Source of the DNA: Bacteroidales bacterium
GTDB taxonomy: Bacteria; Bacteroidota; Bacteroidia; Bacteroidales; CAIWKO01
NCBI GenBank assembly: GCA_035389045.1
Contig: DAOORA010000043.1
Coordinates: 1 to 37,172, forward strand
Direction of reading: 5' to 3'
DNA length: 37,172 nt
Part shown: positions 1 to 37,172 of the stretch, piece after piece
Position numbering within the stretch: position 1 is the first letter of the stretch
How the letters are laid out: each line of letters opens with the position of its first letter
The notes under the pieces: model-generated
What the model was told of the DNA's origin: nothing
The model's input: the letters and a program-made list of their open reading frames with translations, nothing else
Databases searched by the model: none
Position numbers and translations under genes: made by a program

Positions 1-98
1 AAATTTGAAACGAATGGAAAATTAATTAATTTTATGGACGGGTTGACACGGCAGGACGGATAAAAACCCGCCCGCTGCAAAGCCCCGGAACGTTATGC
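1..98 (+). repeat. attC-like site, right arm only (left arm outside window)
   Basis: Ends ...GCAAAGCCCCGGAAC-GTTATGC (core at 92-98), 20 nt before the ATG at 119. GTTATGCAAC (92-101) is the exact reverse complement of GTTGCATAAC (1018-1027) after the gene. Confidence 0.65.
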
Positions 99-118
99 AA
101 CATTAAAAAAATAAAACC

Positions 119-976
119 ATGAAGACAAAATTTTACTTTTTCGGACTGGTGTTTTTCCTAATATCGATCATTTGTAAATCACAGGGCTTTTCATGCGACA
201 GTGCAACATTAATTTGTACTGGACAGCCTGTTAATATAAGTGCTGGTTCTCTTGTTGACAGTTCAGAAATAGGCCCAAATTATGGTTGTCTGTATGGACC
301 CCAACCTAATTTTTCATGGTTTTATATGAAGATTCTTAATCCAGGAAACCTTTCTCTTGAAATAACATGCACGCCATCGTATAATCTTAATTTTGTTTGC
401 TGGGGACCTTTTACCTCACTTACAACACCATGTGTTGCACAACTAACAGCAGGTACTTATACGCCCACTCATGGCTCTCCGGGTCCAAGTGTATGGTATC
501 CAACACTGAACATGATCGATTGCAGTAGTAGTGCTTCATTTGGTGAATTTTGTTATATCCCAAATGGAATAACAGGTCAATATTATATTATGATGATATC
601 AAGAACCACCCCTGATGTCTGTACAGTTACTCTTACCCAAAACAATGGTTTTGGAACTCTGGATTGCACTCCTGTGACTATTGATGAAGAAAATATTAGT
701 CAAATAAATAAAAATGTTTCATTAAAAAATATTCCTAATCCTTTTAACGATAAGACAAGTTTCACTTTTTCCGTACCTTATAATACTAATGCAAAACTTG
801 ACATATTTGATATTAATGGCAGACACATTAAAAGAATATTTGACAATGAAGTTCATAAAGACAAGGAATATATTATTGAATTTTCTTCAGAAAACTGTGC
901 AAATGGGTTTTATATTTATCGTCTGAAAACTAATGATAATACATATTTTAGAAAAGCAATAGTCGTCAAGAATTAA
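119..976 (+). CDS. T9SS type A sorting domain protein with Cys-rich N-terminal domain (putative cassette 1)
   Basis: Signal peptide; Cys-rich GPNYGCL..P.FSWFY..CWGPF domain; C-terminal IPNPFN..LDIFDINGR..NGFYIYRL..KAIVVK typical of the Por secretion tail. Confidence 0.85.
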   Translation: MKTKFYFFGLVFFLISIICKSQGFSCDSATLICTGQPVNISAGSLVDSSEIGPNYGCLYGPQPNFSWFYMKILNPGNLSLEITCTPSYNLNFVCWGPFTSLTTPCVAQLTAGTYTPTHGSPGPSVWYPTLNMIDCSSSASFGEFCYIPNGITGQYYIMMISRTTPDVCTVTLTQNNGFGTLDCTPVTIDEENISQINKNVSLKNIPNPFNDKTSFTFSVPYNTNAKLDIFDINGRHIKRIFDNEVHKDKEYIIEFSSENCANGFYIYRLKTNDNTYFRKAIVVKN

Positions 977-1020
977 TTTCACTCTGACACGACATGATTA
1001 AAAAAAACAAAATTAACGTT

Positions 1021-1153
1021 GCATAACTTGTGTCTGCTTTCACCCCGCAGGAAAGGCAAACATGACAGTTCGGGAACATTTTGAAAACTATGAGTATTTT
1101 GACAGGAAATGTTATTAAATTGCGGGGCGAAAAGCAGCCACCGACCGTTGTCC
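1021..1153 (+). repeat. attC-like recombination site (133 bp)
   Basis: R'' GCATAAC 1021-1027; arm GTGTCTGCTTTCACCCCGCA 1030-1049 pairs imperfectly with TGCGGGGCGAAAAGCAGCCAC 1121-1141; core GTTGTCC 1147-1153. Confidence 0.75.
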
Positions 1154-1258
1154 GCAATTTGGCGACTAAGGTTTCCTATTTTCACCTTCGTACATACCTG
1201 CACTGGGCAAAGTCGAAGGGAGAAACTTTTACTCTCTGGAAAATCACATACCTGTTTC

Positions 1259-1289
1259 TTTGGTTCTATAAAATAAATTTGTATTTTTG
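1259..1289 (+). promoter_or_regulatory. Bacteroidota sigma70 promoter for the M4 peptidase
   Basis: TTTG (1259-1262)-N19-TATTTTTG (1282-1289) fits TTTG-N19-21-TAnnTTTG. The region is AT-rich, so a chance match is possible. Confidence 0.45.
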
Positions 1290-1354
1290 AAATTTCTATT
1301 GAGCTTCGAAACAGGTTAGCAAAAAGTTCCAATAATGAATACCATAAATATATA

Positions 1355-3895
1355 ATGAATAAGATAAAAAAAACAGTGTATGCATGTGTTTTAATAATAC
1401 TATTCATAGTAATTGGTCTTTTTAACTCCATGTCTCAAACTTATTCAGGCAAAGAAGCGGAAAAAATTATAGCAGGCTCAAGTTATGTGTGTATAAATAA
1501 TATTTTAAAAACTCCTGCTTATATCAGTTTTAAGAAAAACAAAGAAATACCTTTTATTGAATTTGGCAATTGGATGAGAAATAATATTGGATTATCTGAT
1601 GATTTGTCATTCAGATTAGTAAACAAAGAAACGGATAAATTCAGATATATCCATTATCGTATGCAACAGCTATATAAAGGTATTCCGGTTGAATTTTCAT
1701 ACATTATTGTTCACACTTTCGAAAATAAAATTATTTCCTTTAATGGTACTATTATTAAATCATTATCAGTTCCGGTAAATTCTGCAATAGATATCAATGA
1801 AGCCTCTGCAATATCACTTAAATATTGTTTTGGAAATGACTATAATCAATTCAAGAACTGTTGCATTCAGGCAGTTGATTCAATTGTTATCATTCCCGAA
1901 AAACTAAATTTTAAAACGAACTCAGAACATAGTTTATCATATAAATTAGATGTTTATTCAAAATCTCCTTTAAAACGTATGTTTGTCTATATTGATGCCA
2001 TAACTGGGGAAGTACAAGGTGCCATTAACAGAATTCAAACAAATGATACGACTGGAATTGCTAATACTTTTTACAGTGGTTCACAATCCATAAAAACTAA
2101 TTTCACAGGAACTGAATTTATCCTCCGTGAATCTGGAAGAGGTAATGGAATTAATACAATGGATTACAATTTTAACCAGGGTAGTCCGATTGATTTCACC
2201 GATGATGACAATTACTGGAACAATATCAACCCACAGCACGACGAAGTAGCTACAGATGCACACTGGGCCGCAGAACAAACTTATGATTATTTTTTATCAA
2301 AATTTGCAAGAAACAGTATTGACAATAATGGATACGCAATTAATAGCTATGTACATTATGGATTAAATTACAATAATGCCTTCTGGGATGGTGAAAATGT
2401 ATTTTTTGGAGATGGGTCTGGGACAAACACAGCTTGGGTAACCGTTGATGTGTGTGCACATGAAATCACTCATGGATTAAACACCAAAACTGCTTCCCTG
2501 ATTTATACTGATGAACCAGGCGCTTTAAACGAAGGCTTCTGTGATATTTTCGGAACATGTATCGAATTTTATGCAAAGCCAGCAGCTGCAAACTGGCTGT
2601 TTGCAGATGAAATTGGCACCACGTCCAGATCACTCAGTAATCCAAAATCATTGGGTTACCCTGATACTTACCAGGGACAGTATTGGGATTATTTGAACGA
2701 AGTTCACAAAAACTCAACTGTTCTTAGTCACTGGTTTTATTTACTTTCACAAGGTGGAAGTGGTACAAATGATTTAGGAAATAATTACTCTGTGACAGGT
2801 ATTGGTATGGATAAAGCAGCTGAGATTGCATATCGCACTTTAACAATTTATCTGTTACCACTGTCAAATTATAACGATATGCGTTTTTATTCAATACTTG
2901 CTACAAGTGATCTTTTCGGAGCTTGTTCTGATGAATCACAAGCTGTAATAAATGCATGGTATGCTGTTGGAATTGATAGCGCATTTACAAATCAGGTAGA
3001 AAGTGATTTCGTATCTCCTTATACAACATCATGTCAAATCCCTGCATCTATCTCATTTATTAACCTTTCTTTAAACTCAGATTCGTGCTTATGGGACTTT
3101 GGAGACGGAACTTTTAGTAATGAAATGAATCCTGTTCATATTTATAACTCATTCGGAGATTACAATATTAAATTAATTGCATATGGTAATAATTACTGTA
3201 TAAACAATGACACGATCATAAAAAACAATAATATTCAGATATTACCATCTGCACCATGTATTGCAAGAATGCCGGAAACCGGAACCGGGGAAACCCAGAT
3301 TTCGTGTAATGGAGTACTCTTTGATAGTGGCTTAGCAGGGTATTATCAATCTGACACGCGCAGCACAATTACAATATCGCCTGTTAATGCAGCAAATGTA
3401 ACATTGACTTTTGAAGAATTTAATTTTGAAGCTGTTTATTGGGAAATATTGATGATTGCTATGAAAGACTCCTTAATAATTTTTGACGGACCAGATACGC
3501 TAAGCCCTGTTTTATCTACCTTATCAGGCAATACTATTCCTTTACCAATAGTCTCTACAGGAAATGCTATAACAATTCTTCAAGCCACAAATTCAACTGA
3601 AAACAGACCTGGTTTCAAACTCAGATGGGATTGTTCATTAAATTCCAATCTCGCAGAGTTGACCAATTCAAACTATTATTCAATATTCCCAAATCCTGCA
3701 CAGGATTATGTAATATTGTCCTTACCACTGCAATCAACCATCGAAATTTATGATGCGCAAAACAGAATGTTAAAATCTTTGCTATCATCAGAGGAAAATA
3801 TCAAATTAGATTTATCAGGTTTCCCAAAAGGATTATATTTAATAAAAATAATATCGGCGCATACCATTGTAATAAAAAAATTAATTAAATTGTAA
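1355..3895 (+). CDS. M4 (thermolysin-like) metallopeptidase with propeptide, PKD, CUB-like and T9SS type A domains (putative cassette 2)
   Basis: NNAFWDG, HEITH zinc motif, GALNEGFCD, VHKNS; PKD WDFGDG; DSG..Y CUB-like segment; IFPNPA..KGLYLIKI..KKLIKL CTD. Confidence 0.93.
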   Translation: MNKIKKTVYACVLIILFIVIGLFNSMSQTYSGKEAEKIIAGSSYVCINNILKTPAYISFKKNKEIPFIEFGNWMRNNIGLSDDLSFRLVNKETDKFRYIHYRMQQLYKGIPVEFSYIIVHTFENKIISFNGTIIKSLSVPVNSAIDINEASAISLKYCFGNDYNQFKNCCIQAVDSIVIIPEKLNFKTNSEHSLSYKLDVYSKSPLKRMFVYIDAITGEVQGAINRIQTNDTTGIANTFYSGSQSIKTNFTGTEFILRESGRGNGINTMDYNFNQGSPIDFTDDDNYWNNINPQHDEVATDAHWAAEQTYDYFLSKFARNSIDNNGYAINSYVHYGLNYNNAFWDGENVFFGDGSGTNTAWVTVDVCAHEITHGLNTKTASLIYTDEPGALNEGFCDIFGTCIEFYAKPAAANWLFADEIGTTSRSLSNPKSLGYPDTYQGQYWDYLNEVHKNSTVLSHWFYLLSQGGSGTNDLGNNYSVTGIGMDKAAEIAYRTLTIYLLPLSNYNDMRFYSILATSDLFGACSDESQAVINAWYAVGIDSAFTNQVESDFVSPYTTSCQIPASISFINLSLNSDSCLWDFGDGTFSNEMNPVHIYNSFGDYNIKLIAYGNNYCINNDTIIKNNNIQILPSAPCIARMPETGTGETQISCNGVLFDSGLAGYYQSDTRSTITISPVNAANVTLTFEEFNFEAVYWEILMIAMKDSLIIFDGPDTLSPVLSTLSGNTIPLPIVSTGNAITILQATNSTENRPGFKLRWDCSLNSNLAELTNSNYYSIFPNPAQDYVILSLPLQSTIEIYDAQNRMLKSLLSSEENIKLDLSGFPKGLYLIKIISAHTIVIKKLIKL

Positions 3896-3925
3896 AAGAT
3901 TAATACACAACGTGAATCCAGGTCT

Positions 3926-4010
3926 CTCAGCAGCTAATCAAATAAGCTGCCCTACCGGCTAAGCCGGTAAGGAAAACCTTTCACGGTTTCTCTGAGTTTA
4001 TCGAAGTGCC
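3926..4010. repeat. Cluster of hairpins ending in a REP-like motif
   Basis: GCAGCT/AGCTGC (3930-3950), TACCGGC/GCCGGTA (3953-3969) and AAACC/GGTTT (3974-3989), enclosed by CTCA/TGAG. 3990-4010 reverse-complements to GGCACTTCGATAAACTCAGAG, similar to 33383-33403. Confidence 0.5.
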
Positions 4011-4179
4011 AATGTATGCCGATGTGCATCGCTGTCCAAAAAAATTATGTATTTTTACATGACAGGTAAAAATACTACGTCATATAATATTACAACGTTT
4101 CAGACGTTTTTTTTTGTACCCTGCTTCAAAAAAAATCGGGTATAAAATTTGATATAAAAAACGCCAAAAATTCTGAGTT

Positions 4180-5628
4180 ATGAAAAAAACAGTTATAACA
4201 ATTGCTATTGCAGTATTATCAAGCCTTGCAACCATTTTTGCCTTCAGGTTTGCCGACAAAAAGAATTATGATATTCAGACGTATTATCAAAACCAGGCTC
4301 CCGTTCAAACTGTCAGTATGTCAGGCAGGGTCCCCACCACCGGCCCTGATTTTGTATTAGCCGCTGAAAAAACGATTCATGCTGTTGTTCATATACAGAC
4401 ACAGTATAATTACAAAAATTCCTATTACGACCAGTTTTTCGGGTATGACCCGTTTTTCAATTTCTTCAATCAGCGGAGATACAACAACCAGCCGATAATG
4501 ACCTCAGGGTCAGGTGTTCTGATCGCCGAGAACGGCTATATTGTCACAAACAATCATGTGGTGAGCGATGCCAGTAAAATCGAAGTGACACTCAACGACA
4601 AGAGAACTTTTGAGGCCAAACTCATCGGCTCAGATGCCGGTACAGACCTTGCACTGATCAAAATAGAAGGTACTGACCTGCCTTACATTACTTATGGTAA
4701 TTCGGATAATGTAAAAATCGGCGAATGGGTGCTGGCCGTAGGGAACCCTTTCAACCTTGCATCTACAGTAACTGCAGGCATCGTCAGTGCAAAAGCCAGG
4801 GATATAAACATCTGGGGAAATAATTCCACCGTGGAGTCATTCATTCAGACCGATGCGGCCATCAATCCGGGCAACAGCGGCGGGGCGCTGGTGGATGTTA
4901 ACGGGCAACTGATCGGTATCAATGCCGCTATTGCAAGCAACACCGGATCGTACACCGGCTACTCCTTTGCCATACCATCGAACATCGTAAAAAAAGTGAT
5001 TTCGGATATTCTGGAATACGGTGAAGTCCAGCGTGCTTTTATGGGCATCTCCTTCACCGATATCGACAGCAAACTGGCCACTGCACAGAAACTCAAAAAT
5101 CTTAACGGGGTTTATGTAGAATCGGTCAACAGGGGCGGCGCCGCCGAAAAAGCCGGCATACTGAAAGGGGATATTATCACTAAGATCAACGACAATAATG
5201 TAAACAGTTCGTCTGAGCTGAAAGAAATGATCGTCCGCCAGCGTCCGGGCGATAAGATCAATGTCTCAGTGATGAGGGGCGACACGGAAAAACAGTTCAC
5301 GCTGACCTTCGAAAACAGCGAAGGCGGAACGGCCATACTCACCGACGAAAACAGCAGCGGCACAGTGCTTGGAGCAACCCTGCAGGAAATCAGCGATAAA
5401 GAAAAAATAAATCTCGGCATCAGAAACGGAGTAAAAATCATTAAGCTGGAAAGAGGCAAATTATCAGGAGCAGGAATAAAAGAAGGCCTGATCATTACCC
5501 GTATCGACAACCAGCAGGTAAAAACCGCAAACGATGTGGTAAGCCTATTGAGCAACAAGAGAGGCACCGTGCTGATCGAAGGCGTTTACACCAATGGCAT
5601 GCAGGCCTATTTTTCGTTCGGGCTGTAA
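4180..5628 (+). CDS. degP: Do/HtrA family serine endopeptidase with two PDZ domains
   Basis: TNNHVV, DLALIK, QTDAAINPGNSGG catalytic triad motifs; two PDZ-like domains. DegP vs DegQ not resolvable by eye. Confidence 0.92.
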   Translation: MKKTVITIAIAVLSSLATIFAFRFADKKNYDIQTYYQNQAPVQTVSMSGRVPTTGPDFVLAAEKTIHAVVHIQTQYNYKNSYYDQFFGYDPFFNFFNQRRYNNQPIMTSGSGVLIAENGYIVTNNHVVSDASKIEVTLNDKRTFEAKLIGSDAGTDLALIKIEGTDLPYITYGNSDNVKIGEWVLAVGNPFNLASTVTAGIVSAKARDINIWGNNSTVESFIQTDAAINPGNSGGALVDVNGQLIGINAAIASNTGSYTGYSFAIPSNIVKKVISDILEYGEVQRAFMGISFTDIDSKLATAQKLKNLNGVYVESVNRGGAAEKAGILKGDIITKINDNNVNSSSELKEMIVRQRPGDKINVSVMRGDTEKQFTLTFENSEGGTAILTDENSSGTVLGATLQEISDKEKINLGIRNGVKIIKLERGKLSGAGIKEGLIITRIDNQQVKTANDVVSLLSNKRGTVLIEGVYTNGMQAYFSFGL

Positions 5629-5683
5629 CCTAAGCCCGGACTTTTTCGTAAGACCCCCCGATTAAACACAAGCAAAAAAATAT

Positions 5684-5714
5684 TTTGCAGATACAAAAAA
5701 AAATTGTACATTTG
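5684..5714 (+). promoter_or_regulatory. sigma70 promoter of rpoD
   Basis: TTTG (5684-5687)-N19-TACATTTG (5707-5714). Confidence 0.7.
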
Positions 5715-5780
5715 TACCCGTTTCCCATTTTATAAAGTAAATTACTGAATTTCAGGAGATTATTAACCAATCTTGTCAGA

Positions 5781-6647
5781 ATGAGACAATTAAAGATTAC
5801 CAAATCAATTACAAACAGGGAAACAGCCTCCCTGGATAAATATTTACAGGAGATCGGACGCGAAGAGCTTATCACAGCTGATGAGGAAGTAAAACTTGCA
5901 CAGCAGATCAAAGCCGGAAACCAGGAAGCCCTGGAAAAACTCACCAAAGCAAATCTCCGTTTTGTAGTGTCGGTGGCCAAGCAATATCAAAATCAGGGAT
6001 TAAGCCTTCCCGATCTTATCAACGAAGGAAATCTGGGCTTGATCAAAGCCGCCAAACGTTTTGATGAAACAAGAGGTTTTAAGTTTATTTCATACGCCGT
6101 ATGGTGGATACGCCAGTCCATATTGCAAGCCCTTGCCGAACAATCCAGGATAGTGCGCCTTCCGCTGAACCAGGTAGGCTCTCTGAACAGGATATCCAAA
6201 GAATTATCACGTCTGGAACAAAAATTTGAACGTCCTCCCCTGCCCGATGAGTTAGCCGAATCACTCGATATCCCCCAGGAAAAGATTAACGCGGTGATGA
6301 AAATATCAACACGGCATGTATCTATGGATGCTCCTCTTGCTCAGGACGAAGAAACAAAATTTATTGATGTATACATGAGTGAAGACGGTGTGAACACCGA
6401 TACCAACCTCATGTATGAATCGCTTTCACGCGAAATACAACGTTCCTTATCCACGCTGACCGATAAAGAACGTGATGTCATCAACCTGTATTTCGGGCTG
6501 GGAATGAACCACGGACTAACCCTGGAGGAAATTGCGGTAAAGTTTGACCTTACCCGTGAACGCGTACGTCAGATCAAAGAAAAAGCAATACGCCGGCTGA
6601 AACACACCTCTCGGAGTAAACTGCTCAAAGCTTACCTCGGACAGTAA
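5781..6647 (+). CDS. rpoD: Primary RNA polymerase sigma factor (Bacteroidota type, lacks region 1.1)
   Basis: [14 protein letters not shown] start, [42 protein letters not shown]. Confidence 0.96.
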
Positions 6648-6702
6648 AAGATTTTACAAACCTCTGCAAACGGAGATTTCATTCAGTTATATCGCTGAAT
6701 CT

Positions 6703-7365
6703 TTAGTTTGTGTACCTGGCTAAAGGAGTAATACCGCCTTTGACCTTATCTTTGATCTTTACCAGTATCTCAGTGTTCAAGGGTAACAAAATATCCACCC
6801 GTGACCCGAATTTGATAAAACCAAGTTCTCCGGTTTGTTCCACTTTCATACGTTCTTCAGCATAGCATACGATACGCCTTGCCACAAAACCTGCGATCTG
6901 CCGTATCAGTATCGGCTCTCTGCCTTCGGGTTTGATGATGGTGGTAGTTTGTTCGTTCATATACGAGGACTTTGGCTTACGCGCAACAAAATAACGGCCG
7001 TAATAATCTTCTGTCTTAATGATTTCGCCGCTCACGGGAAAAAAGTTCACATGAACATTATTGAGCGACATGAATACCGAAACCTGTATTCGTTTTTCAT
7101 TCAGGTATTTATCTTCATCAATTTCTTCAATGGCCACTACCACTCCGTCGGCGCCGGATAAGATCAGGTCGGGTTTTTTGACATATTCGCGTGCCGGCAC
7201 CCTGAAAAAACGTACGATGATCACATAAAAAACAAAAGAAGCTGCCAGGATCAGAATTTTAAACCACAAATACCCATCCAGCAGCATAAAAAGCGGGAAA
7301 TTGATCAAAACAAACAGTGCCAGAGCAACCAGAATTATTCGTTTACCTTCTCGGTGTAGTTTCAT
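6703..7365 (-). CDS. psd: Phosphatidylserine decarboxylase proenzyme
   Basis: FFRVP, SGADG, SVFMS..NVH, RQIAG..ARRI, FGSRVD autocleavage motif. Confidence 0.93.
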   Translation of the reverse strand: MKLHREGKRIILVALALFVLINFPLFMLLDGYLWFKILILAASFVFYVIIVRFFRVPAREYVKKPDLILSGADGVVVAIEEIDEDKYLNEKRIQVSVFMSLNNVHVNFFPVSGEIIKTEDYYGRYFVARKPKSSYMNEQTTTIIKPEGREPILIRQIAGFVARRIVCYAEERMKVEQTGELGFIKFGSRVDILLPLNTEILVKIKDKVKGGITPLARYTN

Positions 7366-7367
7366 AA

Positions 7368-8192
7368 TCAGTTAGTAATAAAAATATTAATATATATATA
7401 AACAAATACAGCAGCAAAAAAAACCCCGTCGAAACGGTCGAGTATACCGCCATGTCCGGGCATGATCGTGCCGGAATCCTTTACGTGCACACTCCGTTTC
7501 AGCAAAGATTCAGCAAGATCGCCGAAAGTGCCGGAAACGACAATTATAAGTGAAATAACGGCCCACTGGTAAAACAACAGGTCTTTAAAAATCAGCGAAA
7601 GAATATAGGCCGCAATAATACCAAAGATCAAAGCGCCGCTATACCCCTCCCATGTTTTACCCGGTGAAATGCGCTCGAAAAGTTTGTGCTTTCCAAAAGC
7701 CGAACCCACAAGATAAGCAACGGTATCCGTTGACCAGGTAATAATGAAAAAACCGAGCAGTATGCGGGGATTGAACGCTTCCTGCGCCTGGAAAGGATAG
7801 TAAAAAAAATTAAGCAGCGCTAAAGGAAACGCAATATAATATACACCCAGAAGTGTCCAGGCAATATTTGAGAATGGGTGTTCCTTTTTCCGGTATAATT
7901 CAATGATAAAGATTATGGCAGAGAGTGGCAGGCAAAGCAGTACATATTTGAATTCGAGATCGTTGTGAGCAAACAACGAAAGGCTCACAAAGATACAGGC
8001 CCCGAGAAAAAGCCCGCTTAATATCTGCGGTTTTATTTTATGATGAGCAGAAAGGCCGTAAAATTCATAGATACCCAACAAGGCAATGGCCAGGAAAACC
8101 AACATGAATGAGTAAACGCTCCAGCAAACTGAACCAACGACAATGGTGATAAAGATCAATCCTGTTATGGTACGGGTAACAATTTTTTTCAC
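7368..8192 (-). CDS. cdsA: Phosphatidate cytidylyltransferase
   Basis: Multi-TM; SPGKTWEG, GDLAESLLKR, KDSG.IMPGHGGILDRFD. Confidence 0.95.
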   Translation of the reverse strand: MKKIVTRTITGLIFITIVVGSVCWSVYSFMLVFLAIALLGIYEFYGLSAHHKIKPQILSGLFLGACIFVSLSLFAHNDLEFKYVLLCLPLSAIIFIIELYRKKEHPFSNIAWTLLGVYYIAFPLALLNFFYYPFQAQEAFNPRILLGFFIITWSTDTVAYLVGSAFGKHKLFERISPGKTWEGYSGALIFGIIAAYILSLIFKDLLFYQWAVISLIIVVSGTFGDLAESLLKRSVHVKDSGTIMPGHGGILDRFDGVFFAAVFVYIYINIFITN

Positions 8193-8392
8193 GAGTTATA
8201 ATTCATTATGAGTGTTTTTGCTTTCATCACATCTTCGCTCATGACATACAATTCGAAATACCCGAAAAGACAAACTGAGTCTCTTTTATTTATGATAAAA
8301 ACTTCAATGTCATGTTCATTCAACATGCCTTTAATGATTTCAGCATCATAATCTTTGTCAGTTGTATAAATGGATACCCGGTTTCCTTCCAT
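8189..8392 (-). CDS. Small DUF2007-like protein
   Basis: AEIIKGML.EHDI..FIINKRDS pattern; stop overlaps the cdsA start; ATG at 8392 preferred over TTG at 8398. Confidence 0.7.
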   Translation of the reverse strand: MEGNRVSIYTTDKDYDAEIIKGMLNEHDIEVFIINKRDSVCLFGYFELYVMSEDVMKAKTLIMNYNS

Positions 8393-8401
8393 CACCAATC
8401 G

Positions 8402-9049
8402 CTAAGGATTTAGATCATCAATAAGGAACAGGTATAGGTCTCTGGGTCCATGAGCGCCCATCACAAGCGTTTTTTCGATATCAGCGGTACGGCTTGGCCC
8501 TGATATAACAGATACCAGTGAGGGGAAGTTCTCTTTGTATTTTTCGGCCATCATGGCCAGAGCTTCGGGCAGGTCCGGAACGATCTGTGAAGCATAAGCC
8601 ACCACAATATGCACATCGGGATATACGATCAGCCTCCGGCCAGAGGCCTGCGCTGACGAAACCATAATACTGCCCAGCCTTGAAACAAGACATTCGCATA
8701 ATGTAATGCCCTGAACAGCCTCGGTAAGTGATTGGGTATCCTCGCTGAAGGGAACAGCGGCTTCAACAAGAAACTTCTTGATTTTGGGCTCAAAACAAAA
8801 CAGATTGTCCCATTTATATTCTTTGGCAAAAGCGCCCAGACTCTCAATAAATTCAGCTTCATCTGCGCAATAAACAAATTTGCCTGCAAGGGCAACAAAT
8901 GCCTTGGCAAATGCTACATCAAGCGAGTCGCCGGACACTTTAAAGACATTTGAAGAAAAATCGATATCTGTAAACGGACAATCGGCCTGATAAATCCCTG
9001 CATTCCGGACATTTTTGAGTACCTTTTCCCGTGAGCTGTATTCTTCCAT
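8402..9049 (-). CDS. LUD domain (LutC/YkgG family) protein
   Basis: ISGPSRTADIEKTLVMGAHGP motif. Confidence 0.9.
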   Translation of the reverse strand: MEEYSSREKVLKNVRNAGIYQADCPFTDIDFSSNVFKVSGDSLDVAFAKAFVALAGKFVYCADEAEFIESLGAFAKEYKWDNLFCFEPKIKKFLVEAAVPFSEDTQSLTEAVQGITLCECLVSRLGSIMVSSAQASGRRLIVYPDVHIVVAYASQIVPDLPEALAMMAEKYKENFPSLVSVISGPSRTADIEKTLVMGAHGPRDLYLFLIDDLNP

Positions 9050-9059
9050 AATTCTCAGT

Positions 9060-11219
9060 TCACTTGTTTAAGTATTGATCATCAGTACTGTTGTCGTCAT
9101 CTTCCGGAACAGGTCCGGTTTCTTCCTTCTTGTCAGTTTCGTCATCCTGAAGTTGTTTTTCGGCTTGATCTGTTCTGGTTTTTCTCATGGTAGACTCGAT
9201 ATCTCTGGCCACCTCTTCAATATGATGGCTGTCTTTGAACTGCCGTTTTCCGAAAATATGTTCCACATCTTCACGGAAGATCACTTCTTTTTCAAGTAAA
9301 AGCATTGCTAAAGCCTCTACGTTCTGTTTATTGTCTTCTATGATCTTTTTTGCACGTCTGTAAACAGATTCCACGATCTTGCTTACTTCTTCATCAATCA
9401 CCTGGGCTGTGGTCTCACTGTATGGCTTTGAAAGCGCATATTCCTGCTGGCCTGAAGAATCATAATAGCTCAGGTTCCCGACTCTTTCGTTCAGACCAAA
9501 ATACATAACCATGGCATAAGCCTGTTTGGTAATCCGTTCGAGATCGTTCAGCGCTCCGGTGGATATTTTCCCGAAATTAACATCTTCGGATGCCCTGCCT
9601 CCCATTATGGCGCACATTTCATCGAGCATCTGGTCGGTAAAAGTAATCTGACGTTCTTCGGGCAGGTACCAGGCAGCGCCCAGCGCCTTTCCGCGCGGAA
9701 TGATAGTAACTTTTACCAGAGGAGCGGCATGTTCCACCAGCCAACTGATGGCCGCATGGCCGGCCTCATGAAATGCAATAACCTTTTTTTCTTCGGCTGA
9801 AATAATTTTACTTCGCTTTTCAAGCCCGCCAACGATACGGTCAATGGCATCGAGAAAATCCTGTTTTTCGATCACCTTTTTATTTTTACGTGCCGCTATC
9901 AGCGCAGATTCGTTGCATACATTGGCAATATCGGCGCCCGAAAATCCGGGAGTCTGACGTGAAAGAAAGTCTACATCAATATCCTGCGACAAGGTGAGCG
10001 GTTTCATATGAACTTTAAAGATAGCCTTGCGTTCTTCGAGGTCGGGCAGTTCTACATGGATCTGCCTGTCGAAACGTCCGGCGCGCAATAAAGCTCTGTC
10101 GAGGATGTCGGCCCGGTTGGTGGCAGCAAGAATGATGACGCCGGCATTGCTCGAAAAGCCGTCCATCTCGGTCAGCAACTGGTTCAGGGTGTTCTCGCGT
10201 TCATCGTTGGCCCCCGTGATAGGATTTTTTCCCCTCGCCCGTCCGATAGCATCTATCTCATCAATAAAGACGATACATGGCGCTTTTTCTTTTGCTGTTT
10301 TGAACAGGTCGCGCACACGCGAAGCACCAACGCCTACAAACATCTCCACAAAATCGGAACCCGAGAGTGAGAAAAAGGGCACTTTAGCTTCGCCGGCGAC
10401 AGCTTTGGCTAAAAGGGTTTTCCCCGTACCCGGAGGCCCTACCAGCAAAGCGCCCTTAGGGATTTTACCGCCCAGCTGGGTATATTTTTTAGGATCTTTC
10501 AGAAATTCAACAATTTCCATGATCTCTACCTTGGCCTCTTCAAGTCCGGCAACATCATTAAATGTAATGGAACTGCTCATGTTTTTGTCGAAAAGCTGTG
10601 CTTTGGATTTACCCACATTAAAAATCTGTGAGCCACCTGTTCCTCTGCCCATCGACCGCATAATTACAAGCCATACGACGATCAGTATCACCGGAAGTAA
10701 TATCCATCCCAGGATATCACTGGCCCAGTTACGACGGGTTTCCGTCCCCGGTGTGATGTGCGAAAAGCTCTTGATGATTTGCTCCTGCTCCTCTTGGGTT
10801 TTACTGAGCGTATCATTGGTCAAAATCTTGTTTTCAGCATCAAATAAATCTTTTCTGAAAGATTCAACCGATGATATTTCAAAATAAAAATGTGGGCCGT
10901 TATTTACGGAACTGCCAATACCATTTTTTTTATTTATTTTGCTAAAAGCCGTATCGTTGGCCAGGGCATCCGGTTTAATAAATATCTCAGCCTTTTCCTT
11001 GTTGACAATGACTATCTTCTCAATTTGTTTTTTTTGCAGAAAAGTAACGAATTTGTCCCATTCGATTTTATCCATGGAGTTGCCGCCCCAGTTATAAAAA
11101 TTCAAAGCAATGAACACGATAGCAAGTATGGCATATATCCAATAAAAACTGAATTTCTTTTTTTTCTGATTGTTACCCTGCAGGTCGTTTTTAAATTTAT
11201 TTTTTTGTTGATCAGCCAT
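9060..11219 (-). CDS. ftsH: ATP-dependent zinc metalloprotease FtsH
   Basis: Two TM segments, [31 protein letters not shown]. Confidence 0.97.
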
Positions 11220-11244
11220 TTATGTTAATATCTTTCTGTTACAA

Positions 11245-11622
11245 TTATTTTTCTGAGTCAATGTATTTAATTTCTGCATCTGCCCAAAGATCTTCAAGCT
11301 TGTAAAAATTTCGGTATTTCTCCTGAAATATATGTGCTACCACATCGAAATAATCGAGCAGTATCCACTCAGCATTCTGAAATCCCTCCCGGTGAAGCGG
11401 TTTTTGTCCGGTAGTCTTACGCACCATTTCCTCCACAGCATCCGCAATGGCTTCGACCTGTGTACGCGACGTACCATGGCAGATGACAAACCGTGAAAAC
11501 AGGGTATTCTGCAAGGTTGAGAAATCAATACTGACAATGTTTTTTGCTTTTTTCTCGATCATCCCTTTTGCGATACATTCTGCAATATCAGGTTTCTCTG
11601 CTTTTTTTCTTTTTACGGGCAT
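11245..11622 (-). CDS. rsfS: Ribosome silencing factor
   Basis: KKAKNIVSID, FVICHGTS..QV.AIA, WILLDYFDVVAHIF..R.FY.LE.LW. ATG 11622 (TTG 11628 alternative); -7 box TAACTTTG at 11651-11644. Confidence 0.93.
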   Translation of the reverse strand: MPVKRKKAEKPDIAECIAKGMIEKKAKNIVSIDFSTLQNTLFSRFVICHGTSRTQVEAIADAVEEMVRKTTGQKPLHREGFQNAEWILLDYFDVVAHIFQEKYRNFYKLEDLWADAEIKYIDSEK

Positions 11623-11859
11623 CAGCAAAATTTAATAAATTTGCAAAGTTACTAATATTATTGAACATGCAGAATTATTTATCGTTATAGGTTAAATCTT
11701 TTTTGAGGTGCGAAAATTAAATAAAGATTCCTCATTTGGTTTAGCTACATTCGGTAAGACATTATGGTTTATCATATTAAGAAGAATTATTTCTTCCAGC
11801 ACCTTAATAAAATAAATTACCATTATCGTATCAATTTGTAATTTTTCCCCTCACCGCTC

Positions 11860-12612
11860 ATGAAGATTATTCATAAAGACATCCTTGACTCCACCAACAC
11901 CTATGCGGAACAACTGGTTTCTGACGGCAAAATAAGTAAACCAACCTGTGTTACAGCAGGATACCAGTCGTCCGGCCAGGGGAGAAATGCGGGCCGCTGG
12001 GAATCGGAAGCAGAAAAAAACCTGACGTTCAGTATCGTTTGTTTTCCAGAATTTCTTAGCGCCGGCAGACAGTTTTATCTGAATAAAGTTGCTTCCCTGT
12101 CAGTGCATCAGCTGATTCAGCAAATGCTTCCCGAACAGGAAATCCGAATCAAATGGCCTAATGACATTTATATTGCTGATAAAAAAGTAGCAGGAATACT
12201 GATCAAAGTCAACATTCAAAACAACATTATTAAACATGCCGTTATCGGCATAGGTATCAATATCAACCAGGAAAAATTTCCGGATGATCTTCCCAATCCC
12301 GTTTCTGTGATACAACACAAAAAAAAATCAGCCGGCCTTGATTTGGTATTAAACAACTACCTGGCCATTTTCCAGCGCTGTTTTGCGATGCTCGAAAACA
12401 ACGAGTACGATAAAATAGACCCCGGCTACCTCAATGCACTGTACCGTTACAAAGAACAAAGTCTTTTTGAGATTGCAGGTAAAAAAGTTTATGCCAGCAT
12501 AACCGGAGTGGACGAATACGGCTGGCTGCAGCTTGTTTGCAATGATGGTAAAATCCTGAGCGGAGATATGAATAAAGTGAAGATGATTTTAAGTTCAAAA
12601 AGCAAAATTTAG
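11860..12612 (+). CDS. birA: Biotin-[acetyl-CoA carboxylase] ligase (no HTH)
   Basis: DSTN, Q..GQGR, IKWPNDI, KKVAGIL, GIGININQ. Confidence 0.93.
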   Translation: MKIIHKDILDSTNTYAEQLVSDGKISKPTCVTAGYQSSGQGRNAGRWESEAEKNLTFSIVCFPEFLSAGRQFYLNKVASLSVHQLIQQMLPEQEIRIKWPNDIYIADKKVAGILIKVNIQNNIIKHAVIGIGININQEKFPDDLPNPVSVIQHKKKSAGLDLVLNNYLAIFQRCFAMLENNEYDKIDPGYLNALYRYKEQSLFEIAGKKVYASITGVDEYGWLQLVCNDGKILSGDMNKVKMILSSKSKI

Positions 12613-12614
12613 AA

Positions 12615-12667
12615 GGCAACTCTCCGTTACTTTCATATAGCTATATGAAAACGGAAAACAGATTGCC
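12615..12667. terminator. Long hairpin between convergent genes (possible bidirectional terminator)
   Basis: Perfect 20-bp palindrome TTTCATATAGCTATATGAAA (12631-12650) inside TCCGT/ACGGA and GGCAA/TTGCC. Confidence 0.5.
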
Positions 12668-12693
12668 GGTCATCAAAATGAGGATCAGAGATT

Positions 12694-14908
12694 TTAATAA
12701 AATACTGCCCTCATTGAAGCATACCAAAAATAATCATTTGCTAATCCTGATGACATATATCCATTTAAGTAATAAGTATATGTCCCTGCGGTTACTGAAA
12801 ATCTTCTGGTAACGGTAAAAGTATTGTTAGCTGAACTTGTATATGTTGGTATTACCGATGGTATGTCATATACTACATAATTATATGCCGTTCCACCATC
12901 TGTAGGACTAGTGCCAATTCCAAGGTAAAGAATATCTGCTGTTCCTAGTGTATGGTCAAACCTGACCCAAACATTTGCCAGTACTTCTATGGTTCCGGAA
13001 TAGGGAGCCGTTATAGTGACGGCTGCACCGGAGTAATTCGACCAGGATGAAGTTAAAGGTATTGTCGATCCGGTCTCAGCTGTGACAATTAATCCGTTAT
13101 TACTCACCCATGTTGGTGCTCCTGTGCCGTTTGATTTCAGTATTTGCCCGGAATTGCCTGCCGCGGTTGTTGCCATTGCAGTGGGTGATGCTGCATAAAC
13201 CACACCACCCTGGGTCAGGCTGCTGTTTTGACCTGTACCACCATTAGATACGGCTACAGGTATAATAAGTGAAAACGTTGTACCGGTAAGAGAAATACCC
13301 GTGCCATTATTATACATTATGTTGTCATCCGGTTCACATATAACACTTCCATCAGAATTAATCGCTCTGATTGACGAACCTGCCGGGCAAGGTGAGCCTA
13401 CCCTTCGCTGCAACTCATTTGTGTTGACATCAAGATACCCTATTGAACCATTAACTATCGTTGATGAATTGACAGCATTACCAGCCATTTTAATCAGTGT
13501 TACCGCACCATCGTACAGTTTGGGTGTTGTGATAGCTCCATCCACCACTGTCAGAGCTGTTACGTTGGTGACAAGCGAACCATCCCCTGAAAAATTTGTA
13601 GCTTTAACGGTGCCATCCACATCAAGTTTCTGGACCGGGGATTCAGTTCCTATCCCTACATTACCGCCAGCGATTGTCATTCTTTCTGCACCAGACTGAT
13701 AAAAGCCAATATCGTCATCACCATCGTTATTATTTCCGATAAGCAATCTTGTGGCTTCCCCTGATTTTACATAGTATTTAATGAAAGCCTCGTCTGATAC
13801 ACCTCCGCCGGGATTTGAAGGAAAACAAATTCCTGTTGATGCAGAATTCCCGATGGCCGGCATTATAGCGCCGCCAGCAACCTGGAGTTTTGCTAAAGGA
13901 GTTATTGTACCTATCCCCACGTTGCCGCCGTTGAAAAGGCCGTTTCCGCTGATTCTGAACCCCGCTGCCTGATCGGTTGCGATCTGGTGCTGAATATAGT
14001 TGACGCTGCCGGAAAAAGGCGCATAAGGCAGATTATCATAATGATACCCGTCAAGCAAATCGGAATTAAGGCCGGAAACAAGAGTCGTTGAACTTACCGC
14101 AAGGGGTGCCGTTCCTGTTGCAACGGTTGATATAAGCTGGTTATCGGTTTGTATTGCGCCGCCTGCAACATCGAGCTTTTTTACGGGTGCCGCAGTGCCT
14201 ATACCTACATTGCCGTTATTGGAATTATATATATTATTTCCGCTTATTGCCCATAATGTATCATGGTAAGAGGCAAGATTTACAAAACCGCCGTTGCTCA
14301 GATAAACGGTATCGTTGCTGATACTGAGCACCTGCAATTCATTGGTTGCGGAGCCGTCCGCTTCGGTGGTCAGGTATCCGGCATCAGCATGGTTGCCCCA
14401 GCCATACGCAGTATTCCAGTTAATGATGTTAGTACCGGTAATTCCGCCTGCAGGTGAGACGCCAAAAACAGGATCCGTCTCGGGCGGAAGACCGCAGACG
14501 CTATCGGCTGTCCTGCTATGCAGCGCATAGGGCACGCTTAACAACTGCGTTGTCCCCATGGTTATATATGAAGTCCCGCCGTTCTGGTCAAACTCAACTT
14601 TTATATAATAAGGGCCGTTTGCCCAGGTTATACCGGCCATGGTTCCATATAACGGAACACCGGCACCGATTTTAAGCACCGATACCCCATACGAATTGGT
14701 GGTATCCTTTTGTGTTTCAACGTAAACAGAAGCTCCATAGACAGAACCCTGAAGTACACTTATACGGAATGAAACCGCCTGATTCGCAATAATGTTCCCG
14801 GCATTATCTCTGACCACGGCCTGGTAATTAAACTTCTCAGGTGCCTGGGCAAACACCAAAGCAGTTAAAAAAAAAAAATGCTGATAAAAATGCAAATACT
14901 CTTTTCAT
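12694..14908 (-). CDS. Tail-fibre-like surface protein, frameshifted in its signal peptide as sequenced
   Basis: N-terminal QAPEKFNYQAVVRD...LLSVPYAL domain, three GNVGIGT..P..KL.V.G repeats, DGA(I/V)T..K repeats, beta-rich C-terminal head. ATG at 14908 is out of frame by one base in the A12 tract. Confidence 0.8.
14867..14878. repeat. A12 homopolymer (T12 on coding strand)
   Basis: Counted directly. T11 restores MKRVFAFLSAFFFLTALVFA-QAPEKF. Confidence 0.9.
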
Positions 14909-14914
14909 AACTTA

Positions 14915-15400
14915 TTAAATTTTAATGATTTAGAACTTCAAAATCTTTTTGCTATCTGTAATCTTTGTAAAATATCCCGATGGTTTAAGTTGTCTTGTGT
15001 CAAACATATTCTCAACACCGGAATTTCTTTAATAAACCATAAGTTTGCTGCTGAAGTCATACAACAAAAAATACAGCTTCTCCATTTCCGAATTTTCGGC
15101 ATCTATTATAAGGAAATCACTGGCCGGTTTGGGATAAACCCTAAATCTCAGATTTATGTCCCTGGCTCCTTCCATTGCTGTCATGAAGGATGTTTCGTAT
15201 GATTGCTTAACATGCTGAACAGCTATGCTATCGGTGCATGTAATAGCAGAGAATACAACCTGCTTACCGGTGAAGCCAGCCCGCCCTCCTGTGCCAGCGG
15301 TATGACCGGCTGTGCTCACGGTACAATTTTTTGCATAAAATTCTACGACCCTACTTATGAATTCAGAATATATAAATACAATCGCATCTCTTATGTCCAT
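14915..15400 (-). pseudogene. Decayed small T9SS type A sorting domain protein
   Basis: ORF 15029-15400 reads ..AGHTAGTGGRAGFTGKQVVFS..QHVKQSYETS..RVYPKPASDFL..LYDFSSKL. After a stop and frameshift, LKPSGYFTKITDSKKILKF*IIKI* ends 6 nt before the fibre ATG. Confidence 0.7.
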
Positions 15401-15692
15401 ACAACAGCCGTTAAAGCAAAGTTAATTAAATACATTACCCTAAAAATACAAAATATTTTAACAGATCGCAATAAAAAATTTAATAATTTTAACCAGATCC
15501 GGCATCTGAGTCTTTTATCCGTTAGCCTGCATTTAACTCTAAATAATTTTTCTATTGCGGATTTGGGATAGGATGACAACTAATAACTGTTGTCAAACAC
15601 ACATAATTGTGCTTTAACCTGTAATGAATAATTGGCTGAACTGCTGTTCGGGAGCGCGTTTGGCGTAAAGATCAAACCCGCTGATTTATAAA

Positions 15693-16106
15693 CTATTCCT
15701 TCTCGAAAAACTCTTTAAGTTTCTTTCCGAAAATATCCACCAGGTTCTGAAGCGGGCGTGAAGCCATCATGCTGATCATCATCGGCATTTCATGATCAAA
15801 TACAAATTCAGCCTGGGTTTCGTTTTCATTTACCTTGTTTAAAAAGCAAAACAACTCAAATGTAAATGGAAGTTTTGTACCTGATTCAGGCAATATCCGT
15901 ATTTTTGAGTAAGGTACCTTCTCCGTTATTTTTAATGCTAACTGACCCATGCCGCTTATGTCGAAACTGCAGGTATCTTCAGTGGATTTCCAGTTCAGCA
16001 CCTGCTCCGGCATCAGTTCCTTAAAATTGTTAAAGTCCGAGAGGAAATTATAGATTTTCACATCGCTGCTGTGAATTGTCTTTTTTTCACTTTTTATTTG
16101 TCCCAT
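15693..16106 (-). CDS. SRPBCC/START-like protein downstream of pyrE
   Basis: IYNFLSDFNNFKELMPE, MMISMMASRPLQNLV; ATG 16106 lies 2 nt past the pyrE stop. Confidence 0.8.
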   Translation of the reverse strand: MGQIKSEKKTIHSSDVKIYNFLSDFNNFKELMPEQVLNWKSTEDTCSFDISGMGQLALKITEKVPYSKIRILPESGTKLPFTFELFCFLNKVNENETQAEFVFDHEMPMMISMMASRPLQNLVDIFGKKLKEFFEKE

Positions 16107-16108
16107 AA

Positions 16109-16750
16109 TTATATTCCCCATTTTTCGGGAGCCTCACGCCATAATGATAAATGGGCCAGATCCGCATCATTAATAAAATTACTTTCCAGCGCCTGCGCCA
16201 ACAATGCATTATAGTCAGACAAGGTAACTAATTTGCATTTTGCCTGTGCAAAACTTTCCTCAGCTTTGGGAAAACAATAGGTGAAAATTGCTGCCATCCC
16301 TTTCACATTACATCCTGCTTCCCGCAAGGCCTGAACGGCTTTAAGACTGCTGCTGCCGGTAGAAACAAGGTCCTCAATAATCACCACCGATTGTCCTTTT
16401 TCAACCACGCCCTCGATCTGATTGGTGAGTCCATGATCTTTGGCTTCCGAACGTACATAAACAAAGGGTAGCCCAAGTTCCTGAGCCACAAGAACACCCT
16501 GTGCAATAGCCCCGGTAGCAACACCGGCTATAACATCAGGAACGCCGAACTCTTCGGCAATAAGAGCAGCAAACTGCTGCCGGATATAGGTCCTGATTTT
16601 TGGATACGACAAAGTTTTCCGGTTATCACAATAGATCGGTGATTTCCATCCCGAGGCCCATGTAAAAGGTTTTTGCAGATTCAGTTTTATTGCTTTAATT
16701 TGCAATAAATATTCTGCCGTTTTTAAGGCTGTATCTTTATTTTTTTTCAT
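16109..16750 (-). CDS. pyrE: Orotate phosphoribosyltransferase
   Basis: FTWASGWKSPIYCDNR, PRPP motif VVIIEDLVSTGSS; start MKKNKDTA at 16750. Confidence 0.96.
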   Translation of the reverse strand: MKKNKDTALKTAEYLLQIKAIKLNLQKPFTWASGWKSPIYCDNRKTLSYPKIRTYIRQQFAALIAEEFGVPDVIAGVATGAIAQGVLVAQELGLPFVYVRSEAKDHGLTNQIEGVVEKGQSVVIIEDLVSTGSSSLKAVQALREAGCNVKGMAAIFTYCFPKAEESFAQAKCKLVTLSDYNALLAQALESNFINDADLAHLSLWREAPEKWGI

Positions 16751-17366
16751 GGCACAAATATACAAAGTATATATTAACGACAAAGAAATAATTTTCGCAG
16801 ACAGTGAAAACATTGTAAATGAAGATGATAAAACAGAAAAATTAGTAAACCCTCCGGAAGCCGAAATAAAAAAAATTATTGCTGACTTTAACAGTAATGA
16901 AAACCTCCGGCGATTATTCCTGATCGCCGCTGATCCGCAAAGCCTTTTCAGGTCATTCCGCAAGGATTATAAAATGGTTAAAGCCGCCGGTGGGTTTGTC
17001 AGGGACAAAGACCGGCGCATTTTAATGATTTTCAGAAGAGGTAAATGGGACCTTCCCAAAGGTAAAATTGACGGGGACGAAAGAAGAAAACATGCCGCTT
17101 TGCGTGAAGTTCGCGAAGAAACCGGACTAAAAAACCTGTTATTAGTCAGAAGGATCGATAGAACATATCATGTTTATACCGAAAAAAATGACCAGATACT
17201 GAAAAAGACCTACTGGTACGAAATGGCTGCAATAGATGTGGCACCATTGGTCCCTCAGGCCGATGAAGATATTACCGATATCAGATGGTTTGAACCTGAT
17301 GAAATTGACGATGTGTACCCAAACACTTACACTTTGATCAAAAGGATACTGGAACAGTTTAAATAA
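16749..17366 (+). CDS. NUDIX hydrolase
   Basis: WDLPKGKIDGDE....ALREVREETG Nudix box. Confidence 0.92.
   Translation: MAQIYKVYINDKEIIFADSENIVNEDDKTEKLVNPPEAEIKKIIADFNSNENLRRLFLIAADPQSLFRSFRKDYKMVKAAGGFVRDKDRRILMIFRRGKWDLPKGKIDGDERRKHAALREVREETGLKNLLLVRRIDRTYHVYTEKNDQILKKTYWYEMAAIDVAPLVPQADEDITDIRWFEPDEIDDVYPNTYTLIKRILEQFK
16755..16784 (-). promoter_or_regulatory. sigma70 promoter of pyrE inside the NUDIX coding sequence
   Basis: Minus strand TTTG (16784-16781)-N18-TATATTTG (16762-16755), then TGCC-ATG. Confidence 0.55.
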
Positions 17367-17447
17367 TAAATAATTTTTGTTTAATTAACGTTAATTTATA
17401 AAATATTTTTTTTAACTTTAACGGCAAATAGTCAAAAAATTATTTTT

Positions 17448-18752
17448 ATGAGAACTATCTTTCTTTCTCTTGTTTTACTAAGTAGTATGCCGCTTTGTAT
17501 ATTAGCCCAGAAAGTAAATACACAGGCACAATATTATGCCATTTCAAAAAACGGGAAATACGGTTACATGGATGCCACAGGCAAAATAGTTATTGAACTA
17601 AAGTTTGATGATGTTAACCGGTATAATGACAATGCTGTTTATGAAAACAACCTGTTCCCTGTTAAATCAGGCTCATATTGGGGATACTGCAACCTGAAAG
17701 GAGAGATCATCATACCCTGCAGGTTTGCTGATGCCAATCCTTTCAAAGGCGGATTAGCCCTGGTGAGGTTGACACTGGAAACCGCGCCGGATTTTACTAA
17801 AAACATGGCATTTATTGACATAAGCGGAAAACAGGTGACGCAGCACAATGTGTACGACCATAATTCGTTTGGTGATATGCCAATGGTGAAAGACGGTCTG
17901 ATAGCCATCAGGGAATTCAAGACAAACAAATGGGGATTCCTGGATACCAAGGGAAAAGTGGCTATCCCTTTTATTTACAATTATGCCATGCCATTCAGTG
18001 AAGGCCTGTCCGTGGTGCAAAAAGGCAGTTTATTCGGTTATATTGACAAATCGGGCAAGGAAGTGATCGGACCACAATACCTCACTGCAAGCTCCTTCAA
18101 GGAAAATTTGGCTGTGGTTATGAAATCCACCGACTCCAGCACCTTTTATTTTATTGACAAATCCGGAAAAATCACAGGCAGCACCAAACTGGAGCTTGGA
18201 GGAAACCTCATAGAAGAAACCCGTATTGCCTTTTACGATGGATTATGCAGATTTACCAAAAACGGGAAAACCGGACTGATAGACAAAACCGGAAAAATTG
18301 TGGTTGAAGCCATTTATGATAAAATATATTACTATATGGGTGAAGGTCACTGGCTGGTAAAAAATGAACCTCCGTCGAGAGCGGACACATACAGCCGCAC
18401 CAAAGGTGTAAAACCGGCGAAAACCGATGACGCCAAACCTGCCGTAACTAACGCTCCCTTGCGAAAAACAGGATGCGGATACATCGATAATACAGGAAAA
18501 CTGATCATGGATATCAAATATTATGATGCACGTAATTATTTTTATGGATTTGCAGCGTTCTGTTATGAAAAAGACAAGTGGGGTGTCATGGACATGACAG
18601 GCAAAGTAATTGTAGAGCCCATTTATAAAAATGACGCCGATATTTCTGCAGGAGGGCTTATCAGAATGAACGGAAGTAATTATTACAGTGGTGAGTTCGG
18701 TTATGTGGATAAAAACGGAAAGTGGATATGGCCCATGCCTGAAATAAAATAG
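17448..18752 (+). CDS. WG-repeat secreted protein
   Basis: Signal peptide; repeated (W/Y/F)G(Y/F)ID..GK..I...Y....F.EGL units. Confidence 0.9.
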   Translation: MRTIFLSLVLLSSMPLCILAQKVNTQAQYYAISKNGKYGYMDATGKIVIELKFDDVNRYNDNAVYENNLFPVKSGSYWGYCNLKGEIIIPCRFADANPFKGGLALVRLTLETAPDFTKNMAFIDISGKQVTQHNVYDHNSFGDMPMVKDGLIAIREFKTNKWGFLDTKGKVAIPFIYNYAMPFSEGLSVVQKGSLFGYIDKSGKEVIGPQYLTASSFKENLAVVMKSTDSSTFYFIDKSGKITGSTKLELGGNLIEETRIAFYDGLCRFTKNGKTGLIDKTGKIVVEAIYDKIYYYMGEGHWLVKNEPPSRADTYSRTKGVKPAKTDDAKPAVTNAPLRKTGCGYIDNTGKLIMDIKYYDARNYFYGFAAFCYEKDKWGVMDMTGKVIVEPIYKNDADISAGGLIRMNGSNYYSGEFGYVDKNGKWIWPMPEIK

Positions 18753-18790
18753 GTTTTCAGGACACACGAATCCCCCGCCCCGGCTCAGAC

Positions 18791-18822
18791 AAAAAAAAGG
18801 GCTGAACTTCGCAGCCAGCCCT
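18791..18822 (-). terminator. Rho-independent terminator of the lipoprotein gene
   Basis: AGGGCTG/CAGCCCT stem followed by a U-tract on the minus strand (A8 at 18791-18798). Confidence 0.65.
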
Positions 18823-18841
18823 GAAAATACAACACTTTTTT

Positions 18842-19765
18842 TTATAAGAACCTGTAAATCGTCCCGCTGTTACCATTCCATATCCAGTCAATGCGGTATT
18901 TGGTAGGGCATACATTTCCGTTGACATTCACCATTTGGTTGGTGTCATCGAAACCCGCAGTGAATGTTGCCTGCTTGTTATCGGATGGTATTTGGAAGAC
19001 CTTGACGCCGGCACAGGGATCCCACTGGCAGGATTGTTTGCGGATTACAGACTGTGTGATCTGTGTATAGAACTGTTCCCCATGACGGTTAATGCCCCAG
19101 GCCACCAGATTAGTAAAACCATCGGCTGAACCAAAACCATCAACGGTACACCATAAATTTCCCATAGTACCGGTAAAAGTCCTCTGCCGGGCAAGTGTCC
19201 ATGTCCGCGTGGTATTATCATCAAAAGTGGCAATAAGGCTCCCGCTGACACGATGTACTATCGATGTGGCGGTAAACCCCAGATCAGAAATTCTACCTCC
19301 GCTCACATTAGTATATGCTTTTTTACCGTTGAGGGTGATCGATTTATTATCAGAAACACGCGTTATGTGCAGGTTGATAAATTGAACAAATACGGTAGTA
19401 CCAGCCTGTATCCATGGCGTGTTTACATTTTTTTTCACTTCGGCCTGCCCGACTCTCAGGCGGGTTCCGGCACAGTTCAACCCATTAAAGGTAATGTTGT
19501 AGATGATAGTGTCACCAATTATTGTTGCAGAATCAACGGTGACATTGCACGGAAGAATATTTGTGGATTTTTGCCCTCCGCCGGATAAAATAGCATTCAC
19601 ATCATTCATAGCCTCATCATCAGAAACAGACATCTTGTTTTCATCGGCAACCAACTGCTGCATCGAGCTTGTGTCGGGATCCTTGTCCTTCTTGCATGAG
19701 GTTAATCCGATAGCAAACAAGGCCGCCAGGATCAAACCGGTCAACATTAATTTTAGTGTTTTCAT
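18842..19765 (-). CDS. Uncharacterised beta-rich lipoprotein, probably surface exposed
   Basis: Lipobox LTSC followed by KKDKD (lipoprotein-export-signal-like); several Cys. Confidence 0.8.
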   Translation of the reverse strand: MKTLKLMLTGLILAALFAIGLTSCKKDKDPDTSSMQQLVADENKMSVSDDEAMNDVNAILSGGGQKSTNILPCNVTVDSATIIGDTIIYNITFNGLNCAGTRLRVGQAEVKKNVNTPWIQAGTTVFVQFINLHITRVSDNKSITLNGKKAYTNVSGGRISDLGFTATSIVHRVSGSLIATFDDNTTRTWTLARQRTFTGTMGNLWCTVDGFGSADGFTNLVAWGINRHGEQFYTQITQSVIRKQSCQWDPCAGVKVFQIPSDNKQATFTAGFDDTNQMVNVNGNVCPTKYRIDWIWNGNSGTIYRFL

Positions 19766-19807
19766 AATTTAGAGTTTTAAGGGTTAATAATTTTTGTCTT
19801 TATTACT

Positions 19808-19834
19808 TATACACCGCTGCATATTTTTACCCTG
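19808..19834 (-). promoter_or_regulatory. Putative ECF sigma promoter CAGGGTAAA-N11-GTGTATA
   Basis: Identical boxes and spacing to the motif at 26726-26752. Confidence 0.65.
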
Positions 19835-20108
19835 ATATGACTGCTTGAATTTTTTTATAAAACAAAAATAAATCAAATAAGGAAAAGATAAAGACGTATA
19901 TAGTGATTGCAATATCACCCTAATATAATTACAACTGCTGCTCACAAAATGAAGCAACTCAGCACAGCACTTGTATTACTAAAAACTGTGCTTTTTCGCT
20001 TCTTATATACTGAATCTAAGGTTTTCTTTGTTCAAAAACCTATTTTCTTGCAAACACTACTTATATTTGTCCGTTTTTCCAATAAAAATATTTAATAAAC
20101 CTATCTGT

Positions 20109-22010
20109 ATGAAAAAGAAAATTACCAATAAAGAACGTTTTCATTACGCATTCGACAAAACCATGTCGAAAGGAACGCCTGCCCTGATCATGTGGCTGGC
20201 CATACTGTCCGTATTACTGGTTCTGATCATTGCTGCTGTCATAGTGATTGCCGGTATTACGCCCGAAGGAGAAGAAAAGCTGGGCTTTGTTGAAAGCGCA
20301 TGGAGAAGCCTTATGCGCACACTTGATGCAGGCACCATGGGGGGGGATAATGGTTGGGGGTTCAGAATATTGATGCTGGTAGTTACCATAGGCGGTATTT
20401 TCATTGTGTCGACCCTCATCGGCGTTTTATCCAGCGGCATTGAATCCAAACTTGATGAACTTCGCAAGGGAAGAAGTTTTGTTATAGAAAAGAATCATAC
20501 CCTGATACTTGGATGGTCACCAAAAATCTTTACCATCATCTCAGAACTGGTCACTGCCAATGATAACCAGAAAAAGCCGCGCATCGTAGTGCTTGCTGAC
20601 AAAGACAAGGTGGAAATGGAGGATGAAATACGTGAAAAATCAGGAGATCTGAAAAACACCAGGGTCATTTGCCGCAGCGGAATACCCAATGATATCGGTG
20701 ATCTGGAAATAGTAAATCCCCATGAATCCAAAAGTATTATCATACTTGCCCCGGAAAGCGAAGATGCAGACTCTCAAACGATTAAAACGATCCTTGCTGT
20801 CACCAACAATCCGAACCGCAGGCCGGAACCGTATCACATTGTAGCAGAGATCAAAGAAGAACGATTCATTGATCCCGCCATGATCGTAGGAAAAGATGAA
20901 GTAGAACTGCTGCTGACCGACGATCTGATTTCGCGTATCATGGTACAAACCTGCAGGCAATCCGGTCTCAGTGTGGTTTATAGCGACATCATGGGTTTCG
21001 AGGGTTCTGAGATTTATTTTAATGAAGAACAGTACCTGACGGGCAAAACCTATGGTGAATCACATCTTTGGTACGAAGACAGCGCCGTTGTCGGTATGAA
21101 GACAGCCGGTGGAAAAGTGATGGTCAATCCTCCGGCCGAAACCGTCTTCAGCAAAGGCGATCAGGTAATGGCGATTACCGAAGACGACGACACGCTGGTC
21201 ATTGCCAGACAAAAAGGAATTGCCGACCTCACGAAAATAAAAAACCTTCAGCCTGAAGAACAGGGAACTGAAAAAACACTGATCCTCGGCTGGAACCACA
21301 GAGGTAAAGCGATCATCCGCGAAATGAACAATTATGCAAAAGAAAACTCGGAAATTCTTATTGTTGCATCCGGTAATGATGATGTGGAACCATTTATCAC
21401 TGAAGCCCGTTCTCTTTATCAAAATGTCACCCTGAAGTTCAAAGAGGCGGACACCACCGACAGAAATATCCTGGAGTCGTTGGATCCGGAAACCTTCCAC
21501 CACATCATTGTGCTGTCCTATATAGATGAAATGGACGCCCAGAGAGCCGATGCCCGTACCTTACTCACACTGCTGCAATTAAGACACCTTTCGGAAGAAA
21601 AAAACAGCGATCTCAGCATTGTCAGCGAAATGATGGACTTGCGCAACCGTGAACTGGCGCAAGTGACAAAAGCCGATGATTTTATTGTCAGTGACAAACT
21701 TATTAGTATGTTGCTGGCTCAGATTTCAGAAAATAAATCTTTGATGAAGGTGTATAACGATCTGTTTCAGGAAGAAGGTTCCGAAATCTATCTTAAACCG
21801 GCTTCCAATTATATTGAAACCGGAGTGCCGGTAAACTTTTACACCGTTGCAGCGTCAGCAGCCCGAAAAAACGAATCGGCTTTTGGTTATCGCCTAATTG
21901 CCGATGAGTTCAACCCTGCAAAAAATTATGGGGTGAAAATTAATCCCCACAAATCGGATTTGGTAACGTTTACCGAAGGCGACAGTATAATCGTCATGGC
22001 AGAAAACTGA
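20109..22010 (+). CDS. CASTOR/POLLUX-related putative cation channel with two RCK domains
   Basis: TM-pore-TM (WRSLMRTLDAGTMGGD), LRKGRSFVIEKNHTLILGWS, MGFEGSEIYF, EEGSEIYLKP. ATG 20109; TATATTTG at 20062-20069. Confidence 0.88.
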   Translation: MKKKITNKERFHYAFDKTMSKGTPALIMWLAILSVLLVLIIAAVIVIAGITPEGEEKLGFVESAWRSLMRTLDAGTMGGDNGWGFRILMLVVTIGGIFIVSTLIGVLSSGIESKLDELRKGRSFVIEKNHTLILGWSPKIFTIISELVTANDNQKKPRIVVLADKDKVEMEDEIREKSGDLKNTRVICRSGIPNDIGDLEIVNPHESKSIIILAPESEDADSQTIKTILAVTNNPNRRPEPYHIVAEIKEERFIDPAMIVGKDEVELLLTDDLISRIMVQTCRQSGLSVVYSDIMGFEGSEIYFNEEQYLTGKTYGESHLWYEDSAVVGMKTAGGKVMVNPPAETVFSKGDQVMAITEDDDTLVIARQKGIADLTKIKNLQPEEQGTEKTLILGWNHRGKAIIREMNNYAKENSEILIVASGNDDVEPFITEARSLYQNVTLKFKEADTTDRNILESLDPETFHHIIVLSYIDEMDAQRADARTLLTLLQLRHLSEEKNSDLSIVSEMMDLRNRELAQVTKADDFIVSDKLISMLLAQISENKSLMKVYNDLFQEEGSEIYLKPASNYIETGVPVNFYTVAASAARKNESAFGYRLIADEFNPAKNYGVKINPHKSDLVTFTEGDSIIVMAEN

Positions 22011-22070
22011 TACACACCGCCACTATTGCATACTATATACTGAACAGCACTTTACGGTACTAACAACTGC

Positions 22071-22886
22071 TTACTTTACCGTCATGGAGTCGCTGATGAC
22101 ATGGCATGCCGCGAAAAAGCCGAGTGCATCGTTAGAGATGTTGGTCGGGACATCGGCAGGCGCTGATTCGAACAGGCCTCCTTTCCAGCAGGTTTCGGTT
22201 ATCATCGCCCTGATAAACTCCACATGTTCTTCATTCAGCGAATATTTGCGCTCAATGATCTTTGTACCTTTCGGGAAGTAAATTTTCTCCATTTCAGGGG
22301 CAAACACCTGACTGACATCAATAGTAGGCAGGCTGAAATAATAAAGATGTGCTTTACAGCTGTCCGGAGGCAGTCCTGCATAGCCAGGTACATGCGACCA
22401 GTCGAGCAGAATTTCATACATGGCCGGATGAACCGCATTATATGGATTTGCAACCCAGGTGATACGGTAAAGATTATCATTGGCATTTTTCACATAACGA
22501 AGCAAGGTTAACGGAGTATTAGGCCTCATGATGGTCTTCGCAGAATATACAACACCATCAACGGTCACGAGTAAAGTATACCGGGTACCCGGCTTAGCCG
22601 AAAAACTGTTTTTGGTGGTGTAAACACCCGCATGTCCGGGTTGCTCCATGAGAAACCAGGACGAATCGGCATCGCTGATGATAACACCCGCACCGGAAAC
22701 AGCATCGGGCGGTAAATTTAAAGCATTCACGGTGCGCGTCAAACGTATGCTATGTGCTTTTATTTCATTGGTAATCATGCCATCAACCACAAGACGCGAT
22801 GAATCCATACCCTGAATGGGCCATTCGGTCTTTTTTTCACACGACAAACAGGTCAACAGGAATAAATATGGGAGTATTTTTTTCAT
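22071..22886 (-). CDS. DUF4249-family lipoprotein partner of the TonB receptor
   Basis: Lipobox CLSC-EK, LVVDGMITN, PTNISNDALGFF; ATG overlaps the receptor stop codon. Confidence 0.8.
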   Translation of the reverse strand: MKKILPYLFLLTCLSCEKKTEWPIQGMDSSRLVVDGMITNEIKAHSIRLTRTVNALNLPPDAVSGAGVIISDADSSWFLMEQPGHAGVYTTKNSFSAKPGTRYTLLVTVDGVVYSAKTIMRPNTPLTLLRYVKNANDNLYRITWVANPYNAVHPAMYEILLDWSHVPGYAGLPPDSCKAHLYYFSLPTIDVSQVFAPEMEKIYFPKGTKIIERKYSLNEEHVEFIRAMITETCWKGGLFESAPADVPTNISNDALGFFAACHVISDSMTVK

Positions 22887-25543
22887 CAGAAACGGAATTT
22901 ATAATTTATCGAAGGAATTATTCCTGCGACAGAAATGGTGGTCGGCACCAGCTCGTAACCCTTGCTGTTGTCGGCAGGCACCACAAAATTTCCATTATCG
23001 TCTATTTTATTAAATGTCACCGTGAACGGGTTTTTCCTTGCATAAGCATTATAAAAAGAGAGTATTAGGCTATGCTGGTACTTCCGGAATGCTTTGTTTA
23101 AACGTAAGCCGATGGAGATATCCAGGCGGTGATAATCCGGAAGACGGGCGTTATTTTTTTCCCCGTAAACAGGCACAGTATATCCATTGTAATAATAAAA
23201 TGCTACCGGAGTAGTAACAGGATTGCCAGTAAGATACATCCAGTTGGCTGAAAAGAACCAGCGTTTTTCAGTATCATATGATAAATTAATATATATATTA
23301 TGCGGGCTGTCATAATTCGCAGGGAATTCTTTATCATTGTTTATACCTGAAATTTTTTTAAAGGCCCGTGAATATGTATATCCTATCCACCCGGTGAGTT
23401 TCCCCGCAGGTTTACGAAGTACCAGTTCCGCACCGAAAGACCGGCCTTTACCAAAACGTAATTCACCTTCAATCAATGGATTAAAAAGCATGTTGGCATG
23501 GTCTTTATAATCGATCGCATGGTGAAACCACTTGTAAAATCCTTCTACAGATAACAAAACCCCTGACCCAAAAAGGTTCTGAAAAAAACCAAGTCCCACC
23601 AGGTCGGTTTGCTGAGGCTTTATATTCGGGCCACAGGGCGCCCATACTTCGAGTGATGTGAAAGGCCCTGCGGAGTTTGTAAGAACCTGCATAAACTGGC
23701 TGGTCCTTGAATAGCTTAGTTTAATGGCCGTTTTCTTTGTAATATTATATTGCAAACTGAACCTCGGCTCAGGAGCAAAATAAGTGGAATAGGTACTGCC
23801 CTTTGCAATTACAGTTGTATCAAACACTTCATATAAGGGATCGAATGAATAAAGTGTGGTAGGACCAATATCCTGCCATACAGATAAACGAATGCCATAA
23901 TTCAGAAAGAACTTCTCCCCTGCCTGTTGCTCGTTACCCGCGTATAGATCATATTCCAGTGAGGAATATTCAGGAATAACCGGAGCGTGCTCCTGCATCT
24001 CAGTATTCGTAAAATTCACGTTTCCGGGGTTGGAAGTCCGGTAACTTATGGCCAGTCCCGAACGGATCGTATTTGCCGGATTAAGAAAATAAGAAAAATC
24101 TGTTTTAAAGGTAAGATCGGTGATGGCCGATTTCCAGAAATTCTTCTCTTCACGCGACAAAAATAAAAAATAATTGTACCGGCTGTAATAAGCAGTAGTA
24201 TTTGAAAACAGTCGGTTGTTAAAGATATGATTCCACCGCAATGTGGACAACAGATTGTTCCAGGTAATGCCGAAAGTATTCACAACCGATTCGTTTATGC
24301 GGCTGTATACGTCCTGACCCCCATAAAATGAAAGAAAAAAACGGTTATTATCATTTGCCTTGAAGTTGATTTTGGCATTCACATCAAAGAAACTCATTTT
24401 CATGGTCTTATTTGCTTTCAACAACAGCGGTATCCATGCCAGTGTTGACTTTCTGCCGGAAACATAAAAGGAACATCTGTCTTTTTTGATCGGCGCTTCT
24501 ATGGAAAGATAGGAAGTATAAGGCCCGAGGCTTCCAGAAAAACCGAATTTCTTCATGTTGCCTTCCTTTATCTTGACATCAACCACAGAAGAAAGCCGCC
24601 CCCCGTAACGGGCAGGAAAATCTCCCTTGTAAATCTCAGCATCATTGATAGCTTCCGGTGCAAGGGCTGAAAAAAAACCGAACAGGTGCGACGGGTTATA
24701 GATTGGCGCCTCATCAACCAAGATCAGGTTCTGATCGCTGTTTCCGCCACGGACATAAAACAATGCCGAACCGTCGCCATAGGTTTTTATCCCGGGTATG
24801 GCCTGCAAAGTCTTAATGAGGTCGAAATCGCCTGCAAAATTGGGAAGATGGGTCAGCTCACCGGGAGAAAGCCGGATGATGCTGACTTTTGCAGGTTGAA
24901 TGATCTCGTCGGCTGATTCGGATTTTATTTCTACAGCCCTGATCTCAGTCCTGGCAGCAGCCATTTCCTTCGATAATACCATATCATTACTGAGTTCCAC
25001 AGGGTTTTCAATGGTCTTGTATCCAAGAAACAAATACACGATAATATAATCACCCTCAGGCAGTGTAAGTGAATAAAACCCGTAAGCATTGGTAGCAGTC
25101 CCCAGGTTAGTGCCTTTGGCATAAACGTATGCCCCAATAAGCACCTCGCCCGTAGCCGTATCTCTCAGGTAACCACTGACGGTGAATTTCTGTTTTTCTA
25201 CGGACGTCATAACCGGTAGTGGTTCATTGGTTTTATTCAATGGTTTCAGAATTACCTGATTTTCAATAACTGAATATACCACATCATTTTTTTTCAGCAG
25301 CTCGTCGAGTATGCTGCGAACACTGGCATTACGTGCTTTTACACTTACATGTTTTCCGACCGGAATGGTCTGAGAACTGTAAGAAAAGTTTATTTGTGCA
25401 AGATTTCCTATCATCTCAATGACATCTCCAAGCGGTTTGTTCTTTGCTTTTAAGGAAATTTTCCGGTCAAGATTCTGACCGGAGGAGGCAGACCCCAACA
25501 ACACAAGTAAAAGAAATACAAAAAAATGTTTAAATTTTTGCAT
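22886..25543 (-). CDS. TonB-dependent receptor with N-terminal STN-like and carboxypeptidase-regulatory-like domains
   Basis: TVSGYLRD..TGEVLIGA, TNAYGFYSL, plug YVRGGNSDQNLIL, YGGRLSSV, terminal YKFRF. ATG 25543 preferred. Confidence 0.93.
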   Translation of the reverse strand: MQKFKHFFVFLLLVLLGSASSGQNLDRKISLKAKNKPLGDVIEMIGNLAQINFSYSSQTIPVGKHVSVKARNASVRSILDELLKKNDVVYSVIENQVILKPLNKTNEPLPVMTSVEKQKFTVSGYLRDTATGEVLIGAYVYAKGTNLGTATNAYGFYSLTLPEGDYIIVYLFLGYKTIENPVELSNDMVLSKEMAAARTEIRAVEIKSESADEIIQPAKVSIIRLSPGELTHLPNFAGDFDLIKTLQAIPGIKTYGDGSALFYVRGGNSDQNLILVDEAPIYNPSHLFGFFSALAPEAINDAEIYKGDFPARYGGRLSSVVDVKIKEGNMKKFGFSGSLGPYTSYLSIEAPIKKDRCSFYVSGRKSTLAWIPLLLKANKTMKMSFFDVNAKINFKANDNNRFFLSFYGGQDVYSRINESVVNTFGITWNNLLSTLRWNHIFNNRLFSNTTAYYSRYNYFLFLSREEKNFWKSAITDLTFKTDFSYFLNPANTIRSGLAISYRTSNPGNVNFTNTEMQEHAPVIPEYSSLEYDLYAGNEQQAGEKFFLNYGIRLSVWQDIGPTTLYSFDPLYEVFDTTVIAKGSTYSTYFAPEPRFSLQYNITKKTAIKLSYSRTSQFMQVLTNSAGPFTSLEVWAPCGPNIKPQQTDLVGLGFFQNLFGSGVLLSVEGFYKWFHHAIDYKDHANMLFNPLIEGELRFGKGRSFGAELVLRKPAGKLTGWIGYTYSRAFKKISGINNDKEFPANYDSPHNIYINLSYDTEKRWFFSANWMYLTGNPVTTPVAFYYYNGYTVPVYGEKNNARLPDYHRLDISIGLRLNKAFRKYQHSLILSFYNAYARKNPFTVTFNKIDDNGNFVVPADNSKGYELVPTTISVAGIIPSINYKFRF

Positions 25544-25692
25544 GTACAAGTTTACAAAAAATATCAATACATTTTTGTTTTCATTTCATAGCAAAAAGCC
25601 ATTTTTCAATGATTTTGTTATCATCAGCTAAGTCATAAGAAATGAAGAAAACCGGGCTTCAGAATTTCTGATTATTTTCGGCGAAGCATAAA

Positions 25693-26709
25693 TTATTTAC
25701 AACCTTTACCGGTAATGACAAGGGTTTTGCCCTTCCCCGTAACCGTGACATCAAGTGTGGCTTTAATAACATTCAGCACTGCATCCAGCGTCTGATTCTC
25801 AAAAGTGGCTGTCATCCTGCAGTTTCCGGTATGCTCACCTTCAATCCTGATATCCGAATGGTATATTTTATTCAGTCTGAGTATGATATTACTCAGGGGC
25901 TGATCGTCGAATTCCAACTTTCCGGAAACAGTGGGTAACATTGTTTCCGGTACAATTTCTTCCGGGCCGGATTTACTCAACACAATATTTTCTCCTGCAT
26001 GAAGGATGATCCGGCTTTCCGGATTTTCTGAATAAAATACCGCAACACTGCCCGAGGTCACTTTTACTTCCACATGATTGCCGGCAGCATTGGTGTTAAC
26101 ATAAAAAACGGTACCCAGCACTTCAACCTGTACAGTTCCGGCATCAACCAGGAAGGGTTGTGATTCATCATGAACCACTTCAAAGCTGGCTTCACCTTCA
26201 AGTTTCACTTTACGTTTCGTATCTTTGAATTTCGAAGGATAACTCAAAGTGGCGCCTGTCGTTAAGGTCACTTTGGTTCCATCAGGCAGTGCTTCCTTTA
26301 TAGTTTCACCGGTGGCAGTCAGAACCTCTTCGGTGACTCTGTTCAGGTGGTAATAAAGAAAATAACCTCCAATAGCCAGTAATACAAATATCGCAGCATA
26401 TTGCAGAACACGTACCAGCCATAGTTTTCGGCCCATACGCTGAGGTTTTAAAGTGTAGATATCCTGTTCGGGCTGCCCGGCATAAGACACAGAAGCTTTA
26501 AATTTCATCCATTCATCGTCAACATCGACAACAGTTTCAACCGCCTTGCTCTGAAACAGCTGAAAAACCTCATTGATCTCATCAAACTCCTTACGGTTGT
26601 TCTCATTTTTTCCGATCCAGTCAGAAATCTCGTTTATTTCGTCATGTCGTACCTCGCCCGAAAAGTATTTGTGTATAAGTTCTGAATAATATGTCTGGTT
26701 TGTTTCCAT
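25693..26709 (-). CDS. FecR family anti-sigma/sensor
   Basis: One TM; LPDGTKVTL, R.VKLEGEASFEV, VEVLGT.F.V; C-terminal DUF4974-like region. ATG 26709. Confidence 0.93.
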   Translation of the reverse strand: METNQTYYSELIHKYFSGEVRHDEINEISDWIGKNENNRKEFDEINEVFQLFQSKAVETVVDVDDEWMKFKASVSYAGQPEQDIYTLKPQRMGRKLWLVRVLQYAAIFVLLAIGGYFLYYHLNRVTEEVLTATGETIKEALPDGTKVTLTTGATLSYPSKFKDTKRKVKLEGEASFEVVHDESQPFLVDAGTVQVEVLGTVFYVNTNAAGNHVEVKVTSGSVAVFYSENPESRIILHAGENIVLSKSGPEEIVPETMLPTVSGKLEFDDQPLSNIILRLNKIYHSDIRIEGEHTGNCRMTATFENQTLDAVLNVIKATLDVTVTGKGKTLVITGKGCK

Positions 26710-26725
26710 TTTATTTATCACATTA

Positions 26726-26752
26726 TATACACATCAACTTTAGTTTACCCTG
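26726..26752 (-). promoter_or_regulatory. Putative ECF sigma promoter CAGGGTAAA-N11-GTGTATA
   Basis: Lies in the short sigma-fecR gap; repeated at 19808-19834. Confidence 0.65.
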
Positions 26753-26762
26753 TCCCACTTAA

Positions 26763-27323
26763 TTATTTTTTCAAAATATACAAGATCAGCAATAGCAGCA
26801 TAATAAAATCGTGCAGCCGTATCCTCATGTGCTGCAACGCTTTAGACATCTGCGCTTCAACAGTTTTAATTGATATCTGCAGTTTATTTGCTATTTCCTG
26901 ATATTTCATTTGACCGAAACGGTTCATGATAAAAATCTCCCTGCATTTTTCAGGCAGTTCGGCCACCGCAGTGTCAATAGCCCTGCTTATTTCATCCGCC
27001 ACGACAAAATCAGAAGTTTCAGCATATGATTCAGTAAACAAATGCTCGGCAATCAGCAGATCCTTCTTAAATTTTTTGTTGTCGCGGAGGTAATTCAGGC
27101 ATCTGTTGTACACCGAGGTTCCGAGGTACGATTTCACCGATTTTTCCGGATCAATTGTTGAACGCTTCTCCCACAAAAGGACAAATACTTCCTGCACAAT
27201 TTCCCGTGCGGCTTCCAAATCTTTTACATAGCGCTGGGCAAAAAAACACAATCCTTTGAAATGCGCGCGGAAGAGCTTTTCAAAGGCGGCTTCGGATAAT
27301 ATTTGAGCGCCGGTATTTTCCAA
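26763..27323 (-). CDS. ECF RNA polymerase sigma-70 factor
   Basis: AREIVQEVF..LW, LPEKCREIF, YQEIA..L.ISIKTVEAQMSKAL. TTG start; TATTTTTG -7 box at 27352-27345. Confidence 0.93.
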   Translation of the reverse strand: MENTGAQILSEAAFEKLFRAHFKGLCFFAQRYVKDLEAAREIVQEVFVLLWEKRSTIDPEKSVKSYLGTSVYNRCLNYLRDNKKFKKDLLIAEHLFTESYAETSDFVVADEISRAIDTAVAELPEKCREIFIMNRFGQMKYQEIANKLQISIKTVEAQMSKALQHMRIRLHDFIMLLLLILYILKK

Positions 27324-27526
27324 TCGAAAAAATATTTACTACAACAAAAATACACATTGAAAAGGTTTTTCCCTAATTGAAAACACTGAAAATATAATAC
27401 ACGATAATGAATTTTCCATCCGGTACCGGAAAAGCATGGTGAAAAAGTTTCAGATAAGGTTGTACCTAATACAAACATCAATAGTCCTGTTGGCTGTGTT
27501 TGAGTCTAAAAATCGGGAGAGGATAA

Positions 27527-27685
27527 AGAAACTGTTTTGATTTTATGTTACATAAGATTTATGATGGATTTTTTAGCGAAACGAGGCAGATTTTGCAGAC
27601 ATAATTTATCCTATGTCGAAAAATCTAACGATTTGCAGCAAAAAGACGCATAAAGATATGAAAAGATAAAATCAAAACAATTTCT
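27527..27685. mobile_element. MITE-like palindromic element (159 bp)
   Basis: 20-bp terminal inverted repeats match 19/20 (AGAAAYTGTTTTGATTTTAT); imperfect pairing continues to central GACATA/TATGTC; second copy at 37118. Confidence 0.8.
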
Positions 27686-27711
27686 AAGTTTGCAAACTCC
27701 TATTGAATAAC

Positions 27712-27742
27712 AAAAAAGGCACGAAATCAATCCGTGCCTTTT
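27712..27742 (-). terminator. Rho-independent terminator of the M3 peptidase
   Basis: AAAAGGCACG/CGTGCCTTTT stem with A and T tracts on both sides. Confidence 0.8.
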
Positions 27743-27764
27743 ATTTATATAATAATTAACAGAG

Positions 27765-29879
27765 TTATTTCTGGTTTAATCCTCTGCGTTTCAGCAAAGG
27801 CTCAATGGTAGGATCCTGCCCGCGGAATTTGCGGTACTGGTCCATACCTTCGCCATCTCCGGATTCCTGCAGACAGTGTTTGCGAAATTTTGCAGCAAGG
27901 TCTTTATTGAAAATATCACCCGACTGTTTGAACGCTTCATAGGCATCGGCCACCAGCACTTCGGCCCACAGATAAACATAATATCCGGCAGCATATCCTC
28001 CGCCCCAGATGTGCGAAAAATAGGTAGAACGGTAACGTGGCAGGATTTCAGGTATCAGGCTGATCTTATCCATGGCTGACTTTTCAAATTCTTTGATATT
28101 CAGGTCCTTCGGCTCAGTCAGGTTGTGATAATCCATGTCAAGGATAGCTGCAGCCAGCAACTCGGTCATAACAAATCCCTGGTTGAATTTAGAACTGTTC
28201 TGTATCTTTTCTATCAGTTTATCAGGTATCACTTCACCTGTCTTGTAATGTTTGGCATAATACTTCAACACTTCTGATTCGCTGGCGTAGCTTTCCATAA
28301 ACTGAGAGGGCAGTTCCACATAGTCGCGGGGAACACTTCCTGCAGTGCGGTTGTATTTACCTTCCGTAAATAAAGCATGCAGGCCATGGCCAAATTCGTG
28401 GAAGATGGTTTCCACTTCATCCCAGGTAAGCAATGACGGAGTGTCACCGGTGGGTTTGGTAAAGTTACACACGATAGAAACTATCGGGTCAACTTTTTTC
28501 CCGTCGCGCCATCCGGCCGATTCGAAGCCGCCGCACCAGGCGCCGCCGCGTTTGGAATCACGCGGGAAATAATCGAAATATATTATACCCAGATGTTTGC
28601 CATCGGCTTCTTTTACTTGATATGTTTCAACATCCTTAAAATAAACAGGAAGGTTGGTCAACTTATCGAATGTTATTCCATAGAGTTTATTGGCAACATG
28701 AAAAATACCGTTCTTGACATTGTCGAGACTGAAATAGGGTTTCATTTCATTTTCATCGAGGTCGTATTTTTCTTTACGGACTTTTTCAGCATAATACCAC
28801 CAATCCCAGGGCGCCAGTTTGAATTTACCGCCTTCTTTGTCAATTATTTTTTGCATTTCGGCTAATTCATTTTTAGCCATGGCCAGTGAAGGCGCCCATA
28901 ATTTTGCCAGAAATTCATCAACAGCCTCCGGAGTCTTTGCCATGTTATCATCAATGATATAAGCTGCGTAGCTTTTAAAACCGAGCAATTTGGCTTTCTG
29001 AACGCGGAGTTTAGCCATTTTGGCGATCACTTCATTATTATCGTTGGCATTGCCGTTATCACCTTTCATAAAGTAACCACGGTAGAGCTTTTCGCGCAGG
29101 TCGCGGTTTTTGGCATAAGTGAGGAAGGGTAGCATACTGGGTTTGTCAATCGTAAATACCCATTTTCCTTCAAGGTTCTGTGCTTTGGCAGCTTCGGCGG
29201 CTGCATCCACAGAGCCCTGAGGCAGCCCTTCCAGATCTTCTTTTTTATCCACCACCATCTTGAAATTTTTGTTTTCGGCCAGCAGGTTTTCACCAAATTT
29301 GGTGGAAAGAACCGAAAGCTCTTCATTAACCTTCTTCAGCTCATCCTGTTTATCTTTGGGCAAGTTGGCACCAAGACGTTCAAAATCACGGTAGTGTTTT
29401 TCCACTGCCCTGATCTGCTGATCATCAAGATTCATTTCTTTGCGCTTCTCATATACGGTTTTGATGCGCTGAAACAATCCTGCATTCATATATATTTCGT
29501 CATTATGCTTGGATAACTCAGGACTGATCTTACGTTCTATGGCCTGAATCTGTTCGTTGGTAGTGGATTCGGTAAGGTTAAAAAACACATTGGCAACCTT
29601 GATCAGCAACAGGCCTGATTTGTCAAAAGGCAGGATGGTGTTTTCAAAAGTGGGCGCTTCCTTATTGCTTACGATCTTCTCTATTTCTTCATTCTGTTGT
29701 TTCATACCTTCAGTAAATGCAGGCATAAAATGCGTCGTATCAATTTTTTCAAAAGGAGGCACCTTAAAGGGTGTTGTATAATCCGAGAAAAATGGATTAT
29801 CACTGTTTTTTTTGCCATTGTTGCAGGCAAAGAAACTAACGGTGGCACAAGCCATTAACATAATAATGATTTTTTTCAT
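27765..29879 (-). CDS. dcp: M3 family metallopeptidase (peptidyl-dipeptidase Dcp-like), lipoprotein
   Basis: MKKIII..FFAC lipobox, KRGGAW, FHEFGHGLH, DYVELPSQ, YAAGYY.YLWAE. ATG 29879; -7 box TACTTTTG at 29912-29905. Confidence 0.92.
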   Translation of the reverse strand: MKKIIIMLMACATVSFFACNNGKKNSDNPFFSDYTTPFKVPPFEKIDTTHFMPAFTEGMKQQNEEIEKIVSNKEAPTFENTILPFDKSGLLLIKVANVFFNLTESTTNEQIQAIERKISPELSKHNDEIYMNAGLFQRIKTVYEKRKEMNLDDQQIRAVEKHYRDFERLGANLPKDKQDELKKVNEELSVLSTKFGENLLAENKNFKMVVDKKEDLEGLPQGSVDAAAEAAKAQNLEGKWVFTIDKPSMLPFLTYAKNRDLREKLYRGYFMKGDNGNANDNNEVIAKMAKLRVQKAKLLGFKSYAAYIIDDNMAKTPEAVDEFLAKLWAPSLAMAKNELAEMQKIIDKEGGKFKLAPWDWWYYAEKVRKEKYDLDENEMKPYFSLDNVKNGIFHVANKLYGITFDKLTNLPVYFKDVETYQVKEADGKHLGIIYFDYFPRDSKRGGAWCGGFESAGWRDGKKVDPIVSIVCNFTKPTGDTPSLLTWDEVETIFHEFGHGLHALFTEGKYNRTAGSVPRDYVELPSQFMESYASESEVLKYYAKHYKTGEVIPDKLIEKIQNSSKFNQGFVMTELLAAAILDMDYHNLTEPKDLNIKEFEKSAMDKISLIPEILPRYRSTYFSHIWGGGYAAGYYVYLWAEVLVADAYEAFKQSGDIFNKDLAAKFRKHCLQESGDGEGMDQYRKFRGQDPTIEPLLKRRGLNQK

Positions 29880-30019
29880 TTTAAATTTGTTTTCAATTAT
29901 GGTCCAAAAGTACAAAATAGTTTGCATAATCGGTTGTTGAATATACTGAAGTATTTTTATTTTTGACTTACAGGTCGAAAAACAAAATAATTTGTGAATT
30001 TTGCAACAAAGCGAAATAA

Positions 30020-30850
30020 ATGGCAGCTCACAGGAAATATCACTGGTTTTTATATGCAGGGATGGGCATAGCGGCAGTTGTGGCACTGATATTTTTGTCT
30101 GGACCTAAGAACAACGACAAAACTGCTTCCAATGAAACTGATTCGTCTTTTACACCACAGACTTCCGAAAAACCGGGGTTTGATGAATTATTGCCCGCTT
30201 CGGCACCAACAGAGCAGATCATTCAAAATCAACATTATGCGCTCAGCTATAATAAAAAATACAAACAAGCCAACTGGGTATCATATAAGCTGACTTCACA
30301 AATGCTTAAAAATAAGACCGGCCGCACCGATGACTTCAGGGCGGATCCGGAGGCCGGAGCGGACGCTGCCACACCCCAGGACTATAAAAAATCAGGCTAT
30401 CACAGAGGACACCTCTGCCCTGCCGGCGATATGAAGTTTTCGGAAGACGCTATGTCGGAAACTTTTCTGATGACAAACATTTCGCCGCAAGATGCAGATT
30501 TTGACGCCGGTATCTGGCGAGAGCTGGAAGAGCAGATCAGAGACTGGGCGAGAGAACACAAAGAACTTCATATCACCACAGGGCCGGTTTTTGGTAAGCA
30601 TATCAAAACCATTGGCAGAAACAATGTGGCTGTTCCTGAATACTTTTTCAAGGTAATACTGGACTACAAGCAGCCCGGACTAAAAGGCATAGGCTTTATT
30701 TTCAGAAATGAAGATCACGATGATTATCTGCAGTTTCATGCCGTAAGCATTGATTCTGTTGAGTCTTTTACAGGCATAGACTTTTTCAGCGCCCTGCCCG
30801 ATTCTGTTGAGAAAGTGATAGAAAAATCTGCAAAATGGCAGGCATGGTGA
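30020..30850 (+). CDS. DNA/RNA non-specific endonuclease (NucA/EndoG family), N-terminal membrane anchor
   Basis: ANWVSY.L, R.DDFRADP, YHRGHLCPAGD, TF.MTNISPQ, W.ELEEQIR, VPEYFFKV. Confidence 0.92.
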   Translation: MAAHRKYHWFLYAGMGIAAVVALIFLSGPKNNDKTASNETDSSFTPQTSEKPGFDELLPASAPTEQIIQNQHYALSYNKKYKQANWVSYKLTSQMLKNKTGRTDDFRADPEAGADAATPQDYKKSGYHRGHLCPAGDMKFSEDAMSETFLMTNISPQDADFDAGIWRELEEQIRDWAREHKELHITTGPVFGKHIKTIGRNNVAVPEYFFKVILDYKQPGLKGIGFIFRNEDHDDYLQFHAVSIDSVESFTGIDFFSALPDSVEKVIEKSAKWQAW

Positions 30851-30906
30851 TTTTGAATGACTTATCATTTTTTTGCGTCAATTGAATATTTTTCAAAAAA
30901 AGATTC

Positions 30907-30914
30907 TATCTTTG
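30907..30914 (+). promoter_or_regulatory. -7 promoter box of tRNA-Pro
   Basis: TATCTTTG ending 10 nt before the tRNA. Confidence 0.7.
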
Positions 30915-30924
30915 CACCACATAT

Positions 30925-30998
30925 CGGGGCGTGGCGCAGTTGGCTAGCGTACTTGCATGGGGTGCAAGGGGTCGGAAGTTCGAGTCTTCTCGCCCCGA
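30925..30998 (+). tRNA. tRNA-Pro (GGG)
   Basis: Acceptor stem CGGGGCG/CGCCCCG; anticodon arm CTTGC-AT GGG GT-GCAAG; T arm GGAAG-TTCGAGT-CTTCT; CCA not encoded. Confidence 0.97.
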
Positions 30999-31008
30999 CT
31001 ACAGTGAT

Positions 31009-31036
31009 AAGGGTTTCCAAATATTTGGAAACCCTT
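31009..31036 (+). terminator. Perfect 28-bp palindrome after the tRNA
   Basis: AAGGGTTTCCAAATATTTGGAAACCCTT followed by T-rich sequence. Confidence 0.7.
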
Positions 31037-31043
31037 TATTTAT

Positions 31044-31115
31044 AAATTTGCACAAAATTTGCACAAAAATTTGTCCAAAAAATGCTGATTTTTAATTATA
31101 TGCATTTGTGTGCAA
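31044..31115. repeat. Tandem 11-mers resembling integrase arm-type sites
   Basis: AAATTTGCACA x2 (31044-31065), AAATTTGTCCA (31067-31077), inverted TGTGCAA (31109-31115). Confidence 0.6.
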
Positions 31116-31160
31116 TATGACTGATTTTTGAAAAAAATACAACATATTCCTTTAAATTTT

Positions 31161-32189
31161 ATGAAAATAAAATCTCAAAAAGAAAATTCCGGAAGGTATG
31201 AGTATCATCGTTATGATATAAACATTATCAGTACTCTGAAGAAAATGGAAAAAATGATTGAAACCAATAGCCAGAATTTAAAAACAAATATTGCTGATGC
31301 GTGTGAATTTATAAACCACATGTGGTTCATGGCCGAAACTTATTATAATTCGTTACCGGCGAATTCTGTGGAGAAAAATGAAAGCTTTGAGGAGCATAAA
31401 TTATCCAATCTCCTGATAATCCCGTCAGATCATCCATCATTTCAGACAGGTCTGGCTCTTGAATTAAACACAAGGGAAATATACGAATTAAGAGCATTTT
31501 TAAATTACCATCAAAAGAATTTTAAAGGATTTGGAGATGTTTTACCTGAACATTTCTTAGGATTACTTGAATATCTAATTGTACCGCATCTTAATGCCTG
31601 GAGCCCATTTAAAAAAGGCATGATCGAGGCTTGCATCATGGACTGGCTGGAAGCAAAAAAGAGCACGCGCAGGAATACGGTAAAATCAATTAAAGTCAGC
31701 AATACATTAAATTCACTCACCGACATTATTGATAAGAAAAACATTTCAGACATACAATTCAAGGAGAATGTGTTGAATGAATTATCCAGAATAAAAACTT
31801 TGGTCGATTTCCCTGGCATTAATATTAAGAAAAGCACCAAGAGAAATAAAACGGAAACCACCGTAAAAAACCATATTGATTACAGTGCTTTGTTTAAATC
31901 GGATGCCTTATTCACTAAGGCAATGCTGCTACTAGCAGAAAAAAAATTAATAGATGGTATCAGTTATAAATGGCTTGGGAATAAAAAGACAAAATCATTT
32001 TTAGCAATGATTATAAAGACTTTTCAGAGCAGGGGATATTATAAGGAAGGAGTTTCTTTAAAAAATCCGCTCATCAAGGAAATTGTCAAAGATTTTTTTA
32101 TGTTTGATGTAAAGATGGATACAATAAAACATACAAAAATTGATTCAAGTTCTGTAAAATTTATACCTTTCTGTACGGATAATAAATAA
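31161..32189 (+). CDS. Hypothetical island protein
   Basis: Long AT-rich ORF with first ATG at 31161; no motif recognised. Confidence 0.7.
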   Translation: MKIKSQKENSGRYEYHRYDINIISTLKKMEKMIETNSQNLKTNIADACEFINHMWFMAETYYNSLPANSVEKNESFEEHKLSNLLIIPSDHPSFQTGLALELNTREIYELRAFLNYHQKNFKGFGDVLPEHFLGLLEYLIVPHLNAWSPFKKGMIEACIMDWLEAKKSTRRNTVKSIKVSNTLNSLTDIIDKKNISDIQFKENVLNELSRIKTLVDFPGINIKKSTKRNKTETTVKNHIDYSALFKSDALFTKAMLLLAEKKLIDGISYKWLGNKKTKSFLAMIIKTFQSRGYYKEGVSLKNPLIKEIVKDFFMFDVKMDTIKHTKIDSSSVKFIPFCTDNK

Positions 32190-32203
32190 TTGACCTACAT
32201 CAA

Positions 32204-32230
32204 AATACACTAATACACTTTGGTGTATTA
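32204..32230. promoter_or_regulatory. Operator-like direct plus inverted repeat upstream of the excisionase-like gene
   Basis: AATACACT x2 (32204-32219) and TAATACAC-TTTG-GTGTATTA (32211-32230). Confidence 0.45.
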
Positions 32231-32317
32231 TAAACTGGATATATTAGGAATATTCAGGAAAATTATTACTTTCTTCGTAGTTCCAAATATGAATCAATTT
32301 CTAAACAAGGAGGAACT

Positions 32318-32671
32318 ATGAATATTATATCGTATAATGACTTGCCGGAAGCGGTTTCCAAATTAATAGGGATGGTGGAAACAATGCTTCAAATTCTGCA
32401 AAACCATCCGGAAAACGGGAAAGACCCTACAGCAGATCAATGGATGACACTAAAAACCTTAATTGCGTATCTTCCCGATAATCCTACCGAAGGTAGTATC
32501 TATAAAAAAGTGTTCCGGAAGGAAATCCCCTATCACAAGCCAGCAGGACGCCTTTTATTCCTGAAAAGTGAAATTGACCAGTACCTGATGTCTGGCAGCA
32601 CAAAAACTCCCGAACAGATTTCATCGGAAGCTGATAAACTGTTATCAGGAATGAAACGCAAAAAAAAATAA
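32318..32671 (+). CDS. Excisionase-like helix-turn-helix protein (HTH_17 type)
   Basis: SYNDLPEAV N-terminus; SIYKKV..KEIPYHK..GRLLFLKSEIDQYL. Confidence 0.85.
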   Translation: MNIISYNDLPEAVSKLIGMVETMLQILQNHPENGKDPTADQWMTLKTLIAYLPDNPTEGSIYKKVFRKEIPYHKPAGRLLFLKSEIDQYLMSGSTKTPEQISSEADKLLSGMKRKKK

Positions 32672-32784
32672 AAAATAAGCTCACAATAGTTCTGTTCATT
32701 AGTAAAACAGCATGATCCAATATATCAAAAAAAACCTTGATTATTATCAATTATCTATAATTATAAACTAAAAAAATTAAAACC

Positions 32785-33195
32785 ATGATTGAACTTTATC
32801 CCCCGGACCGGCAAATGGTCCTGCAACAGAAAACGACGACCATAAATTTAAGAATCTCACCGCTGATTAAAACTAAGCTCGTCGAACAAGCCTCGTTTAC
32901 AGGCATGACACTTAGCGAAATGGTTGAAACCGCCTGTGTGGATTTTCTTAAATCTGATGAAGAAAAGAGAAAATGCCATATTGAAAATGAGAATTACAAG
33001 AAAAAACTTGAGACTGCTCAGCGCATGCTTGATTTATATACAGGTAACTCAAGGATGAAAACCTTATTTGAAAAACTCAGGCACAAACATATCGAATATA
33101 CCAGTTATAACAATGTGAGGAAAACGATATTTATAAATTCACCGGATGATGTTTACACCATGATGTTAGAAATAATGGAGGTTAAAGAAATATGA
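32785..33195 (+). CDS. Hypothetical protein with ribbon-helix-helix-like N-terminus and coiled coil
   Basis: TINLRISPLIKTKL..QA...GMTLSEMV pattern. Confidence 0.7.
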   Translation: MIELYPPDRQMVLQQKTTTINLRISPLIKTKLVEQASFTGMTLSEMVETACVDFLKSDEEKRKCHIENENYKKKLETAQRMLDLYTGNSRMKTLFEKLRHKHIEYTSYNNVRKTIFINSPDDVYTMMLEIMEVKEI

Positions 33196-33338
33196 ATATG
33201 GAAATGTATGCTGTTTGCACCCCGGAGGTAATTCCGGTTAAAGGGTTTCCTTATAAAATAGTTTTTGTAGGGCTAGGGCTTACCCTTGCATTGTTTATTG
33301 CTTATAAAATAGGTCAAAAAGATCGGTCTGACGATTAA
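33192..33338 (+). CDS. Small 48-aa single-TM protein (not in ORF track)
   Basis: ATGA overlap with the upstream stop; MNMEMYAVCTPEVIPVKGFPYKIVFVGLGLTLALFIAYKIGQKDRSDD. Confidence 0.55.
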   Translation: MNMEMYAVCTPEVIPVKGFPYKIVFVGLGLTLALFIAYKIGQKDRSDD

Positions 33339-33356
33339 TACAGGCATTATTTTTTT

Positions 33357-33432
33357 CGGGCACTTCGAGAGTGATATGAGCGGGCACTTCGAGAGCCTCA
33401 GTGCCCGGGAGAGCCTCAGTGCCCGGAGGAGC
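33357..33432. repeat. REP-like hairpin cluster with 18-bp tandem duplication
   Basis: CGGGCACTTCGAGAG (33357-33371); hairpin CGGGCACT-TCGAGAGCCTC-AGTGCCCG (33381-33407); GAGAGCCTCAGTGCCCGG x2 (33391-33426). Confidence 0.8.
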
Positions 33433-33476
33433 TTGCCGGTAGTATGGAGAGTTTGTATTTATGGCGATGGCAGAGG

Positions 33477-34889
33477 TCATTTTTTTAACTGTTTTTGCAG
33501 GGCTTTACCTTTTGCTGTGAGGCGGTATTTTTGCAGGCGGCTGTTGGGTTTGTCGGGAATAGTGTATTCAATAATACCACTTTCACGAAGTTTTGGTATG
33601 GCTTTTCGCAGGTTACCACTCAACTGTTTGTGACCGAGCTTAAGTGCGATTTCACCTGATGATAACGGAACCTTCAATAGTACATCAATAATCTGAATAA
33701 TCACTTGTGCTTCAACTTGTGCCTCAACTTGTGCCTCAACTTGTGCCTCAACTTGTGCCTTTACTTGTTCCTCTACTTGCTCCCCAACTTGTTCAGTGAC
33801 TTCGTCTTCTGCCAGATTCCAGGCATTAGGGAAGGTCATACGAAGGAAGTTTTCGGAGAAGTGAAAACATTTTTCGGGATAAGCCTGTAGAATACGGGGG
33901 ATGCCAGATCCAAGGTATTCTACTAATTCCAAATCTTTGAAAATGCGCATGAGTTCCTGATTGCGGGGCACGGAGAAACCCTGAAAGAACTCTTTGCGGC
34001 TTAAATCATCGGGCAAACTGCCGGCAGAGGTAATCTCAATACGGTCATCGAAAATCTCAAATTTGGGAGGCACTTCCCTTGTATAATCATTGTGCACTAT
34101 TGCATTGATGATGGCTTCGCGCAAAGCCACCGGGTTCCACACCCGGGTGTCAATACGCTCTTTAGAAGTAATGCGGCTGCGTGTTTTGTTTTCAAGCTCA
34201 ATCTTATCAAGAACCTGTTTTGTAGCTTTAATGATGGAACAATAACCGTATTCGTTATTTTCTACAAGGTTGACACGGTTAATTCCCTTGTATTTAGCTA
34301 TTTTTATTGAAATAGAATTTATATCAGAAACCAGAAAAGCCACATAGTTAAAAACCTTATTTTCGGTAAGCAATCCAAGGTTTGACGCAAACTGAGCGTT
34401 TAGTTTCCTGCCCGATGCTTCGTAATAGATTTTTAGCTGTTCGAATTTCAGGTCCTGGCGGCTTGATTTTATTTTCCCGATTGAATTGCGGGTGCGTCTT
34501 GCAAAAAGATTTTCGATCATTTTGACGGGCATGGGTTCTGCAGCAGTGCCCACGCGGATGAAACAGCCTTTTTCAGACATACCCTGTTTTTTCAGATAAT
34601 AGGGTTTTTCGGGACCGCTGGCTACAATGATCTTTAAAACATCTTTACCGTCAACTTCTTCGTCAATAATATCGAACAATCCCAGGCAGGAAGGAAGGAT
34701 GTTGTGCCTTAAACGGTCTTTAATTTTAAGCTGTACCTCATCGCTGTTATCCACACCCACACTTTTTCCATTATCATCAATACCAATATAAATCATTCCG
34801 CCTTCGCGGCTGTTCAGAAAAGCAATTACTTCTTTTTCCAGCGAATCGGTTAATTTCAATTTCAGTTCGATGCGATACGACTCTTTCAT
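33477..34889 (-). CDS. AlbA_2/Schlafen-domain protein with HATPase_c_4 and C-terminal wHTH
   Basis: ESYRIELK..VIAFLNSREGG.IYIGIDDNG; ALREAIINAIVHNDY; IFDDRIEITSAG; PRN; E.LGSGI; PDKPNSRLQKY.LT. Confidence 0.88.
   Translation of the reverse strand: MKESYRIELKLKLTDSLEKEVIAFLNSREGGMIYIGIDDNGKSVGVDNSDEVQLKIKDRLRHNILPSCLGLFDIIDEEVDGKDVLKIIVASGPEKPYYLKKQGMSEKGCFIRVGTAAEPMPVKMIENLFARRTRNSIGKIKSSRQDLKFEQLKIYYEASGRKLNAQFASNLGLLTENKVFNYVAFLVSDINSISIKIAKYKGINRVNLVENNEYGYCSIIKATKQVLDKIELENKTRSRITSKERIDTRVWNPVALREAIINAIVHNDYTREVPPKFEIFDDRIEITSAGSLPDDLSRKEFFQGFSVPRNQELMRIFKDLELVEYLGSGIPRILQAYPEKCFHFSENFLRMTFPNAWNLAEDEVTEQVGEQVEEQVKAQVEAQVEAQVEAQVEAQVIIQIIDVLLKVPLSSGEIALKLGHKQLSGNLRKAIPKLRESGIIEYTIPDKPNSRLQKYRLTAKGKALQKQLKK
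33703..33798. repeat. In-frame 12-bp VNTR, 8 units, encoding (QVEA)n-like linker
   Basis: ACTTGTGCCTCA consensus; three identical units plus five variants. Confidence 0.92.
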
Positions 34890-36976
34890 TACAAAATTGT
34901 TTTAAAGTTTTCACTTATCAGATCTGCCAGTTTTGCGGCTTCTTCATTAAGCCCTTCCAATTCAATATGAATTTCCTTAAGCCGTTCCTCGTAATCAATT
35001 CCATCATCCACAGTGGCATCCACCCCAACATACCTGCCAGGACTCAGGCTCCAGTCCTTTGCTTCGATGTCGGCCTGTGATACTAATTTGCACAGACCCT
35101 CAACATCATTGTACCTGCTTTCGGGGAAACGGCTCGTGAGCCAATGGGCCTGTTTCCAAAAATATTCTGTTTCGTGCAGCAGGCCGGGTTCTCCTTCGTT
35201 GGGATCGCCGCTGAGTTGTTGTTGCAGTTCTTTAAGCTGATCAAGCTCGTCTTTCAGATTCAGTTCTTTCCAATCTTTGTTTTTAGATAGCTGGTGTTCT
35301 TTGGCTGCCTCGGTTATTGCATCCAACAATTGCTTTATGAGTTTATCCTGAGGTTTACGGAGTGCTTTGCATTGCTGAGCAATCTGTTCCAAGTTGGGGG
35401 CAGCCACAAGGGCAGCCCGTACAAGAGTGTTTTGTTGTTCATAAATGGCTGCTGCTTCTTCCATTTTCAAAGCCAAAGCGAATGTTTCAGCTTCTTTGTT
35501 TTCTTTTATGTATTTGGCGGCAAAATCACTTAATGTTTTATGGACTTTCTGAAATTGTTTTTGCAGTGAGGTAATGGCTGCGGCAGTTTCTTTTGCTAAT
35601 CCGGCAGAGGTTTGAAGATATTCTTTTACGGTATTTTCAAACTTTTTTGTGTTGCCACGGTATAGGTTCACTATACAAATAAGGTTTTGCAACTGCTCCG
35701 GGCTAAAGTCGTTGATCTTAGAAGTTACTTTCCTGTATATCTTCCGGGCATCGAGCATCAGGACTTTGTCATTTTTTATTATGTCCTGTTCTTTTGCCCT
35801 GTCGAAAAACCAAAGGGTGCAAGGCAGGGAACGGGTGTAGAAGAAGTTGTTGCCAATGGCTACCATTACATCAACTGCGCCTGTTTTTACAAGTTTTTCG
35901 CGAATCTCTTTCTCGCTGTGTCCGGCATCGCTGGCAGAGGAAGCCATTACAAAACCTGCACGAGCTGTCGGCTTCAGGTAAGAATAAAAATATTGAATCC
36001 ACAGATAATTCGCATTGTCATTCTTTGGTAATCCAAAAGGAAGTCGCGAATCCTTCTTCACAACATCTTTTGATTTATCTACCCCATCCACATTAAAAGG
36101 CGGATTTGCCATTACAAAATCACAACTACCAACTAATTCATGTTTGTCCTCATAAAAAGTATTTCCCTCTTGTATGTTTCCTTCCAGTCCATGAACAGCC
36201 AGGTTCATTTTTGCAAGTTTTGTATTAGTTTCTGCTTTTTCCTGTCCGTAAAAAGTTACTTTCTCGGCAGGCTGCAAACCCTCACTTTCGATAAAATATC
36301 CGGTTTGTACAAACATGCCGGCACTACCGCAGGCGGGATCGAACACAATGCCATGATCGGGTTTAATGATATTAACAATCGTATTCACCAAACTGAAAGG
36401 TGTGAAGAATTCACCGCCCTCCTGGGCACCGGTCATGGCAAATTTGTTTAGAAAGTATTCATAAATCTTTCCGAAAAGATCACCTTCTGCTTTCTGCAGG
36501 ACTTCCTTATTGAAAATACGGAGCAGTTCATGTAAAAGGTCTTTACTGAAAATTGAAAAGTTCTTTGGAAGGATACCCTTCAGGTTTTCATATTCATCTT
36601 CTATGGATTTCATCGCCATATCGATAGCTCCACCTATGTATAGAGGTTCTTTTTCACCTTTTTCATTTTTAATAAAAATTCCACCCTCAGGGAAGTTTAC
36701 CAGATACTCAAAACGTGCAATCTCTGGAAGGAACAAGGCGTTTTTTTCCAGAAAATCATTTTTTGTTATTGTGCGTTTTCCGCGTTGTGGATGTATCGGT
36801 AAATCCTTTTCTACCTCAATCCTCACTTTTTCAAACCTGTTAAAGGCATGGCGTAAAAATATCAATCCCAACACGGGCATTGAATATTCCGATGCTGTTA
36901 GCTTGCTGTTGGCCCTGAGCTGGTCAGCGGCTCTCCAGAGTTCCGCTTCTAATTTCCTGAGTTGTGTGCCTTGCAT
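34889..36976 (-). CDS. hsdM: Type I restriction-modification DNA methyltransferase subunit M
   Basis: LWRAADQLRANS, GEFFTP, FDPACGSAGMF (motif I), ANPPF (motif IV), WSLSPGRYVG; long helical insertion. Confidence 0.94.
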   Translation of the reverse strand: MQGTQLRKLEAELWRAADQLRANSKLTASEYSMPVLGLIFLRHAFNRFEKVRIEVEKDLPIHPQRGKRTITKNDFLEKNALFLPEIARFEYLVNFPEGGIFIKNEKGEKEPLYIGGAIDMAMKSIEDEYENLKGILPKNFSIFSKDLLHELLRIFNKEVLQKAEGDLFGKIYEYFLNKFAMTGAQEGGEFFTPFSLVNTIVNIIKPDHGIVFDPACGSAGMFVQTGYFIESEGLQPAEKVTFYGQEKAETNTKLAKMNLAVHGLEGNIQEGNTFYEDKHELVGSCDFVMANPPFNVDGVDKSKDVVKKDSRLPFGLPKNDNANYLWIQYFYSYLKPTARAGFVMASSASDAGHSEKEIREKLVKTGAVDVMVAIGNNFFYTRSLPCTLWFFDRAKEQDIIKNDKVLMLDARKIYRKVTSKINDFSPEQLQNLICIVNLYRGNTKKFENTVKEYLQTSAGLAKETAAAITSLQKQFQKVHKTLSDFAAKYIKENKEAETFALALKMEEAAAIYEQQNTLVRAALVAAPNLEQIAQQCKALRKPQDKLIKQLLDAITEAAKEHQLSKNKDWKELNLKDELDQLKELQQQLSGDPNEGEPGLLHETEYFWKQAHWLTSRFPESRYNDVEGLCKLVSQADIEAKDWSLSPGRYVGVDATVDDGIDYEERLKEIHIELEGLNEEAAKLADLISENFKTIL

Positions 36977-37117
36977 TATTTATCAGTCCTCTTTTAAATA
37001 CTTAGTGTTTTGCATGGATATACTTCCATTTGTATCCATATTTGTTTAGTGGTAAAAATTCAATATAATATTATGTGTAAAATTATATTTTTTTATTAAC
37101 AAAATATCAATAGCCTT

Positions 37118-37172
37118 AGAAATTGTTTTGATTTTATCTTTTCATATCTTTATGCGTCTTTTTTGCTGCAAA
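37118..37172. mobile_element. Second MITE copy, opposite orientation, cut by the window end
   Basis: Reverse complement of 27632-27685 apart from one extra T. Confidence 0.85.

Follow-up and report, generated by a model that had tools for sequence, protein, structure and literature searches.

A hairpin-bounded gene unit in a Bacteroidales genome is likely a cassette of an integron-like gene-capture system

The closest published relative of the locus described here is rAID-1, a type of recombinase-associated acquired interbacterial defence cluster known from gut Bacteroidales (Ross et al., bioRxiv 10.1101/471110). These clusters share with our system a 5' XerD-like recombinase, co-directional low-GC genes, and repeated intergenic sequences called "reminiscent of integrons"; the available part of the preprint gives neither a crossover point, nor a hairpin model, nor cassette mobility (10.1101/471110). 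The likeness extends to sedentary chromosomal integrons and CALINs, in which, in the available text of the sources, the cassette is also composed of GTT, gene, AAC, and hairpin with a crossover at G|TT, and which also have own-end complementarity, an attI-like entry beside the recombinase, and recombinase-less arrays elsewhere (PMC4889954, PMC9024848). According to the available sections of the papers, standard tools find next to no integrons in Bacteroidota (PMC9024848, PMC11523902), and the IntI insertion is treated as a membership test (PMC4889954).

We analysed a window of 37,172 nucleotides, which is the entire contig C43 of a Bacteroidales assembly. Bases 92-1146 very likely represent one cassette of a Bacteroidota gene-capture system that functions like an integron. 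The order of the unit is a GTT core, the gene, a complementary AAC core, and a hairpin of about 120 nt, with the following features:

1..91, + strand: right half of an upstream hairpin site (body of type B), truncated where the contig ends; over 95 nt it matches a complete site in L010 at 96%
92..101, + strand: cassette 5' end GTTATGCAAC, R'-like core (same 10 bases in L010 and L011)
119..976, + strand: cassette gene, 285 aa (PF18962, E 7.6e-9; second copy at C29:44329-45186)
1018..1027, + strand: R''-like core GTTGCATAAC at the 3' end of the gene unit, reverse complement of 92-101
1028..1146, + strand: type A hairpin body, with arms 1030-1050 and 1122-1140, an AT-rich loop, and extra unpaired bases beside GTT
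1147..1156, + strand: GTT core closing the cassette (same position in aligned sites)

The complementary ends and the GTT at 1147 reported in the preliminary description are present. Positions 92-101 and 1018-1027 are exact reverse complements (10/10; 14/15 when extended). Over the whole genome, a GTT-starting upstream 10-mer with its reverse complement after the stop was found for 3 of 2,286 ORFs of at least 200 aa, two of which are the two copies of this gene. The description was also right that both genes of the locus (119-976 and the M4 peptidase gene at 1355-3895) are AT-rich and end in T9SS domains (PF18962): their GC is 0.336 and 0.333, against 0.462 for degP, and only 6% of 2,704 ORFs are as low. 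The 285-aa protein has a likely signal peptide (by reading the sequence), a Cys-rich domain without known family, and a T9SS C-terminal domain. Its earlier labelling as a secreted enzyme found no backing, because domain and Atlas searches give no known enzyme activity (Atlas matches all below 0.9, one of them to GBD_T9SS_assoc). A search of 1-4200 against Rfam returned nothing relevant.

At the left edge of the contig, positions 1-91 hold part of a second hairpin site, which had been overlooked. Type B sites are common in the family (13 of 23 genomes), and the next best match to 1-91 has 93% identity. The junction sequence 1-212 is identical in one contig of the independent run X5, and the genome holds no second match that would provide the left half of the site. 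The crossover in the window would fall within G|TT at 92/93.

Folding of the bottom strand had been suggested as a check on the hairpin. The bottom strand folds at -22.7 kcal/mol (z -2.64), a value equalled by 2 of 200 shuffles; the fold taken alone gives modest support, with the top strand at z -1.61 (13 of 200 shuffles as good). The strong support for the hairpin sites comes from homology rather than from folding. Sites of this kind do occur beyond the window, as had been anticipated: the genome has about 16 related ones on 8 contigs, and the type A hairpin has 5 full-length members. The hairpin scanner gave 101 matches at its lowest threshold, versus 71 in a shuffled genome, and 11 versus 2 at a score of at least 40. 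In 20 rows of type B sites found by BLAST, 82.7% of the cells are paired (29-50% in slid controls), 13 changes occur on both sides (1 of 500 shuffles), and AAC pairs with GTT in 16-18 of the rows. Here, as in the window site, the AAC and GTT triplets bound an imperfect palindrome. An alignment of mixed site families was out of structural register and was excluded from the pair counts. Complete own-end complementarity (4/4) was found in 41 of 61 cassettes versus 8 of 61 with the next cassette, and the site consensus is NNNYAAC ... C|GTTR (the scan required Y, AAC, C, and GT), figures that overstate the case because the scanner favours complementary arms and the rows are interrelated.

The sites are asymmetric. 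Summed over 97 sites, the R''-L'' arm has 11 extra bases in its first 20 positions; the opposite arm has 3-4 extra bases beside GTT in 81 of the 97, and these offsets dominate although 1-7 were allowed. The aadA1 control showed the canonical extrahelical pattern of attC. The strand bias is weak, the bottom strand being the more stable in 61 of 97 sites. In the relative G018, a 328-bp cassette occurs in 15 copies whose downstream body is shared at 91-100% and whose upstream body varies at 56-100%, and three records carry tet(X2) with 100% identity over the whole GTT-to-GTT unit. These comparisons indicate that cassettes move as units bounded at G|TT and that the hairpin as a rule stays with the gene upstream of it.

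A profile search found no recombinase in the window. The genome has a single intact candidate:

C124:247-1755: tyrosine recombinase, the only intact candidate recombinase of the genome

Its catalytic residues (R356/K381/H445/R448/H471/Y480) are intact. Its I2 region has 14 residues versus 57 in VchIntIA, and TIGR02249 scores 219.7 bits in two stretches (cut-off 265). Two domains at its N-terminus resemble HARP (E 1.5e-4, below the cut-off). The N-terminal domain matches the structures of the UvsW N-terminus (Z 7.0, rmsd 2.2, 62 aligned) and XPB (Z 6.7, rmsd 1.8, 56 aligned), all fold matches being below Z 8 and eIF1-like folds tying at Z 7.3. The recombinase is co-oriented with its array, and the contig ends 249 nt past it at ...CACAAAC|GTTAT. 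The contig of a 90% identical homologue (G002) stops at the same GTT, and in L018/L019 the sequence is common up to that GTT and then diverges. An attI-like G|TT junction, visible as a footprint only, thus appears to adjoin the recombinase 3' and not 5' of the gene. Homologues at E<=1e-60 were found in 18 of 31 related genomes, and in relatives the same sites directly follow the I2-less recombinase. Arrays of such units follow a co-oriented tyrosine recombinase and start at such a junction. Because the recombinase lies on a different contig, its link to the array of the window is one of family association. The preliminary description had put the window at the distal end of an integron; that it is the far end of the array headed by C124 is tentative, both contigs being cut.

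The rAID-like recombinases L159 and L160, which precede immunity genes, share 50-51% identity with the C124 core; these two are proxies, the rAID-1 criterion being >44% identity to B. fragilis BF9343_RS08045. The GC of the window genes lies within the range of rAID-1 cluster genes (<=41%), and at least 2 co-directional genes behind the recombinase are seen in relatives, C124 itself ending at the attI-like junction. The rAID-like intergenic sites likewise run from YAAC through a stem-loop and a few unpaired bases to a triplet. They are mini-hairpins of about 40 nt ending in ATT, whereas ours are of about 120 nt and end in GTT. The cargo also differs: rAID-1 carries immunity genes, whereas our system carries T9SS-secreted and other proteins, and the two window genes encode T9SS-secreted proteins, not interbacterial immunity. 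A tree with long branches leaves the order of the IntI, rAID-like, and C124 clades open.

These data allow us to weigh how the sites are read. They could be double-stranded or cruciform targets, akin to the simple sites of Xer/pdif, with the hairpin a side effect of inverted binding boxes and no need for a single strand to fold. The lack of an I2 insert, the archaeal XerA proteins as best solved relatives of the recombinase, the near-perfect arms, and the weak strand bias all fit this. However, the arm sequences are wholly different between site families and yet keep their complementarity over about 20 bp across a loop of 40-150 nt, which favours a read-out of structure, and the rAID-like mini-sites retain the same asymmetry. 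We regard a duplex target as unlikely; it would alter the mechanism and leave the cassette call unchanged.

The preliminary description had placed the locus in a chromosomal integron or CALIN and expected an IntI with its diagnostic insertion. Neither found support. A classical integron, in which the sites are divergent attC sites whose true IntI is either missing from the assembly or lost, could draw on the attC-like aspect of the sites (AAC/GTT triplets, imperfect palindromes of about 120 nt, G|TT boundaries), on the presence of true IntI in the order (3 of 201 genomes above the TIGR02249 cut-off), and on the state of the assembly (96.3% complete, 135 contigs). However, none of the 7 PF00589 matches is an IntI, and TIGR02249 has no match at E<=1e-50 in G000; RYYYAAC occurs in 6 of 98 sites and GTTRRRY in 5 of 98, in interrelated rows; the extra bases lie on the 3' arm by GTT and not on the R''-L'' arm, unlike in the aadA1 control; and in relatives the same sites stand directly behind the I2-less enzyme. 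We hold this reading to be very improbable. As for a CALIN, C43 carries two attC-like, non-canonical sites and no recombinase, and is cut inside the first site. Set against integrons as the available sources define them, our system has no I2/intI_Cterm insert, has additional N-terminal HARP-like domains, has a recombinase co-oriented with the array, and has an asymmetric loop in place of the extrahelical bases and no RYYYAAC/GTTRRRY consensus. Since its recombinase lacks the IntI insertion and its sites lack that consensus and the extrahelical bases, the system functions like an integron and yet is not one.

The proposal that 119-976 is the gene of a mobile cassette with G|TT boundaries gained support from its copies, whose neighbours differ between the copies and between relatives when gene order is compared as the preliminary description had suggested. 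In a second array of the genome, on C29, the GTT-to-AAC unit is identical to that of the window at 921 of 936 positions and is flanked by genes of 566 aa and 318 aa, the latter a T9SS gene. The identity begins at 91/92, exactly at GTT, and the upstream flanks belong to unrelated hairpin families. The two gene copies differ by 14 substitutions in the 5' half, and 467-1051 is identical. The copies on metagenome contigs L010 and L011 are about 95% identical to the window unit (890/938 and 886/936) and have different neighbours; identity with them ends at 1018-1027. L009 has the three-gene order of C29 and no additional context, and L008, whose sequence is that of C29, was counted as the same contig. 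The 5' junctions of both copies are equally deep (34.6 and 35) in run X1, which is probably the source sample and hence not independent; runs X5 and X2 contain one junction each. Given the identity of 467-1051 and the merging of 106-1051 in the assembly graph of X1, the pairing of upstream with downstream flanks could be an assembly choice. Searches for further copies found none in genome_contigs apart from matches to the T9SS tail, none in viral contigs, and none among 400 genomes of the phylum. The window hairpin had no match in a plasmid search, and no circle junction was seen in the contigs of four runs, which cannot reveal rare forms. That REP/MITE-like hairpin repeats dispersed in the genome gave rise to the copies by homologous recombination, or that the copies are an assembly artefact, with no dedicated recombinase, is scarcely credible: many dispersed repeats exist in the genome and the identical stretch is collapsed in the graph, but the unrelated upstream hairpin families with identity starting exactly at GTT, the recovery of both junctions in unitigs and of one in an independent run too, and the cassette-specific complementary ends and first-cassette footprints are not expected of repeats.

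The copies of the window cassette bear different hairpins, swapped exactly at AAC. The window hairpin body is identical at 110 of 119 positions to the site behind a different sequence in G007, and only at 99 of 120 to the site of the C29 copy. The hairpin behind the window cassette thus appears to have been replaced at the AAC core at least once, most plausibly through an element inserting at that AAC. Such an element interrupts a site of G018 at its AAC core, in the orientation opposite to the cassettes, and carries genes for a tyrosine recombinase and for an IS91-like transposase (family label from sequence reading); it was not found in the assembly of the window. It targets sites as do the group IIC-attC introns and IS1111-attC elements presented in the available part of PMC9229058, from which it differs in these two genes. 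We also considered a crossover on the top strand. It predicts the observed 96% identity between the body upstream of the window gene and the body downstream of the L010 copy, but type B bodies are common, as noted above, so that this match is weak support; their depth in run X1 is about twice that of a single flank.

The second gene had been taken as a cassette too. It lies in the following context:

1211..1316, + strand: repeated upstream module with a promoter-like motif (similar on C16, three times, on C67, and in relatives)
1355..3895, + strand: M4 (thermolysin-type) metallopeptidase, 846 aa, with FTP, PKD, CUB, and T9SS domains (Pfam)
3905..3911, + strand: ACACAAC, at best a weak R''-like remnant, 5/7 bases fitting the GTT core at 1147 (sequence reading)
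3950..3972, no strand assigned: short palindrome, terminator-like or REP-like (similar stretch on C16)

We did not adopt this assignment: there is no hairpin site in 3701-4300, a promoter-like module stands in front, and there are no sites near the five M4 paralogues. The promoter-like motif resembles the Bacteroidota consensus TAnnTTTG. The gene was probably acquired horizontally: its GC is 0.333 versus 0.42-0.48 in the five paralogous regions, and it is missing upstream of degP in all 12 informative relatives (14 loci fetched; L101 dropped as too short and L105 as the wrong side). The DUF-dapF operon lies directly upstream in 11 of these and a different 3.7-kb insert in the other. The degP neighbourhood of our assembly is not syntenic with the relatives. 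Joining C43 to the dapF contig (C101) was tried and rejected, as there is no overlap and C101 ends in a simple repeat. The M4 gene, behind the last site and probably with its own promoter, may be a decayed cassette or a resident beside a secondary insertion site.

The idea of a mobile secretome library applies loosely to this genome, where a T9SS tail is present in 6 of the 12 distinct genes that immediately precede a site, versus 257 of 2,704 ORFs, and not to the system, where 2 of 46 ORF-bearing cassettes elsewhere have one. The enrichment in T9SS cargo is limited to this genome.

A gene for tigecycline resistance, tet(X3), seems to be among those that the system has taken up. The 'xerD/tnpF' gene beside it encodes a protein 62% identical to the C124 recombinase over residues 262-500, and clusters with the C124 clade in the tree at 93/95 (not starred). 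Behind the gene lie a junction of attI type, tet(X3), an AAC core, and the left arm of a hairpin. This points to a recombinase of the same family that has tet(X3) as its first cassette. The plasmid recombinase differs in lacking part of its N-terminus, and the DNA downstream truncates the hairpin. The tet(X3) literature, in the parts available, credits ISCR2 with the mobility and does not call tet(X3) a cassette of that enzyme. A search of 400 genomes gave 2 tet(X3) matches, too few for swap statistics. Riemerella is described, in the available text, as integrating 27 bp, a gene, and 140 bp without homology by an unknown mechanism (PMC13148043).

We propose that the recombinase cuts at G|TT, that cassettes would be excised as circles with the two cores paired, and that they would be inserted at the attI-like site or at secondary sites. 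The enzyme would act in trans on recombinase-less arrays such as that of the window, and probably recognises a folded single strand. Speculatively, the two HARP/UvsW-like domains may do the work of the absent I2 insert, binding the fork from which the hairpin emerges. That the system recombines is itself deduced from sequence patterns. We give about even chances to a broader reading, in which a second kind of integron spans the phylum, with an I2-less, HARP-assisted recombinase shuffling hairpin-bounded cassettes; it would take in the rAID-1 arrays of immunity genes, T9SS cargo, resistance determinants such as tet(X), and the homology-independent uptake in Riemerella, with genes and hairpins re-paired at AAC through elements that target it or through a crossover on the opposite strand.

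New here are the exchange of hairpins at AAC, the IS91-like element at AAC, and the placement of the tet(X3)-adjacent recombinase in the family. The window offers a small and clean substrate for tests, with one cassette in two native contexts, an intact candidate recombinase, and an attI-like site, all from one environmental organism. If the system works without the I2 insertion, the definition of the integron would be widened. If our reading is true, it would supply a mechanism for the rAID-1 arrays and explain the assembly of resistance clusters in Flavobacteriales and the origin of tet(X3). How cassettes form is an open question in the available text of PMC8618304. That one gene is joined to different hairpins at a constant base is relevant to it: re-pairing at AAC would be a visible route by which cassettes gain new recombination sites.

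Gene 119-976 very probably sits in a genuine cassette, part of a system that resembles integrons. The window spans contig C43 from end to end. The sequence GTTATGCAAC, at 92-101, has its reverse complement at 1018-1027, and 14 of 15 bases fit when the match is extended. Among the ORFs of at least 200 aa in the assembly (G000; 4.46 Mb, 135 contigs), 3 of 2,286 have a bracket of this kind, and two of the three are the copies of this gene. The stretch 1018-1156, a hairpin site that we call type A, forms a fold whose arms lie at 1030-1050 and 1122-1140 (z -2.64 on the bottom strand, -1.61 on the top strand). Both this gene and the following one, an M4 peptidase that also has PKD and CUB domains, carry a PF18962 domain, and their GC contents are 0.336 and 0.333, against 0.462 for degP. 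The bracket, the T9SS C-terminal domains and the low GC content put forward in the preliminary description are thus borne out, and the bottom-strand fold check recovered the arms. There are about 16 sites on 8 contigs of G000. They include the following features, where C-numbers are contigs of the assembly.

Window 1-91: right half of another hairpin site (type B), truncated at the contig end, recognised by homology to a full site
C16:31300-43300: array without a recombinase, with an AT-rich promoter-like stretch and GTT at its start, and decayed sites
C1:91900-95500, C93:3470-5500, C116:4300-5600, C46:6720 and C3:75900: insertions of T9SS genes, one or two cassettes, at attI-like orphan sites

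The second copy of the gene (C29:44329-45186) lies within four co-oriented genes with hairpin sites between them. The identity of the two copies begins at the GTT core, after unrelated 5' flanks, and the unit from GTT to AAC is identical at 921 of 936 positions. The 5' junctions of both copies are present in sequencing run X1, probably the source sample, at depths of 34.6 and 35; window 1-212 was found without difference in run X5, and 875-1088 likewise in run X2. Two metagenome contigs (L010 and L011) hold 95%-identical copies of the cassette next to different neighbours. Between the window copy and the C29 copy, compared over 106-1051, 14 substitutions are confined to the gene's 5' third (236-466), and 467-1051 is free of them, a contrast that reflects either gene conversion or assembly collapse. 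Across the loci compared, the two ends of one cassette matched each other at 4/4 positions in 41 of 61 cases; comparison with the next cassette gave 8 of 61. Because the rows are related, the p value of 6e-7 exaggerates the difference. Pairing is kept at 82.7%, with 13 two-sided changes, in 20 type B rows, i.e., the L010 query and the near-full-length 19 of the 28 BLAST matches listed, from other genomes; slid controls gave 29-50%.

The M4 gene is probably an acquired gene and a candidate cassette only. Its start lies 199 nt past the last core and is preceded by a repeated module that resembles a promoter, and no hairpin was found after it. Its GC content is below that of five paralogous regions, and its closest relative is 78% identical, the others reaching at most 48% (120 database matches listed). 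Upstream of degP, 11 of 12 informative relatives have a DUF-dapF operon and one a different insert; neither window gene is present there in any of the 12. Of the proposed cassette array, mobility is supported for gene 119-976, and the M4 gene is a candidate member. The notion of a "mobile secretome library" holds loosely within G000, where 6 of the 12 distinct genes that immediately precede a site have T9SS tails, against 257 of 2,704 ORFs (binomial 4e-4, a value affected by ascertainment bias), and not elsewhere (2 of 46 ORF-bearing cassettes). The rest of the window includes a second low-GC patch (31128-36976), likely a defence island, with two genes without family matches, a MAD1-like HTH, an AlbA_2/ATPase gene and a type I methyltransferase. 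It also includes a 733-aa protein (12694-14895) with a weak match to a Bdellovibrio mosaic adhesive trimer N-terminus (39 bits; cut-off 60), and a repeat of ~55 bp (~27632-27688 and 37115-37172) that recurs dozens of times across the genome, frequently where contigs end.

Hairpins generally remain attached to the gene upstream of them. In a relative, G018, the hairpin bodies downstream of 15 copies of one cassette are 91-100% alike, and three records of the tet(X2) unit are identical from GTT to GTT. The window cassette is an exception to this rule. Its identity with L010 and L011 ends at AAC (1027), where those contigs continue with a type B hairpin (68/120), and the window hairpin matches a site of another genome, G007, at 110/119 positions, against 99/120 for that of the sister copy on C29. 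Two features of G018 bear on this.

L084:4020-12700 and L140: 328-bp cassette, 15 diverging copies (81-100%), many in tandem, no long ORF called
L084, L140 and L156: 2.4-kb element inserted at the AAC core of a minimum of five sites; a block with one copy at either end is duplicated

Besides a tyrosine recombinase, the 2.4-kb element encodes an IS91-like transposase (a label from reading the sequence rather than from a profile search). It lies at AA/C, antiparallel to the cassettes, in the five copies examined. A 5.7-kb block flanked by two such elements occurs twice (96% identical overall, 100% over 2,944 bp), which has placed one hairpin behind two different genes. An AAC-inserting element, as exists in this same family, would offer a route for the swap in the window cassette; the 2.4-kb element itself is absent from assembly G000. 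The rival route, exchange by a crossover on the other strand, is weakly supported. The C16 array holds two remnants that we take to resemble group II intron 3' ends.

The preliminary description had assigned these genes to an integron or CALIN, which neither the sites nor the enzyme bear out. Judged by sequence, the hairpin sites are not canonical attC: 6 of 98 fit RYYYAAC and 5 of 98 GTTRRRY, the 3' arm has extra bases beside GTT, and the R''-L'' arm is without a conserved bulge; the aadA1 attC differs. The hairpin scan describes the sites rather than proving them, because it selected for arms. As to the enzyme, G000 has seven PF00589 matches, of which C124:247-1755 is the one related to IntI. 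It combines Phage_int_SAM_4 with a catalytic domain (NF040815 just above the cut-off, TIGR02249 below), and its catalytic residues are invariant across 7 homologues. Aligned with VchIntIA, it shows 14 residues against the 57 of IntI, and therefore the I2 insertion is absent. Its N-terminus is predicted to form two alpha/beta domains (pLDDT ~80-90), resembling UvsW/XPB N-terminal domains (Z 6.7-7.0), tied with eIF1-like folds; the SMARCAL1 HARP domain scores Z 4.5. HARP domains bind forks. Of 31 related genomes, 18 have a homologue at E<=1e-60. In a profile survey, three of the order's 201 genomes searched had true IntI genes (L162-L165) and G000 had none. Contig C124 ends 249 nt 3' of the recombinase at ...CACAAAC/GTTAT. 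The G002 contig stops at this GTT, too; L018 and L019 are alike up to it and diverge beyond. The array therefore begins downstream of the recombinase gene and shares its orientation. The leader of the C93 insertion resembles that behind the recombinase. In another genome (G025, L141:12921-15540), a tandem pair of this family's recombinase genes stands at the head of an array with more than 10 sites.

Related arrangements occur in other loci and on public plasmids.

L159:9831-17200 and L160:9843-14900: rAID-like arrays with ~40-nt mini-hairpins, an ATT rather than GTT end, and the same asymmetry
L125:5052-7200, L126 and L136 (plasmids): N-terminally truncated TnpF/"XerD" of this family, attI-like junction, tet(X3) or tet(X5) in the position of a first cassette
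L133, L134 and L135 (Empedobacter, Sphingobacterium and Riemerella plasmids): tet(X2), arr, lnu(H), blaOXA-347, estT and neighbours, delimited by hairpin sites of the kind described here

Over residues 262-500, the "xerD/tnpF" product of Acinetobacter tet(X3) plasmids and the C124 recombinase share 62% identity. An attI-like junction precedes tet(X3), and an AAC core and a truncated hairpin arm come after the gene. The available text of three tet(X) papers does not read this pair as a recombinase with its first cassette. In Riemerella, the accessible part of one study (PMC13148043, section 11) describes a gene with 27-bp and 140-bp flanks that integrated independently of homology; it reports an attC-like fold, and no enzyme is known. 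According to the sections available, recombinases near attC without intI_Cterm are not IntI (Cury et al., PMC4889954, section 18), and IntegronFinder 2 reports few integrons in Bacteroidota, with 540 Elizabethkingia anophelis genomes yielding none. Our literature search, with most subscription journals outside its reach, returned no paper defining the crossover, hairpin or enzyme features. On the text available, the closest published description is rAID-1 (Ross et al., 10.1101/471110), present in 226 of 423 Bacteroidales genomes: an XerD-like recombinase with low-GC genes that all run in one direction and intergenic repeats that recall integrons. We judged the likeness of sites on the two rAID-like loci; their recombinases are 50-51% identical to that of C124, and their sites are shorter with the same plan. 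The system of the window probably functions like an integron, is set apart from integrons by enzyme and site features, and is best filed beside rAID-1.
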